A stretch of DNA of 64,000 bases from an uncultured Bacteroidota bacterium (GTDB lineage: Bacteria; Bacteroidota; Bacteroidia; Flavobacteriales; Flavobacteriaceae): positions 228 through 64,227 of the forward strand of contig CAIJXW010000024.1 in assembly GCA_903824755.1 (NCBI GenBank), given 5' to 3'. A program made the position numbers and the translations under genes. Shown piece after piece: positions 1 through 64,000 of the stretch (the first letter of the stretch is position 1; the number at the start of each line of letters is the position of its first letter). Under the pieces are notes generated by a model. The model ran no database searches. It was not told where the DNA came from and saw nothing but the letters and a program-made list of their open reading frames with translations.

Positions 1-332
1 AAATATGATTTCAATAATTCATTTGTTACAATAACTTGTTCTGAAATATATTTAGAATATTCCTTGCTTAATGATGTGTCAATTAAATTTAATAAATTAT
101 TTACTTCACGAGCATTTATCAATAAAGATTTATTTGATTTAACACGCTGTTTAGTAAAGTCCCAATCATCATAACATGCTTTAAAGCCTGTAGAATATTT
201 TAATTTTTTTCCATTATAACTAAAAACCAAATTTATAGGACTTTCCTTTTTTTTGTTCTTTTCCATGTTTACATTTGTCTCTTTAAATGCAAATCGAACT
301 ACTCCGGAGCTATTTTTAATTGATTTTTCCAT
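1..332 (-). CDS. Tyrosine site-specific integrase, N-terminal arm-DNA-binding domain (partial, runs off the window start)
   Basis: Not in the ORF track. Manual translation from ATG at 332 gives MEKSIKNSSGVVRFAFKETNVNMEKNKKKESPINLVFSYNGKKLKYSTGFKACYDDWDFTKQRVKSNK..., open to base 1. The SPI-L-FSYNGKKLKYSTG...W...KQR pattern is typical of Bacteroidota integrase arm domains. Confidence 0.8.
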   Translation of the reverse strand, partial: MEKSIKNSSGVVRFAFKETNVNMEKNKKKESPINLVFSYNGKKLKYSTGFKACYDDWDFTKQRVKSNKSLLINAREVNNLLNLIDTSLSKEYSKYISEQVIVTNELLKSY

Positions 333-350
333 AAATTTAATTATCTATTA

Positions 351-358
351 CAAATATA
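351..358 (-). promoter_or_regulatory. Bacteroidota sigma-70 -7 box (TATATTTG) for the integrase
   Basis: caaatata on + is TATATTTG on -, about 20 nt upstream of the integrase ATG. Confidence 0.6.
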
Positions 359-369
359 GAAAAATAATG

Positions 370-393
370 GGGGACTTGAAAGGGGACTTGAAA
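370..393. repeat. Perfect 12-bp tandem direct repeat GGGGACTTGAAA x2, probable integrase arm-binding sites
   Basis: Copies at 370-381 and 382-393, GC-rich within very AT-rich DNA, between the integrase and the putative att core. Confidence 0.6.
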
Positions 394-513
394 ATCAATA
401 TCCATATTAATATAATTTAATTAAAAAAAGTTAAATTATATTAAAAACAATTGTAAATCAAATGTTTACAAATTAAAAAAAGTAAATCAAATTAAGAGAG
501 ATTAATAAAAAAA

Positions 514-530
514 GGTACTGGAGGTACCAC
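514..530 (+). mobile_element. Probable att core of an integrated element; resembles the 3' end of tRNA-Phe (CTGGAGGTACCA)
   Basis: CTGGAGGTACCA at 518-529 matches my recollection of the flavobacterial tRNA-Phe(GAA) 3' end. WATCAANNNNTTR (IHF consensus) matches flank it at 456-468 and 555-567, and it lies next to the integrase. Confidence 0.6.
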
Positions 531-580
531 AAAAAACATCCCTAATCACTTACAAATCAAGTAGTTAGGGATTTTTTGTG
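528..580. terminator. Long hairpin or bidirectional terminator after the att site and the GH13 gene
   Basis: cacaaaaaa-c-atccctaa...ttagggat-tttttgtg inverted repeat. Confidence 0.6.
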
Positions 581-616
581 TTAAATTATTATCCAATATT
601 TAAAAATTCTTCCCGC

Positions 617-3469
617 CTATTTCTTCACCAACTTCAACGTTTGTTCTCTATTGGAACTATCGGTAATTTTTACAAAATAAATACCACGAGGTATTTCACT
701 AATAGAATAGGAATAATCCTCGTCTTGAATTTCTTTAAAGGATTGTATTAGTTGTCCTGAAATTGTGAAAATTTCGACTTTTTTTGTCTTGACAGTAAGC
801 CTAAAATAATCATTTGCAGGATTTGGAAGTAGTGCTAATATTTCCTTGGTATCAAATTCATCTTGATTAAGAGTAGCCGTTTTATTGCCAAAAATTCTAT
901 ACTGACCCGCAGGAATTGAAATAACCGAAGTTATATTGGTTATATCTAAAGAGCTATTATCCATCAAATTATACCACGTTCCTGGGTATGGAAAATTAGG
1001 GTTTATGTTTTGTGCGGCCACCGAAAAATTAGCCAAAATCACAACATTCTTCAATTGAGTTGAAGGCAAAGCATCATTAAAAACATAAATTCGTTGTCTA
1101 ATATTGCTGCCATCAATGCTAATTGTATAATTTCCTTCAAAAACAGGTTCGTTAATTTTTAGCTGAATCATTTTGGCCCAATCATTATATATCGAAGCTC
1201 TATTTGCAATTCCTAACCAATCATTAGTCCATTGAAATTGTTGTTTAGTATCTAATTTACAATCTCCCGTAACAGAATCAAAATCGGTGTTTACTGATCC
1301 ATTATTACAAGAAAAAATAGAGGCTTCATTTCCTAATTCGGCAAAATGCCAAATCATTTTTGGCCCTGGAATTAATAATGAAGTAGCTCCTATTGCCCCC
1401 ATTCTAGCCAGTGAATTATTCAAATTATTGAATGGTGGTGATGTCCCTTGGGTGTTTCCATAGGCCATTGCACTATACATCAATCGTTCTTTGTCATGAC
1501 TTTCTGGGTAGCCTAATAATCTCTTTTCCGAAAAATTTCGACTCAAATGTCCCATTCTAGTGATGTCCGCATTGGTAGAAAACCCTTCTATTAATTGAGT
1601 GTAAGGATACGTTAATTCACCCCACATCATGATTCCTTTGCTCGGAGTTTCATTAAGCCTATAATCTGCCCATTGTTTTTCTTCTAAATCACTTCCTAAA
1701 TGCTCAAAAATGGCATAGTGATTTGGATCTAGCGACCATGAATAATCTGCATAATCCTTTAGTACTGCTACCCTGTCTGCTTGAACAGCATTTGTACAGC
1801 CGTCATCACCTGCAGCACAATTTTGAGTAAATCCTTTGGTTAAATCCCAACGAAATCCATCAATTTTATATTCTTGAATCCATTGTTTTATTACCCGTTT
1901 TGTATAATATTTTGTTCTAGCTAATGAATGATTAAAATCGGAACCCACACTATAACTGTGTTTTGCAACTTCATTAAAATAGGGGTTTTCCGAACTCGGA
2001 TCTCCCCAACCATTGCCGTCTGGATCTTTCATCCACATTCTCACCATTGGATTTCTTCCAAAAGCGTGATTTAACGCCAAGTCTAATATCACCGCTATTC
2101 CATTTTGATGACACAAATCAACAAACTCTTTCATTTTTTCGGAAGTGCCATAAAATTTATCTAATGCCATGTGAAAGGAAGTATTATAACCCCAGCTTTC
2201 ATTTCCTTCAAATTCCATTACGGGCATCAGTTCGATTGCATTTATTTTTAGGTTTTTGAAATAATCAATTTTATTAATTAAATCTTGGAAATTTCTATTA
2301 ACATCAAAATCTCTTATTAATACTTCATAGACCACCAAATCTTCTTTTTTTGGTTTTATAAAATTCGGAACCTGCCAATTATAATTCGTTTGTCCCGTTC
2401 TCAAAACGGTCACTTCTCTCTCTTGACCCAGAGGATAAACAGGCATGTTTGGATAGGTAGAGGCAGGAATGTCAGGATCATCATATGGTGATAATACTAA
2501 AGTTGAATATGGGTCGGCCGTTTTTACTACCGTTGGCGAATTTGCCGAAGGACTTGCGTCAGCAACCCAATACTGATAACTGTAACTTTGTCCTACTGAT
2601 AGTCCTGATAATTCATACCAAAATTTGCCTGTTGAAGGGTCTTTTTTCATGGCATAACTTGTATTTGGTTGCCAATTATTAAAAGTTCCTGCAAGATAAA
2701 CAAAGTCTTTTCCAGGTGCGTCTAAAACTAATATTGCTTTGGTAGGATCTGAAACATAATTGATACCATCTTCTAGCCCAGAACTCATAGCTAGATTTTG
2801 TGTTCCAGGGTTTATCATGGCAGTAAATTTTCTGGAAAAAGTTGTTCCTCCTTGTGCAATTCGTAAATCATAATTTCGATCTGCTGTAATATTTGAATCC
2901 GTATAAGAAAAACTAGTGCCTGAACTTGAAAAAATACTGGTTCCGTTTGCAAATAAGTTATAGTTTGCAGTCCCATTAGTATTTGTTGCAGTTATATTTA
3001 GTGAGCTACCCGAACTCAATATAGATGTGCTATTTACGGATGGTGAGTTTAAAGTTGCTTGAAAAGCACCTACATTGATAAAGTAATCTATTGATTGAAA
3101 AGCATTTGTGTCAGATCTAAAAACTATACAAATTTGAGTTATTGCATCTGCGGTAGAAACACCATAATATGCATATAAATTTGGGGAAATCGTAAGGCTA
3201 TAGGTAGTTCCAGAAACAAAAGTAAGAGCAGGTTGGGTTGAGTTGTTTCCCCACGCTCCTTTAACGTTTTCCCAAGTAATATTGTTGACCGTTACCCCTG
3301 TATGGGCATATATGGTTCCCGAATAATTGGATAACCCCGTTCCTGATTTGTTGAAATATATCGTCACACCCTGATTTGCTTCGGGTATATTTGGGCTTGT
3401 TGTTACTTGTGAAAAAGAACAGATTGAAATAAAACTTAATAAATAAATTAAAATGTAGTTTACTTTCAT
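617..3469 (-). CDS. Secreted GH13 alpha-amylase/pullulanase-like enzyme with CBM48-like domain and T9SS type A CTD
   Basis: Signal peptide; YEVLIRDF, WGYN, DGFRWDLTKGF, ESHD GH13 motifs; C-terminal LPNPA...GIYFVKI...KLVKK. Confidence 0.9.
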   Translation of the reverse strand: MKVNYILIYLLSFISICSFSQVTTSPNIPEANQGVTIYFNKSGTGLSNYSGTIYAHTGVTVNNITWENVKGAWGNNSTQPALTFVSGTTYSLTISPNLYAYYGVSTADAITQICIVFRSDTNAFQSIDYFINVGAFQATLNSPSVNSTSILSSGSSLNITATNTNGTANYNLFANGTSIFSSSGTSFSYTDSNITADRNYDLRIAQGGTTFSRKFTAMINPGTQNLAMSSGLEDGINYVSDPTKAILVLDAPGKDFVYLAGTFNNWQPNTSYAMKKDPSTGKFWYELSGLSVGQSYSYQYWVADASPSANSPTVVKTADPYSTLVLSPYDDPDIPASTYPNMPVYPLGQEREVTVLRTGQTNYNWQVPNFIKPKKEDLVVYEVLIRDFDVNRNFQDLINKIDYFKNLKINAIELMPVMEFEGNESWGYNTSFHMALDKFYGTSEKMKEFVDLCHQNGIAVILDLALNHAFGRNPMVRMWMKDPDGNGWGDPSSENPYFNEVAKHSYSVGSDFNHSLARTKYYTKRVIKQWIQEYKIDGFRWDLTKGFTQNCAAGDDGCTNAVQADRVAVLKDYADYSWSLDPNHYAIFEHLGSDLEEKQWADYRLNETPSKGIMMWGELTYPYTQLIEGFSTNADITRMGHLSRNFSEKRLLGYPESHDKERLMYSAMAYGNTQGTSPPFNNLNNSLARMGAIGATSLLIPGPKMIWHFAELGNEASIFSCNNGSVNTDFDSVTGDCKLDTKQQFQWTNDWLGIANRASIYNDWAKMIQLKINEPVFEGNYTISIDGSNIRQRIYVFNDALPSTQLKNVVILANFSVAAQNINPNFPYPGTWYNLMDNSSLDITNITSVISIPAGQYRIFGNKTATLNQDEFDTKEILALLPNPANDYFRLTVKTKKVEIFTISGQLIQSFKEIQDEDYSYSISEIPRGIYFVKITDSSNREQTLKLVKK

Positions 3470-3482
3470 GTTTAAATTAATT

Positions 3483-3514
3483 AAAAAAGGGCTACCCGAA
3501 GGTAAGCCCTTTTT
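3483..3514 (-). terminator. Intrinsic terminator between susE and the GH13 gene
   Basis: aaaaaagggctacc-cgaa-ggtaagcccttttt. Confidence 0.7.
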
Positions 3515-3530
3515 ATGAATTTATTGCAAT

Positions 3531-4634
3531 TTATTGCAAAGTTAATGTATATGAATATGCTCTTGGATTTGATAAATCCAATTCGATTTTATAAGTACCA
3601 CCAGTTTCAAGGTTTAGATTACCCCCATTATAAGTGATGTTTTCTCCTGCATATTCTTTGTTCGGATCAAATTTTCCGAAGTTGTTTTCATCTAACCATG
3701 AAGTATTTGCTCTAAACTTGAATGCTCCTGCTACTAAAGTTGCAACGGCAGTTAGTTTTTTTGTTGTTGTATTATACACCAACGTAACTTCGTTTGAATT
3801 ATTCCATCCACCAACAACATCTCCGATAACTCTCCAAGTATATGGAACAAGTGAATAGGTGCGTGTTGCTGTGTTTGCTCGTACTCTATAATAACCCGCC
3901 GTTATTCCGATGTTATTTCCTTGTCCAGTTGTAGGCAAAGCTCCTGAAAAACTTCCGTCATCACCAAAAACTCCATGATCCCAATCTGGAGAATCAGTAA
4001 ATTTAAATCCATTATTTGGAGCCGCTTGATTTGAAGCGAAATAAACATATCCTTCAAAATTTGTTTGTCCGTATCCGCTTGAAGCAACAGTAGCTGCAGC
4101 AGCATGTGACCAATTGCTAGATCCATAACCAGAGTCTACTTGGTAGCTTCCTGGCATCCATAGTTTAGGTAAAGCTGTAGAGTATGGCGTTACGGAAACT
4201 GTCACAACATTAGAATAATCCAAAAGTTCAGCATTGCTTCCTAAAGCAGATTTTATTCTAATATCTAATTCTCCTTCTTCATACGGCGTTAATCCTGCAT
4301 CTATTGCAACACCGTTAAATGCCTCTACGGACCAAGTTGCATAACGATTTGTTGTTGTTCCCGCTTCAATAACAGTTGCAAATTCTGTTCCCGCAAGGGC
4401 AACTTCAATCGTATAATTTACTTCTGTTTGTGTGCTATAATTAGCATGATTCCAAACCAATGTCGTTGCTTCAAAAGAAGCATTTGCTGGTTTCAATTCA
4501 TAAGATGTTCCACTTACTGGTGTCAATAATTCAGGACCACCTACTTTTTTGACTATCGTTTGATCGTCATTTTCACAGGAAACACCTGTTATAAACAATA
4601 CAGCTAAGGCTGCGATTTTAAAAATATTTTTCAT
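3531..4634 (-). CDS. susE: SusE/F-like starch-binding outer-membrane lipoprotein
   Basis: Lipobox (VSC), SusE N-terminal domain, Trp/Gly-rich CBM repeats (FKFT...W, FKFRAN..W), downstream of susD. Confidence 0.85.
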   Translation of the reverse strand: MKNIFKIAALAVLFITGVSCENDDQTIVKKVGGPELLTPVSGTSYELKPANASFEATTLVWNHANYSTQTEVNYTIEVALAGTEFATVIEAGTTTNRYATWSVEAFNGVAIDAGLTPYEEGELDIRIKSALGSNAELLDYSNVVTVSVTPYSTALPKLWMPGSYQVDSGYGSSNWSHAAAATVASSGYGQTNFEGYVYFASNQAAPNNGFKFTDSPDWDHGVFGDDGSFSGALPTTGQGNNIGITAGYYRVRANTATRTYSLVPYTWRVIGDVVGGWNNSNEVTLVYNTTTKKLTAVATLVAGAFKFRANTSWLDENNFGKFDPNKEYAGENITYNGGNLNLETGGTYKIELDLSNPRAYSYTLTLQ

Positions 4635-4655
4635 TTTTTTTTAATTTATTTAATA

Positions 4656-6203
4656 TTAATAACCTGGATTTTGTGTCAAATTTGGATTTGCTTGCAACGC
4701 TGGCAACGGAATTGGGAAAAGATTATAGTTTGCCGGAATTGAAGTTCCGTTAACTGAATTTCCTTTCCATGGCCATAAATAGCTGCCTCCTGTGAATTTT
4801 CCGAAGCGAATTAAATCTGTTCGGCGATGTCCTTCTAGATTTAATTCTCTAGCTCTCTCGTCTAAAATATAATTTAATGTCAATTCGCTTGCCGAAATTG
4901 TTGATGCATTAGAACGCGATCGAACTTGATTTACATACGCTAATCCTTCTGATAATGTTCCTCCTGTAGCACCTCGAACTACACATTCAGCATACATTAA
5001 ATAAGCATCTGCTAATCTAAATAATGGGAAATCTGTTCCTGAAAAACCTGTAGGCGTGCTTGATTGACCAAATGCATTATTTCTGAATTTTGTACAAGGA
5101 TATCCGTTAGACCATTGTTTATAGTCGCTCATTTCATATGTATGACCTGTTGTCCAGAACATCTGAGCTCTATCATCTGTTGATGTTGCTAAACTTCCAA
5201 ATAGTGCATACCATGCTTTTGTAGCTCTGTGTCCACCCCAACCTTCTGCTGCACCAAAAGTGCTTAATGGCATTGTGTCTGAACTTAAACTTCCGTTAAC
5301 GATATAGGTCGTGTTTCCATAGCTTTGACTTACTAAAGCATCTGCAATTAGTGGATAGATAATTTCTGGAGATGTATTATTATCTGACGAGAAATTTTTT
5401 CCAATATTTGTTGCTAATGTGTACCCTCCTTCATCGATTACTTTTTTGGTATAGGCCAACGCTTCGTTATATCTTGCCGTTCCAGTATATACCTCAGCAT
5501 TGATATATAGTTTTGCCAATAAAAAACGAACTACCGATTTGTTTGCTCTACCATAATCATTTGTTGCCGAAATAGTTGCTTCTACGTCTAGCAATTCTGA
5601 TTCAACATAGTTAAACAATTCTGTTCTTGATGCTTCAGGTAAAGAAACTGATGTACCAAAGTTGTCTTCGGTAGCCAATACTCCTTTTCCGAAACAATCA
5701 ATTAAATAATAGTAAGCCAATGAACGCAAGAAACGTACTTCTCCTTTTATTGAAGCTTCGTTTTCTATATCAACATTATCCAATACATTGATTAGGTTGT
5801 TGCATTGCGGAATTGTATAATACGCTCTATTATATAAATATCTAAAGAATTTGTTGTTCTCGTCCCAGTTTGAAGTGGTTGTCAATTGATCCAATCCATT
5901 ATCTCCCCAACGGTTTTTCATTCCGTCTGCACTAAATTCTTGCAGGTTGATAATTCCTCTCAAAAATGGAGATTCTCCTGGATCATCACTAATGTCTGAA
6001 CTTCCAGGGCCATTAGCACCAGAAAGGGCAAAAGAGCCATATAGTTTTGAGAGTATTCCCTTGATGGCATTTGGGTCTTGTTGTAAAAGTTGTTCTAATG
6101 ACAACTCTACTTTTGGGGTAGTGTCCAAATCGTCAGTGCATGCTGATGCAAGAACCAAGAAAAGTCCTAATCCAAAATATTTGATTAATTTCATATTTTT
6201 CAT
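4656..6203 (-). CDS. susD: SusD/RagB glycan-binding lipoprotein
   Basis: Lipobox SAC; GEVRFLRSLAYY, FRLADAYLMYAE, ERARELNLEGHRRTDLIRFG, C-terminal NPNLTQNPGY. Confidence 0.95.
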   Translation of the reverse strand: MKNMKLIKYFGLGLFLVLASACTDDLDTTPKVELSLEQLLQQDPNAIKGILSKLYGSFALSGANGPGSSDISDDPGESPFLRGIINLQEFSADGMKNRWGDNGLDQLTTTSNWDENNKFFRYLYNRAYYTIPQCNNLINVLDNVDIENEASIKGEVRFLRSLAYYYLIDCFGKGVLATEDNFGTSVSLPEASRTELFNYVESELLDVEATISATNDYGRANKSVVRFLLAKLYINAEVYTGTARYNEALAYTKKVIDEGGYTLATNIGKNFSSDNNTSPEIIYPLIADALVSQSYGNTTYIVNGSLSSDTMPLSTFGAAEGWGGHRATKAWYALFGSLATSTDDRAQMFWTTGHTYEMSDYKQWSNGYPCTKFRNNAFGQSSTPTGFSGTDFPLFRLADAYLMYAECVVRGATGGTLSEGLAYVNQVRSRSNASTISASELTLNYILDERARELNLEGHRRTDLIRFGKFTGGSYLWPWKGNSVNGTSIPANYNLFPIPLPALQANPNLTQNPGY

Positions 6204-6213
6204 ATTGTTGTTA

Positions 6214-9200
6214 TTAAAAATCTAAGCTTAAACCAAGAGTAACCATTTTTGGTCTTGGATAGAAATTAGTATCGATAGCGTTAAAGTTTTCAGGATCTTG
6301 TCCAGAATACTTAGTCAGTATAAAAGGATTGTTTAATGCTCCATAAACACGTAAAGAACTTTCTTTATAGAATTTATTAAACTTGTATCCAACCACAATA
6401 TTTTCGCATCTCAAGAAAGAAGAATCTTCAAGAAAATAATCAGAAAATGTTGTGTTTCCATTCATGTTTTGAAAATCTGAATCTGCTGATCCATCATAGA
6501 AATTCAATACGTTTGACAAACTATTTGAGTTTGATGGCAACGCTCTATCAACCCAACCAGAAGTTAAAACTCTAGAATTATAGACTTGCCCTCCGATTTG
6601 TCCTCTAAAGGCTGAACTTACGTCCCAATTTCCATAATTGAAATTAAATCCAAATCCAAAAGTCCAATTTGGTCGCATTGCTTTATAGTAACGGTCATCA
6701 TTCGTGATTGTGTTATCCCCGTTTCTATCTGCAAAAGCACCTACAATTGGTTCTCCTGCTTCATTATATAACTGTTGGAAAACCCATGCAGAATATGGCT
6801 GAAGTCCAATTGGGTGATAGCCAATATATACTCCTGTTCCTGTTGGCAATCCTGATTCAAAAGCAGCTATTGCTGATATTCCTTTTAAGTCGGTAACTTC
6901 CGTACGATTGTATGCTAAATTTGAATTAATAGACAAACTCATCTTGTCCGTAGTTATAGGATTGAAATTTAATCCCAACTCAAAACCTTTGCTTGAAGTA
7001 GCACCTACATTTTTCACAAAAGTATCCGATAATCCTTGTCCTGGAGGAAGCGGCACTTTTGCAAGCAAATCGTTTGTTTCTCTTTTATAGATATCAAAAC
7101 TACCTGTTATTAATCTATTTTTGAATAAATCAAAATCCAAACCTAAATTATAGGAGGTTGTTTTTTCCCAAGTCAAGTCAGGATTATAGGCTAATGCAGA
7201 ATACAAATTAGAATTGTCTAAATATTGACTATTATTACTTCCTGTTTGAAATAATGGTGTTGATGGATAAAAACCTACGTTTCCAGTAATGTCTTGTTGA
7301 CCCGTTTTACCCCAACCCAAACGAAGTTTTAAATCGTTTACAAAAGCAATATCTTTCACAAAACTTTCTTCTTTTAGTTTCCATGCGAAAGCTGCTGCTG
7401 GAAAATAACCCCAACGCTTATCTTTGTTGAATAAAGAAGAACCATCAGTTCTCATAGATAAAGTTACTAAATATTTATTAGCAAAATCAATATTGGTTCT
7501 ACCAAAAAATGATTGTAAGTTTAAATTGTTATAATAACGATTCGTTGGATTTTGAGCGTTTTCTACTACTTCTCTTAAACCCGAATCATTATTATATTGA
7601 TAAAGCACTTTGTTTCCATCATTTTTGAAATTTTGATACGAATAACCCGCTTGAACATCAACTTTTGACATAAATCCATTTAATTTTTTAGCATACGCAA
7701 AATAGGAATCCCAAGTAGTATTGGTCATCGTTTGGTTTTCTAAATAATTTTCTCCTGGATTGAACAAATAGTTAGTATTAATGTCGGTATTAGCCGAATT
7801 AAACCTATAAGTAGCAAGTGAATTATCGCTATATACTTCTCTGATTTTTGCAGTCGAAGCATCTAATCCCATATTAACAACTGCTCTCAAACCTGGCATA
7901 AAATCAAGTTTATAATCCAATTCTACATTTCCTAAGAAACGGAAAGCTCTTTCTGGACGCGTTCTTTGTTCCAAAATAGCTAATGGATTCCATGCTCCAT
8001 CAAGGATTAGTCTATTTCCATCAACGCGAGTGCTTTGATAAAATCCACCAAAACGATTTGAAGCAGAATTGTCATAAACAGGTTTTGTTGGATCCATATT
8101 TATAGCTCCTCCTAATGAACCACCCTCATCGATAGCGTTTTTCTTGGTTAAAATAGTTTTTGCATTGAAATCAATTTTTAATTTATCGTTTAATAAGGTA
8201 GGCGATAATTTTAAAGCATAACTAAAACGATCATAATCATTCGCTTTTACGATTCCTTCGCTTCTTAACAATCCAATAGAGGAACGAAACGGAACGCTTT
8301 TGAACAAACTTCCTGAAACACTAAAATTATTATCAATAGAAAAAGAAGTTCTAAAAATTTGATCCTGCCAATTGGTATTACTCAACAAACGACCCTCTAC
8401 TTCTGGCGTTGTCAAATCATCAGTTGCAGTAGTGCTTGGATCATCAATTCCTAATAAATTAGTATAGGTTGGGTGATTTTCTTGGATGAATTTCGTGAAT
8501 GTTGACCCGTCCATTACGTTAATCTTTTTTCCTACGCTTCCTGTAATAACAGTAGTAGAAAAGTTAAATTTCAATGCTCCTTTAGCACCTCTTTTTGTAG
8601 TGATAATTACCACACCATTCGAAGCTCTAGAACCATAAATTGCTGTTGCAGAGGCATCTTTTAGAATAGTAAAACTATCAATGTCATTTGGATTAATTAA
8701 CGAAAATGGATTTCCAACTCCAGCAGGATTTGAGCTGTCAATAGGCACACCATCTATAACAATCAGTGGATTATTGCTTGCAGATAGCGAAGCTCCTCCT
8801 CTAATTCTAATGTTTGGAGATGCATCTGGCTGCCCACCACTTGACGTGATTCGAACTCCAGCCGCCTTCCCTGTCAATAATTGATCAGCAGAAATAATTG
8901 ACCCTTTATTGAAATCTTTGGAGGTAACAGTTGTCAAAGATCCCGTGGCATCTTTTTTCTTAATTGAACCATACCCGATTTGAACAACAACTTCACTCAA
9001 TTGATTCAAATCTTCTTGCAATGAAACAGTTATTGTTGTTTGATTTGAAAAGGTAACTGTTTCGTTTTTGTAGCCAATAAAAGAAAAAACAATTTTGTCT
9101 CCTTTTTTGACATTTGTTAACTGAAATTTACCATCAATATCAGTAGAAATTCCCTTTGAGGAACCTTCCACAACAACATTAACTCCTGGCATTGACTGCC

Positions 9201-9303
9201 TTGTAATTTTGTCTTGAACTACTCCACTTACAACGCTCTGAGACAGAACACTAAACGGAAGTAAAAGAACTAAAAATAACAACTTTTTGTAAATTGTTTT
9301 CAT
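6214..9303 (-). CDS. susC: SusC/RagA TonB-dependent transporter
   Basis: IRIRGGASLSASNNPLIVIDGVP, ILKDASATAIYGSRASNGVVIITTK plug motifs, C-terminal F. Confidence 0.97.
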   Translation of the reverse strand: MKTIYKKLLFLVLLLPFSVLSQSVVSGVVQDKITRQSMPGVNVVVEGSSKGISTDIDGKFQLTNVKKGDKIVFSFIGYKNETVTFSNQTTITVSLQEDLNQLSEVVVQIGYGSIKKKDATGSLTTVTSKDFNKGSIISADQLLTGKAAGVRITSSGGQPDASPNIRIRGGASLSASNNPLIVIDGVPIDSSNPAGVGNPFSLINPNDIDSFTILKDASATAIYGSRASNGVVIITTKRGAKGALKFNFSTTVITGSVGKKINVMDGSTFTKFIQENHPTYTNLLGIDDPSTTATDDLTTPEVEGRLLSNTNWQDQIFRTSFSIDNNFSVSGSLFKSVPFRSSIGLLRSEGIVKANDYDRFSYALKLSPTLLNDKLKIDFNAKTILTKKNAIDEGGSLGGAINMDPTKPVYDNSASNRFGGFYQSTRVDGNRLILDGAWNPLAILEQRTRPERAFRFLGNVELDYKLDFMPGLRAVVNMGLDASTAKIREVYSDNSLATYRFNSANTDINTNYLFNPGENYLENQTMTNTTWDSYFAYAKKLNGFMSKVDVQAGYSYQNFKNDGNKVLYQYNNDSGLREVVENAQNPTNRYYNNLNLQSFFGRTNIDFANKYLVTLSMRTDGSSLFNKDKRWGYFPAAAFAWKLKEESFVKDIAFVNDLKLRLGWGKTGQQDITGNVGFYPSTPLFQTGSNNSQYLDNSNLYSALAYNPDLTWEKTTSYNLGLDFDLFKNRLITGSFDIYKRETNDLLAKVPLPPGQGLSDTFVKNVGATSSKGFELGLNFNPITTDKMSLSINSNLAYNRTEVTDLKGISAIAAFESGLPTGTGVYIGYHPIGLQPYSAWVFQQLYNEAGEPIVGAFADRNGDNTITNDDRYYKAMRPNWTFGFGFNFNYGNWDVSSAFRGQIGGQVYNSRVLTSGWVDRALPSNSNSLSNVLNFYDGSADSDFQNMNGNTTFSDYFLEDSSFLRCENIVVGYKFNKFYKESSLRVYGALNNPFILTKYSGQDPENFNAIDTNFYPRPKMVTLGLSLDF

Positions 9304-9411
9304 ACATTTTGTTTAAGTTAGAAATTTGGTTTTTGTGCTTACACTTTAACTTCGAATTATAAATTTATTCAAAAAATTATATGAAAAAAACATTGCCAAA
9401 ATAATTGCCTT

Positions 9412-9427
9412 ACGAAAACGTTTGCGT
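9412..9427. promoter_or_regulatory. LacI-family operator-like palindrome ACGAAAACGTTTGCGT
   Basis: 14/16 palindromic with the central AAACGTTT typical of LacI/GalR operators; lies between divergent susC and the LacI gene. Confidence 0.7.
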
Positions 9428-9529
9428 GTTGAAAAGTTTATTTGAAATGCTATTTTATTGCTAAAAAAAAGAACATTTTTTAAAAAAAATATACCTTTAT
9501 TGCGTTATAATAAATTAACAGCGAATGTC

Positions 9530-10576
9530 ATGAGAAAAAAGGTTACCCTAAAACAGATTGCAAAGGAATTAGATGTCTCTATTTCGACAGTCTCAAAAGC
9601 ACTAAAAAATAGTGCAGAAATCAGCGAAGATACCCGTCAAAAAGTACAAGCATTTGCTAAATTTTATAATTATAAACCAAATAATATTGCTTTAAGTTTA
9701 AAAAACAGAAAGTCGAAAACAATTTGCATTATTATTCCCGAAATAATTCATCATTTTTTTACTACAATAATAAGTGGTGTCGAACATGTTGCCAAAGAAA
9801 ACGGATATAATGTTCTAGTTTGTCTATCCGATGAATCATTTGACAAAGAAGTAATCAATATGGAGATGCTTGCCAATGGAAATATTGATGGATTTATTAT
9901 TTCTTTATCAAAAGAAACACAGCAAAAAAAAGACTTTCATCATATCTCGGAAGTTATAAATCAGGGAATGCCTGTGGTGATGTTTGACCGAATTACGAAT
10001 GATATTTTGTGTGACAAAGTGATTATAGACGATAGTCTAGCCGCCTTTAATGCCACCCAATTTCTAATTGATAGTGGATTTAGAAACATTGCAATACTAT
10101 CAACAATAGACTATGTAAGCGTAGGAAAACAAAGAACAAAAGGATATATTAAAGCATTAAAAAATAACGACATAGAAGTTGATGATGCGTTAATTTTGAA
10201 AATTGAAGACACTGAGAATTTTGAAAGTTCAGTAGAAGAATTACTAAAAAATAATACTGTTGATGCCATTTTTGCTGTCAATGAACTATTTGCTGTTACT
10301 GCAATAAAAATTGCTTCAAAACTCGGAAAAAAAGTACCAGAAGATTTATCTGTAATTGGATTTACAGATGGAATTATCTCTAAATATTCTTCACCAAGCA
10401 TTACAACCGTTCGGCAAAATGGAGAAAAAATGGGAGCCAAAGCAGCAAAAATGCTAATCGAAAGACTTGAAGCTGATGAAATAGAAAATGAAGATGGAGA
10501 AATCATCGAGCATTATAGCACCGAGGTTATAGAAACCGACCTCATCGAAAGAGAATCTACAAGAAAAAAAGTATAA
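9530..10576 (+). CDS. LacI-family transcriptional regulator (MalR-like)
   Basis: VTLKQIAKELDVSISTVSKAL HTH plus sugar-binding domain; ATG 9530 preferred over TTG 9458. Confidence 0.93.
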   Translation: MRKKVTLKQIAKELDVSISTVSKALKNSAEISEDTRQKVQAFAKFYNYKPNNIALSLKNRKSKTICIIIPEIIHHFFTTIISGVEHVAKENGYNVLVCLSDESFDKEVINMEMLANGNIDGFIISLSKETQQKKDFHHISEVINQGMPVVMFDRITNDILCDKVIIDDSLAAFNATQFLIDSGFRNIAILSTIDYVSVGKQRTKGYIKALKNNDIEVDDALILKIEDTENFESSVEELLKNNTVDAIFAVNELFAVTAIKIASKLGKKVPEDLSVIGFTDGIISKYSSPSITTVRQNGEKMGAKAAKMLIERLEADEIENEDGEIIEHYSTEVIETDLIERESTRKKV

Positions 10577-10624
10577 ATTTTCTTTGATTTATTTTTTGAT
10601 TAAAAAATTTATATCTTTACCGAG

Positions 10625-10712
10625 ATTATCAAGCTTATGCTTTTACTTCGAAAACAAAAATAAGTCTTGATAAGCATCGCGCTTATCGTTTTAAATTATT
10701 AAAATACGATAA
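10625..10712 (+). promoter_or_regulatory. Structured 5' leader with mutually exclusive hairpins and uORF MLLLRKQK* (10637-10663)
   Basis: Stems 10626-38/10660-73, 10669-75/10681-87 and 10683-94/10699-712; TATCTTTA -7-like box at 10612-10619. Confidence 0.55.
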
Positions 10713-12067
10713 TGGAAAAGCGAAAATTAAATTTCTGGCAAATCTGGAACATGAGTTTTGGGTTTCTAGGAATACAATTTGGTTTTGCACTACAAGGGGG
10801 ATTCATGTCACGAATTTTTCAAACTTTAGGAGCAGAAAAAGAGGCAATCCCTTTACTTTGGGTTGCAGCCCCACTCACAGGTTTAATTGTTCAACCAATT
10901 ATTGGCTATTTATCCGATAACACTTGGCACCCAAAATTCGGTAGAAGAAAACCGTACTTTCTAATTGGTGCTATTTTGAGTTCGTTAGCTCTATTCTTGG
11001 TTCCAAATTCCCCTACTCTTTGGGTTGCTAGTGGATTATTGTGGGTTTTAGATGCCTCCATTAATATAAGTATGGAACCCTTTCGCGCACTTGTTGCCGA
11101 CAAACTTCCAAATTCTCAAAGGTCTTATGGCTTTGTTATGCAAACGCTAATCATAGGGATTGGAACTTGGATAGCCAGTAATTTGCCTTGGATCGTGAAT
11201 CAATTTGGTGTTTCTAACGAAGCTGCTGCTGGCGTATTACCAATGTCGGTAAAAGTGGCATTTGCGATTGGTGCCTTTATCTTTATTACGAGTATTTTAT
11301 TTACGATTTTAACGACCAAAGAATACCCCCCCGAAGACATTCACCTATTTGAAGAAGAAAAAAAACAGGCCAGCTTTTTTAAAGATATTGTTTTTAGCCT
11401 AAAAGAAATGCCTTCCACAATGAAAAAACTGGGCCTTGTTCAGTTTTTTAGCTGGTTTGCTTTTTTTACTATGTGGAGCATGGCGACTCCTGCATTAACA
11501 GAACACGTTTTTAAAGCACCCGCCCCGATAGAAAAAAACTATGACTTTTCTAACGAAAACCAAAGTGCAGCATTCAATATTGAAAATACAAAGTATCAAG
11601 ATGCAGCAAATTTAGTAGGATCATCAATGGGTATTTATGGATTATCATCGATGGCCTTTGCTTTGCTTTTAACGTTTTATACGGCAAAAAACAAAATCAA
11701 CAGAAAGTATATTCATTTGATATCATTGGCTCTAGGAGGAATTGGGTTTATCATGATGATAAATGCAACTCCAGAGACTTTGTTGTATTCTTTTATTCTG
11801 ATTGGTATTTCTTGGGGTAGTATTTTGTCAATGCCATATGCCATGCTATCTAGCTCGGTAGATCCAAAAAAAATGGGGACAATGATGGGATTATTCAACA
11901 TGTTTATCGTGATTCCTCAAATTATTGCTGCTTTGGGCGGAATCAATTTTCTGTACAAACTAATTGGGAACGAGGCTATATATTCGATGACTTTGGCAGG
12001 GATTTCATTATTATTAGCCGGGATTTGTACGTTATTAATAACCGATAAAAATGCAATATCAGACTAA
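10712..12067 (+). CDS. MFS maltose/maltodextrin transporter (MalT/SLC45-like)
   Basis: WNMSFGFLGIQFGFALQ, GRRKPYFLIGA, DASINISMEPFRALVAD; multiple TM segments. Confidence 0.9.
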   Translation: MEKRKLNFWQIWNMSFGFLGIQFGFALQGGFMSRIFQTLGAEKEAIPLLWVAAPLTGLIVQPIIGYLSDNTWHPKFGRRKPYFLIGAILSSLALFLVPNSPTLWVASGLLWVLDASINISMEPFRALVADKLPNSQRSYGFVMQTLIIGIGTWIASNLPWIVNQFGVSNEAAAGVLPMSVKVAFAIGAFIFITSILFTILTTKEYPPEDIHLFEEEKKQASFFKDIVFSLKEMPSTMKKLGLVQFFSWFAFFTMWSMATPALTEHVFKAPAPIEKNYDFSNENQSAAFNIENTKYQDAANLVGSSMGIYGLSSMAFALLLTFYTAKNKINRKYIHLISLALGGIGFIMMINATPETLLYSFILIGISWGSILSMPYAMLSSSVDPKKMGTMMGLFNMFIVIPQIIAALGGINFLYKLIGNEAIYSMTLAGISLLLAGICTLLITDKNAISD

Positions 12068-12072
12068 TAAAT

Positions 12073-12732
12073 ATGAACATAAAAGCATTTATATTCGACT
12101 TAGATGGCGTAATTGTTGACACGGCTAAATATCATTTTATAGCTTGGAAAAAAATTGCCGAACAACTAGGTATCGAATTTACACATCAGCATAATGAACA
12201 GCTAAAGGGGGTTAGTCGTGTGCAATCTCTGGAATTAATTTTAAAATTAGGAAATTTAAAGGCTACTCAAGAAGACAAAAACAAGTGGTTAATTCAAAAA
12301 AATGAAATTTATTTATCCTATTTAGTTACCATTGATCAACAGGAATTATTACCCGGGACTTTGTCTCTATTAAATTATTTGAAAGAAAACAAACAAAAAA
12401 TCGCATTAGGTTCGGCAAGTAAAAATGCGAGGCCAATCCTAGAAAAAACAGACATTTTGCATTATTTTGACGCTATTGTTGACGGAAATGATGTAACAAA
12501 TGCAAAACCAGATCCCGAAGTTTTTTTGGAAGCGTCAAAAAAATTAGGGATTAGCAATGAAAATTCAATTGTATTTGAAGATTCTCTTGCAGGAATTCAA
12601 GCGGCCAATACTGCAAAAATGACAAGTATTGGAATCGGTGATAAACTAATATTAAAAGAAGCCCACTATGTTTTTGAAGATTTTACTCAAATAAAAAGGG
12701 ACTTTATAGAAATTTTAATAAATAAAAATTAA
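12073..12732 (+). CDS. pgmB: Beta-phosphoglucomutase
   Basis: HAD motif FDLDGVIVDTAKYHF, SASKNA, KPDPEVF, FEDS. Confidence 0.93.
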   Translation: MNIKAFIFDLDGVIVDTAKYHFIAWKKIAEQLGIEFTHQHNEQLKGVSRVQSLELILKLGNLKATQEDKNKWLIQKNEIYLSYLVTIDQQELLPGTLSLLNYLKENKQKIALGSASKNARPILEKTDILHYFDAIVDGNDVTNAKPDPEVFLEASKKLGISNENSIVFEDSLAGIQAANTAKMTSIGIGDKLILKEAHYVFEDFTQIKRDFIEILINKN

Positions 12733-12807
12733 AAAATAGAGCGTTAATATTGAGTAAGAATCAATGTAATTAACATTCTTAATTTTTTTAAATTATAAAT
12801 AATAAAA

Positions 12808-15111
12808 ATGAATCAAGATTATATCAAGCCAAACAATTGGTCAATCATTGAGGAAGGATTTGACAGAGAAAGAGTAAAATCGTCCGAAAGCCTTTTCAGT
12901 ATTGGGAATGGCGCTATGGGACAACGAGCAAATTTTGAAGAAAACTACTCTGGAGAAACATTTCAGGGGAGCTATATTGCAGGGATTTATTATCCTGATA
13001 AAACCAAAGTAGGCTGGTGGAAAAATGGATATCCAGAATATTTTGCGAAAGTATTAAATGCTCCCAATTGGATTGGAATTGACATCGAAATAAATGGCGA
13101 AACATTAGATTTGAACACCTGCAAAAAGGTGTCAAAATTTGGTCGGGAGCTAAATATGAAAGAAGGTTGGTATCGCCGTTATTTTGAAGCTACTTTGCAA
13201 AACGAAACCGAAATATCTGTAAATATTGTTCGGTTTTTGTGTTTGGGTATAGATGAATTGGGCGTTATAAATTATGATGTGACGCCTTTAAACAAAAAAG
13301 CAAAAATAGTATTCAAACCCTATCTTGATGCTGGAGTAACAAACGAAGATGCCAACTGGGAAGAAAAATTCTGGGAGCCGCTTGCTATTAAAAATACAAA
13401 AAATGCAGCTTTCGTTACTGCTCAAACATATAAAACACATTTTATTGCAACTACATTTATGCAGAATTTGGTTTTTATAAATGATAAAAATCAAAATGAA
13501 AGCCCTTCCAATGTTAGTTCAGATAATGAAAAAATTCAGTTTGAATATGAATTAAATGTGCTTCAAAATCAAAAATGCACCCTTCAAAAATTTGGTGGTT
13601 ATACCGTTTCCACAAATCATAAAAACACTCCAATTGCTGCTGAAAAAGTCTTGGAAAAAGCAATAGAATTAGGCTATAACAAATTATTGGAAAACCAAAT
13701 TCAGGCGTGGGCAAAAATATGGGAAATGTCCGATATTACAATTGATGGTGATATAAAAGCACAACAGGGAATTCGGTTCAATATTTTTCAATTAAATCAA
13801 ACCTATTTAGGAAAAGATTCACGACTCAATATTGGCCCAAAAGGATTTACAGGCGAGAAATATGGTGGCTCAACCTATTGGGACACAGAGGCCTATTGCA
13901 TACCGTTTTATATGGCTACCAAAGATCAAAATGTAGCACGAAATCTATTAACTTACCGTTACAATCAATTGGACAAAGCCATAGAAAATGCAACAAAACT
14001 AGGCTTTTCGAATGGTGCTGCTTTATATCCAATGGTGACAATGAATGGAGAAGAATGTCATAATGAATGGGAAATTACATTTGAAGAAATTCATAGAAAT
14101 GGTGCTATCGCATTTGCCATTTATAATTACCATCGATTCACAGGAGATTACTCCTATATTCCAGAAAAGGGGTTGGAAGTCCTCATCGGTATAGCTCGTT
14201 TTTGGTATCAAAGGGCTACTTTTTCTTCCAATAAAAATCAGTATATGATTCTTGGCGTTACAGGCCCTAATGAATATGAAAATAACGTAAATAATAATTT
14301 TTATACAAATTATATTGCAAAATGGTGTTTGGAATATACCTATAATCAAATCCAAAAAGTGGCTCTAGAATATCCGTCTGACCACAAGCGAATTTCAGAA
14401 AAGGTAAAAATATCAGATTTAGAATTGCAATCTTGGAAAAAGGTTTCACAGAATATGTATTTTCCCTATTCAAAAGAGTTCGATGTTTTTCTTCAACAAG
14501 ATGGATTTTTGGATAAAGAATTGGTGAAAGTTGCTGATTTAGACAAAACCCAAAGACCTATAAATCAGAAATGGTCTTGGGATAGAATTTTGCGTTCGCC
14601 CTATATAAAACAAGCTGATGTTTTGCAATGTTTCTATTTTTTTGAAGATCATTTCTCTAAAGACGAATTAAAAAGGAATTTCGAATTTTATGAAGCGTTT
14701 ACCGTCCATGAAAGCTCACTTTCTCCCTGCGTACACTCTATTCAAGCTGCGGTTTTAAACAAAATAGATATGGCCTATGAGTTCTATTTAAGAACTTCTA
14801 GATTGGATTTGGACGACTACAACAAAGAGGTGGAAGAAGGGTGTCACATTACATCAATGGCCGGAACATGGATGAGTATCGTGGAAGGTTTTGGCGGTAT
14901 GCGGATAAAAAATGAAATATTACATTTTGCTCCAAAAATCCCAAAACAATGGAACGGGTATTCTTTTAAAATAAATTTCAGAAATCAAATATTGAAAGTC
15001 GTTATTAATCATGACGAAACAAATTTCTTCCTAGAAGGCGAAAAAGCGATTACAATTTTTGTAAATGAAAAATGCGTTTTGGTGGAACCAAATAGTTTAA
15101 TTTCAATTTAA
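12808..15111 (+). CDS. GH65 maltose phosphorylase
   Basis: SESLFSIGNG, GPKGFTGEKYGGSTYWDTE, GPNEYE, KQADV, HESSLS; next to pgmB. Confidence 0.93.
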   Translation: MNQDYIKPNNWSIIEEGFDRERVKSSESLFSIGNGAMGQRANFEENYSGETFQGSYIAGIYYPDKTKVGWWKNGYPEYFAKVLNAPNWIGIDIEINGETLDLNTCKKVSKFGRELNMKEGWYRRYFEATLQNETEISVNIVRFLCLGIDELGVINYDVTPLNKKAKIVFKPYLDAGVTNEDANWEEKFWEPLAIKNTKNAAFVTAQTYKTHFIATTFMQNLVFINDKNQNESPSNVSSDNEKIQFEYELNVLQNQKCTLQKFGGYTVSTNHKNTPIAAEKVLEKAIELGYNKLLENQIQAWAKIWEMSDITIDGDIKAQQGIRFNIFQLNQTYLGKDSRLNIGPKGFTGEKYGGSTYWDTEAYCIPFYMATKDQNVARNLLTYRYNQLDKAIENATKLGFSNGAALYPMVTMNGEECHNEWEITFEEIHRNGAIAFAIYNYHRFTGDYSYIPEKGLEVLIGIARFWYQRATFSSNKNQYMILGVTGPNEYENNVNNNFYTNYIAKWCLEYTYNQIQKVALEYPSDHKRISEKVKISDLELQSWKKVSQNMYFPYSKEFDVFLQQDGFLDKELVKVADLDKTQRPINQKWSWDRILRSPYIKQADVLQCFYFFEDHFSKDELKRNFEFYEAFTVHESSLSPCVHSIQAAVLNKIDMAYEFYLRTSRLDLDDYNKEVEEGCHITSMAGTWMSIVEGFGGMRIKNEILHFAPKIPKQWNGYSFKINFRNQILKVVINHDETNFFLEGEKAITIFVNEKCVLVEPNSLISI

Positions 15112-15159
15112 TACTAATGCCTTTATCTAATAAATAGAGGATTATCTAATCAAATAAAC

Positions 15160-16992
15160 ATGAAAAAAATAATCTTTTTTTTACTTTTAAATAGTACTGT
15201 TTATGGTCAAGTCGAGAAAACAGAACCTCCATTTTGGTATGCTGGAATGCATAATCCCGAACTCCAAATCATGTTCTATGGGAAAAATATTGCTGCAAAT
15301 GATGTTTCGGTTTCTAATAATATCGTAATTAAAAACATTCGAAAAACAGAAAACCCAAATTATTTGTTTGTCACAATTGACACAAAAAATTGTCCAAATC
15401 AAGATTTTGTATTTTCATTTTCAAAAAATAAAAAAGTCAGTTTTACAAAAAAATATACTTTAAAGAAACGCAAAGAAAATGCTGCATTTCGCAAAAGTTT
15501 TGATGCATCAGATATGGTTTATTTGATAATGTCCGACCGATTTGCAAATGGAAATCCAAATAATGATAGCGATAAATCGGTTACCGAAAAATCCGACAGA
15601 GCTAATCCTGGCGGTCGTCACGGTGGGGATATTGCGGGAATGATAAAGAATTTAGATTATCTCAAAGCCCTTGGAGCAACTACGCTATGGCCAACTCCAT
15701 TGTGCGAAGATAATGACAAAACCTATTCTTATCATACCTACGGACAATCAGATGTTTATAGAATCGATCCTCGATTTGGAACCAACGAAGAGTATTTGAA
15801 TTTGTCGTCTGAATTGCACAAACGCGGCATGAAATTAATCATGGATTATGTCACAAATCATTGGGGAGCAGAGCATTGGATGATAAAAGATTTGCCAACA
15901 TATGATTGGGTTCATCAATTTCCAGGCTATTCTCAATCCAATTATAGAATGACCACTCAATATGACATAAATGCTTCCGAAATTGACACAAAAAATTGTG
16001 TTGACGGATGGTTTGTTCCATCAATGCCCGATTTGAATCAATCAAATCCATTGGTGCTGAATTACTTAAAGCAAAATGCGATTTGGTGGATAGAATACGC
16101 AGATTTAGACGGATTTCGAGTAGATACTTACTCCTATAATGACAAAACAGCTATTGCAGATTGGACAAAATCTATAACAAATGAATATCCTTATTTTAAT
16201 ATTGTAGGAGAAGTTTGGATGCACGACCAGGCACAAATCTCTTATTGGCAAAAAGACAGCCCAATAGCTAGTATTCAGAGCTATAACTCCAATTTACCGA
16301 GTGTAATGGATTTTACTTTGCACGATGCTATTGGGAATGTTTTTAATGAAGATAATGCAAATTGGGGTGATGGAATGATAAAAGTGTATGACAATTTTGT
16401 TAATGATTTTTTATATAAAAATCCTAACAACATGATGACTTTTGTTGAAAATCACGACACAAATAGATTCAACCAGAACTATAAAAATGATTTCCAAAAA
16501 TATAAAATGGCAATGGCTTTAATTGCTACAATTCGGGGAATTCCGCAGTTGTATTATGGTTCAGAAATTGCAATGAATGGCGACAAAGGGAAGGGTGATG
16601 CCGACATCAGAAAAGATTTTCCTGGAGGTTGGAATGGTGATGAAAACAATGCTTTTGTTGCATCAGGGAGAACAGCAGAGCAAAGTAGGTTTTTTGATTT
16701 TACATCAAAATTATTCACTTGGAGAAAAACAAATGAGGCTATACATTATGGAAAAATGAAACATTATCTGCCTGAAAATAATGTGTATACTTATTTTAGA
16801 TATACTGATAACAAATCGGTTATGGTGATAATAAACAACAGTGCGTCCACCCAAACCATAAAAACAAATAGGTTTTCGGAAAGTATAAAGAACTATAAAA
16901 CGGGAACCGATATTTTATCTGGAACAGAAATAAATCTGCAATCCGAAATTATATTAGATGCTAAATCAGTATTAATATTAGAATTAAAATAA
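15160..16992 (+). CDS. GH13 cyclomaltodextrinase/neopullulanase (SusA-like)
   Basis: EPPFWY N-domain, DRFANG, HGGDIAG, DGFRVDT, GEVW, ENHD. Confidence 0.9.
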   Translation: MKKIIFFLLLNSTVYGQVEKTEPPFWYAGMHNPELQIMFYGKNIAANDVSVSNNIVIKNIRKTENPNYLFVTIDTKNCPNQDFVFSFSKNKKVSFTKKYTLKKRKENAAFRKSFDASDMVYLIMSDRFANGNPNNDSDKSVTEKSDRANPGGRHGGDIAGMIKNLDYLKALGATTLWPTPLCEDNDKTYSYHTYGQSDVYRIDPRFGTNEEYLNLSSELHKRGMKLIMDYVTNHWGAEHWMIKDLPTYDWVHQFPGYSQSNYRMTTQYDINASEIDTKNCVDGWFVPSMPDLNQSNPLVLNYLKQNAIWWIEYADLDGFRVDTYSYNDKTAIADWTKSITNEYPYFNIVGEVWMHDQAQISYWQKDSPIASIQSYNSNLPSVMDFTLHDAIGNVFNEDNANWGDGMIKVYDNFVNDFLYKNPNNMMTFVENHDTNRFNQNYKNDFQKYKMAMALIATIRGIPQLYYGSEIAMNGDKGKGDADIRKDFPGGWNGDENNAFVASGRTAEQSRFFDFTSKLFTWRKTNEAIHYGKMKHYLPENNVYTYFRYTDNKSVMVIINNSASTQTIKTNRFSESIKNYKTGTDILSGTEINLQSEIILDAKSVLILELK

Positions 16993-16999
16993 AGCTACT

Positions 17000-19366
17000 T
17001 TGAAAAAAATTCTATTACTATTTGTTGTCACGTTTTCATTTGCTCAAAATTCAAATAGAAAATTTGATAGTTTCAAGAAGACAAATAATTCATTCGAAAT
17101 TAAAACTTCTGATGGGCTATATATCATTAGCTTTTATTCTGAAAAAATTTCAGAAACCACCTTTATCCCTAATGGAGAAACATATAATCCAAATTCTCAT
17201 GCGGTAGTTATTGCTCAAAAAAATACAATTTCAAAAGTGGCAGAAAAAGAAAATGTAATTTTGGTTTCTACTAAAAAAATTCAAATTCAAATTCAAAAAT
17301 CACCATTTCAAATTTCCTATTTCAATGAACAAAATTTATTGCTTTCAGAAAAAAATGGGTATTCAAAAATAGATTCTACCGAAATTTTGGATTTCAATAT
17401 AACGAGTGATGAAGTTTTATATGGCGGAGGGGCTAGAGCCATAGGAATGAACCGCCGTGGAAGCCGCCTAAACTTATATAATAAAGCGAATTATGGCTAT
17501 GGAAATCAATCGGAAACGATGAATTTCTGTATTCCTTTGGTGCTTTCTTCAAAAATATATGCGGTTCATTTTGACAATTCTGCAATTGGATATTTAGATT
17601 TGGATAGCCAAAAAAACAATACCTTGGCCTATGAAACAATCTCGGGCAGAAAAACATACCAAGTTATAATTGGTGATTCTTGGCTTGATTTGATTGATAA
17701 TTATACGTCATTAACAGGAAAACAACCCTTATCAGCAAGATGGACTTTAGGGAACTTCTCGAGCAGATTTGGCTATCACACACAAGAGCAAGTCGAAAAA
17801 ACGATCGAAAAATACCAGTCAGACAAAATTCCTGTGGACGCAATAATTCTTGATTTATATTGGTTTGGAAAAACGATTCAAGGAACAATGGGAAATTTGG
17901 ATTGGGACAAAGATAATTTTCCGTCACCTACAAAAATGATTGCCGATCTGAAAGACAAAGGAATAAAAACAGTTCTCATTACAGAACCGTTTGTTTTGAC
18001 CACTTCTAATCGGTGGAAAGAAGCCACAGAGAAAAAAATAGTAGCAGTAGATAAAATTGGAAACCCTGGAACTTTCGATTTTTATTTTGGAAATACTGGA
18101 ATAATCGATGTGTTTAAGCCTGAGGGAAAATTATGGTTTTGGTCTATTTATAAAAATCTAATTCAACAAGGCATTAGTGGCTGGTGGGGGGATTTAGGCG
18201 AACCTGAAGTGCTTCCTAAAACTGTTTTTCTTGGCGGAAATAAAGCAGATGTAGTTCATAATATTTACGGACATGTTTGGGCAAAAACCATTTTTGAGGG
18301 ATACAAAAAAGATTTTTCTAGTCAACGACCATTTATTTTGATGCGTGCTGGATATTCTGGATCACAACATTATGGCATGATTCCATGGTCGGGCGATGTG
18401 AGTCGCACATGGGGTGGGTTACAATCGCAGCCTGAAATTGCACTTCAAATGGGAATGCAAGGACTCGGCTATATACACTCGGATTTGGGTGGGTTTGGAG
18501 GAGATTTATATGATAATGAGCTTTATATTAGATGGTTGCAATATGGCGTTTTTCAACCTATTTTTAGGCCACATGCACAAGAAGAAATTGCTTCAGAACC
18601 CGTTTTTAAAGATATTATTACAAAAGAAAAGGCCAAAAAACAAGTAGAATTGAGGTATCAAATGTTGCCTTATAATTATACGTTAGCATTTGATAACAAT
18701 CAAAAAGGAACGCCATTGATGCGGCCTTTGTTTTTTGAAGATTCCAAAAATTTATCACTTTTAAATTCTTGTGATTCTTATTTGTGGGGTAATAATTTTT
18801 TGGTAAAACCAATAACAACCGCAGGGACAAAAGCTACTGAAGTCTATTTTCCCAATAATAATTCCTGGTTTGATTTCTATTCTGATACCAAATATAGGGC
18901 TGGTACAACAGAAAATATTGAGGTAAAAATCGATAATATTCCTGTTTTTGTTCGTGGTGGCGCTTTTATTCCTTTGATAAAAACAATTCAAAACACAACA
19001 CAATATTCCATTTCTAATTTTGATTTACATTATTATTTTGATGAAAAAACACCTATCAGTAATGGAAAATTATATAATGATGATGGCCTAACTGCAAACG
19101 CGTATGAAAATGAAGCGTATGAAATACTGAATTTTCAGGGTCAGGCAAAGGCCAATAAACTAACTATTAGATGTAGCACTGAAGTAGGAAAAAATTATAC
19201 TTCGACCGATAAAAACTGTAATCTTATTGTTCACGGATTTCCATTTTATGTAAAAAAAGTAACTATAAATGGGGAAAAAATTGAATTTAAGGTTAACGAT
19301 AAAACAATTGAGATTGCCATAACTTTGAAAAAAACAAATCCAGACACGATTGAAATAGAATATTAA
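17000..19366 (+). CDS. GH31 alpha-glucosidase/transglucosylase
   Basis: ILDLYWFG, GWWGDLGEPE, WSGDV, SDLGGF, FQPIFRPH; TTG start with signal peptide. Confidence 0.9.
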   Translation: MKKILLLFVVTFSFAQNSNRKFDSFKKTNNSFEIKTSDGLYIISFYSEKISETTFIPNGETYNPNSHAVVIAQKNTISKVAEKENVILVSTKKIQIQIQKSPFQISYFNEQNLLLSEKNGYSKIDSTEILDFNITSDEVLYGGGARAIGMNRRGSRLNLYNKANYGYGNQSETMNFCIPLVLSSKIYAVHFDNSAIGYLDLDSQKNNTLAYETISGRKTYQVIIGDSWLDLIDNYTSLTGKQPLSARWTLGNFSSRFGYHTQEQVEKTIEKYQSDKIPVDAIILDLYWFGKTIQGTMGNLDWDKDNFPSPTKMIADLKDKGIKTVLITEPFVLTTSNRWKEATEKKIVAVDKIGNPGTFDFYFGNTGIIDVFKPEGKLWFWSIYKNLIQQGISGWWGDLGEPEVLPKTVFLGGNKADVVHNIYGHVWAKTIFEGYKKDFSSQRPFILMRAGYSGSQHYGMIPWSGDVSRTWGGLQSQPEIALQMGMQGLGYIHSDLGGFGGDLYDNELYIRWLQYGVFQPIFRPHAQEEIASEPVFKDIITKEKAKKQVELRYQMLPYNYTLAFDNNQKGTPLMRPLFFEDSKNLSLLNSCDSYLWGNNFLVKPITTAGTKATEVYFPNNNSWFDFYSDTKYRAGTTENIEVKIDNIPVFVRGGAFIPLIKTIQNTTQYSISNFDLHYYFDEKTPISNGKLYNDDGLTANAYENEAYEILNFQGQAKANKLTIRCSTEVGKNYTSTDKNCNLIVHGFPFYVKKVTINGEKIEFKVNDKTIEIAITLKKTNPDTIEIEY

Positions 19367-19388
19367 TAATAACAAAAAATTTAAAATA

Positions 19389-20741
19389 ATGAAAAAAATC
19401 TTACTATTAGCGTTGAGCTTAAACTTAGTAATAGGATGCAAAAAAGAAATTGCAAATCCTGAAGAAATTATACAAGACATTGCCACATATAGCGATAAAG
19501 TTTTGGATAATGCTGTAATTTATGAAGCAAATATTCGTCAATATTCGCCCTCTGGAACTTTTAATGCATTTTCAAAAGACATTCCGAAATTGAAAGAATT
19601 AGGTGTAAAAATACTGTGGCTTATGCCTATTCACCCTATTGGGATAAAAAACAGAAAAGAAGGTTTAGGAAGTTATTATTCTATAAAAGATTATAGAGGT
19701 ATTAATCCTGAATTTGGAAAACTTGAAGATTTTAAAAATTTAGTAAAAACAGCCCATCAAAATGGCATGTATGTTATCATGGATTGGGTACCAAATCATA
19801 CTGCTTGGGATCATGCATGGGTTGCAGACCATAAAGATTATTATGCAAAAGATAAGGACGGCAAAATGTTTTCGCCTTTTGATTGGACTGATGTTGTGAA
19901 ATTAGATTATTCAAATCAGAATCTCCGAAAAGCAATGATTTGGGAAATGAAATATTGGCTAACCGAAGCAAATGTTGATGGTTTCCGTTGTGATGTTGCG
20001 GGCGAAGTGCCTACGGATTTTTGGGAAAGTGCAGCATTAGAATTAAAAAAGACAAAACCTGTTTTTATGCTTGCCGAAGCAGAAAAACCAGAATTATCAA
20101 AAAAAGCATTTGACATGGCCTATGGCTGGGAAGCACATCATATAATGAATGAAATTGCTCAAGGCAAAAAAACCGTAAAAGACTTTGATAGTTATATCAC
20201 AAAAAAAGATTCTGTTTGGGAAAAAGACGATATAAGCATGTATTTTACTTCAAATCATGATGAAAATTCTTGGAACGGAACAGAATATGAACGAATGGGC
20301 GATGCGGTTGAAACCTTTGCTGCTCTAACCTATTTAATTCCAGGAATCCCTCTGATATATAATGGTCAAGAATATGATTTTAATAGAAGACTTAAGTTTT
20401 TTGTAAAAGATTCTATCAACACTGTGAAAGGAAAAATGTTTCCAATATACACAAAATTAGGGCAATTAAAAAATGGAAATAGTGCACTAGATGGCGGAAA
20501 AAAACCAGGTTCATATAAAAGAATTGCTACTTCATCGAATCAAAACATTTTGGCATTTGAAAGAGAAAAACTAGGTAAAAAAGTAATTTTTGTTGGTAAT
20601 TTAACCAAAACAAATCAATCGTTTACTGCTCCAATCGAAGGAGCGTTTATAGATTATATATCGGGCAAAAAGGTGGTGTTTTCAAAAAATCAAAAGCTTG
20701 ATTTCAACCCTTGGGAATACAAAATTTTGTTGTCCGAATAA
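19389..20741 (+). CDS. GH13 alpha-amylase, lipoprotein
   Basis: Lipobox IGC; IYEANIRQYS, DWVPNH, DGFRCDVA, NHDENSW. Confidence 0.9.
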   Translation: MKKILLLALSLNLVIGCKKEIANPEEIIQDIATYSDKVLDNAVIYEANIRQYSPSGTFNAFSKDIPKLKELGVKILWLMPIHPIGIKNRKEGLGSYYSIKDYRGINPEFGKLEDFKNLVKTAHQNGMYVIMDWVPNHTAWDHAWVADHKDYYAKDKDGKMFSPFDWTDVVKLDYSNQNLRKAMIWEMKYWLTEANVDGFRCDVAGEVPTDFWESAALELKKTKPVFMLAEAEKPELSKKAFDMAYGWEAHHIMNEIAQGKKTVKDFDSYITKKDSVWEKDDISMYFTSNHDENSWNGTEYERMGDAVETFAALTYLIPGIPLIYNGQEYDFNRRLKFFVKDSINTVKGKMFPIYTKLGQLKNGNSALDGGKKPGSYKRIATSSNQNILAFEREKLGKKVIFVGNLTKTNQSFTAPIEGAFIDYISGKKVVFSKNQKLDFNPWEYKILLSE

Positions 20742-20761
20742 TTATAATACAAAAATTGATG

Positions 20762-20793
20762 AAGCACAAACTAAACCAGTTTGTGCTTTTTTT
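20762..20793 (+). terminator. Intrinsic terminator ending the starch operon
   Basis: aagcacaaact-aaacc-agtttgtgctt followed by a T-run. Confidence 0.8.
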
Positions 20794-20822
20794 ATTTTGG
20801 CTACATTTGTAAAAAAATAGAA

Positions 20823-21500
20823 ATGCTAAAACTAGGCCATCGAGGTGCCATGGGCTTAGCCCCAGAAAATACCTTGATTTCATTTCAAACAGCAATAGAC
20901 CTTGGAGTTGACGGAATTGAACTTGATGTTCGATTGACTTCTGACGGAGAATTGATTGTCATTCACGATTCGACTCTCGATAGAACGACTAACAGTCAAG
21001 GACAAGTGAGTGCATTTTCTTTAAATGAAATAAAAAAAATAACTGCTAATCAAGTAGCTATTATTCCAACTCTTATTGAGGTTTTGGATTTAGTAAACAA
21101 AAAGTGTATCGTAAATATTGAGCTCAAAGAATTTGAAACTGCCGAAAAAGTAGTTGATTTGATTGAAGAATATGTGCAGAACAAAAAATGGCACTATTCG
21201 GATTTTTTGGTTTCTAGTTTTGACTGGCATGCTCTAAAAAAAATTCGCTATTTGAATTCGGATATTCAAATTGGAGTGCTAACAGAAACTGATTTAGAAA
21301 TGGCTTTTGAGTTTGCAAAATTCCTAAAAGCAACAACTATTGTTTCTAATTATTTGCTTTTGGATGAAAAAAATATAATTGAAATTCAAAATTGTGATAT
21401 CAAAATTATAGCTTGGACGGTAAACGAAATAGAAGCAATTGAAAAAATGAAAACATTAAAAATAGGCGGAATCATTACTGATTTTCCAGATAGAATATGA
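20823..21500 (+). CDS. Glycerophosphodiester phosphodiesterase
   Basis: GHRGA..APENT, IELDV...DGELIVIHD, AWTVN, IITDFP; TACATTTG box at 20802-20809 supports the ATG at 20823. Confidence 0.9.
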   Translation: MLKLGHRGAMGLAPENTLISFQTAIDLGVDGIELDVRLTSDGELIVIHDSTLDRTTNSQGQVSAFSLNEIKKITANQVAIIPTLIEVLDLVNKKCIVNIELKEFETAEKVVDLIEEYVQNKKWHYSDFLVSSFDWHALKKIRYLNSDIQIGVLTETDLEMAFEFAKFLKATTIVSNYLLLDEKNIIEIQNCDIKIIAWTVNEIEAIEKMKTLKIGGIITDFPDRI

Positions 21501-22705
21501 ATCAAAATTTTGATATAATTATTGTTGGAGGCGGTGCTGCAGGTTTTTTTACTGCGATAAATATCGTAGAAAAAAACAAAAATTTGAAAGTCGCCATTTT
21601 AGAACGGGGTTCAGAAGTCCTAAATAAAGTGCGAATTTCTGGAGGCGGAAGATGCAATGTCACGCATGCGTGTTTTGAGCCTAACGAATTAGTGAAATAT
21701 TATCCTCGAGGCGAAAAAGAATTGCGAGGGCCGTTTCATCAGTTTTGTTCGGGAGATACTGTCGAATGGTTTGAAAAACATGGTGTCGAGCTAAAAATCG
21801 AAGTTGATGGTCGGATGTTTCCCGTTTCAAATTCATCGCAAACAATAATTGATTGTTTTCTAGAGGCTACAAAAAAATTAGGAATATCCGTTATAACCAA
21901 TCAAAGTGTGCAATCTATATTTCAAAAAGATACTTTTTGGAAAGTCGAAACACAATCGGAAACGTATATTGCTGAGAAATTAATTTTGGCAACAGGCAGC
22001 AATCCGAAAATTTGGGAAATGCTTCAAACCTTCGGTCATGCGATAATAAATCCCGTTCCATCATTGTTTACATTCAATATAAAAGACAGCAGAATTAAGG
22101 AATTGCCAGGCGTTTCTACCCTCGTTTCGGTGAAAGTGAAAGACACAAAACTCGAAACTTCAGGGCCATTATTAATTACGCATTGGGGAATGTCTGGCCC
22201 TGCAATACTGAAATTATCCGCTTGGGGAGCTCGAATTTTGAATGACAAAAACTATCAATTTACAATTTTTATAAACTGGCTAAACGATTTGGACGCAGAA
22301 ACTGTATTCAATACACTCAAAGAATTAAAAATAGAAAATGCAAAAAAGGCAGTTTCAAAAAAATCTCCGTTTGAAATAACCAACCGTTTGTGGGAAAGTT
22401 TATCCATAGCGGCAGGGATAGAATCAGAAACAAAATGGGCCGATTTGTCAAAAAACCAACTTCATAATTTGACAAATCAGTTAACGAATAGCACATTTCA
22501 GGTCAATGGAAAAAGTACGTTCAAAGAAGAATTTGTAACCGCAGGAGGAATAGATTTGAAAGAAATAAATTTCAAAACCATGGAAAGTAAATTACATAAT
22601 AACCTATATTTTGCTGGCGAAATCGTGAATATTGATGCGATAACAGGTGGGTTTAATTTTCAAAATGCGTGGACAAGTGGATTTATAGTTGCAAACGCAA
22701 TTTAA
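21497..22705 (+). CDS. HI0933/BaiN(YhiN)-family flavoprotein oxidoreductase
   Basis: GGGAAG, ISGGGRCNVT, LLITHWGMSGPAIL, TGGFNFQNAWTSG. Confidence 0.9.
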   Translation: MNQNFDIIIVGGGAAGFFTAINIVEKNKNLKVAILERGSEVLNKVRISGGGRCNVTHACFEPNELVKYYPRGEKELRGPFHQFCSGDTVEWFEKHGVELKIEVDGRMFPVSNSSQTIIDCFLEATKKLGISVITNQSVQSIFQKDTFWKVETQSETYIAEKLILATGSNPKIWEMLQTFGHAIINPVPSLFTFNIKDSRIKELPGVSTLVSVKVKDTKLETSGPLLITHWGMSGPAILKLSAWGARILNDKNYQFTIFINWLNDLDAETVFNTLKELKIENAKKAVSKKSPFEITNRLWESLSIAAGIESETKWADLSKNQLHNLTNQLTNSTFQVNGKSTFKEEFVTAGGIDLKEINFKTMESKLHNNLYFAGEIVNIDAITGGFNFQNAWTSGFIVANAI

Positions 22706-22708
22706 TCC

Positions 22709-23188
22709 CTAACCCCTATTCAACCACCAAATACTAGCGTTCAAAACAGTTGCGAAACTAACCCACGCTAAATATGGAATTAATAAAAAACTAGCCATTC
22801 TATTAATTTTGGCAAACTTTAGATACGTTTCATATATCATTAATAAAAGAATAACTATTTCTATCAAAGCCAATAATGGATTTTTTAGACCAAAAAACAA
22901 AACCGACCACAACGAATTTAGAGCCAACTGAATCGCAAAAAAAAGTAACGCTTTTTTGACCATTTCTTTTTCGTGATCCATTTTAGTCCATACTAAACCG
23001 GCAGCAATTCCCATCAAAACATAAAGCAAACTCCAAACAGGAGCAAAAATCCAATTGGGTGGGTTAAATATTGGTTTTATCAAAGTAGGATACCAAGTGG
23101 TTATTGCTGAGCGAGTTATCAATCCCGAAAAATAGCCAACACTCATACAAGTGGCTACAAGAGTCAATATTTTAAAATTTTTGTTCAT
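22709..23188 (-). CDS. tspO: TspO/MBR tryptophan-rich sensory protein
   Basis: WYPTLIKPIFNPPNWIFAPVW, LIPYLAWVSFATVLN. Confidence 0.93.
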   Translation of the reverse strand: MNKNFKILTLVATCMSVGYFSGLITRSAITTWYPTLIKPIFNPPNWIFAPVWSLLYVLMGIAAGLVWTKMDHEKEMVKKALLFFAIQLALNSLWSVLFFGLKNPLLALIEIVILLLMIYETYLKFAKINRMASFLLIPYLAWVSFATVLNASIWWLNRG

Positions 23189-23295
23189 AGGATTTTTTTC
23201 AAAATTACAAATCTTTTAATCAATATCACAAATATCCAAAGTCAGAAAGGAACATATTAATCAAAAAAAGTATCTTTGCCTAAATTTAACGTTTG

Positions 23296-24387
23296 ATGGA
23301 TTCTACAAACAATTTTATATCGACACCCTATTCTCATTTTATTGAAAATGGCGTTTTTGAATATAGCTCCCCAAGCAACATTGCATTGGTAAAATATTGG
23401 GGGAAAAAAGAGAATCAAATTCCTGCAAATCCTTCAATAAGTTTCACCCTAAATACTTGTAAAACGATTACAAAATTGGCTTTCGCCAAAAAAAATAACG
23501 ATGGAAGTTTCTCGTTTGATTTGCTATTTGAAGGAAAACCCAAAGAAGAATTCAAACCGAAGATTCAGAAATTTTTTGAACGAATTGAGATCTATTTACC
23601 ATTTTTGAAAGACTATCATTTTACGATTGATACCCAAAACACATTTCCACATAGCTCTGGGATAGCCTCTTCGGCATCTGGAATGGCTGCTTTGGCTATG
23701 AATTTTATGAGCATTGAAAAAATGTTAAACCCAGAAATGTCCCCAGAATATTTCTATGAAAAAGCCTCTTTCTTGGCTAGATTAGGTTCTGGAAGTGCCT
23801 GCAGAAGCATTAAAGGAAGTCTAGTAGTTTGGGGAAATCACAAAAACATCGCTGGAAGTTCCGATTTATTTGGAGTAGAATTTCCATACAAAATTCATGC
23901 TACTTTCAAGAATTATCAAGACACAATATTGCTGGTTGACAAAGGCGAAAAACAAGTTTCTAGTACCGTTGGCCACGATTTAATGCACGGGCATCACTAT
24001 GCAAAAAATCGATTTGAACAAGCACATCAAAATATAGACGCATTAATTACTGTTTTTGAAAAAGGTGATTTAAACTCATTTATAAATATTGTTGAAAGCG
24101 AAGCCCTAACACTTCATGCCATGATGATGACATCATTTCCTTATTTTATATTAATGAAACCCAATACTTTAGAAATTATAAATGCCATTTGGAAGTTCAG
24201 AAATGAAACCAAAATCCCAGTTTGTTTTACGCTAGATGCAGGAGCAAATGTGCATGTTTTATATCCCGAAAATACTAAATCTGCTGTTTTAGAGTTTATT
24301 AAAAACAAATTAGTTGGCTTTTGTCAAAATGGTCAGTATATTTGTGATGAAATTGGAAATGGAAGTCAACAGATCAAAACCAAATAA
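23296..24387 (+). CDS. mvaD: Diphosphomevalonate decarboxylase
   Basis: SPSNIALVKYWGK, GIASSASG, RLGSGSACRS, FTLDAGANVH; TATCTTTG box at 23271-23278. Confidence 0.92.
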   Translation: MDSTNNFISTPYSHFIENGVFEYSSPSNIALVKYWGKKENQIPANPSISFTLNTCKTITKLAFAKKNNDGSFSFDLLFEGKPKEEFKPKIQKFFERIEIYLPFLKDYHFTIDTQNTFPHSSGIASSASGMAALAMNFMSIEKMLNPEMSPEYFYEKASFLARLGSGSACRSIKGSLVVWGNHKNIAGSSDLFGVEFPYKIHATFKNYQDTILLVDKGEKQVSSTVGHDLMHGHHYAKNRFEQAHQNIDALITVFEKGDLNSFINIVESEALTLHAMMMTSFPYFILMKPNTLEIINAIWKFRNETKIPVCFTLDAGANVHVLYPENTKSAVLEFIKNKLVGFCQNGQYICDEIGNGSQQIKTK

Positions 24388-24388
24388 T

Positions 24389-25327
24389 ATGAAAGGACCA
24401 TTATTTTATTCTAAAATATTACTCTTTGGAGAATACGGAATTATTCGTGACTCAAAGGGGTTGTCGATCCCCTATAATTTCTATAATGGTGCATTAAAAA
24501 AAGACTCAAATACATCTCAAGAGGCACAACTTTCTAACCAAAATTTGAAACGTTTTGTGACCTATTTGGAATCCCTACAAAAGGAACAGCCTGATTTAAT
24601 ATTATTTAATATTGATGAATTGAAAAATGATGTAGAATCTGGAATGTATTTCGATTCAAGCATACCTCAAGGATATGGAGTAGGCAGCAGTGGTGCACTT
24701 GTAGCAGCTATTTATGACCGATATGCCAAAAATAAAATTACTGTTTTGGAAAACCTAACAAGAGAAAAACTACTGATATTAAAATCAATTTTCTCCCAAA
24801 TGGAATCCTTTTTTCATGGAAAAAGTTCAGGCTTAGACCCGTTAAACAGCTATTTAAGTATTCCAATATTGATTAATTCTAAAGATAATATCGAAGCAAC
24901 AGGAATTCCAAATCAAAGTTATGATGGAAAAGGAGCGGTGTTTTTATTAGACTCAGGAATTGTTGGCGAAACAGCCCCAATGGTAAATATTTTTATGGAA
25001 AACCTCAAAGATAAAGGGTTTCGCACCATGCTAAAATCACAATTTATAAAACATACCGATGCCTGTGTCGAAAACTTCCTTGGAGGCGACATCAAATCAT
25101 TATTTGAAAATACAAAAAAATTATCAAAAGTAGTTTTAAACAATTTTAAGCCAATGATACCCGAAGAATTTCACGGAATTTGGCAAAAAGGAATCGACAC
25201 TAACGATTACTATTTAAAACTATGTGGCTCAGGTGGAGGCGGTTATATCCTTGGTTTTACCGAAGATATAGAAAAAGCCAAAACATCATTGAAAGACTAT
25301 AAACTAGAAATAGTATATCAGTTTTAA
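24389..25327 (+). CDS. Mevalonate kinase (GHMP family)
   Basis: SKILLFGEY, PQGYGVGSSGA, HGKSSGLD, KLCGSGGGG; ATG at 24389 directly after mvaD. Confidence 0.88.
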   Translation: MKGPLFYSKILLFGEYGIIRDSKGLSIPYNFYNGALKKDSNTSQEAQLSNQNLKRFVTYLESLQKEQPDLILFNIDELKNDVESGMYFDSSIPQGYGVGSSGALVAAIYDRYAKNKITVLENLTREKLLILKSIFSQMESFFHGKSSGLDPLNSYLSIPILINSKDNIEATGIPNQSYDGKGAVFLLDSGIVGETAPMVNIFMENLKDKGFRTMLKSQFIKHTDACVENFLGGDIKSLFENTKKLSKVVLNNFKPMIPEEFHGIWQKGIDTNDYYLKLCGSGGGGYILGFTEDIEKAKTSLKDYKLEIVYQF

Positions 25328-25328
25328 A

Positions 25329-26249
25329 ATGACAACTAGAAAAAATAAACTTTTTTTTCTGAAAATTATCAGTTTATTTTCTGTTGTTCGAGGATATAAC
25401 ATTCCCATAATCATTCTAGCACAATACCTTTCAGCAATATTTATACTATCGCCCGAAAAAAGAGCGTTGGAAGTAATTCTAGATTTCAATTTATTCATAA
25501 TCGTATTGTCTAGCTCAATAACCATAGCCTCTGGCTATATAATTAATAATTTCTACGACAGCAAAAAAGACATTATCAATCGCCCAAACAAGTCAATGTT
25601 AGACCGGTTTGTAAGTCAAAAAACAAAACTTTCTGTCTATTTTATTCTAAATTTTATCGCCACAATTTTATTATTTTTCGTTTCCTGGAGAGCCGTATTG
25701 TTCTTTTCTGTCTATATCTTCTCCATTTGGTTTTATTCCCACAAAATAAAAAAAGTCGTAGTAATAGGAAATTTGATGGCCGCAATCATGGCAATATTAC
25801 CTTTTTTTGCCATACTCCTATATTATAAAAACCTGTATGAAGTAATATTTGGACACGCCTCCTTCTTGTTTTTATTATTATTAGTTCGCGAAATGATAAA
25901 AGATTTAGAGAATATCAAAGGCGATTTGGCCAATGGATATAACACAATACCAATCCTTTATGGCGAAACAACGGCAAAGAAAATCATAACCCTGCTAACC
26001 ATTCTAACCCTTTTTCCAATCTATATTTTAATCGATATTTTTGATGTAGGCTATATGGACATCTATTTTTATAGCTGCCTAATTATTTTGATTTTTTTAC
26101 TACTAAAACTTTGGAAATCAGAAACAAAAGCAGATTATTTATTCCTACACAACACGCTAAAATTTCTAATTGTAACCGGCGTATTTTCAATAATATTAAT
26201 CGATCCATCAGTCATTCTCAACGGAAAAAAATTACTAACACTATACTAA
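25329..26249 (+). CDS. UbiA-superfamily prenyltransferase (DGGGP-synthase-like)
   Basis: GYIINNFYD...DIINRP and REMIKDLENIKGD motifs; hydrophobic. Confidence 0.85.
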   Translation: MTTRKNKLFFLKIISLFSVVRGYNIPIIILAQYLSAIFILSPEKRALEVILDFNLFIIVLSSSITIASGYIINNFYDSKKDIINRPNKSMLDRFVSQKTKLSVYFILNFIATILLFFVSWRAVLFFSVYIFSIWFYSHKIKKVVVIGNLMAAIMAILPFFAILLYYKNLYEVIFGHASFLFLLLLVREMIKDLENIKGDLANGYNTIPILYGETTAKKIITLLTILTLFPIYILIDIFDVGYMDIYFYSCLIILIFLLLKLWKSETKADYLFLHNTLKFLIVTGVFSIILIDPSVILNGKKLLTLY

Positions 26250-26252
26250 TTT

Positions 26253-26325
26253 TTTTTTGGAGCTACTCCTGCTGTCATTCCAATCCACGCAAAAAAGCGT
26301 GGGATTTTCCCTTCCATCAGGGCTA
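26253..26325 (-). ncRNA. Structured intergenic repeat, Flavo-1-like (copy B)
   Basis: Minus strand TAGCCCTGATGGAAGGGAAAATCC-CACGC-TTTTTT-GCGTG-GATTGGAATGACAGCAGGAGTAGCTCCAAAA; homologous to 47611-47696. The family name is from memory. Confidence 0.7.
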
Positions 26326-26396
26326 AAAAACAGCCCAAAATCACGTTTCTATTAATTGACAATAATAGCCTATATTTGCACAAATTATAGAATATT

Positions 26397-27302
26397 ATGA
26401 ATAACAAGGAAGGCAACAATAAAAAAACTGGCACCAGAATCAGTTCTAGAACTAATTCTAACAAGCCAAAACCTGCCATGCAAAAAAGGGCACAGGGACC
26501 CAAAAAAGCAAAACCTAATCCTAAAGCAGTAGAAATTGCACCAGACAAAATTGCAAAAAAACCAAATCAAGCTCCAAAACGAGCAAAAGTAGCAGACGAA
26601 ATTCGCTTAAACAAATATATAGCCAACTCAGGAGTATGCTCTCGCCGAGACGCCGATATCTATATTCAATCAGGAAACGTAAAAGTAAACGGAATTCCAG
26701 TAATCGAAATGGGCTATATGGTTAAACCTGGCGATGTAGTGAATTTTGACGGAGCCGTATTAACCCCAGAGAAAAAAGAATATATATTGCTCAACAAGCC
26801 GAAAAATTTTACCACCGCATTAGACGAAGGTCAAGAATATCGAAATGTACTCGAACTCGTCAAAGGTTCCACAACAGCAAAAATTGGAGCAGTAGGCAGA
26901 ATGGATAAAAACACAACTGGATTATTACTGTTTACAAATGACACTGATATGATACGGAAATTTACACTTCCCAATCAGAAATCGTCAAAAATCTATCAAG
27001 TTTCATTAGACAAAAATCTGAAATATGAAGATTTAGAAAAGATAAATAAAGGACTCGTTCTTGATGGACATCGCGTTTTTGTAGAAGATGTTAGCTATAT
27101 CGATAACGAGCCAAAAAGTGAAATCGGACTAAAATTAAGATCCTCAAACGTAAAAGTGGTTCGTGCCATTTTTGAACATTTTGATTATGATGTCCTGAGA
27201 ATTGACCGAGTGGCATTTGCTGGACTAACAAAGAAAAATTTGCCTCGAGGCAACTGGCGATATTTGACCGATCAAGAAATTATCAATTTGAAAAACGCAT
27301 AA
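26397..27302 (+). CDS. rRNA pseudouridine synthase, RsuA/RluB family, with S4 domain
   Basis: IRLNKYIANSGVCSRRDAD, LLNKPK, VGRMDKNTTGLLLFTND; TATATTTG at 26371-26378. Confidence 0.9.
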   Translation: MNNKEGNNKKTGTRISSRTNSNKPKPAMQKRAQGPKKAKPNPKAVEIAPDKIAKKPNQAPKRAKVADEIRLNKYIANSGVCSRRDADIYIQSGNVKVNGIPVIEMGYMVKPGDVVNFDGAVLTPEKKEYILLNKPKNFTTALDEGQEYRNVLELVKGSTTAKIGAVGRMDKNTTGLLLFTNDTDMIRKFTLPNQKSSKIYQVSLDKNLKYEDLEKINKGLVLDGHRVFVEDVSYIDNEPKSEIGLKLRSSNVKVVRAIFEHFDYDVLRIDRVAFAGLTKKNLPRGNWRYLTDQEIINLKNA

Positions 27303-27329
27303 TTCAGAAAATATTAAATTCTTAACGCT

Positions 27330-27359
27330 AATTCCTGTTCAAAAAAACAGGAATTTTTT
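27330..27359 (+). terminator. Intrinsic terminator
   Basis: aattcctgtt...aacaggaatt followed by a T-run. Confidence 0.65.
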
Positions 27360-27376
27360 AATTAAAAAAACAAAAA

Positions 27377-27739
27377 ATGACCTCAGAAAAACTACAATCA
27401 ATAGCTTTCAAATGGTTTGATGCCTTCAATAATCACAATATAGAGCAACTATTATCACTATATCATGATGACGCAGAGCATTATAGTCCAAAACTAAAAA
27501 TTCACAAACCCGAAACAAACGGACTAATTATTGGCAAAGAAGCCTTGCGAACTTGGTGGCAAGATGCGTTTGATAGATTGCCAACTTTGAATTATAAAGT
27601 CACCTCGCTAACCGCAAATTCAGACCGAATTTTTATGGAATATATCCGAAGTGTTGCTGGCGAAAACAACATGCCAGTAGCAGAAGTTTTGGAAGTAAAA
27701 GATGGAAAAATCATCTTTTCCAGAGTATATCACGGATAG
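27377..27739 (+). CDS. SnoaL/NTF2-like protein
   Basis: WFDAFNNHNIEQLLSLYHDDA...IGKEALRTWW...DGKII. Confidence 0.8.
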   Translation: MTSEKLQSIAFKWFDAFNNHNIEQLLSLYHDDAEHYSPKLKIHKPETNGLIIGKEALRTWWQDAFDRLPTLNYKVTSLTANSDRIFMEYIRSVAGENNMPVAEVLEVKDGKIIFSRVYHG

Positions 27740-27782
27740 TATTTATAAAAAATTAATTAGCTTTACACTTAAAATAAATAGT

Positions 27783-29546
27783 ATGAAAAAATATACCCAA
27801 ATTTCTATTGCAATTATTGCCTCTTTGTTGCTCTTTAATTGCAAATCGGAGGATAAAAAACAAGATTTTAGTGATTTTACAAAACGCTATTTTGATGCAA
27901 AAAACAAATTAAGCCCACTCGATGCTACCCAAAATGGGCAGAACGAATATAACGATCAGCTTCAATTTGAAATGACTGATAGTTATAGAAAATCCCAAAT
28001 GGATTTCTATGAAATCTATCAAAACGAGCTAAAATCAATCGACACAATCTCACTCACTGAGGAAGAAAAAAATAGCTATGAAATCATCAAGTGGGAAACA
28101 AATGTTGGCAAGGAATTGCTCAACCAACCAACAAATTTAATGCCATTACAACAATTTTGGGGAACACACCTAACGATGGCACAATTTGCAGGAGGTACTA
28201 GTGCACAGCCATTTAAAACAGAAAAAGACTATGCTAATTTTCTAATTAGAATGGAAAAATATAGTATTTGGTTAGATTCCGCAATAGTCTATATGAAAAA
28301 AGGAATTGCCTCAGGAGTTGTACTTCCGAAAGCACTAACCGAAAAAGTTATCCCTCAATTTGAAGAAATGCCAACGCAAAAAGTAGAAGACAATCTATTT
28401 TATTCAGCTATAAAATTAATGCCTACGACTTTTTCAGAAGCCTCAAAAAAGGAATTATCAGAAAAATATGCTGCCATAATTACAACAAAATTAAATCCGC
28501 AGTACAAAAAAATGACCGAATTTCTAAAAAAAGAATACCTCCCAGCATCAAGAACTACAAGCGGAATAGGCAGTTTGCCTTTCGGAAAAGAATTATATGC
28601 AATCTATGCAAAGCAATGGACTACTACCGAAATGAAGCCCGAAGCCATTCATGAATTAGGCCTTCAAGAAGTAGCACGATTGAATGCTGAAATGGAAAAA
28701 GTAAAAAATCAAGTAGGATTTAAAGGCACCTTATTAGCGTTTTTTGATGAGGTTCGAAACAAAAAAGAATTAAAACCTTTCAAAAAACCAGAAGAAGTAC
28801 TTGCCAATTTTAATGCTATTTATTCCCGAATAAAACCAAATGTGGACAAGCTTTTTTCTTTGCAGCCAAAAACGAAATTTGAAATTAGAAGAACAGAAGC
28901 TTTTAGAGAAAAAACCGCAAGTGCCGAATATATGCAAGGCACAGCCGATGGGTCTAGACCAGGTATTTTTTATGTACCGATTCCAGATGTTGCAAATTAT
29001 AATCTCTATGGCGATGAGGATTTATTTTTGCACGAAGCCATTCCAGGGCATCATTTTCAAATGTCATTGCAACAAGAAAATACAAACTTGCCAGACTTTA
29101 GAAGATTCAATTGGTTTGGTGCCTATGGCGAAGGTTGGGCACTTTATACAGAAAGTTTAGGGACAGAATTGGGATTATATAAAGATCCGTATCAATATTT
29201 CGGCATGCTCAGTAATGAAATGCACCGAGCCATTCGATTGGTTGTCGATACTGGAATGCACACAAAAGGGTGGACAAGAGAGCAAGCGATTCAGTTTTCT
29301 TTGAATAATGAAGCCGAAAGCGAAGCTAGTATTGTTTCGGAAATCGAGCGATATATGGCTATTCCAGGACAAGCATTATCTTATAAAATTGGTCAATTGA
29401 AAATCATAGAATTGCGAAAAAAAGCAGCGACTCAAATGAGATCGAAATTTGACATAAAGAAATTTCACGAAAAAGTACTCGGGTCAGGCGTGATGCCTCT
29501 TGCATTATTAGAAAAGAAAATAAATGATTGGATAAAAGAGAAGTAA
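27783..29546 (+). CDS. DUF885 family lipoprotein (putative metallopeptidase)
   Basis: Lipobox FNC; HEAIPGHHFQ, EGWALYTE, RAIRLVVDTGMH, PGQALSYKIG. Confidence 0.9.
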   Translation: MKKYTQISIAIIASLLLFNCKSEDKKQDFSDFTKRYFDAKNKLSPLDATQNGQNEYNDQLQFEMTDSYRKSQMDFYEIYQNELKSIDTISLTEEEKNSYEIIKWETNVGKELLNQPTNLMPLQQFWGTHLTMAQFAGGTSAQPFKTEKDYANFLIRMEKYSIWLDSAIVYMKKGIASGVVLPKALTEKVIPQFEEMPTQKVEDNLFYSAIKLMPTTFSEASKKELSEKYAAIITTKLNPQYKKMTEFLKKEYLPASRTTSGIGSLPFGKELYAIYAKQWTTTEMKPEAIHELGLQEVARLNAEMEKVKNQVGFKGTLLAFFDEVRNKKELKPFKKPEEVLANFNAIYSRIKPNVDKLFSLQPKTKFEIRRTEAFREKTASAEYMQGTADGSRPGIFYVPIPDVANYNLYGDEDLFLHEAIPGHHFQMSLQQENTNLPDFRRFNWFGAYGEGWALYTESLGTELGLYKDPYQYFGMLSNEMHRAIRLVVDTGMHTKGWTREQAIQFSLNNEAESEASIVSEIERYMAIPGQALSYKIGQLKIIELRKKAATQMRSKFDIKKFHEKVLGSGVMPLALLEKKINDWIKEK

Positions 29547-29556
29547 TATTGAAATA

Positions 29557-29586
29557 AAAAAAAGCCCTGAACTTCAGGGCTTTTTT
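29557..29586. terminator. Bidirectional terminator (DUF885 gene and tRNA-Leu)
   Basis: aaaaaaagccctgaa-c-ttcagggctttttt. Confidence 0.8.
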
Positions 29587-29587
29587 G

Positions 29588-29669
29588 TGCGGATAATAGG
29601 ACTCGAACCTACACGCCTTGCGGCACCAGATCCTAAGTCTGGCATGTCTACCAATTTCACCATATCCGC
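29588..29669 (-). tRNA. tRNA-Leu(TAG)
   Basis: GCGGATATGGTGAAATTGGTAGACATGCCAGACTTAGGATCTGGTGCCGCAAGGCGTGTAGGTTCGAGTCCTATTATCCGCA; long variable arm; TATATTTG promoter at 29683-29690. Confidence 0.97.
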
Positions 29670-29812
29670 GAAAATGTGAGTGCAAATATACAACTAATTA
29701 TCACCCACGCAAAAATAAATGTTCTTTTATTTAAAGTTCAAATCCAAGCCAATATTGTACTATAAATTCTGATATTTTTATTGTATTTTTGGTTATCCCT
29801 AACAATAAAAAT

Positions 29813-31201
29813 ATGAATACTATAAAAGCATACGTACAAGAAAATAAAACACGATTCATTGACGAATTAATCGAATTATTGAAAATCCCTTCCGTTAGTG
29901 CCGATGCCGCCTATTCTCAAGACGTAATAAACACAGCCGATGCCGTAAAAAATAGCCTAGAAAATGCGGGTTGCGACTTTGTAGAAATTTGTGACACACC
30001 AGGATATCCAATCGTATATGGCGAAAAAATTATCGACAACACTCTTCCCACTATTTTGGTATATGGCCATTATGATGTGCAACCGCCAGACCCCATAGAA
30101 TTATGGACTTCTCCCCCATTTGAACCCGTGATTAAAACCACCGAAATTCACCCAGAAGGAGCCATTTTTGCTCGTGGTGCTTGTGATGATAAAGGCCAAA
30201 TGTATATGCACGTCAAAGCATTAGAATATATGGTTCGGTCCAAAACCTTGCCTTGCAACGTAAAATTCATGATAGAAGGCGAAGAAGAAGTAGGTTCAAA
30301 AAGCCTAAGCTGGTTTGTAGAACGAAACCAAGAAAAACTAAAATGTGACGTAATACTAATTTCCGATACCGGAATGATCTCCAATCAGCAACCTTCTATA
30401 ACAACAGGACTAAGAGGTTTGAGCTATGTAGAAGTCGAAGTTACAGGCCCAAATCGCGACTTGCACTCTGGACTTTATGGCGGAGCAGTTGCCAATCCAA
30501 TAAATATACTAGCCAAAATGATAGCATCGCTTCATGACGAAAACAACCACATTACCATTCCAGGATTCTATGACAATGTCGAAGAATTATCGATAGAAGA
30601 AAGAGCCGAAATGGCAAAAGCACCCTTCAATTTAGACGACTATAAAAAAGCCCTCAACCTCAACGACATCTATGGCGAAAAAGGATATCTAACGAACGAG
30701 CGAAACTCCATCCGTCCAACATTAGACGTCAACGGAATTTGGGGCGGCTATACTGGCGAAGGAGCAAAAACAGTAATCGCAAGCAAAGCATTCGCCAAAA
30801 TCTCCATGAGATTAGTGCCAAATCAAGACTGGGAAACCATCACCGAACTATTCACAAAACACTTCACAAGCATTGCCCCTGCTGGCGTGACCGTAAAAGT
30901 CACACCCCATCACGGCGGCCAAGGCTATGTCACCCCAACGGATAGTATCGGCTACAAAGCAGCAAATATGGCCTATACAGAAACCTTCGGAGTGCCAGCA
31001 ATTCCAGTGCGTTCCGGCGGAAGTATCCCGATAGTAGCCCTTTTCGAAAAAGAACTCAAAAGCAAAACAATCCTCATGGGATTTGGCCTCGACAGCGACG
31101 CAATCCACTCGCCAAACGAACATTTCGGTATATTCAATTACCTAAAAGGAATCGAAACCATTCCGCTATTCTACAAATATTTCGTAGAATTAAGCAAATA
31201 A
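29813..31201 (+). CDS. M20/ArgE-DapE family dipeptidase
   Basis: YGHYDVQP, ARGACDDKGQ, EGEEEVGS, DLHSG, IHSPNE. Confidence 0.92.
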   Translation: MNTIKAYVQENKTRFIDELIELLKIPSVSADAAYSQDVINTADAVKNSLENAGCDFVEICDTPGYPIVYGEKIIDNTLPTILVYGHYDVQPPDPIELWTSPPFEPVIKTTEIHPEGAIFARGACDDKGQMYMHVKALEYMVRSKTLPCNVKFMIEGEEEVGSKSLSWFVERNQEKLKCDVILISDTGMISNQQPSITTGLRGLSYVEVEVTGPNRDLHSGLYGGAVANPINILAKMIASLHDENNHITIPGFYDNVEELSIEERAEMAKAPFNLDDYKKALNLNDIYGEKGYLTNERNSIRPTLDVNGIWGGYTGEGAKTVIASKAFAKISMRLVPNQDWETITELFTKHFTSIAPAGVTVKVTPHHGGQGYVTPTDSIGYKAANMAYTETFGVPAIPVRSGGSIPIVALFEKELKSKTILMGFGLDSDAIHSPNEHFGIFNYLKGIETIPLFYKYFVELSK

Positions 31202-31219
31202 ATAACACCAATAAACCAC

Positions 31220-31247
31220 AAAATCCGTTCAGTAATGAGCGGATTTT
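31220..31247 (+). terminator. Intrinsic terminator
   Basis: aaaatccgttca-gtaa-tgagcggatttt. Confidence 0.75.
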
Positions 31248-31250
31248 ATA

Positions 31251-31378
31251 TTTGGGCGTGCCCTCGTTTAGAACGTCATTTCACTGCACGAAGCAATCAC
31301 TAAACTCGGTCGAGCTGTTCGCTACAATCTCTGTTCCACTTCGTTACACAGAGGATTTTCGCTGCCATCTCTCACGCA
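31251..31378 (-). ncRNA. Longer variant of the Flavo-1-like structured repeat (copy C)
   Basis: Minus strand GCGTGAGAGATGGCAGCGAAAATCCTCTGT...ACAGAGATTGTAGCGAACAGCTCGACC...GAGGGCACGCCCAAA; shares the GATnGnAGCGAAnAnC twin motif with copies A and B. Confidence 0.6.
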
Positions 31379-31387
31379 AAAAACTAA

Positions 31388-31753
31388 CTAGAAAGCTAAA
31401 ACTTCCAATTGCGCTTTCTTGGTTAAGCTTTTAAAAACCAATTCATAAGAATGGTCAATCAATTCTTTGATTAATATATCGGTAACATCACGATTTATTG
31501 CTATTGTGTTCCAATGAATTTTGCTCATGTGCCATCCTGGTTTTATATCGTCATATAGAACCCTTAATTCTTCGGCATATTCAGGTTTGCATTTCAAATT
31601 TACAGATGGCACGCCTTTTTCCCATTGGGACAAGGAAGAAAGTGCAAACATTTTTCCACCAACTTTAAACACTAATGTTTCTTCATCAAAAGGAAAATGC
31701 TCCGTAACACCTTTCTTGGAAAGACAATATTCATAGAATATTTCTAGATTCAT
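31388..31753 (-). CDS. MmcQ/YjbR family protein
   Basis: FPFDEETLVFKVGGKMFAL, VNLKC, PGWHMSKIHWNT. Confidence 0.92.
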   Translation of the reverse strand: MNLEIFYEYCLSKKGVTEHFPFDEETLVFKVGGKMFALSSLSQWEKGVPSVNLKCKPEYAEELRVLYDDIKPGWHMSKIHWNTIAINRDVTDILIKELIDHSYELVFKSLTKKAQLEVLAF

Positions 31754-32508
31754 TTTTGAATTGCATATAAAATAGGTTTGCTCGGACTTGCATCGTTTTC
31801 AAAAGATGCCATTTGCAAATTCAACAAATAGTTCCCGTCTTTTACCGCATTATTCACAAAAATCATTTCAGTAATAGTACAGTTTATTCGGGCATCGGCG
31901 TTGAGATTTGTCACATTTTTTACATTCCAAAATGCTTTGTGTGCCAATAGTTTTCCATCATCTTGCTCTTTGTCTACACTTGGCAAATCTATTAACAAAT
32001 GTTGAATACCACATTCGCGAATAAAAATCGCAGCATCTTCAGACAAATAAGGTGGATTGGTATTCGAATATTTCATCGATAATTTATCGGAAGTATTCGG
32101 CAAAGTTCTGATGACGATGGCTTCGGGTGACGTTCCGTTTAACGCATTTTCAATTTGGTTTTTTGTAATTACCAAATCTTCATTTTGTATTTCTGGCTGC
32201 ACAGAAATCAATTCGGCCAAAAAGAAAAACTGCTTTAATGATTGATTTATCGAGTAGAATTCTTTTGTAATATGCCCCAAACACTCGGTATGCGTTCCGT
32301 GACCGTGAGGATTAAAGAAGATATTATTGAAATTTGTTGAAGAACTTCCTTCGGAAACTTTTCCTATCCAGTCACCAAAAACTACGGGTTCAATTATGGG
32401 TTTATCAATATACCACGCAATTGGATTATCGTCATTATTGGTCAACGAAATAGAAATATCAATTGGTTTTGATAAATCAACTTCAAAATTATTTATTTTT
32501 GCTATCAT
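31750..32508 (-). CDS. Cyclase family metal-dependent hydrolase (kynurenine formamidase-like)
   Basis: HGHGTHTECLGH, LLIDLPSVD, DASPS. Confidence 0.85.
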   Translation of the reverse strand: MIAKINNFEVDLSKPIDISISLTNNDDNPIAWYIDKPIIEPVVFGDWIGKVSEGSSSTNFNNIFFNPHGHGTHTECLGHITKEFYSINQSLKQFFFLAELISVQPEIQNEDLVITKNQIENALNGTSPEAIVIRTLPNTSDKLSMKYSNTNPPYLSEDAAIFIRECGIQHLLIDLPSVDKEQDDGKLLAHKAFWNVKNVTNLNADARINCTITEMIFVNNAVKDGNYLLNLQMASFENDASPSKPILYAIQK

Positions 32509-32514
32509 AATATA

Positions 32515-32589
32515 TTAAACCACGAAGGGGACAACGGTTTCACTAAGTTCACTAAGATTTGTTTTCTCTTTGTGTGCTTTGTGGTTAAA
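32515..32589. repeat. REP-like imperfect palindrome with an internal 9-bp tandem repeat
   Basis: aaccacgaaggggacaa...ttgtgtgctttgtggtt arms; ttcactaag x2 at 32539-32556. Confidence 0.55.
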
Positions 32590-33723
32590 CTACACCAAAT
32601 TTAAGTAAAATAAATCTGATGCGATTCCATCTGTCAAAAACTTTCCTTTTTTTGTAGGTCGCAAAAGGTTATTTTCTATAAAAACCAAATCATCATTCAA
32701 GTATTTCTGAACCTGTTTCAACAAATAATCAGCATAGATATTTCCAAAATCTTGTTTGATTTTATCAATTGACACTCCCCAAATTGTCCGCAATCCTGTC
32801 ATTATATATTCGTTATAGCGATCCGTAATTGTTAAAATCTCCGTTTCATTTGGAAGTTGGTTTTTGCTCAATGCATCTATATAAAGTGAATTATTTGACA
32901 CGTTCCAACTTCTAGAAAAACCATTAAAACTATGTGCCGAAGGGCCAATTCCGATATATTTTTTTCCGAGCCAATAGGCCGAATTATTTTTTGAAAAATA
33001 GTTTTCTTTACCAAAATTTGATAATTCATAATGGATAAAATTATTTGCTTCGAGCAATTCTACCAAAATAGAAAAATGTTCTTGAGCAACATCATCGTTT
33101 GGTTTTGCGATTTTTCCTTTTTGAATTAAGGCATGCAATGCGGTTTTTGGCTCAACCGTTAAAGCATAACTCGAAATATGCGAAATACCATAAGACAAGG
33201 CCTTATTGATGTTTTGAATCCATATTTCATTACTCATTCCTGGTATTCCATAAATTAAATCCAACGAAATGTTATCGAAATATTGCGTTGCAATTGCCAA
33301 ACATTTTTTGGCTTCTTCCGAATTATGTGCTCGGTTCATTAGCTTTAAATCTGCTTCAAAAAAAGACTGAATCCCAATACTTAATCGGTTAATTTTGGTT
33401 TTCGATAATTCGATAATTCGTTCTTCGGTCAAATCATCAGGGTTTGCTTCAATGGTAATTTCAGGATTTTCGGTAACCAAATAATTATTATAAACAGTAT
33501 CAATCAAAAGCAAGAAATCTGAAATTTGTAATATGGAGGGCGTTCCTCCCCCAAAATAAATAGTTTCTACTGTTTCATGCTCCATCTCCCTTTTTCGCAA
33601 CTTTAATTCATTGGCAATAGCCAAAACCATTTCGTCTTTTTTCTTCAATGAAGTCGAAAAATGAAAGTCGCAATAATGACATGCTTGCTTGCAAAAAGGA
33701 ATATGAATATAGATACCGCTCAT
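32590..33723 (-). CDS. hemW: Radical SAM heme chaperone HemW
   Basis: YIHIPFCKQACHYCDF, YFGGGTPS, HYELSNF. Confidence 0.92.
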   Translation of the reverse strand: MSGIYIHIPFCKQACHYCDFHFSTSLKKKDEMVLAIANELKLRKREMEHETVETIYFGGGTPSILQISDFLLLIDTVYNNYLVTENPEITIEANPDDLTEERIIELSKTKINRLSIGIQSFFEADLKLMNRAHNSEEAKKCLAIATQYFDNISLDLIYGIPGMSNEIWIQNINKALSYGISHISSYALTVEPKTALHALIQKGKIAKPNDDVAQEHFSILVELLEANNFIHYELSNFGKENYFSKNNSAYWLGKKYIGIGPSAHSFNGFSRSWNVSNNSLYIDALSKNQLPNETEILTITDRYNEYIMTGLRTIWGVSIDKIKQDFGNIYADYLLKQVQKYLNDDLVFIENNLLRPTKKGKFLTDGIASDLFYLNLV

Positions 33724-33809
33724 AGCTTTGTGGTCTGAAATTGGTGGTAATTAATCGGTTTTATTTTGAAAAAATAGTCTTACTTGTCTGCATAAAAATT
33801 TACTAAACA

Positions 33810-34364
33810 CTATTTTTTTATTCGAGCTTCGTTATTCTTCACAAAAGCGTCCCAACCGGTATAGCTTTTCTCTCCAGTGGTTTTTCCTGAGTTGAAAAAA
33901 TGACAAACTGCTGCTGCCAAGCCATCTGTTGAATCAAGATTTTTTGGTAATTCTTTTAGTCCTAATAGTTGTTGCAACATTTTGGCCACTTGTTCTTTGC
34001 TAGCATTTCCGTTTCCAGTAATGGCCATTTTTATTTTTTTTGGTTCATATTCTGTTATTGGAATATCCCGAGAGAGTCCTGCTGCCATTGCTACTCCTTG
34101 TGCCCTTCCGAGTTTTAGCATCGACTGAACGTTTTTTCCAAAAAAAGGGGCTTCTATAGCAATTTCATCGGGATTATGGGTTTCGATTAGCTCAATTGTG
34201 CGTTCAAAAATGATTTTAAGTTTTTGATAATGATTGTCATATTTTGAAAGTTGCAATTCATTGAGCTGAACAAATTGCATATTTTTTCCTACCACTTTTA
34301 TGATTCCAAAACCCATGATAGTCGTTCCTGGGTCGATTCCTAAAATAATTCGTTCGTTTACCAA
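33810..34364 (-). CDS. ruvC: Holliday junction resolvase RuvC
   Basis: ILGIDPGT, AIEAPFFGKN, ITGNGNASKEQV, DSTDGLAAAVCH. Confidence 0.96.
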   Translation of the reverse strand: MVNERIILGIDPGTTIMGFGIIKVVGKNMQFVQLNELQLSKYDNHYQKLKIIFERTIELIETHNPDEIAIEAPFFGKNVQSMLKLGRAQGVAMAAGLSRDIPITEYEPKKIKMAITGNGNASKEQVAKMLQQLLGLKELPKNLDSTDGLAAAVCHFFNSGKTTGEKSYTGWDAFVKNNEARIKK

Positions 34365-34841
34365 TTATTCTGTTTTTATTATTACGGGCAAAATAAATTG
34401 AGTTTTTACAGGAATTCCCCTTTTGATAGCTGGATTTACTTTTGGAAAATCTATTAGCCTACTTTGAAGAATACTATCGATTTTTACTTTATCATAAGCA
34501 ACGCTATCTTTTGGAAATTGAGGCTCAAACTCCATAGTTGCATTTGGATATACGGTTACTTTAACTTCAATGGTGTCTAATTCTGGATATAAAATAGAAA
34601 GTGTATCGATGCTAAGTTTTTCTTGAATAGTTTGTGTCAATAATTCGAAGAAACAACGTTCTCTTGTGCTTTTGTTCTTGATTTTTTCGCATTCAGAGAA
34701 AGATGGATACTCATCAACTTCATTCCAATTGATGGATTTCATTTCTTTTTCTAATAGCTCTTTTTTGGAAGGCACCTGCATGTCAAAATACTGACACGAA
34801 GAAATCATTAGAAGAAATAAAAGAGAAATTATTTTTTTCAT
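34365..34841 (-). CDS. Conserved hypothetical lipoprotein (TonB C-terminal-like segment)
   Basis: Lipobox SSC; VDEYPSFSEC...CF and PAIKRGIPVKTQFILPV. Confidence 0.65.
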   Translation of the reverse strand: MKKIISLLFLLMISSCQYFDMQVPSKKELLEKEMKSINWNEVDEYPSFSECEKIKNKSTRERCFFELLTQTIQEKLSIDTLSILYPELDTIEVKVTVYPNATMEFEPQFPKDSVAYDKVKIDSILQSRLIDFPKVNPAIKRGIPVKTQFILPVIIKTE

Positions 34842-34916
34842 ATCGTATTGAACTAAATATCTGAATTCAAAAATAAGAAATATTATTCAGTGAAAATCAG
34901 CTTTATAATAAAAAAG

Positions 34917-34943
34917 AAAAACCTTCAACGAATTGAAGGTTTT
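34917..34943 (-). terminator. Intrinsic terminator
   Basis: aaaaccttcaa-cgaa-ttgaaggtttt. Confidence 0.75.
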
Positions 34944-34964
34944 CAGTGACATAAATAGGCTTGA

Positions 34965-37900
34965 TTATCTAATTATCATTTTTTTAATAACTTTCTGATT
35001 TGAAGTGGTTGTTACTTCTATCAAATAGATTCCTGAATTTACAGCTGACAAATCGACTGTTTGCGAAGTCGCTTCATTTGATGAATTTTGAATTGCAATA
35101 ATTTTTCCTAACACATCATAAACCACTATTTTGGCAATCGAATCTATATTGTTTTTTAATGAAACAGTCACCAAATCATTAACTGGGTTTGGATAAAAAA
35201 CAAAATTGGCGTTTTCAAAATCAGTTGTTCCTAATATTTGATAAAATTCAGTATTGAAAGTATTTGTAATAATTGCTGGATTAAAATCAAAAAATATTGA
35301 GGCCGTATTTGGAATAATATCTCCAACAACATAGCCCGGTTTTGGTTTCACTTTGAACATTATATACCCTTTTGAAGCTATAGGATTTTGAATGGTTGCT
35401 GGAAGTTGAATATTGTCGAATTTCCATGTAAGCAAGTTGTCTATTCGGTCCATTGTATAGCTGTGACTTGTATTCACCATTTTTATTGACGTTTCGTCAA
35501 GTTTAGCGTCTAGAACATCTATTACTTTGACATTGATGGCGCTGGCTGTTCCTGTGTTTTCAAAATTAATTGTATAATACAAATAATTATTAGGGGTAAA
35601 ATTTGTGATTAAAATTCTAGAACCATGAGACTCTAATTTATCGTTTGGATCATAAGACCCAACTATTGTTTGACTTAAAATATTAGAGTTGTTTTCTGCA
35701 ACAATATCACCTATAAGCGGAACTATTGTAGCGTTATTTATCAGTTGATTTCCTAAAGTCACGGTCGGAATAGTAGGGACTGACATTGTAACATTGATTA
35801 CTCGATATTCAAAAGGCAATAAATTTGTAAAGTTATAGGAAAAACCAGTTATTGTTGGCGTTGCACCCGCTTGAGAGTTTTCTGTTATTGTAACCAAGGC
35901 ATCTTTTTGAAAATTTATTGTTCCTGAAGTCACCGTTTGGTTCCCTAAATTTGCATATACAATCTTGTTTTGATAGGTAAATCCTGGACGAGGTTGCTGA
36001 ATTGGAATTATTGAAATAGCTAAATCATTATAGGCTTGAGTAATTGTTATTGGGAAATTATAAGGTTGCATTCCTGCTCCTACAACAATGTGAACGTTGC
36101 TATATGTTGCTGTTGCTATTCCATATACTGCTGCATAATTAGGGTCAACCGAAAAACTCAAATCATATGAATTTGAAGGGTTAATATCATAGATGTTATA
36201 AACCCCTGTTGGAGCAAATACATTATGAACATCTCCATTCGCATTGACTTCATAATGAAACTGCCCTAACGGAAAATTTTGTTCACCCGTATCTTGTGTT
36301 CCATTAGCATTTATATCCAAAAAGGCATTCAAACGCAATCCTGAACAATTAATAGTCCCTTGATTTGATGCAGACGTAGTTACTTCTGTAATTTTTATAA
36401 ATCCTGGTGCATTACTGAAATTAGTTACCATTATTAAATAATATTCTCCTGGTTGTGCGTTTGGAATAATTGGATATTCCGTAGAATTAGCCGAATAGCT
36501 ACAACACACAATTTTGTTAGCCGTTAATTGACCGCTACACGGAGTTACTGGATCTGTAAATGGTCCATAACAAATATAATCTACATCTAAATCAAGCCCT
36601 TGAAAATTCAAATTTGCGTTTTGTTTAATCATTAAGCTAATGCTTCCAGCACCACTAACTGGCAAATAAAACCAGGTAGGATTAGGCTTTGTCGTAAGGC
36701 AACCATAAGCATTTCCAGATTCTGCTTGAATAGCTTGGTTTGTGTTTACAAATGGTACACCTAATGCACTACACAATGAATTTGCAGTTGCACAAGTATA
36801 AGCATTATTACAAACAGCATACGCTTTTACACGAAATGAATAGATACTATCGCAAGTAGAAGATATTATTTCTCTCACAAATATTGTGGTTATTGGTGTT
36901 TGAGTCCCTACCGTAAAAGTTGTAGGGTTCGTTATTGGAACATTTTGATATTGTGCATTTGTTAGCGAAGTATAATATTGCAAACTGTTTGTTGTGTTTA
37001 TTTGAGCTTGAATTGAAGTAAGGTTAAAGGTTACTGACGAGTCATTATTCTCATCACATTGTTCCATATCAGTTAGAACAGTAACCGTATTGTTATAGGT
37101 GACTGTATTCAAATAGAATCCCATAATTTGAACATCAGCATTAACTGTATTGATCAATTTTGCATACACCACAGTTGATCCTAAAGCGGTGCAATACTGT
37201 GTTGGATTTGAAATTAAATTAGTATTTAAACTTGCATCTGCATAAGTTGGAAAATAGAAAACTGAATATAAAGCTGGATCCAAAGTTCCAATAATTATTG
37301 GGGTATTTGCTGTTAAATCATAACAGGATTGATTATTACTGTCACACTGAGACATGTTTAATGGCTGTCCAGATTGAGGAGTACAATTTGAAGTAACAAT
37401 AGTTACTGGATTAGACCATTCGCTAATGTTAGTTGTCGAACACATTGTGCGAACATATGCTAGATAAGTAGTCCCGCAAACTAACCCAACTGCTGAATAA
37501 GTAGTACTTGAAGCAATAGAAATAGCCGTAGTATTTGCATTAGGAGCTGGAGTTCCTTGAGGCGTAATATAAACTTGATATTGAGCAACATTTGAAGTAG
37601 CTCCCCAATTTATTACAGCACTTGTTTGAGTAAAAGAGCTTGCAGATAATGTTGTAGGCGGACTACAAGTTGCCGTACTACAATTTGTTGTTATTACTGT
37701 TGCCGTTGTGATTGTATCACAACCCGTAACTGTATTTTGTGTTTTGGCATAAAGCAAATGTGTTGCTGGTGATGAGAATGAAAATGGACTTACTAGCGGA
37801 CTGAAAGATGATTCGGCGTTTGAATAATTTGAAAAATATTGAGTTACTGAGGTGTTTGAAGATGTTTGACCGTTTTGATACATAATACTTGTCAGCACAG

Positions 37901-38309
37901 AGGCATCAACAAAAACAACACCATCGTTATTTGTATCGCAGGCAGAATAAGTAATATCTTGAACAAATGGATTACTATTCACATTTAAACTAAAAACATT
38001 TATGGTTACTTCAGAAGTCAAAATGTTAAAAACGCGAACAAAAATTGCTTGTTGATTAGATAAATTAGTATAATTTGTGGCTGGATTTATTGCATTAACT
38101 CCATTAGTGGCATCAGTTTGTGTTTCATGATAACTAACTAAAAAATCTGATGGATTTAACCCTGCTAATGCAAATGGCGTGTTTGTAGTTAAATCAAATT
38201 CGGCAGTTCCAGAATGACTACATTGCTGAAGATTAGGCACTTGATTGTTTGATTGAGAAAACAAAAAAGAGGAAGTTAATAATAATAAAAAGAGTATATT
38301 TTTTTTCAT
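34965..38309 (-). CDS. Large T9SS-secreted protein (Cys-containing adhesin-like repeats, Fn3 domain, SYDPNDK domain, type A CTD)
   Basis: Signal peptide; repeated C-D..FDLT..YY.T..DA modules; VGSYDPNDK...YTINFENTGTA...IFFDFNPAIITN; FYPNPV CTD. Confidence 0.85.
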   Translation of the reverse strand: MKKNILFLLLLTSSFLFSQSNNQVPNLQQCSHSGTAEFDLTTNTPFALAGLNPSDFLVSYHETQTDATNGVNAINPATNYTNLSNQQAIFVRVFNILTSEVTINVFSLNVNSNPFVQDITYSACDTNNDGVVFVDASVLTSIMYQNGQTSSNTSVTQYFSNYSNAESSFSPLVSPFSFSSPATHLLYAKTQNTVTGCDTITTATVITTNCSTATCSPPTTLSASSFTQTSAVINWGATSNVAQYQVYITPQGTPAPNANTTAISIASSTTYSAVGLVCGTTYLAYVRTMCSTTNISEWSNPVTIVTSNCTPQSGQPLNMSQCDSNNQSCYDLTANTPIIIGTLDPALYSVFYFPTYADASLNTNLISNPTQYCTALGSTVVYAKLINTVNADVQIMGFYLNTVTYNNTVTVLTDMEQCDENNDSSVTFNLTSIQAQINTTNSLQYYTSLTNAQYQNVPITNPTTFTVGTQTPITTIFVREIISSTCDSIYSFRVKAYAVCNNAYTCATANSLCSALGVPFVNTNQAIQAESGNAYGCLTTKPNPTWFYLPVSGAGSISLMIKQNANLNFQGLDLDVDYICYGPFTDPVTPCSGQLTANKIVCCSYSANSTEYPIIPNAQPGEYYLIMVTNFSNAPGFIKITEVTTSASNQGTINCSGLRLNAFLDINANGTQDTGEQNFPLGQFHYEVNANGDVHNVFAPTGVYNIYDINPSNSYDLSFSVDPNYAAVYGIATATYSNVHIVVGAGMQPYNFPITITQAYNDLAISIIPIQQPRPGFTYQNKIVYANLGNQTVTSGTINFQKDALVTITENSQAGATPTITGFSYNFTNLLPFEYRVINVTMSVPTIPTVTLGNQLINNATIVPLIGDIVAENNSNILSQTIVGSYDPNDKLESHGSRILITNFTPNNYLYYTINFENTGTASAINVKVIDVLDAKLDETSIKMVNTSHSYTMDRIDNLLTWKFDNIQLPATIQNPIASKGYIMFKVKPKPGYVVGDIIPNTASIFFDFNPAIITNTFNTEFYQILGTTDFENANFVFYPNPVNDLVTVSLKNNIDSIAKIVVYDVLGKIIAIQNSSNEATSQTVDLSAVNSGIYLIEVTTTSNQKVIKKMIIR

Positions 38310-38397
38310 AATCTATGTTTAAAAATTTGAAAATTTAACATTTTATAGTGCAATATACAAACTTTCAAACTATTAGAAATAAAAAGTTGCTAAAATC

Positions 38398-38451
38398 AAA
38401 AAAGCTCCCCTTAGATTCTGAAACAAGTTCAGAATAATTTGGAAAGCTTTT
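38398..38451 (-). terminator. Terminator-like hairpin with a REP-like palindrome (38413-38437) in its loop
   Basis: aaaaaagctcccc...ggaaagctttt enclosing agattctgaaacaagttcagaat. Confidence 0.6.
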
Positions 38452-38530
38452 CATTGGTCTAACTACTAAACCGAGCTACGGGTTACAAAGCCGTAGCAAA
38501 ACAACACAACTAATCTTAAAAACCTTTTTT

Positions 38531-38566
38531 GGGCAAAAAAGTCACGTTTTTCAACGTGACTTTCCC
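38531..38566 (-). terminator. Terminator after tRNA-Asp
   Basis: Minus strand aaagtcacgtt-gaaa-aacgtgactttttt. Confidence 0.8.
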
Positions 38567-38574
38567 AATTTAAG

Positions 38575-38648
38575 CGGTCTGGACGGGACTCGAACCCGCG
38601 ACCCCATGCGTGACAGGCATGTATTCTAACCAACTGAACTACCAAACC
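38575..38648 (-). tRNA. tRNA-Asp(GTC)
   Basis: GGTTTGGTAGTTCAGTTGGTTAGAATACATGCCTGTCACGCATGGGGTCGCGGGTTCGAGTCCCGTCCAGACCG; TATATTTG promoter at 38666-38673. Confidence 0.97.
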
Positions 38649-38732
38649 TCGCTTTAATGCGGTTGCAAATATACAACCTATTTCGACTTCTACAAAGATT
38701 TTAAAAAAAATGTTCGATTATTAATCCAAAGC

Positions 38733-39659
38733 CTATCCAAAAGTTTGTTTTTCAACCAAATAGGTTGTGAGTATTTTTTCGAAATTTGCTCCGACAGATA
38801 CAGGAACGTACTTAATCTTGTTTTGAGCACAAGTTAATGCTAGTTTTTTGAAGTAAATTGATGCCTGGCTTTCATAAGTTTCCTTAATATTATCAGCAAA
38901 AATCATTACCTCATCTCCAGTTTCTACATCTATGAATTTTCTAGGTGCATTATCAAAATCAAAATTTAATTCGGTTTTTTCATCAAACACATGAAACAAA
39001 AGTACTTTATGCTTATTATGTTTTAAATGCTGTAAAGCCGAAAACAAAGCCTCTTCATCACCTGATTGAAACATATCTGTAAACAAAATGATCATTGATC
39101 TTCGGTGGATTTTCTCTGCTATTTGATGCAAAAAAAGTACTGTATCTGTATTCTTAGACGCTTTTGGCTGTTCTAACAATTCCTCAAGTTTACTCAAAAT
39201 CATTCGGTGATGGCGGTCACTACCCATTTCTGGAGCATAATATTCATAAACATCAGAATATATACTCAAACCTACTGCATCACGCTGTTTCTTCAATAAG
39301 TTCATTAAAACTGCCGAAGCTAAAACCGAAAAACCTATTTTATTCTCATAAAATTCTTGGTCGTTTTTCAATTTTGGATAGTGCATCGAAGACGAATTGT
39401 CTATAATAATATGACATCGCAAATTGGTTTCTTCCTCATATCGTTTGGTATAAAGCCGATCTGTTTTGGCAAATAATTTCCAATCAATATGTTTTGTGCT
39501 TTCCCCAGAATTATAGACTTTATGCTCTGCAAATTCGGCCGAAAAACCATGAAATGGACTTTTGTGCATTCCCGAAATAAATCCCTCTACCACCTGATGA
39601 GCTAACAATTCAAGATGCTGAAAGCTTGCAATTTTTTCTATTTGTGATTCCAATTTCAT
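38733..39659 (-). CDS. DUF58 (vWA-like) protein
   Basis: VVEGFISGMHKSPFHGFSAEFAEHKVY, IDWKLFAKTDRLYTKRYEEET. Confidence 0.9.
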   Translation of the reverse strand: MKLESQIEKIASFQHLELLAHQVVEGFISGMHKSPFHGFSAEFAEHKVYNSGESTKHIDWKLFAKTDRLYTKRYEEETNLRCHIIIDNSSSMHYPKLKNDQEFYENKIGFSVLASAVLMNLLKKQRDAVGLSIYSDVYEYYAPEMGSDRHHRMILSKLEELLEQPKASKNTDTVLFLHQIAEKIHRRSMIILFTDMFQSGDEEALFSALQHLKHNKHKVLLFHVFDEKTELNFDFDNAPRKFIDVETGDEVMIFADNIKETYESQASIYFKKLALTCAQNKIKYVPVSVGANFEKILTTYLVEKQTFG

Positions 39660-39703
39660 CTTTCAAATGTATTAAAAGATTGCCTGAATTAAAAATATAT
39701 CCC

Positions 39704-39734
39704 AAAAAAAAGGTTTGACTTTCGCCAAACCTTT
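39704..39734 (-). terminator. Terminator after trxA
   Basis: aaaggtttg-actttcgc-caaaccttt with an A-run. Confidence 0.7.
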
Positions 39735-39751
39735 ATCTATTTATTTTTTTC

Positions 39752-40069
39752 TTACAATAGTGCATTCAGACTATCCGCATAGGTTTGCTTAGGTGCAACG
39801 CCGACTTGTCGTCCAACTACTTCCCCGTTTTGAAAAACTAAAACAGTTGGGATATTTCTCACGCCATATTTTGCCGCAAATTCCTGATTTGCATCAACAT
39901 CAACTTTTCCTATTACTGCTTTTCCTGCAAATTCTTCACTTATTTCATCAATGATTGGCCCAACCATTCTGCACGGTCCGCACCATGCTGCCCAAAAATC
40001 AACCATTACTGGTTTGTCTGATTTCAAAACTACTTCCTCAAAAGTAGCGTCTGTTATTGCTAATGCCAT
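39752..40069 (-). CDS. trxA: Thioredoxin
   Basis: VDFWAAWCGPC. Confidence 0.97.
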   Translation of the reverse strand: MALAITDATFEEVVLKSDKPVMVDFWAAWCGPCRMVGPIIDEISEEFAGKAVIGKVDVDANQEFAAKYGVRNIPTVLVFQNGEVVGRQVGVAPKQTYADSLNALL

Positions 40070-40284
40070 TTTATTTTTATTTTAAAATTGATGTTTAATT
40101 ACTTATTCTCTCAAAATCGAATACAAATTTATAAATAATAAACCATTCAAACACTATGATAATAGTAGTTTTGAAAATATAATTTTTTAGTTTATCCGTA
40201 GCCTTTTTCTATTGCTCACTTGTTCATCCTAAAAAAATATAAAAAAAAGAATACCCTTTTCATTAGGGCTAGGCTTTGTTAGTT

Positions 40285-43200
40285 TTAATTCAATTTGAAA
40301 CTTACTTGCAATTTTTCTAATTCTAATAATAATTCTTTAGAAATGTTAATTTTTAATTTCCTGCTTGGCATCTCCAAACGTGTGATAATCTTTGTTTCCT
40401 CAATTTCGGTGAGGATTTGAGCTTGTGGCTCGACTGCCTCAACTAATTCTTCATCTCCGTCAAAAACAACGGTTTCTATTTCGCTTACTTCTGACAAAGG
40501 CGTTTCTACTATTCGCTTCACGGTTTCTAATTCCATAATCTCAAACATTACGGTATTATCCCCTTTATTAGTCTGAAATAAAGCACTAAGTTTATGGATA
40601 TTCTCTGGCTCTAAATCGGCAATATTCATTTGAATTACTAGTTTTTTTGCAAAAGTGGACAAAACATTAGCCAGTAATTTTGCGTCTTGAAATATAATCC
40701 TAGGTTCTGATTTTTTTCCAGTTTCTCGATTTACCCAACCTTCTTTAACCCCAATTTTAAAATAAATAAACTGGTTGTTTACCAAGAAATGTCTAAATTT
40801 TAAATAATCCTCATCAAAAATTCTAAATTCATGACTTTCGTCATAGCCATCTACTGTAAAAGCAGCCCAGTCTTTTCCGTTTTTTCCTGTTCGATATTGA
40901 ACATTTGTTACTATTCCTGCAAAGGATAAATTCTTGCCAATTTGATTTTCCAAATTCTTCAAAATCGACAACTGACTATTACAAAAATATTTCATCTCGA
41001 ATTTGAAATCATCTAATGGGTGTCCCGAAATATAAATCCCTACAACTTCTTTTTCTTTGGCCAATTTCTCCATCGTACTCCAATCTTCACAAGGAGGGAC
41101 AACTGGCTCGGCAATTTGAACTTCGCTAGCATCGCCAAAAAGACTCACTTGAGAGGAATTTTCGTTTTCTTGAAATTTAGACCCGTACCTAATTGCCTTT
41201 TCCAAAAACGTAACTCCGTCCCCTTCAATATGAAAATATTGTGCTCTAGTAGTGCCAACAAAAGAATCAAATCCTCCCGCTAATGCTAAGTTTTCAAAGG
41301 CTTTTTTATTGGCTGCTCGTAAATCTATTCGTTTTGCCAAATCAAAAATAGACTTATATTTTCCCTCTTTTCGTCCTTCTACAATTGTAGCAACAGCTCC
41401 AGAACCTACGCCTTTTACTGCACCAATTCCAAATCGGACAGCATAGTTTTCGTTTACCGTAAATTTATAGAAAGACTCATTTACGTCAGGGCCCAAAACT
41501 TGCAATCCCATGCGTTTACACTCTTCCATAAAAAATGAAACTTGCTTGATATCACTCATATTATTAGACAAAACAGCCGCCATATATTCGGCAGGATAGT
41601 TTGCTTTCAAATAAGCTGTTTGATAGGCAATCCAAGCATAACAAGTTGAATGCGATTTGTTAAAAGCATATTCTGCAAAAGCTTCCCAATCTTTCCAGAT
41701 TTTTTCCAATTTTTCTTCCGTATGTCCTTTGGCGACAGCCTGAGAAATAAATTTAGGCTTCATTTTGTCTAGAACATCTTTCTGTTTTTTTCCCATTGCT
41801 TTTCTCAAAACATCGGCATCTCCTTTTGAAAAATCTGCTAATTTTTGAGACAAAAGCATTACTTGTTCTTGATAAACCGTAATTCCGTAGGTTTCTTTGA
41901 GTAGTTCTTCGCAGGCCTCAATATCATATTCAATTTTTTCTTCTCCATTTTTTCTTCTAATAAAACTCGGAATATAAGCTATTGGCCCTGGTCGATATAA
42001 CGCATTCATAGCTATTAAGTCCCCAAAAACTGTTGGCTTTAATTCCTTCATATATTTTTGCATTCCAGGACTTTCATATTGAAAAATACCAACCGTTTCT
42101 CCACGCTGAAATAATTCATACGTTTTTGCATCATCTATTGGAAATTCATCTGGATTGAGTTGAACTCCTGTTCGATATTTAACTAGTTTTACGGTGTCTT
42201 TTATTAAGGTAAGGGTTTTTAATCCCAAGAAATCCATTTTTAATAATCCTGCACTTTCTACTACCGAGTTATCAAATTGAGTTACATATAAATCTGAATC
42301 TTTGGCGGTAGCAACAGGAACAAAATCCGTAATATCACTTGGGGTAATAATAACGCCACAAGCGTGAATTCCAGTATTTCTAAGGTTTCCTTCCAAAACT
42401 TGAGCTTGTTGTATGGTTTCTCCACTCAAGTCGGCGTCTTTTGAAATCCCTATTAATTCTTTTATTTTATCAAAATCTTCAGGCCGAAGCACTTTCTTTA
42501 TTTCTCCTTCCGAATCTTTCAAAAAACGAGCTAAACTCCATTTGGACGGAATAGCATTTGGAATTAATTTGGCTATTTTATCAGCTTCAAAAAGAGGTAA
42601 ATCTAAAACTCTGGCCGTATCTCGAATTGCCGACTTAGCAGCCATTGTTCCATAAGTAATAATTTGGGCAACCTGTTTAGAGCCATATTTTTGAATCACA
42701 TAATCCATCACTCGACTTCTTCCTTCATCATCAAAATCGATATCAATATCGGGCAAAGAAACCCGGTCTGGATTTAGAAAACGCTCAAAAAGTAAATTGT
42801 ATAACAGCGGGTCAATATTCGTAATCCCCAGACAATAGGCCACTACAGAACCCGCTGCAGAACCCCTTCCAGGACCTACAGAAACGTCCATTTTTCTAGC
42901 CTCGGCGATAAAATCTTGAACAATTAGAAAATATCCTGGATATCCTGAGTTTTCAATTGTAAGCAATTCAAAATCTATTCGTTCCTGAATTTCTGGTGTT
43001 ATTTCTTTATACCTTTTTTTTGCCCCTTCAAGAGTTAGATGCTTTAAAAATGCGTTCTCCCCTCTTTTTCCTTGGTCATTTTCATCATCTAATATTAGAA
43101 ATTCTGCTGGAATATCGAATTTTGGTAACAATACCTCTCGAGCCAAGTCATAAATTTCTACTTTATCGACAATCTCTTTTGTATTGGAAATTGCTTCTGG

Positions 43201-44814
43201 CAAGTCATTGAATAATTTTTTCATCTCGCTTGCCGATTTGAAATAATATTCTTGATTTGGCAATCCATATCGATACCCACGTCCCCGACCTATTGGTGTG
43301 GATTGTTTTTCTCCATCGCGAACGCACAACAAAATATCGTGTGCATTTGCGTTTTCTTTTTCGATATAAAAGGTATTATTGGTAGCAATAATTTTTATAT
43401 CGTGTTTTTTGGCCAAACTAACTAAGGCAGAATTTACTCTATTTTCATCTTCTTGATTGTGGCGCATCACCTCGATATAGAAGTCTTCGCCAAATATTTT
43501 TTTCCACCAAATTAGGGCTTCTTCTGCTTGATTTTCGCCAAGATTTAAAATTTTATTTGGAATTTCTCCATATAAATTTCCTGACAAAACGATTAAATCT
43601 TCTTTGTATTTTTCGATAATTTTTTTATCAATTCTCGGAACATAATAAAATCCCTCCGTATAGGCAATTGAGGACATTTTGGCTAAATTATGGTATCCTT
43701 TTTTGGTTTTTGCTAAAAAAACAACTTGAAATCCGTTGTCTTTTCTTGTCTTGTCTTTATGGTCTTCGCACACAAAAAATTCGCAACCAACTATTGGTTT
43801 TATGATTGTTTCTTCAGGAATTTCTTCTTTCTCAATTGCGGCATCATTTTTTGCTTGGGCAATTTTATTATGGTATAAAATATCTCTAACAAAGTGAAAT
43901 GCCCCCATCAAATTGGCGTGATCTGTGATGGCAACCGCAGGCATTTTTTGATTTGCAGTTGCCTTCACGAGAGCTGCAACACTAATTGTAGATTGCAAAA
44001 CCGAAAACTGAGTATGATTATGCAAATGAACAAAGTCGGACGAATTTAATATTTGTTTGTTATCAAATAAGGCTTCTTTTGAAATTATATTGGTTTGGAT
44101 TTCTCCAAATTGTTGTCGGATTTTTTCTGAAGCTTGTTTTAGATTTATGTGTTGTAAACCGATTAACTGAATTTCCTTTGGATTTTTGTTTTGAAATTCT
44201 GAAAAATACTCTTGAGAAACGTCTAATTCTTCTTTTGTAAAAATTTCTCGACGAATTAGTTCGAGAAAACAACGTGTTGTTGCCTCCACATCGGCAGTAG
44301 CATTATGGGCTTCTGAGAATGGTGTTTGGAAAAGATAGTTGTGTAATTCTGTTAATGTTGGTAATTTATATTTTCCGCCTCGTCCACCGGGTAGTTGCAA
44401 AAGCGAAGCGGTAATCTCTGTACAGGTATCCAAAATCGGCATTTTGGCCATTGTTGATTGTACTTGCAAACGGTGAAATTCGCAACCCATAATATTGATA
44501 TCGAAACCTAGATTTTGACCTACAATAAATTTGGCTTTTCCAAGAGCTATATTGAATTGTTCTAAAACTTCTAATAAGGAGACCCCTTCGGCTTGGGCTA
44601 ATTCGGTCGAAATTCCATGAATTCTCTCAGCATCATAGGGTATATTATATCCTTCTGGGCGAATCAAATAATCCTTATGCTCGATAAGTTTCCCCATGTT
44701 GTCGTGAAGTTGCCATGCAATTTGAACGCAACGAGGCCAGTTTCCAGTATCTGTGATGGGTGCGTCCCAGCGTTTTGGCAATCCAGTGGTTTCGGTATCG
44801 AATATTAAATACAT
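40285..44814 (-). CDS. dnaE: DNA polymerase III alpha with fused N-terminal DEDDh 3'-5' exonuclease
   Basis: FDTETTG...HNATADV exonuclease; HLHNHTQFS PHP; GPGRGSAAGS, PDIDIDF, KMDFLGL, FNKSH; ATG 44814 preferred. Confidence 0.96.
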   Translation of the reverse strand: MYLIFDTETTGLPKRWDAPITDTGNWPRCVQIAWQLHDNMGKLIEHKDYLIRPEGYNIPYDAERIHGISTELAQAEGVSLLEVLEQFNIALGKAKFIVGQNLGFDINIMGCEFHRLQVQSTMAKMPILDTCTEITASLLQLPGGRGGKYKLPTLTELHNYLFQTPFSEAHNATADVEATTRCFLELIRREIFTKEELDVSQEYFSEFQNKNPKEIQLIGLQHINLKQASEKIRQQFGEIQTNIISKEALFDNKQILNSSDFVHLHNHTQFSVLQSTISVAALVKATANQKMPAVAITDHANLMGAFHFVRDILYHNKIAQAKNDAAIEKEEIPEETIIKPIVGCEFFVCEDHKDKTRKDNGFQVVFLAKTKKGYHNLAKMSSIAYTEGFYYVPRIDKKIIEKYKEDLIVLSGNLYGEIPNKILNLGENQAEEALIWWKKIFGEDFYIEVMRHNQEDENRVNSALVSLAKKHDIKIIATNNTFYIEKENANAHDILLCVRDGEKQSTPIGRGRGYRYGLPNQEYYFKSASEMKKLFNDLPEAISNTKEIVDKVEIYDLAREVLLPKFDIPAEFLILDDENDQGKRGENAFLKHLTLEGAKKRYKEITPEIQERIDFELLTIENSGYPGYFLIVQDFIAEARKMDVSVGPGRGSAAGSVVAYCLGITNIDPLLYNLLFERFLNPDRVSLPDIDIDFDDEGRSRVMDYVIQKYGSKQVAQIITYGTMAAKSAIRDTARVLDLPLFEADKIAKLIPNAIPSKWSLARFLKDSEGEIKKVLRPEDFDKIKELIGISKDADLSGETIQQAQVLEGNLRNTGIHACGVIITPSDITDFVPVATAKDSDLYVTQFDNSVVESAGLLKMDFLGLKTLTLIKDTVKLVKYRTGVQLNPDEFPIDDAKTYELFQRGETVGIFQYESPGMQKYMKELKPTVFGDLIAMNALYRPGPIAYIPSFIRRKNGEEKIEYDIEACEELLKETYGITVYQEQVMLLSQKLADFSKGDADVLRKAMGKKQKDVLDKMKPKFISQAVAKGHTEEKLEKIWKDWEAFAEYAFNKSHSTCYAWIAYQTAYLKANYPAEYMAAVLSNNMSDIKQVSFFMEECKRMGLQVLGPDVNESFYKFTVNENYAVRFGIGAVKGVGSGAVATIVEGRKEGKYKSIFDLAKRIDLRAANKKAFENLALAGGFDSFVGTTRAQYFHIEGDGVTFLEKAIRYGSKFQENENSSQVSLFGDASEVQIAEPVVPPCEDWSTMEKLAKEKEVVGIYISGHPLDDFKFEMKYFCNSQLSILKNLENQIGKNLSFAGIVTNVQYRTGKNGKDWAAFTVDGYDESHEFRIFDEDYLKFRHFLVNNQFIYFKIGVKEGWVNRETGKKSEPRIIFQDAKLLANVLSTFAKKLVIQMNIADLEPENIHKLSALFQTNKGDNTVMFEIMELETVKRIVETPLSEVSEIETVVFDGDEELVEAVEPQAQILTEIEETKIITRLEMPSRKLKINISKELLLELEKLQVSFKLN

Positions 44815-44930
44815 TAAGGATATTTGAGTTAGATTTGAGAAAAACAAACTATCAAAAATAATCTTTTGATAGATTTGTTGTAAAAATACATTTTGTATAA
44901 TTAATTGTCAATTTTAGTTATCAACAAAAC

Positions 44931-44974
44931 AAAAAAAACCATTCAAAAAATTGAAAAACAATTTTCTGAATGGT
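44931..44974 (-). terminator. Terminator after the RRM gene
   Basis: accattca-aaaaattg...caattttc-tgaatggt with an A-run. Confidence 0.6.
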
Positions 44975-45030
44975 ACTATAAAAAGTTTATTTAGAAAAAT
45001 CTAAATAGGTGTTTTATTTAAAGTTGATAA

Positions 45031-45393
45031 TTAATATCCGCCTCTGTTTCCACCACGGTCATTTCCACCACGGCTGTTTCCACCACCACCGTAACCTCCG
45101 CGAGAATCTCCTCCACGGCTGTTATTGTTGAAGCTTCTTCTTTCTCCTTCTGGTTTAGGCTCTGATTTGTTTACTACAATTGCACGACCTTGAACAGTTG
45201 CACCGTTCAATTCATCGATTGCTTTTTGAGCATCTTCATCACTTGACATTTCTACAAAACCAAATCCTTTACTTCTTCCAGTAAATTTATCAGTAATAAT
45301 TTTTACAGAATCAACTGTTCCGTAAGCCTCGAAAGACTCTCTTAAATCTGCTTCCTCAATACTGAATGGAAGGCTTCCAACAAAAATATTCAT
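45031..45393 (-). CDS. RRM RNA-binding protein with RGG/Gly-rich tail
   Basis: NIFVGSL (RNP2), KGFGFVEM (RNP1), SRGG repeats. Confidence 0.95.
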   Translation of the reverse strand: MNIFVGSLPFSIEEADLRESFEAYGTVDSVKIITDKFTGRSKGFGFVEMSSDEDAQKAIDELNGATVQGRAIVVNKSEPKPEGERRSFNNNSRGGDSRGGYGGGGNSRGGNDRGGNRGGY

Positions 45394-45569
45394 ATTTATT
45401 TATTTATAATATTAAACAAAGGTACTCTAATTTTAACGGTTACAACTATTTTACTGTTTATTTATGATTTTATTCTGAAAATGTCTGTTTTTGAGGGGGA
45501 GATAACCTATTGATTATTAATATAAAAAAGAGTATTAGTAAGTTTCAAAAAAAGATGTATATTTGCACC

Positions 45570-45613
45570 CTTAATTAATCGAGGTCGTGTACCTCAAAAT
45601 TTAATCTTAGATT
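45570..45613 (+). promoter_or_regulatory. rpsP 5' leader hairpin (probable S16 ribosomal leader)
   Basis: gaggt-cgtgt-acctc at 45581-45595 between TATATTTG (45558-45565) and the ATG; a flavobacterial S16 leader motif has been described (from memory). Confidence 0.55.
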
Positions 45614-46300
45614 ATGTCTGTAAAAATTAGATTACAAAGACACGGTAAAAAAGGAAAGCCTTTTTACTGGGTTGTAGCGGCAGATGCTCGCTCAAAAAGA
45701 GATGGTAAATACCTAGAAAAAATTGGTACTTATAATCCAAACACAAATCCTGCAACTATCGAATTGAACCTTGACAGTGCAGTACAATGGTTACACAATG
45801 GTGCTCAGCCTACTGACACCGCAAAAGCAATTCTTTCTTACAAAGGTGCTTTATTGAAACACCACCTTGATGGCGGTATTCGTAAAGGAGCTTTAACACA
45901 AGAACAAGCAGATGCTAAATTAGCAGCTTGGTTAGAGGCAAAAGCGGGTAAAGTAGATTCTAAAAAAGCAGGTTTATCAAAAGCGGAAGTGGAAGCAAAA
46001 GCGAAAGCATTGAAAGCTGAAAAAGAAGCAAATGCAAAACGTATTGCCGCGGCTGCTCAAGCAGAAGCTGATGCTATTGCTGCTGCAACTCCAGTTGAAG
46101 AAGTTGCCGTTGAAGAAGAAGCTCCAGTTGCTGAAGTAGAAGTTGCAGAAGAGGAAACTCCAACTGCTGAAGAAGCGGCTCCGGTTGCTGAAGAAGTTGT
46201 TGTTGAAGAAGCACCCGTAGAAGTAGTTGAAGAAGCTGCTGCCGAAATTGCTGATGAAGCTCCTGCTGCCGAAGAAACGGAAGAAACACCTGAGGCTTAA
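45614..46300 (+). CDS. rpsP: 30S ribosomal protein S16 with long acidic C-terminal extension
   Basis: MSVKIRLQRHGKKGKPFY...RDGK..EKIGTYNP, GAQPTDT. Confidence 0.97.
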   Translation: MSVKIRLQRHGKKGKPFYWVVAADARSKRDGKYLEKIGTYNPNTNPATIELNLDSAVQWLHNGAQPTDTAKAILSYKGALLKHHLDGGIRKGALTQEQADAKLAAWLEAKAGKVDSKKAGLSKAEVEAKAKALKAEKEANAKRIAAAAQAEADAIAAATPVEEVAVEEEAPVAEVEVAEEETPTAEEAAPVAEEVVVEEAPVEVVEEAAAEIADEAPAAEETEETPEA

Positions 46301-46314
46301 TCTCAAAGCGATTT

Positions 46315-46839
46315 ATGCGTAAAGAAGATTGTTTCTATTTAGGTAAAATCGCAAAAAAATTTAGCTTTAAAGGCGAAGTCCTTGCCTATTTAGACACGGA
46401 CGAACCTGAGTTATATGAAAATTTGGAATCAGTGTTTGTTGAATGCAACAAACACTTGGTTCCATTTTTTATTGAAAGCAGTTCGTTGCATAAAAACGAT
46501 TTTCTTCGAATTCGTTTTGAAGATATCACTACCGAGGAAGCCGCCGAGGCTATTCTTGGAAATGCTATTTATCTCCCTTTAAAAATGTTGCCAAAACTTA
46601 GTGGCAACAAGTTTTATTTTCACGAAGTAATTGGATTTGAGGTTGAAGACAAACGATTAGGTATTGTCGGAAAAATTATATCTATCAATGATTCTAGTGC
46701 TCAACCTCTTTTTGAAGTACTAAATGGTGATGTGGAAATCTTAATTCCGATGATTGATCATTTTTTGATAAAAATCGACCGTGACAATAAAAGAGTCATC
46801 ATGGATTTGCCCGAAGGTTTAATTGAAATGTATCTTTAG
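46315..46839 (+). CDS. rimM: Ribosome maturation factor RimM
   Basis: LGKIAKKFSFKGEV, FYFHEVIG, ILIP, LPEGL; follows rpsP. Confidence 0.95.
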   Translation: MRKEDCFYLGKIAKKFSFKGEVLAYLDTDEPELYENLESVFVECNKHLVPFFIESSSLHKNDFLRIRFEDITTEEAAEAILGNAIYLPLKMLPKLSGNKFYFHEVIGFEVEDKRLGIVGKIISINDSSAQPLFEVLNGDVEILIPMIDHFLIKIDRDNKRVIMDLPEGLIEMYL

Positions 46840-46891
46840 TAGGCAATCTATTTTTTGTTTTTGTTTTTTTATTTAAAATAGTAAAGTTGTT

Positions 46892-47605
46892 ATGTCCAAA
46901 TTTCAGTTTAAACAGTTTGCTGTTTCTCAAGATAAGTGTGCGATGAAAATTGGCACAGACGGGGTGCTGTTAGGTGCTTGGGCGCCAATTGAAAATCGCC
47001 CTAAATCTATTTTGGACATTGGAACTGGCACTGGAATTATTGCTTTAATGTTAGCTCAGAGAACAAATGCGGTTCAAATTGATGCATTAGAAATTGACGA
47101 AAGTGCCTTTGAACAGGCGACTGATAATTTTGAAAATTCTCCTTGGAACGAACGTTTGTATTGTTATCACGCTGGTTTAGATGAGTTTATAGAGGAGCCG
47201 GAGGACGAATATGATTTGATTGTATCGAATCCTCCTTTTTTTTCGGAAGAGTTTCGCTCAACAGATGAGCGGCGGGATTTGGCTCGATTTCAGGAGGCGA
47301 TGCCGTTTCGGGAATTGATTGAGGCTGCCGATTTATTATTGTCTGAGAATGGTATTTTTTCGGTAATTATTCCATTTAAGGAGGAGGCTACTTTTTTGGC
47401 ACTTGCCAAAGAATATGAGTTATTTCCTATTAGAATAACTAGAGTTAGAGGTTCGGCGGCAACACAAATTGTGAGAAGTTTGTTGGCTTTTCGAAGATAT
47501 GAATTGTCGGTTTTGAGTGCCGATGAGTTGATTATTGAAATTGGCCGACATGAATATACTTCTGATTATATTGAATTGACGAAGGATTTTTATTTGAAAA
47601 TGTGA
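46892..47605 (+). CDS. tRNA1(Val) (adenine37-N6)-methyltransferase
   Basis: FQFKQF..QDKCAMKIGTDGVLLGAW, LDIGTGTG, SNPPFF. Confidence 0.92.
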   Translation: MSKFQFKQFAVSQDKCAMKIGTDGVLLGAWAPIENRPKSILDIGTGTGIIALMLAQRTNAVQIDALEIDESAFEQATDNFENSPWNERLYCYHAGLDEFIEEPEDEYDLIVSNPPFFSEEFRSTDERRDLARFQEAMPFRELIEAADLLLSENGIFSVIIPFKEEATFLALAKEYELFPIRITRVRGSAATQIVRSLLAFRRYELSVLSADELIIEIGRHEYTSDYIELTKDFYLKM

Positions 47606-47610
47606 TGCCC

Positions 47611-47696
47611 TAGCCCTGCTTGTAACGGAAATCCTTTTTATTTTTTCTTTAAAAATAAAAAGATTGAAGTGGAAAGCAGGAAATAGCTCCAAAAAA
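47611..47696 (+). ncRNA. Structured intergenic repeat, Flavo-1-like (copy A)
   Basis: TAGCCCTGCTTGTAACGGAAATCC-TTTTTATTTTT..AAAAATAAAAA-GATTGAAGTGGAAAGCAGGAAATAGCTCCAAAAAA; same termini as copy B, different inner stem. Confidence 0.7.
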
Positions 47697-47810
47697 TGAT
47701 GTAAATTATAACAATTGTTGATGCATTAGTTGCAATTGTTTCTGTAAATTTGCAAAATATTCTTAATTAGATTGTTGGCTATTATGGGTAGCAATCATAA
47801 CCATAAAACT

Positions 47811-48989
47811 ATGAAACCAGATTTATTTCAAGCCCCAGATTATTACAATTTAGACGATTTATTGAATGACGAACACAAATTAGTTCGAGATGCTGCCCGT
47901 GAATGGGTGAAGCGTGAGGTGTCGCCAATTATTGAAGATTTTGCTCAAAGGGCAGAATTTCCTACACAAATTATCAAAGGATTGGCGGATATTGGTGCTT
48001 TTGGCCCCTATATTCCAGAAGAGTATGGCGGAGCAGGATTGGATCAAATTTCTTATGGTTTGATTATGCAAGAGATAGAAAGAGGAGATTCTGGTGTTCG
48101 TTCTACGGCTTCTGTGCAGTCTTCATTAGTGATGTATCCGATTTGGAAATATGGAAATGAGGAGCAACGACTGAAATATTTGCCAAAATTAGCTTCGGGA
48201 GAATTTATGGGTTGTTTTGGATTGACGGAGCCTAATTATGGTTCGGATCCAGGCAGTATGATTACGAACTATAAAGATATGGGTGACCATTATTTATTGA
48301 ATGGTGCAAAAATGTGGATATCGAATGCTCCGTTTGCTGATGTTGCTGTTGTTTGGGCAAAAAATGAAGAAGGACGAATTCACGGTTTGATTGTAGAGCG
48401 AGGAATGGAGGGTTTTTCTACTCCAGAAACTCATAATAAATGGTCGCTACGTGCTTCATCAACAGGGGAATTAATTTTTGATAATGTGAAAGTTCCGAAG
48501 GAGAATTTATTGCCTAATAAATCAGGTTTGGGAGCTCCTCTTGGTTGTTTGGATTCTGCTAGATATGGAATTGCTTGGGGTGCTATCGGCGCTGCAATGG
48601 ACTGTTATGACACGGCTTTGCGGTATGCAAAAGAGAGAATTCAGTTTGACAAACCTATTGCGGGAACACAATTACAGCAAAAAAAATTGGCCGAAATGAT
48701 TACTGAAATTACCAAAGCACAATTATTGACTTGGCGATTGGGTGTTCTTAGAAATGAAGGTCGTGCGACTACTGCTCAAATTTCTATGGCCAAAAGAAAT
48801 AATGTTGATATGGCAATTAATATTGCTCGTGAAGCGAGACAAATATTGGGTGGAATGGGGATTACTGGTGAATATTCTATTATGCGACACATGATGAATT
48901 TAGAATCTGTGATTACCTATGAAGGGACTCATGACATTCATTTATTGATTACTGGGATGGATATTACTGGGATTCCAGCTTTCAAATAA
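47811..48989 (+). CDS. Acyl-CoA dehydrogenase (glutaryl-CoA dehydrogenase-like)
   Basis: GCFGLTEPNYGSD, NGAKMWISN, LRASSTGEL, ITYEGTHDIH. Confidence 0.9.
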   Translation: MKPDLFQAPDYYNLDDLLNDEHKLVRDAAREWVKREVSPIIEDFAQRAEFPTQIIKGLADIGAFGPYIPEEYGGAGLDQISYGLIMQEIERGDSGVRSTASVQSSLVMYPIWKYGNEEQRLKYLPKLASGEFMGCFGLTEPNYGSDPGSMITNYKDMGDHYLLNGAKMWISNAPFADVAVVWAKNEEGRIHGLIVERGMEGFSTPETHNKWSLRASSTGELIFDNVKVPKENLLPNKSGLGAPLGCLDSARYGIAWGAIGAAMDCYDTALRYAKERIQFDKPIAGTQLQQKKLAEMITEITKAQLLTWRLGVLRNEGRATTAQISMAKRNNVDMAINIAREARQILGGMGITGEYSIMRHMMNLESVITYEGTHDIHLLITGMDITGIPAFK

Positions 48990-49026
48990 TAGTAAACATA
49001 TATTAAAGTATTATTAAAATTGATAG

Positions 49027-49057
49027 AAAAAGCTTCCTGTTTTTAGGAAGCTTTTTT
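49027..49057 (+). terminator. Intrinsic terminator
   Basis: aaaaagcttcct-gttttt-aggaagctttttt. Confidence 0.8.
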
Positions 49058-49081
49058 ATTTTTACAAAAAATAAATTTTTC

Positions 49082-49867
49082 ATGAATATTCAAACGATAA
49101 ACCATCGGATTCAACCTCAAAAAGAGGCCTTATTGCATCATTCTTTATATAAAAATGTAAAAACCGTTTCTGATTTACATCATTTTTTGGAAAACCACGT
49201 CTATGCTGTTTGGGATTTTATGTCTTTATTAAAGGCTTTACAATCAAAGTTAACCTGCACGACAACACCTTGGTTTGCAACTGAAAATGCTGAAATTCGT
49301 TATTTGATAAACGAAATTGTATTGGCCGAAGAAACCGATTTGACATTGGACGGAAAGCACCAAAGTCATTTTGAGATGTATGTTGAAGCCATGACGTCCT
49401 GTGGTGCAAATACTCGTGAAATTAATGCGTTTTTGGAAGATGTCTTTGATACTCAAAATATTTTTGTTTCCATCAAAAAAAGTGATTTGCATGTCAATAT
49501 TAAAGCCTTTTTGGATTTTACGTTTCGATTGATTGATGAAGGAAAATCGCATAAAATCGCTGCCGCTTTCACGTTCGGTAGAGAGGATTTGATTCCGAGT
49601 ATGTTTACCGAAATTTTGAAAGGTTTTCAAGCCAATTTTCCTGAAACAGATTTGAGCAAATTGATTTATTATTTTGAAAGACATATCGAATTAGACGCAG
49701 ACGAACATGGTCCTATGGCGATGAAAATGATTTCGGAATTGTGTGGTGATAGTCCTCAAAAATGGGCAGAAGTGGAAGAAACTTCTATCTTGGCACTAGA
49801 AAAACGAATTGGTTTATGGAACGCTATTCAAGAAAAAATAACTCAAACTGAAACCGAATTGGTCTAG
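49082..49867 (+). CDS. DUF3050 family, heme-oxygenase-like fold protein
   Basis: HVYAVWDFMSLLKALQ, INEIVLAEETD, FTFGREDLIP, ERHIELDADEHGP. Confidence 0.85.
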   Translation: MNIQTINHRIQPQKEALLHHSLYKNVKTVSDLHHFLENHVYAVWDFMSLLKALQSKLTCTTTPWFATENAEIRYLINEIVLAEETDLTLDGKHQSHFEMYVEAMTSCGANTREINAFLEDVFDTQNIFVSIKKSDLHVNIKAFLDFTFRLIDEGKSHKIAAAFTFGREDLIPSMFTEILKGFQANFPETDLSKLIYYFERHIELDADEHGPMAMKMISELCGDSPQKWAEVEETSILALEKRIGLWNAIQEKITQTETELV

Positions 49868-50196
49868 GATTCTGGTGCGAGTTCTAGTTCTAGTCCTTCC
49901 AGATTTTCTGTAATTTGGATTTGGCAACCCAGTCGGCTGTTTGTCTTTACGTTAAACGCTTCCGATAGCATGGCTTGTTCGTCATCACTTATTTCTGGAA
50001 TTTTTATATCGTTCAAAATATAGCATTGGCAGGAGGCACACATTGCCATTCCGCCACAAATTCCAATTGTTCCTTCGGGAGCTAATTCGTACATTCTGAC
50101 AATTTCCATGATATTTAGGTTCATGTCCGTAGGTGCTTGAACTTCGTGAGTATTGCCTTCTCGGTCAGTTATTTTTATGGAAATGTCTTCTGCCAT
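49864..50196 (-). CDS. 2Fe-2S ferredoxin (adrenodoxin type)
   Basis: CGGMAMCASCQC...SRLGCQI. Confidence 0.93.
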   Translation of the reverse strand: MAEDISIKITDREGNTHEVQAPTDMNLNIMEIVRMYELAPEGTIGICGGMAMCASCQCYILNDIKIPEISDDEQAMLSEAFNVKTNSRLGCQIQITENLEGLELELAPES

Positions 50197-50199
50197 AAT

Positions 50200-51252
50200 T
50201 TATTCTATTGCTTTAACAACCTGTTTTTCTGCTTCTTTTCTGGTTCCGTCAAAACCATCAACTCCTGAAACGGTGGTGTATTTCAATACATATTTTTTTC
50301 CGGGATTCATTCGTTGATATACACTTTGGCACATTAATGTTGCTTCGTGGAACCCGCACAAAATGAGTTTTAATTTTCCTGGATATGTGTTTACATCTCC
50401 TATGGCATAGATGCCTGGAATATTTGTTTGATAGTCAAGGGCATTATCGACTTTTATTGCGTTTTTTTCAATATCTAATCCCCAGTCCGCAATTGGGCCT
50501 AATTTTGGTGACAATCCAAAAAGTGGAATTAGGAAATCGGTTTCAATAATTTGTTGGATTCCGTCTTTTTCAATTGTAATTGATTCCAAATGATTTTTTC
50601 CTTGAAGAGAAATAACTTCGGCAGGAGTAATTAGTTTTATTTTTCCTGATGCTTTCAATTCTTGCACTTTTTCTACAGAATCTAAAGCTCCTCGAAATTC
50701 GTTTCTTCGATGAATTAAGGTTACACTTGAGGCAACATCAGCAAGAAATATACTCCAATCTAATGCCGAATCCCCTCCGCCTGCTATCACAATTTTTTTG
50801 TTTCGGAACAATTCGGGGTCTTTAACAAAATACTCAACGCCTTTGTCTTCAAAAAACCCGATGGTTTCGATTGAAGGTTTTCGAGGTTCAAAGCTTCCTA
50901 ATCCGCCAGCAATTGCAACGGCATTTGCATGGTGTTTTGTTCCTTTATTTGTGGTCACAACAAAGGTTCCATCGTTTAATTTATCAATGGTTTCGGCAAC
51001 TTCATTTAGGGTAAAACCAGGTTGAAATTGTTTAATTTGCTCCATTAAATTTGTCACTAAATCGCCTGCTAAAACAGATGGAAAACCAGGAATATCAAAG
51101 ATTGGTTTCTTTGGATATAATTCAGTGAGTTGCCCTCCTGGTTGTGGAAGTCCATCTATGATGTGACATTTCAACTTTAATAAGCCCGCTTCAAAAACTG
51201 TAAAGAGTCCTGTTGGACCGGCACCTATTATGAGTATATCTGTTTCAATCAT
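50200..51252 (-). CDS. Ferredoxin--NADP+ reductase (TrxB-like, YumC type)
   Basis: IIGAGPTGL, GGQLTELYPKKPIFDIPG, GGGDSALDW; no CxxC. Confidence 0.9.
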   Translation of the reverse strand: MIETDILIIGAGPTGLFTVFEAGLLKLKCHIIDGLPQPGGQLTELYPKKPIFDIPGFPSVLAGDLVTNLMEQIKQFQPGFTLNEVAETIDKLNDGTFVVTTNKGTKHHANAVAIAGGLGSFEPRKPSIETIGFFEDKGVEYFVKDPELFRNKKIVIAGGGDSALDWSIFLADVASSVTLIHRRNEFRGALDSVEKVQELKASGKIKLITPAEVISLQGKNHLESITIEKDGIQQIIETDFLIPLFGLSPKLGPIADWGLDIEKNAIKVDNALDYQTNIPGIYAIGDVNTYPGKLKLILCGFHEATLMCQSVYQRMNPGKKYVLKYTTVSGVDGFDGTRKEAEKQVVKAIE

Positions 51253-51269
51253 TTTATTAAATCTTGTTT

Positions 51270-52523
51270 TTAAAATAAATTATAGCCAAAAATTAAAGAG
51301 GCTGATTCATAAGTTGCTTCATAAAAAACATAATTCCAAATGCTTCGTTTAAACCCATATCTGAATTCTAAATTAATTTTATCTTTAAAACTAATTCCAC
51401 ATCCTAAAACAAAATTTCCCGATGGATCTATTTCATTATAATTATTTAATTGATTTCCAAATTTATTACTAATTTTTGAATTTTGCGAGAAACTAAAATT
51501 GTATAATGCATTTACAAACAGTTTTGTGTTCTTATTTAAAAACATATAATGCCTAACTCCAATGGGCAAATTAAAGGATTTATAATCCACATTTGTAGTT
51601 CTGTTATTGGAGAATTTTTCGGATTTAAAATTTTCATAAGTAGGTTCGGCTATCAAAGACCATTTGTTTTTATTGTATGGCATAACAAATTCAAACTCTA
51701 GTCCTAGTCTGATATTCGATTGATTTTCCATATCAACATTCCAAGGATTGTTATAAACATTCGTTAGTTGGTGTATTGAAAAGCTCGAATTTGAAAGTCC
51801 AATTCTTGCATAAATATTGAAATAATCTCTCTTAATATTTTCGCTATATTGCTTTAATTCAACATTAGAATTTTTTTCATATTTAATAAATAAGTTCTTC
51901 AATTCTTCTTCATTATAGCGCAATGCTTCTATTTCTTTTAGCGAGATGTTTTCGCTTTTAAGGCTATTGAATAGCTGTTGTTTGAATGTGTTATTAACAG
52001 AGACTCCAGAATAGGCTAGCTCCCCCGTATTATTTGAGTTACTTGTTTTGTCTTGAGTAGCTTTATCAAACAAGTAGCTTTTAAAAATTAGTTGTTCAAC
52101 ATTTGAATTGTCGATGCTGAAAAAATAACGATATAAGTTTACTTCTTTATACGAAAAAAGCGATGCTTTTCCGTCCACTAATACTCGCAAAAAAAGCGTT
52201 TCTTCTTTAAAAATGGGATTTTTTTCACGACTCAAATTTTGAGCTAATTCGCTTGATCTATCCATCTTTACTGTAAATCTCTTGAAGGTAGAAATATTGT
52301 TTATGCTAAATTCTTTTACTTTCGTAATATCTGTTTTTTGAATTTCGTCCGTTTCTGTAAGTTTAAAATCAAAATTTGTTGGGTTTGAACTCCAATCTAA
52401 ATTTCTAATTAAACATTCCGTTTTTTGACCTTCATTAGAAATAAAATATCCTTTTTCAAAAGAAATTTGAGAATACGAACTAATGCTAATAAATAATACT
52501 AATAATAAAAATTTTGCTTTCAT
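51270..52523 (-). CDS. Outer-membrane beta-barrel protein of unknown function
   Basis: Signal peptide, alternating beta-strand pattern in the C-terminal half, terminal GYNLF. Confidence 0.7.
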   Translation of the reverse strand: MKAKFLLLVLFISISSYSQISFEKGYFISNEGQKTECLIRNLDWSSNPTNFDFKLTETDEIQKTDITKVKEFSINNISTFKRFTVKMDRSSELAQNLSREKNPIFKEETLFLRVLVDGKASLFSYKEVNLYRYFFSIDNSNVEQLIFKSYLFDKATQDKTSNSNNTGELAYSGVSVNNTFKQQLFNSLKSENISLKEIEALRYNEEELKNLFIKYEKNSNVELKQYSENIKRDYFNIYARIGLSNSSFSIHQLTNVYNNPWNVDMENQSNIRLGLEFEFVMPYNKNKWSLIAEPTYENFKSEKFSNNRTTNVDYKSFNLPIGVRHYMFLNKNTKLFVNALYNFSFSQNSKISNKFGNQLNNYNEIDPSGNFVLGCGISFKDKINLEFRYGFKRSIWNYVFYEATYESASLIFGYNLF

Positions 52524-52589
52524 GTGAGTTTTCGGCGTAAGTAAAAAATAGTAATGATGGTTTTAATGCTTTTATTATAAAAACAAAAT

Positions 52590-52829
52590 TTATGAAACGT
52601 TTACAACGGTTTCAATTTGGGGTGCAAACTTCTTTATTGTTGTTTCAACACCTGCTTTGAGCGTCATTTGATTAACGCTACACCCGACACAAGCACCTTC
52701 GAGACGTACTTTTACATGTTTGTTATCTTCGATAGAAATTAGTGTGATGTCACCTCCGTCCGAATTCAAAAAGGGACGAATTTCTTCGAGTGCTTTTTCT
52801 ACATTTAGTGTTAATTCTTCTATGCTCAT
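52590..52829 (-). CDS. NifU/Nfu-domain Fe-S carrier
   Basis: IRPFLNSDGGDI...LEGACVGC. Confidence 0.92.
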   Translation of the reverse strand: MSIEELTLNVEKALEEIRPFLNSDGGDITLISIEDNKHVKVRLEGACVGCSVNQMTLKAGVETTIKKFAPQIETVVNVS

Positions 52830-52864
52830 CCTATTCATATGTTATGATTATTTCAAGTCAATAT

Positions 52865-53992
52865 TTATTTTTTTACTGCCGAGCAACCTGCCATTGTTGT
52901 TATTTTTACGGCTTCAGATGCAGGAAGATTTTTATTTCTATTAACGGTTTCTTGTACTACTTTTTTCGTGATTTCTTCAAAAACCGATTCGATTATAGAC
53001 CCTGTTTGCATTGCTGCTGGTCTTCCATAATCGCCTGCTTCTCGAATAGATTGCACAATTGGAACTTCGCCAAGAAATGAAACTTGCAAATCATCGGCTA
53101 GATTTTTTGCTCCTTCTTGACCGAAAATATAGTATTTATTATTAGGTAATTCTTCGGGGGTAAAGTAGGCCATATTTTCTATAATTCCCAAAACAGGTAC
53201 ATTTATACTCTCGGAAGTAAACATAGAAACACCTTTTTTTGCATCAGCTAGAGCCACCGCTTGAGGAGTGCTAACTACAACAACTCCAGTTATCGGAAGC
53301 GATTGAACGATAGACAAATGAATGTCGCCAGTTCCTGGAGGTAAATCCACCAATAGAAAATCGAGGGCACCCCAATCGGCATCAAATATCATTTGGTTTA
53401 ATGCTTTTGAAGCCATTGGCCCACGCCAAATAACGGCTTGACTTGGTGCGGTAAAAAATCCGATAGATAATATTTTTACTTCATAACTTTCTACGGGTTT
53501 CATTTTTGATTTTCCGTCAATAGTTACTGAAATTGGTTTTTCGTTTTCAACATCAAACATTATTGGCATCGAAGGGCCATAAATATCTGCGTCTAAAATC
53601 CCTACCGAAAATCCCATTTTGGTTAATGAAACGGCAAGATTTGCGGTAACAGTAGATTTTCCAACTCCACCTTTTCCTGAGGCAATTGCAATAATATTGC
53701 TAATTCCAGGTATATTTTTTCCTTTAATTTCTTGTTTTTCTGGCACTTCAATTTTGATATTCACCTTTACTTTTGCTTCAGGCGAAACTAATTCGCGTAT
53801 GGTTCTTTTGATATCGTCTTCTGCTCGCTTTTTTATATGCATTGCAGGAGAATTAAGCACTAAATCAATGACAACCTCATCGCCAAACGTGATTATATTG
53901 CCAACAGCACCGCTTTCTACCATGTTTTTGCCTTCGCCAGCGATTGTGATGGTTTCTAATGCTTTAAGAACTTCTTTTCTGTCTAATTTCAT
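52865..53992 (-). CDS. apbC: Mrp/NBP35 (ApbC) Fe-S cluster carrier ATPase
   Basis: ASGKGGVGKST, DADIYGPS, VIWRGPM, DLPPGTGD. Confidence 0.92.
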   Translation of the reverse strand: MKLDRKEVLKALETITIAGEGKNMVESGAVGNIITFGDEVVIDLVLNSPAMHIKKRAEDDIKRTIRELVSPEAKVKVNIKIEVPEKQEIKGKNIPGISNIIAIASGKGGVGKSTVTANLAVSLTKMGFSVGILDADIYGPSMPIMFDVENEKPISVTIDGKSKMKPVESYEVKILSIGFFTAPSQAVIWRGPMASKALNQMIFDADWGALDFLLVDLPPGTGDIHLSIVQSLPITGVVVVSTPQAVALADAKKGVSMFTSESINVPVLGIIENMAYFTPEELPNNKYYIFGQEGAKNLADDLQVSFLGEVPIVQSIREAGDYGRPAAMQTGSIIESVFEEITKKVVQETVNRNKNLPASEAVKITTMAGCSAVKK

Positions 53993-54105
53993 AATGTATA
54001 ATTGTCTCTATTAGGACTATAATATTATGCAAATATACTATCAAAAGTTGAAAAATGATGTACTAAAACTTAATAATAATATCGCTTTCGGAAGAAGGTA
54101 AATGC

Positions 54106-54438
54106 CTATAAAGTAATTTCAGGTTCCCAAAAATGTTTGTCAAAATCGATTATTTGATTATCGACCACTTTTATGCCTTCGTTTTCTAATAATTGCTGCA
54201 TCAAGTTGGTGCCTTCAAAATGGTGTTTTCCAGTTAGAAGTCCTTTTCTATTGACAACTCTATGGGCAGGAACGTCCTCAAGATTATGTGATGCATTCAT
54301 TGCCCAGCCCACCATTCGTGCAGAACGAGCTGTGCCTAGTGCCTTTGCAATTGCTCCATAGGAAGTTATTTTTCCGTAGGGAATTTGACGTGCAATTGCA
54401 TATACTCTCTCAAAGAAATTTAATTCTATTTCGGCCAT
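54106..54438 (-). CDS. MGMT-family alkyltransferase-like (ATL) protein
   Basis: IPYGKITSYGAIA...ARMVGWAM...VPAHRVV (Ala in place of the catalytic Cys of PCHRV). Confidence 0.88.
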   Translation of the reverse strand: MAEIELNFFERVYAIARQIPYGKITSYGAIAKALGTARSARMVGWAMNASHNLEDVPAHRVVNRKGLLTGKHHFEGTNLMQQLLENEGIKVVDNQIIDFDKHFWEPEITL

Positions 54439-54440
54439 TA

Positions 54441-55067
54441 TTATTTGTAAATTAAATTATAAAGAGTGACCAGCGATACTAATCCTGTAATTGTACCTAT
54501 GATATAATTTCCATAATTTAGAAGAAAAGAATTGTTGTTTTCTTGCTTTTTAAAGAATAAAATATAGCCATAAAAAACCATAAACGAGCCTAATAAAGCC
54601 CCTAAAACAAAGGTGTATATAAATGTATTTGTAAAGAAAAAATATCCGTAGGCTGAAAGCGTTATGCTAATAAAAACATAATATGGAATTGGAAATAAAT
54701 TTAAAGACGATAACATAATCCCCAGAAAAAAACGATTTGTTTTGCTGTGTTTTTGAATGTTATGATTTGTTGTTTTTGGTTTTTTTCCTCTCCAAAAAAA
54801 ATAAAATGTCAATCCCAAAAAAAGAAACAACCCTATTTCTTGAAGTATATTTATAAATGCCGTATTAGAATCCAAAAAATGAGCAAAAAACAACGCTAGA
54901 AAAGTTTGAAATAAAATAATTATAATAGCACCCATTACAAACGAAATAGCTTCGCTTCGGCCATCTTGCATGCTTACTTTTGCGGCAGTCATATTGATTA
55001 ATCCAGGGGGCAAAATCCCGATTGCAGCAATAAAAAACCCTAGAAATAATGGCGAAATAAATTCCAT
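54441..55067 (-). CDS. LysE-type translocator
   Basis: IGILPPGLINM, hydrophobic helices. Confidence 0.75.
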   Translation of the reverse strand: MEFISPLFLGFFIAAIGILPPGLINMTAAKVSMQDGRSEAISFVMGAIIIILFQTFLALFFAHFLDSNTAFINILQEIGLFLFLGLTFYFFWRGKKPKTTNHNIQKHSKTNRFFLGIMLSSLNLFPIPYYVFISITLSAYGYFFFTNTFIYTFVLGALLGSFMVFYGYILFFKKQENNNSFLLNYGNYIIGTITGLVSLVTLYNLIYK

Positions 55068-55069
55068 TT

Positions 55070-55744
55070 CTATTTTATTTTAAACCTAATATACGTAATT
55101 GATTTGTTAATTTCTAAATATTGTTTTTCATAAAACGTTTGGATTTCAGTTACTTCCTGCGGGCTACCTTCGTTTTTATAAATATTATGGTTTGAATATA
55201 AAACCTCGTGACCTTCGCCGTGAAGTAATCCGAGAGTATATCCGTGCATGAACTCGCTATCTGTTTTTAGATTTACAACTCCGTCAATCTTAAGGATTTT
55301 TTTATATAATTTTAGAAATTCCGAATTTGTCATTCGGTGTTTTGTTCGCTTGTATTTTATTTGAGGGTCGGGAAACGTAATCCAAATTTCGTCAACTTCT
55401 TGTTCGTTAAAAATATGGTTGACTAATTCAATTTGTGTTCTGATGAACGCTACATTATTCATTCCAGTATCTACGGCAGTTTTTGCCCCTCGCCAAAATC
55501 TAGCTCCTTTAATATCAATTCCAATGAAGTTTTTGTCTGGATATCGTGCTGCCAAACCAACAGAATATTCTCCTTTTCCGCATCCTAATTCTAGAATTAT
55601 TGGGTTGTCATTTTTGAAAAAATCGGAGTTCCATTTTCCTTTCAAAGCAAAAGAATTGCTTACCACTTCTTCCCTTGTTGGCTGAAATACGTTTTGAAAA
55701 TTCTCGTTTTCTTTAAATCGTTTTAATTTATTTTTGCTTCCCAC
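55070..55744 (-). CDS. trmB: tRNA (guanine-N7)-methyltransferase
   Basis: LELGCGKGEY, WITFPDPQ, LKTD, TFYEK; GTG start. Confidence 0.95.
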   Translation of the reverse strand: MGSKNKLKRFKENENFQNVFQPTREEVVSNSFALKGKWNSDFFKNDNPIILELGCGKGEYSVGLAARYPDKNFIGIDIKGARFWRGAKTAVDTGMNNVAFIRTQIELVNHIFNEQEVDEIWITFPDPQIKYKRTKHRMTNSEFLKLYKKILKIDGVVNLKTDSEFMHGYTLGLLHGEGHEVLYSNHNIYKNEGSPQEVTEIQTFYEKQYLEINKSITYIRFKIK

Positions 55745-55807
55745 GGTATAATTATATTTCGGTAAAATTAAGGAAATATATAAGACTAAAATATTTTATT
55801 TATTAGC

Positions 55808-55857
55808 AAAAAAAACCTGCCACTTTTTGTTGTAAAAAAATAATGGTAGGTTTTTTT
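55808..55857 (-). terminator. Terminator after the phoU remnant
   Basis: aaaaaaacctgcca...tggtaggttttttt. Confidence 0.65.
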
Positions 55858-55880
55858 AATACTAATTGAGTACAAATGTG

Positions 55881-56000
55881 TTATTTTTTCTCTGGGAATT
55901 TATCGTGTTTGATGACTTTGGCATTAATCATAAAATAAACAGATTCGGCAATATTTGTGCAATGATCAGACATTCTTTCTAAATGTTTCAAAGCAATGAT
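55881..56000 (-). pseudogene. phoU: phoU C-terminal remnant
   Basis: Manual translation IIALKHLERMSDHCTNIAESVYFMINAKVIKHDKFPEKK*; matches the PhoU LER..DH..NIAE motif; N-terminal part absent. Confidence 0.85.
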
Positions 56001-56008
56001 ACGATTTT

Positions 56009-57049
56009 TTATACCTTTTCGAGGGTAAATGAAAATTCAGAGCCTTCTCCAAATTTACTTTCAGCATATATCTTTTGGTCATGAACCTCAATAATGTGCT
56101 TCACAATTGAAAGACCTAATCCCGAACCCCCTTCGTTTCTAGAGCCACTTTTGTTCACCCTATAAAAGCGTTCAAATAGTCTTGAAATATGGTGCTGTTC
56201 TATTCCTTCGCCATTATCGGTTATTCTAACTATCACTTTAGATTCTGTTAATTCCTCAATACTGACTTCGGTAGTGCCTTGTAGTTTGCCATATTTTATT
56301 GAGTTTACGATAAGATTTATAAGGACTTGCTCTATCTTTTCCTGGTCGCCCATCACCATTATTGGTTTAGGATATTTTCTGTCAAACATTAAAATAATGT
56401 CCTTTTTTGACGCCTTCATTTCCAAAAGATCAAATGCGTTTTGAACGAGTTTTACAATATTAAATGGGGCTATTTCTAAATTCAAATCCCCAATTTCAAG
56501 TTTTGAAATCATATCCAAATCTTGAACAATATAAATCAATCGTTCAACGCCTTTTTCTGCTCTTTCTAAATATTTTTTTCTAATAGTTTTGTCTTTCATA
56601 CCGCCATCTAGCAAAGTTGAAAGATAGCCTTGAACAGTAAAAAGCGGTGTTTTGAGTTCGTGAGAAATGTTTCCTAAAAATTCTCTTCTGTATTCTTCAC
56701 GAATTTTCAGGCTTTCAATCTCGAGTTTTTTATCGGTAGCAAACTTCTGTACTTCCCGCGTTAGAGCAGCCATATCAGTAGTTATTGGCTGGTTTCTAAA
56801 AGAAGAAGATTCTAATAATGAAACATCGTCATAAATTTTTTTTACTTTTTTATAAATAAAACGTTCTGTTCTATATTGAGAAATAAAAAATGAAAACAGA
56901 AAATTAAAAATGGCAAATATGAAAATAAATGTCCATGAAAAAACAGATAAAAAATAGGAAAGTAATGCAATTATTAGAGCCGAAAAAACACTAATATAAA
57001 TAGCAGAAATTAATGCGAATTGGTACGTTTTTAAAAAATTATTACTCAT
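56009..57049 (-). CDS. Sensor histidine kinase, PhoR-like
   Basis: EFLGNISHELKTPL, NLIVNSIKYG, DNGEGI, RLFERFYRV, GGSGLGLSIVKH. Confidence 0.92.
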   Translation of the reverse strand: MSNNFLKTYQFALISAIYISVFSALIIALLSYFLSVFSWTFIFIFAIFNFLFSFFISQYRTERFIYKKVKKIYDDVSLLESSSFRNQPITTDMAALTREVQKFATDKKLEIESLKIREEYRREFLGNISHELKTPLFTVQGYLSTLLDGGMKDKTIRKKYLERAEKGVERLIYIVQDLDMISKLEIGDLNLEIAPFNIVKLVQNAFDLLEMKASKKDIILMFDRKYPKPIMVMGDQEKIEQVLINLIVNSIKYGKLQGTTEVSIEELTESKVIVRITDNGEGIEQHHISRLFERFYRVNKSGSRNEGGSGLGLSIVKHIIEVHDQKIYAESKFGEGSEFSFTLEKV

Positions 57050-57732
57050 TATACTTCAAACTTATAACCAACGCCTTTAATGGTTTTAAAAAAATCATCG
57101 CCAATTTTTTCTCGCAATTTCCTAATGTGAACATCAATAGTTCGACCACCTACAATTACTTCATTTCCCCAAACCTTATCTAATATTTCATCTCTCTTGA
57201 AGACTTTTCCTGGTCGTGAAGCTAACAAATAAAAAAGTTCAAATTCTTTTCTAGGCAAAATTATCTCTTTTTCGTCTTTTACTATTTTATATTCTTCTCT
57301 ATTGATTATAATCCCGCCAACATTTAAAGTTTCAGAATCTTGTTTTTCTTCTTTTAATCTTCTCAAAAGTGCTTTTACTTTGCTAACTAATAATTTTGGT
57401 TTTATAGGTTTTGCAATATAATCATCGGCACCTGCATCAAATGCTGCAACTTGAGAATAATCTTCATTTCTAGCAGTCAAAAAAGTAATAATAACGCTAT
57501 GCAATTCAGGTATTTTTCTAATGTTTTCGCACGCTTCAATCCCGTCCATTTCGGGCATCATGACATCAATAATAATTAGATGCGGGAGCTCTTTTTTGGC
57601 CATTCTAATGGCCTCTTTCCCATTGTTTGCCTTAAATATTTGATATCCTTCTTGCGACAAATTGTACCCTACAATTTCAAGTATGTCTGGTTCATCGTCA
57701 ACTAACAAAACCTTAATATTCTTTTTTTTCAT
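57049..57732 (-). CDS. OmpR/PhoB-family response regulator
   Basis: LLVDDEPD, DVMMPEMDG, GADDYIAKP, RTIDVHIRKLREK, GVGYKF. Confidence 0.93.
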   Translation of the reverse strand: MKKKNIKVLLVDDEPDILEIVGYNLSQEGYQIFKANNGKEAIRMAKKELPHLIIIDVMMPEMDGIEACENIRKIPELHSVIITFLTARNEDYSQVAAFDAGADDYIAKPIKPKLLVSKVKALLRRLKEEKQDSETLNVGGIIINREEYKIVKDEKEIILPRKEFELFYLLASRPGKVFKRDEILDKVWGNEVIVGGRTIDVHIRKLREKIGDDFFKTIKGVGYKFEV

Positions 57733-57794
57733 AATTGCAAAAGTTGAAAATTTGCGATGTAAATGTAAATATAATATATTAACTTTAAACGACC

Positions 57795-57828
57795 TAACCG
57801 TAATTTAATATCTTAACATTTAGATAAT
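57795..57828 (+). promoter_or_regulatory. Putative Pho-box-like direct repeats (TAAC-N7-TAAT twice)
   Basis: TAAC 57795 / TAAT 57806 and TAAC 57814 / TAAT 57825, each pair 11 bp apart, in the divergent promoter region. Confidence 0.35.
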
Positions 57829-58000
57829 ATTAAGAAAATGAACCCTCTTTATTTTATTAAAAATGATTGCTTTAAGTTAAATTTGAGTACAAATATTAGA
57901 AATAACAGCCGCATTATACAAAATTGAAAGGAACGTGCTTCTTTTGGCACATTTTTTGAAATATTTTTATTATATTTACAAACTATTATTGTTTATAATA

Positions 58001-58339
58001 ATGACAAAAAATTACTTATATATTGCCACTTTATTTATTTTCTTCCTTTCTTTTAGCTCAAATGCTCAAGAAAGCAAGTCGCAATATTCTAGAAATCAAG
58101 ACGCAACAATTGATGGGTTGAGTTTCTATCCAAACCCTGTAAGTAATGGTAAAATATATATTATTTCTAAATCATCATTAGATAAAGAAATTTCAATATT
58201 TGATGTTTTAGGAAAAAAAGTGCTTCAGGCAATAATAAACACTAAAGAATTAAACATTTCTTCCCTCTCACCAGGTGTTTATATCATTAAAATTAGAGAA
58301 GGCGAAGCAACAGCCGCCAGAAAACTAATTGTCAAGTAG
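58001..58339 (+). CDS. Small T9SS protein: signal peptide plus type A CTD only
   Basis: MTKNYLY...SNAQ signal, then IDGLSFYPNPV...FDVLGK...GVYIIKI...RKLIVK. Confidence 0.85.
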   Translation: MTKNYLYIATLFIFFLSFSSNAQESKSQYSRNQDATIDGLSFYPNPVSNGKIYIISKSSLDKEISIFDVLGKKVLQAIINTKELNISSLSPGVYIIKIREGEATAARKLIVK

Positions 58340-58436
58340 TCAACTTCTTATCTGTTGATGATAATTAATGTTTTTTTCACATTGAATATAACTTCAATTG
58401 AAAATACTCCTTATATTTGTATTCCTAATTTTAAAA

Positions 58437-60245
58437 ATGAAAAAAATGAAAAAAATTTACATATTATTTACTCTTTTAATTTCTGCAATAGCAATTGGTC
58501 AAACTACTGATTTATATTTTAGTAAATATGGCGAAGGCTCAAGCAATAATAAATTCTTAGAAATTTATAATGGCACGGGAGCTCCAGTAGATTTGATTAA
58601 TTATTCTGTTGAATTATATTCTAATGGTGCGGCAGCAGCTTCAGGTACTTTGACGTTCACTACTTCTACAATTATTGCAGCGGGTGATGTTTATGTAATT
58701 AGAAATAGCGGAGCTTCATTAGGATCTATAACTAGTGCTGCTGACGTTTCTTCGGGAGCATGTAATTTTAATGGTGATGACGCTGTAGCCTTGCTAAAAT
58801 CTGGTGCTGTTATTGACGTTATTGGCTCGATAGGTACAGACCCAGGAACAAGTTGGAGTGTTGCTGGAACAACTGGAGGAACTTTAGATCATACATTGAT
58901 TAGAAAATTATCAGTTTGTAGTCCAAATCCTGTCAATTTAGCTTCTTTTGGAACTGATGCTGCCAATTCTGAATGGGTAGTTTATCCAATTGATGGTGAA
59001 CTTTCTCAACTAGGAAGTCATATCGGTTGTTCTACTAGTCCCTCGTTGAGCATCACATCTCCTTCAAACTCAAGTATTTTAAACCCATTTACGACAAGTG
59101 TTTCTGTTGGTTTGGCTGTTTTTAACTTTACTGTTGCGGCGAATGGATCTGGAACGGGTGCCATTCAATATTCTGTTGATAATGGTGCCGCTGTCATGAA
59201 ATATGACACAACACCAATCGTGTTGAACGGATTATCAATAGGAAATCACAGTGTTGTAGTTTCATTGGTTGATAATAATAATGCTCAATTAACTCCAGCG
59301 GTTTCGGCAACTGTTTCTTTTTCAATTGCAGGAATTTCAAACGTGGCAACAATTGCTGATTTGAGAGCAGGAACTTTAAATGCTTATTATAATCTAACTG
59401 GAACTGCAATAGTTTCGCATGTGCGAAATCCTTCGGGAACAGTTTTGGTTGCTACAACTAGAAATCAAAAATTTATTCAAGATCAAACCGGAGGAATACT
59501 AATAGATGATAGTGCAGGAAAAATTACGACTACTTTCGTTGAGGGTGATGCAATGAGCAATATTCCTGGTCAATTAGTGCCTTATAATGGAATATTAGAA
59601 TTTGTTCCTTTGCAAGATCAATCAGTAGTGTCTGCTAATAATACTATTGTTCCTGAAACAATTTCTATTGCTGACCTTAATACAAATATAAATAACTATG
59701 AATGTGAGTTATTGAAATTTAACAACATTATAATTGAAGGGACTGTTAGCTCAACAGGTGTTTTTACAGCACTTGCCTCTGCTGAAGTTTTCGCAACTGG
59801 AAAAAGCTATAGAGTTACTGACGGAACAACAACAGGGATATTTAGAACAGGATTTAATGAGGCTGACTATATTGGAACTACAGTTCCCTCAACTGCAATT
59901 AACGCTATTGCTTTAGGATATGAAAACGTTAGTTCTGCAAATGTCTCTACACCTCAATTTATTGTTAGAAAGCTTTCGGATATTATTAATCCTTTAAATA
60001 CTCAAACAAATGAAATTGACGGGTTGAAAGTATATCCAAATCCAGTTTCAAATGGTATTTTGCATGTAGATTCCCTTGAAAACACTGTAAAATCAATCTC
60101 CTTATTTGATGTGTTGGGCAAACTAGTACTGAAAACGACTACTGAAAACAATACTATCAATGTTTCTAGTTTAAAAGGCGGAATATATATTCTTAAAATT
60201 ACAGAGGCTGGAAAAACAGCAGTAAGCAAATTAGTTATAAAATAA
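58437..60245 (+). CDS. T9SS-secreted lamin-tail-domain protein
   Basis: DLYFSKYGEGSSNNKFLEIYNGTG...FNGDDAVAL...IDVIG (LTD), Ig-like and OB-like modules, YPNPV CTD. Confidence 0.85.
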   Translation: MKKMKKIYILFTLLISAIAIGQTTDLYFSKYGEGSSNNKFLEIYNGTGAPVDLINYSVELYSNGAAAASGTLTFTTSTIIAAGDVYVIRNSGASLGSITSAADVSSGACNFNGDDAVALLKSGAVIDVIGSIGTDPGTSWSVAGTTGGTLDHTLIRKLSVCSPNPVNLASFGTDAANSEWVVYPIDGELSQLGSHIGCSTSPSLSITSPSNSSILNPFTTSVSVGLAVFNFTVAANGSGTGAIQYSVDNGAAVMKYDTTPIVLNGLSIGNHSVVVSLVDNNNAQLTPAVSATVSFSIAGISNVATIADLRAGTLNAYYNLTGTAIVSHVRNPSGTVLVATTRNQKFIQDQTGGILIDDSAGKITTTFVEGDAMSNIPGQLVPYNGILEFVPLQDQSVVSANNTIVPETISIADLNTNINNYECELLKFNNIIIEGTVSSTGVFTALASAEVFATGKSYRVTDGTTTGIFRTGFNEADYIGTTVPSTAINAIALGYENVSSANVSTPQFIVRKLSDIINPLNTQTNEIDGLKVYPNPVSNGILHVDSLENTVKSISLFDVLGKLVLKTTTENNTINVSSLKGGIYILKITEAGKTAVSKLVIK

Positions 60246-60264
60246 TAATTTTCACAGTATTTAT

Positions 60265-60297
60265 AAAAACTCCAATTCTAAAGTTGGAGTTTTTTTT
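60265..60297 (+). terminator. Intrinsic terminator
   Basis: aaaaactccaatt-cta-aagttggagttttttt. Confidence 0.8.
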
Positions 60298-60324
60298 ATT
60301 TCATACCTTTGTAAAAAAGAATTC

Positions 60325-61305
60325 TTGATTTCAAATATTGACATATTTAGCATTACAAACCAGAAGCAATTTGAGAAAATAGCACTAAAAACCTTCCGTT
60401 TTCAATATGAAAACAACTTGGTTTATCGGGAATTTTGTGAGTTGATGAAAGTCGAAAAAGAAACTGTAAAAGACATTAAACAAATTCCTTTTCTTCCAAT
60501 TCAATTTTTTAAAAGCCACAACGTTATTTCCAGCAACGAGCCTATCCAGCAACTATTTACTAGCAGCGGCACATCAGGCGAAAACACAAGCAAACATTTT
60601 GTTACCGATATTTCATTATATGAAAAAAGTTATCAAAATGGATTTTCACAATTTTATGGAAACATCGAAGATTATGTCGTTTTGGCATTACTACCTTCCT
60701 ATCTTGAACGTGGCGGTTCGTCATTGATATATATGGTTTCGGACTTAATTAAAAAATCAAAACATATAGAAAGTGGTTTTCATCTTCATGATAATGAAGC
60801 CTTGATTTCTAAACTAATTGAACTAGAAAACACTGGAAAAAACATAATTTTGATAGGTGTGACTTATGCTTTATTAGATCTAATCGAACAGCATAGTTTC
60901 CAATTGAAAAACACTATAATAATGGAAACTGGGGGCATGAAAGGACGAAGAAAAGAACTTATTCGTGAAGATTTGCATACCCAATTATGCCAAGGTTTTG
61001 GGGTTTCGGCTATTCATTCAGAATATGGAATGACCGAATTATTGTCGCAAGCGTATTCGCTTGGAAATGGAATTTTTGAATGTCCATCTTGGATGCAAAT
61101 ATTGATTCGCGACACAGAAGACGCCTTAAATTATGTCCAAAACGGAAAAACGGGCGGAATAAATGTCATTGATTTGGCCAATATTAATTCTTGTTCCTTT
61201 ATTGCCACACAAGATTTGGGCAAAAAATATCCCAATGCAGCTTTCGAAGTATTGGGACGTTTTGATCATTCTGATATTCGGGGTTGCAATTTGATGGTGG
61301 TTTAA
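60325..61305 (+). CDS. LuxE/PaaK-like acyl-protein synthetase family protein
   Basis: [53 protein letters not shown]. Confidence 0.85.
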
Positions 61306-62594
61306 TTCACTCGAATCACAAAATAATTCTTCTTTCCGCTTTGCAATAAAACAAATTGATTATTGATTAAATCTTTTGAGGTAAGCACAAATTCTTCGGT
61401 AACTTTTTCTTTATTTACCGAAATTGAATTGGCTGTCAATGCTCGTCTTGCTTCTCCATTAGATTTTAAGAAACCTGACTTTTCATTCAAAACAGTTACA
61501 ATGTCTATGCCTGTTTCTATATCACTTTTAAGAATTTCGGCTTGTGGAACACCTTCAAAAATTTCTAGAAAAGTGGTTTCGTCTAATTGTTTTAAATCAT
61601 CGGCAGTAGCATTTCCAAACAAAATATTAGATGCTTTTATGGCATTTTCTAAATCAATTGCAGAGTGAACCATAGTCGTGATTTCTTCGGCCAAACGTTT
61701 TTGCAAACTTCGAAGATGAGGTTCCAATCTGTGCTTTTCTGTCAAGTTTACTATTTCTTCTTTTGATAAAAAAGTAAATATTTTTATATATTTTTCAGCA
61801 TCAACATCTGAAGTATTTAGCCAATATTGATAAAATTTATACGGCGAAGTTCGAGCTGAATCTAGCCATATATTACCGCCTTCCGATTTTCCAAATTTGG
61901 TTCCGTCCGCTTTTGTAATCAAAGGACAGGTTAATGCAAATGCTTTTCCGCCAGCAATTCTCCGAACTAATTCTGTTCCAGTAGTAATATTTCCCCACTG
62001 ATCGCTTCCGCCCATTTGCAGGGTGCAACTTTTGTTTTTATACAAATGCAAGAAATCATATCCTTGAACTAACTGATATGTAAATTCTGTAAACGACATT
62101 CCCTCTGCCGACTCGGAAGATAATCGTTTTTTTACAGAGTCTTTTGACATCATATAATTAACGGTGATGTGTTTGCCAATGTCTCGTATGAAATCTAAAA
62201 ACGAAAAGTCTTTCATCCAATCGTAGTTATTGACAAGCTCGGCAGCATTTGGTGCATTGGAAGTAAAATCTAAAAAACGGGCCAATTGCTCTTTTATAGC
62301 TTCTTGATTTTGTCTAAGAGTGGGTTCGTCCAGCAAATTTCTTTCGTTAGATTTTCCTGAAGGATCGCCTATCATTCCGGTCGCTCCACCAACTAGTGCT
62401 AACGGTTTATGACCCGCTAACTGAAAATGTTTCAACAACATCACGCCTACCAAATGTCCAATATGCAAGGAATCTGCAGTTGGATCAATTCCCACATAGG
62501 CAACCCGCATTTGTTCTAGCAAGTGTTCCTCTGTTCCGGGCATTACATCGTGAAGCATCCCTCTCCAAGTAACTTCCTCTATAAAATTCTTCAT
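61302..62594 (-). CDS. tyrS: Tyrosine--tRNA ligase
   Basis: [31 protein letters not shown]. Confidence 0.98.
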
Positions 62595-62684
62595 CTTTTA
62601 ATCAATTTGTACAAAGATAGTTTTAATTGGATAATTTGAAAACCTAACACTCAAAAATCCAACAATCTAATTATATTTGTAGTT

Positions 62685-63686
62685 ATGAATTTAATAACTG
62701 GGGTTACGGGACTTGTTGGCTCGCATATTGCTCTTCGTTTGATCGAAAATGGGGAAGCGGTTCGAGCATTATATAGAACTAGTGAGGGTATCGCAAAAAC
62801 AAAAGCCCTTTTTGATTTGTATAAAAAATCCGAATTATTCCATAAAATTCAATGGATTCAAGGAGATATTACGGTAATCCCAACTTTAGAAAAGGCATTT
62901 GAAAACATTGAAAACGTCTATCACTGTGCCGCTTTTATTTCTTTTGATCCAAAAGAAGAATCAAAAATTAGAAAAATAAATATCGAAGGAACCGCAAATG
63001 TGGTCAATTTTAGTATTGAAAATAATATAAAAAAATTCTGCTTCATAAGTTCAATTGCGGCTTTGGGAGACAAAAAGCCAGGCGAAATTTATATTTCTGA
63101 AACCAATGAATGGAATCCCGAAAAACCACATAGCGATTATGCTATTTCAAAATATGGTGCCGAAATGGAGGTTTGGCGAGGACAAAATGAGGGACTAAAT
63201 GTGGTTATTTTGAATCCAGGAGTAATTTTAGGACCTGGGTTTTGGGAGCAAGGAAGTGGTGTTATTTTCAATAAAACCTTTGCAGGATATAGATTGTTCA
63301 CAAAAGGCACTACTGGCTTTGTAGCTGTAATAGATGTAGTAGCGATTGCAATTCTTTTAATGAAAAAAGAATGTTTCGGGGAACGATTTGTTGTTGTTTC
63401 CGAAAATTTAACGTTTCGGGCAATTCAAAATTGGATTTCAGATGCATTAAATGAAAAAAATCCGCCCATTTATATTTCTAAATGGGTTTGCAGTATTGCG
63501 GTTCGTCTGGACTGGATTGCTAGTGTTTTTTTCTTCCAAAAAAGAAGATTGTCAAGTGACGGAATGCGTTCTATTAACAGAAAAAATAAGTTCTCAAATT
63601 CAAAAATAATAGAATTTACAAATTTTAAATTTCAAGTAATTAAACCCGCAATTGAAACAATTAATGCCTTACAAAAACAAAAATAA
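62685..63686 (+). CDS. NAD-dependent epimerase/dehydratase (extended SDR)
   Basis: TGVTGLVGSH, YHCAA, YAISK. Confidence 0.9.
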   Translation: MNLITGVTGLVGSHIALRLIENGEAVRALYRTSEGIAKTKALFDLYKKSELFHKIQWIQGDITVIPTLEKAFENIENVYHCAAFISFDPKEESKIRKINIEGTANVVNFSIENNIKKFCFISSIAALGDKKPGEIYISETNEWNPEKPHSDYAISKYGAEMEVWRGQNEGLNVVILNPGVILGPGFWEQGSGVIFNKTFAGYRLFTKGTTGFVAVIDVVAIAILLMKKECFGERFVVVSENLTFRAIQNWISDALNEKNPPIYISKWVCSIAVRLDWIASVFFFQKRRLSSDGMRSINRKNKFSNSKIIEFTNFKFQVIKPAIETINALQKQK

Positions 63687-63689
63687 ATA

Positions 63690-63998
63690 CTATTGTTGGG
63701 TTTCAGGGTTGTACTTTATTCCCATGTTTTTTTGTAGTTTTTGGGAAACTTGATTATAAATCTCTTTATATTTTTTTAGATCTGTCGCATAATATTTATT
63801 GCTTTTAGCAAAACGAATGCTATCTATGCCATATTTTTTTAGAATATACGTTGTTGGATTAATAGAAATCGAATCGGGCGAAACGGCATTTTGAGATTTG
63901 ATAGCGTCAAGAATTGATAAATCATATATAATAGCAACCATAGTGTTCTCGTCTATTAGTCTTTCTGGTTTTTCGACAATTGGTTTTTGACAACTGGT
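63690..63998 (-). CDS. DUF4296-like lipoprotein (5'-truncated by the window end)
   Basis: The frame stays open upstream of the track ORF: ..TSCQKPIVEKPERLIDENTMVAIIYDL...KKYGIDS..F.KSN.YY. Confidence 0.75.
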   Translation of the reverse strand, partial: TSCQKPIVEKPERLIDENTMVAIIYDLSILDAIKSQNAVSPDSISINPTTYILKKYGIDSIRFAKSNKYYATDLKKYKEIYNQVSQKLQKNMGIKYNPETQQ

Positions 63999-64000
63999 TA

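What the first reader, a model, noticed from the sequence alone, without database searches (positions are those of the whole stretch)
46892..48989. Mirror-image codon skew around plus-strand copy A (A3 depleted, G3/T3 enriched)
Seen: in the 3' half of the tRNA methyltransferase gene (about 47170-47605) Glu codons are about 13 GAG vs 8 GAA by hand count, with many CGG, CCG, TCG, GCG, TTG and AAG codons. The acyl-CoA dehydrogenase on the other side of the element also has elevated GAG/ACG/TCG/CCG/TTG. GAA dominates elsewhere, for example in rpsP about 1 kb away and in the dipeptidase. These genes are on the + strand like the dipeptidase, yet the skew is opposite, matching the opposite orientation of the element. 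This argues against gene strand as the cause.
Basis: partly seen in the sequence, partly recalled or inferred. Interest (0 to 1): 0.75.

Follow-up and report, generated by a model that had tools for sequence, protein, structure and literature searches.

The report
Hairpin repeat skews nearby DNA strand
In this Flavobacterium-like genome nearly every copy of an orphan hairpin repeat (Flavo-1) sits at the centre of a few-kilobase zone where the same DNA strand has lost A and C and gained G and T on both sides, likely because the folded repeat makes the cell treat that strand as the template during local repair, an effect that would give this long-unexplained repeat a DNA-level function.

Summary
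Confirmed, and genome-wide. The element is Rfam Flavo-1 (47608-47687, +). The 3' half of the methyltransferase has 13 GAG and 8 GAA against a genome GAG share of 0.16. Across 82 copies, silent sites on the element's own strand are enriched in G/T on 153 of 156 scorable sides (134 with z>2, none below -2). The sign is the same on both sides, peaks at the element and decays over 1.3-1.5 kb. It holds in all four gene arrangements and in intergenic DNA. It is absent around 171 other hairpins and in orthologues without the element. Twelve of 431 control gaps show it. Relatives show the same direction 2-6 times weaker, and several show none. The fit is A>G (about 4-5x) plus C>T (about 2.3x) on the element strand; DGR-like A>N is rejected. 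The hairpin keeps Watson-Crick covariation and strand-specific G·A loops, and often holds its site between species. No cognate transposase was found. Best mechanism (inferred): the opposite strand is repeatedly excised and recopied around the hairpin. Not found in nine literature searches. The scan noted related footprints beside other repeats in two other genomes, one with opposite signs on the two sides.

The parts
47608..47687 (+). Flavo-1 element (copy A): strand-specific hairpin at the centre of the skew
   Evidence: Rfam RF01705, 75.8 bits; folds as DNA at -14.4 kcal/mol, z -3.6
46892..47605 (+). TrmN-like tRNA adenine-N6 methyltransferase, 5' flank, keto excess +0.21
   Evidence: NCBIfam NF047853, E 1e-74 but below the curated cut-off; codons. 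At sites where relatives have consensus A it has G in 19 of 40, against 9% in relatives
47811..48989 (+). acyl-CoA dehydrogenase, 3' flank, keto excess +0.16 (ORF listed from TTG 47772; ATG at 47811)
   Evidence: consensus A to G in 22 of 86 sites against 9%
49082..49867 (+). unnamed protein (label DUF3050 recalled, no NCBIfam hit), tail of the 3' zone, +0.07
49864..51252 (-). ferredoxin-like ORF (name recalled) and thioredoxin-reductase-like gene, mirror skew (-0.18, -0.10 in gene frame)
46900..51000 (+). approximate zone of + strand G/T excess around copy A
   Evidence: sliding profile
31304..31382 (-). Flavo-1 copy B (second subfamily, with a 3' extension to about 31255); skew on its 3' side only
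   Evidence: 53.2 bits; 5' side 0.00, 3' side +0.27; anatomy
29789..31201 (+). dipeptidase, mirror-image skew (-0.22)
26261..26328 (-). Flavo-1 copy C, skew on both sides (+0.11 and +0.20 in element frame)
   Evidence: 43.7 bits
25329..27302 (+). prenyltransferase and RluF-like pseudouridine synthase flanking copy C, mirror skew (-0.18, -0.11)

Best explanation
Flavo-1 copies sit at the centre of a 2-3 kb zone on each side in which the element's own strand has gained G and T at silent and intergenic sites, likely because the repeat folds as single-stranded DNA on that strand and a host factor would then repeatedly excise and recopy the opposite strand in both directions. Shown: the footprint, its dependence on orientation, its decay, its fit to A>G plus C>T, and the conserved strand-specific structure. 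Inferred: the hairpin is read as DNA. Also inferred: it supplies a fixed strand signal (a nick or a loaded clamp) for mismatch-repair-like long-patch excision of the opposite strand, so the element strand acts as a permanent lagging-strand-like template. Three routes would then all push the same way: mispairs kept in favour of the element strand, C or A misinserted opposite its A or C, and deamination of the exposed template. The protein is not identified.
For: Same sign on both sides: 75 of 76 5' sides and 80 of 80 3' sides with a genome-wide background; 153 of 156 with a far-only background. Exponential decay, 1.28 kb (5') and 1.49 kb (3'). Independent of gene direction and present in non-coding DNA. 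In a relative it adds to the replichore skew rather than following it. A two-parameter A>G + C>T model fits 4-fold sites best among the directional models (chi2 31/21.5, against 291/210 for A>G only and 435/837 for A>N). G/A and T/C shifts are equal (1.51 and 1.44 log-odds), 4.4 times the replichore signature of G006. Equal A and C strand bias on the lagging-strand template is reported for MMR-defective E. coli (2.44 and 2.34; 10.1101/346874, section 19). Structure: 96.7% of cells paired, 95 double-sided changes, 4 G-U cells of 480. Within this genome four covarying pairs are Watson-Crick in 59-61 of 62 parsed copies. G·T pairs are 3.6% against 8.0% in control hairpins. The purine-rich GNA/GNA loops can form on one strand only. 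The element is more often antisense to flanking genes (31 vs 14), and Flavo-1 hits were found in sense, in antisense and outside transcribed regions (PMC9723704, passage). MutS, MutL (with a QQLLFP clamp-type motif), Ung and two Y-family polymerases are present; endonuclease V and MPG were not found in 5 of 5 genomes each.
Against: No trans-acting protein was found. A strand-biased conversion model fits as well (chi2 32.6/24.1), and no loss of synonymous identity near elements was detectable (wide intervals, saturated sites). The effect is much weaker elsewhere: G002 0.064, G003 0.045, G006 0.042, G175 0.036, G024 0.026, G083 0.025, G151 0.024, G016 0.022, G075 0.010, and about zero in G009, G018, G067 and G091. 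At this very site, relatives with the element show no skew in the methyltransferase (7 loci -0.009 vs 60 loci -0.029; 13 loci -0.030 vs 59 loci -0.030) and only about +0.055 in the dehydrogenase. Copy B has no 5' skew. About five internal skew peaks have no detectable element. The 5'-NAC-3' preference of E. coli MMR-defective spectra is not seen (inconclusive, since fold changes are relative to an unknown baseline). The MutL metal-site motif reads DQQRAHQRVLYE, not the canonical form (canonical form recalled).
Confidence: 0.45

Rival explanations
1. Flavo-1 is a single-stranded uptake or recombination signal. The strand that can fold is preferentially the incoming strand in 1-3 kb heteroduplex tracts, and G·T mismatches survive more often than A·C, so G and T alleles fix on that strand by biased conversion without extra mutation.
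For: A conversion-type model fits as well as added mutation. No drop in synonymous identity near elements. The decay length is like a recombination tract (recalled). The element lies beside housekeeping genes at conserved sites (44 same-orientation vs 2 opposite shared sites) and was not found in phage, plasmid or viral collections. Effect size rises with rough copy density (rho 0.78, n=12, kin not independent). ComEC is present.
Against: ComEC is also present in Flavo-1-poor genomes. About 40 copies per Mb is far sparser than known uptake sequences (recalled). No direct recombination data.
Confidence: 0.2
2. The element strand itself is nicked at the hairpin (by an HUH/RAYT-type or other nuclease) and resynthesised in both directions by an error-prone polymerase whose T·dG and G·dT errors escape correction.
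For: Gives the same A>G + C>T signature. DinB and a second Y-family protein are present. Bacteroidetes RAYTs with atypical flanking structures exist (PMC6006769, passage).
Against: No Y1 transposase in this 89%-complete genome, where the effect is strongest. The RAYTs of relatives carry their own, different repeats. Flavo-1 lay near 5 of 30 RAYT loci and never on both sides. A RAYT-type repeat in this genome shows no skew (9 matches).
Confidence: 0.15
3. Flavo-1 acts as RNA. Transcripts in its sense form R-loops that displace the element strand and expose it to deamination.
For: Rfam lists it as a probable sRNA (PMC2864571 table row). The displaced non-template strand would gain T and G.
Against: Equal effect upstream and downstream and in all gene arrangements, strongest where genes run antisense (0.14-0.16 vs 0.11-0.14). 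Few G-U pairs. Many hits lie outside transcribed regions in another Flavobacterium.
Confidence: 0.07
4. Replichore skew, gene-strand or codon selection, a local inversion, or chance.
For: Relatives do have a replichore skew of about ±0.03-0.05.
Against: Local decay to background within 3-4 kb. Opposite-orientation copies on one contig show opposite skew. Sign-flip permutation: observed 796 vs maximum 410 in 200,000. Intergenic DNA is affected. The skew follows the element across orthologues.
Confidence: 0.02

Closest known systems
Flavo-1 motif (Rfam RF01705; Weinberg et al. 2010, PMC2864571)
   Same: The element is a member: 62 copies over the gathering score and 76 at E<=0.001 in this genome.
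   Different: Listed as a probable non-cis-regulatory RNA of unknown function. None of the passages read reports an effect on flanking DNA. The data here point to a DNA-level, strand-specific role.
Replichore (leading/lagging) GC and AT skew; strand-biased transitions in MMR-defective E. coli (10.1101/346874)
   Same: A>G and C>T on one strand with equal bias; the element strand looks like a lagging-strand template.
   Different: Set by a dispersed 80-nt site, local (1.3-1.5 kb decay), no sign switch at the site, independent of fork direction, and 4.4 times the replichore signature of G006.
REP/BIME/REPIN with RAYT (TnpA-REP) (PMC3733652, PMC6006769)
   Same: Dispersed intergenic imperfect hairpin, chromosomal, begins with YTAG in subfamily A, orientation free of the replichore in G151.
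   Different: About 80-150 nt rather than 20-40, no GTAG/CGTC tag, no flanked transposase found. A RAYT-type repeat in the same genome leaves no skew.
Strand-coordinated mutation at resected double-strand breaks (kataegis-type; recalled) and scan finding e1-4796194
   Same: Kilobase zones of strand-coordinated change around a fixed site.
   Different: Break resection gives opposite strands on the two sides. Here the same strand is affected on both sides, and no sharp APOBEC-type context was seen.
Diversity-generating retroelements (recalled)
   Same: A is depleted on one strand near a structured cis element.
   Different: C also falls and the A>N model fits worst. No template/variable repeat pair in the window. 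Housekeeping genes, kilobase range.
DNA uptake sequences, Chi, and phiX174-type primosome assembly hairpins (recalled)
   Same: Oriented cis signals read by host DNA-processing proteins, enriched in core chromosome.
   Different: No same-sign two-sided substitution footprint is known to me for them; not tested here.

Membership tests
Flavo-1 (RF01705) | covariance-model score above the gathering threshold (42 bits) | tested here: met
   75.8, 53.2 and 43.7 bits in the window
Flavo-1 (RF01705) | conserved hairpin with covarying pairs | tested here: met
   96.7% paired and 95 double-sided changes on 40 sequences; 59-61 of 62 within the genome
Flavo-1 (RF01705) | functions as a transcribed RNA | not testable with these tools
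REP/RAYT | GTAG/CGTC-tagged short palindrome | tested here: not met
   Consensus begins YTAGCCC and is 76-150 nt with internal loops
REP/RAYT | cognate Y1 HUH transposase flanked by the repeat | tested here: not met
   None in G000. 5 of 30 RAYT loci have one nearby copy, none two. RAYTs carry other repeats
Replichore skew / origin or terminus | long-range skew, or a sign switch at the site | tested here: not met
   Same sign on both sides, background within 3-4 kb
Transcription-associated mutagenesis | sign follows the direction of the gene | tested here: not met
   Sign follows the element in all four arrangements
Diversity-generating retroelement | adenine-only A>N change | tested here: not met
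   chi2 435/837 vs 31/21.5
Diversity-generating retroelement | reverse transcriptase gene | not tested
   No RT family search was run
Break-resection (kataegis-type) footprint | opposite strands affected on the two sides | tested here: not met
   73 of 74 two-sided copies positive on both sides
Mismatch-repair-type strand bias | equal A>G and C>T bias on one strand | tested here: met
   1.51 and 1.44 log-odds; fitted added rates about equal
Mismatch-repair-type strand bias | 5'-NAC-3' hotspot context | tested here: inconclusive
   3' C gave low fold change in same-strand genes and slightly high in opposite-strand genes
Mismatch-repair-type strand bias | dependence on MutS/MutL | not testable with these tools
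   Genes present; needs mutants
Uptake-sequence / biased conversion | raised recombination or shifted allele frequencies near the site | tested here: inconclusive
   Contigs of related strains were too sparse

The most novel reading that the evidence does not exclude
Flavo-1 is not an RNA but a chromosomal single-stranded-DNA signal, conserved for its strand-specific G·A-loop hairpin, that imposes strand choice on repair or recombination over kilobases in both directions: a new class of cis element that locally rewrites mutation spectra of core genes, affecting about a fifth of this genome (21% lies within 3 kb of a copy).
Probability: 0.55. Interest if true: 0.9.

Novelty: categorically new. 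Interest (0 to 1): 0.8.

Why it matters
Strand asymmetry in bacteria is attributed to replication direction and transcription. Here a dispersed 80-nt repeat sets it locally, several times more strongly than the replichore does in a relative, with the same sign on both sides. That gives a first functional handle on an orphan Rfam motif described in 2010 and suggests it acts as DNA. It predicts an unidentified hairpin-reading factor in Flavobacterium, and it offers a direct reporter test in a laboratory strain. It also means that codon-usage, expression and horizontal-transfer inferences for genes near these repeats are biased.

Tried and rejected
Replichore, inversion, gene strand and chance: rejected. 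General hairpin effect: 171 control hairpins (dG<=-9) gave mean skew 0.001/0.002, with 4 both-sides z>2 and 3 both-sides z<-2; tRNAs, terminators and other repeat families were flat away from Flavo-1 (the output was cut). A>N, A>G-only and reduced-reverse-rate models fit worse (the rate matrix is crude, from saturated sites). Search for a mobiliser: no recurrent passenger gene among 599 flanking ORFs or between paired copies; Y1 transposase absent in G000; the only GIY-YIG hits there are in 600- and 461-aa proteins. Repair-gene loss as the reason G000 is extreme: no difference found. Close relatives for polarised rates: none above about 80% identity in the methyltransferase; read-laying was too sparse or mixed. 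Rate test by synonymous identity: inconclusive. Ghost-element explanation of internal orphan peaks: not supported; three end-of-contig orphans do hold truncated copies. Phage, plasmid and viral searches found no real copy (one query each). One stem-counting routine misparsed and is not used. Literature searches without a report of this effect. The library lacks most subscription papers; bioRxiv supplements were not seen and some supplementary files of PMC2864571 were cut.

Full report
Observation. The codon counts are right: 13 GAG and 8 GAA in 47171-47605, against a genome GAG share of 0.16. rpsP has 3 and 32, and the dipeptidase 1 and 35. The element between the methyltransferase and the acyl-CoA dehydrogenase is Rfam Flavo-1 (47608-47687, +, 75.8 bits). 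Two more copies lie on the minus strand, at 31304-31382 and 26261-26328. Along the window the + strand keto (G+T) excess at synonymous third positions is negative around the two minus copies, near zero from 33 to 43 kb, +0.18 around copy A and near zero again by 51 kb. Homologues come from records titled mostly Flavobacterium. The genome is 2.0 Mb in 190 contigs and 89% complete. A contig from another run spans 30553-31684 with no differences.

Genome-wide pattern. The covariance model found 76 copies and nhmmer added 6. I called 1,689 ORFs mechanically. In genes on the element's strand, 4-fold A falls from about 0.39 to 0.23 and G rises from 0.125 to 0.29 near the element; genes on the other strand show the mirror image. 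Per copy, the element-strand excess within 1 kb is positive on 75 of 76 5' sides and 80 of 80 3' sides, or 153 of 156 with a far-only background, 134 with z>2 and none below -2. Eight sides had too few codons to score. Of 74 two-sided copies, 57 exceed z 2 on both sides; 12 of 431 control gaps do so in either direction. Of the 45 most amino-skewed genes, 42 lie within 1.2 kb of an opposite-strand copy. Of the 45 most keto-skewed, 38 lie within 1.2 kb of a same-strand copy. Such genes are 140 and 84 of 1,689. The profile peaks at +0.165 and decays with length constants of 1.28 and 1.49 kb. The 3' side is slightly stronger (+0.026, p=0.001). All four gene arrangements show it, and so does intergenic DNA (keto 0.548 and 0.556 vs 0.503). 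The 171 control hairpins and 9 matches of a RAYT-type repeat show nothing.

Relatives. In 280 reciprocal orthologue pairs with G006 (797 kb of 4.1 Mb fetched), the skew follows the element. Genes near a copy only in G000 score +0.14/-0.17 there and 0.006/0.002 in G006. Genes near a copy only in G006 score +0.04/-0.06 there and about zero in G000. G006 has a replichore skew of about ±0.03-0.05 with a switch near 300-350 kb, and the element effect adds to it on both arms. For 13 other genomes I fetched only some copies (3 to 28 each, mostly top-scoring). The mean effect is 0.064 (G002), 0.045 (G003), 0.042 (G006), 0.036 (G175), 0.026 (G024, another family), 0.025 (G083), 0.024 (G151), 0.022 (G016) and 0.010 (G075). 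It is about zero in G009, G018, G067 and G091, against 0.14 in G000. Shared sites keep their orientation in 44 of 46 cases, and G000 is 2-3 times or more stronger at the same sites, so age alone does not explain the difference. At the site of the finding, the nearest syntenic relatives carry the element in the same place, yet their methyltransferase is unskewed and their dehydrogenase only +0.04 to +0.07. G002 (L017) is an exception at +0.15/+0.10. Changes are derived in G000: consensus A is G in 19 of 40 and 22 of 86 sites, against 9% in relatives. Flavo-1 was found in 16 of 150 phylum genomes, 7 of 7 in the genus, with only 29 candidates scored per genome.

Signature. On a crude rate matrix, raising A>G 3.7-4.9-fold and C>T 2.2-2.5-fold on the element strand fits the 4-fold composition best among directional models, with a total rate increase of only 1.3-1.4-fold. 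A>G alone, A>N and lowered reverse rates fit worse. A biased-conversion model fits equally well. G/A and T/C shifts are equal and each 4.4 times the G006 replichore signature. No sharp context preference appears. Synonymous sites are near saturation, so extra mutation could be neither shown nor excluded. Non-synonymous changes lean the same way, weakly (104:147 in opposite-strand genes vs 2047:2194 far).

Anatomy. Each arm carries a GAT-W-GNA-RY-GNA-W-like motif (read from the alignment). Short covarying helices flank two purine-rich symmetric loops; that these form sheared G·A pairs is an inference from recalled nucleic-acid structure. Only one strand can form them, which gives the element its polarity independently of the flanks. 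G·T pairs are rare although the local pressure would create them (4 of 480 cells; 3.6% vs 8.0%). That suggests selection on a DNA structure or arm-to-arm correction. A second subfamily adds a 3' arm. Flanking genes are housekeeping genes with no recurrent mobiliser.

Mechanism. A replication origin, a terminus or a resected double-strand break would switch sign at the site, and transcription would follow genes. A same-strand, two-sided, kilobase-decay footprint needs a strand-specific event centred on the element. The model that needs the fewest assumptions is that the opposite strand is excised and recopied, so the element strand is the privileged template. Retained mispairs, misinsertion opposite its A and C, and deamination then all give A>G and C>T. 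MMR-defective E. coli shows the same equal bias for A and C on the lagging-strand template (10.1101/346874; abstract and sections 19-20 read). Long-patch MMR of hundreds to thousands of bases is stated in the listing of PMC11551744 (search listing only). MutS, MutL, Ung and Y-family polymerases are present; endonuclease V and MPG were not found, which leaves adenine deamination open as well. This step is inference (0.45). Biased conversion on an incoming strand (0.2), resynthesis of the element strand (0.15) and R-loops (0.07) remain, with about 0.1 for mechanisms not listed. Unexplained: the strength in G000, the missing 5' side of copy B, about five orphan peaks, and the absent factor.

Known and new. 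Membership in Flavo-1 is met; REP/RAYT, DGR, replichore, transcription and break-resection features were tested and not met. Papers seen: PMC2864571 (passages and supplement hits), PMC9723704, PMC13700133, PMC6006769 and PMC3733652 (passages), 10.1101/346874 (abstract, two sections). PMC9723704 says the function of Flavo-1 is unclear. Nine searches found no report of a flanking substitution footprint; closed papers and unseen supplements could hold one. Two unchecked scan notes describe related footprints beside other repeats. The repeat is known; the effect, as a kind of cis-acting control of strand asymmetry, appears new. Interest 0.8.

Noticed in passing
G000 C94:54000-57500, C44:4000-6000, C72:9000-10500, C88:9500-10500, C96:~18000: Strong local keto/amino skew peaks with no detectable Flavo-1; relatives' orthologues, where held, have none nearby.
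   Followed up: partly
window 40285-44847 (-): DnaE of 1520 aa with an N-terminal epsilon-like exonuclease domain fused to it.
   Followed up: no
window 45574-45605 (+) and 46040-46300: S16-Flavobacteria leader upstream of rpsP; rpsP has a long Glu/Ala/Pro-rich repetitive tail.
   Followed up: no
G000 C27, C66, C80, C97, C134, C149: Nine copies of a second small palindrome resembling repeats that flank RAYT genes in relatives, although no Y1 transposase was found in this assembly; no flanking skew.
   Followed up: partly
L245:1857-2705 (G006): Tandem array of palindromic units downstream of an IS200-like Y1 transposase gene.
   Followed up: no
G000 C67:4170, C88:5792, C123:9062, C49:5651, C165:8535: Long (140-nt) Flavo-1 variants with a second small hairpin in the apical loop; they carry the skew.
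   Followed up: partly
L014 (G014): Three Flavo-1 copies in alternating orientation around the methyltransferase and dehydrogenase; little net skew.
   Followed up: partly
G000 C94: All seven Flavo-1 copies on this 69-kb contig lie on the + strand.
   Followed up: no
L321: Methyltransferase +0.09 and dehydrogenase +0.16 without a detected element; a divergent copy may be present.
   Followed up: no
window 29588-29669 (-) and 38575-38648 (-): Two tRNA genes.
   Followed up: no
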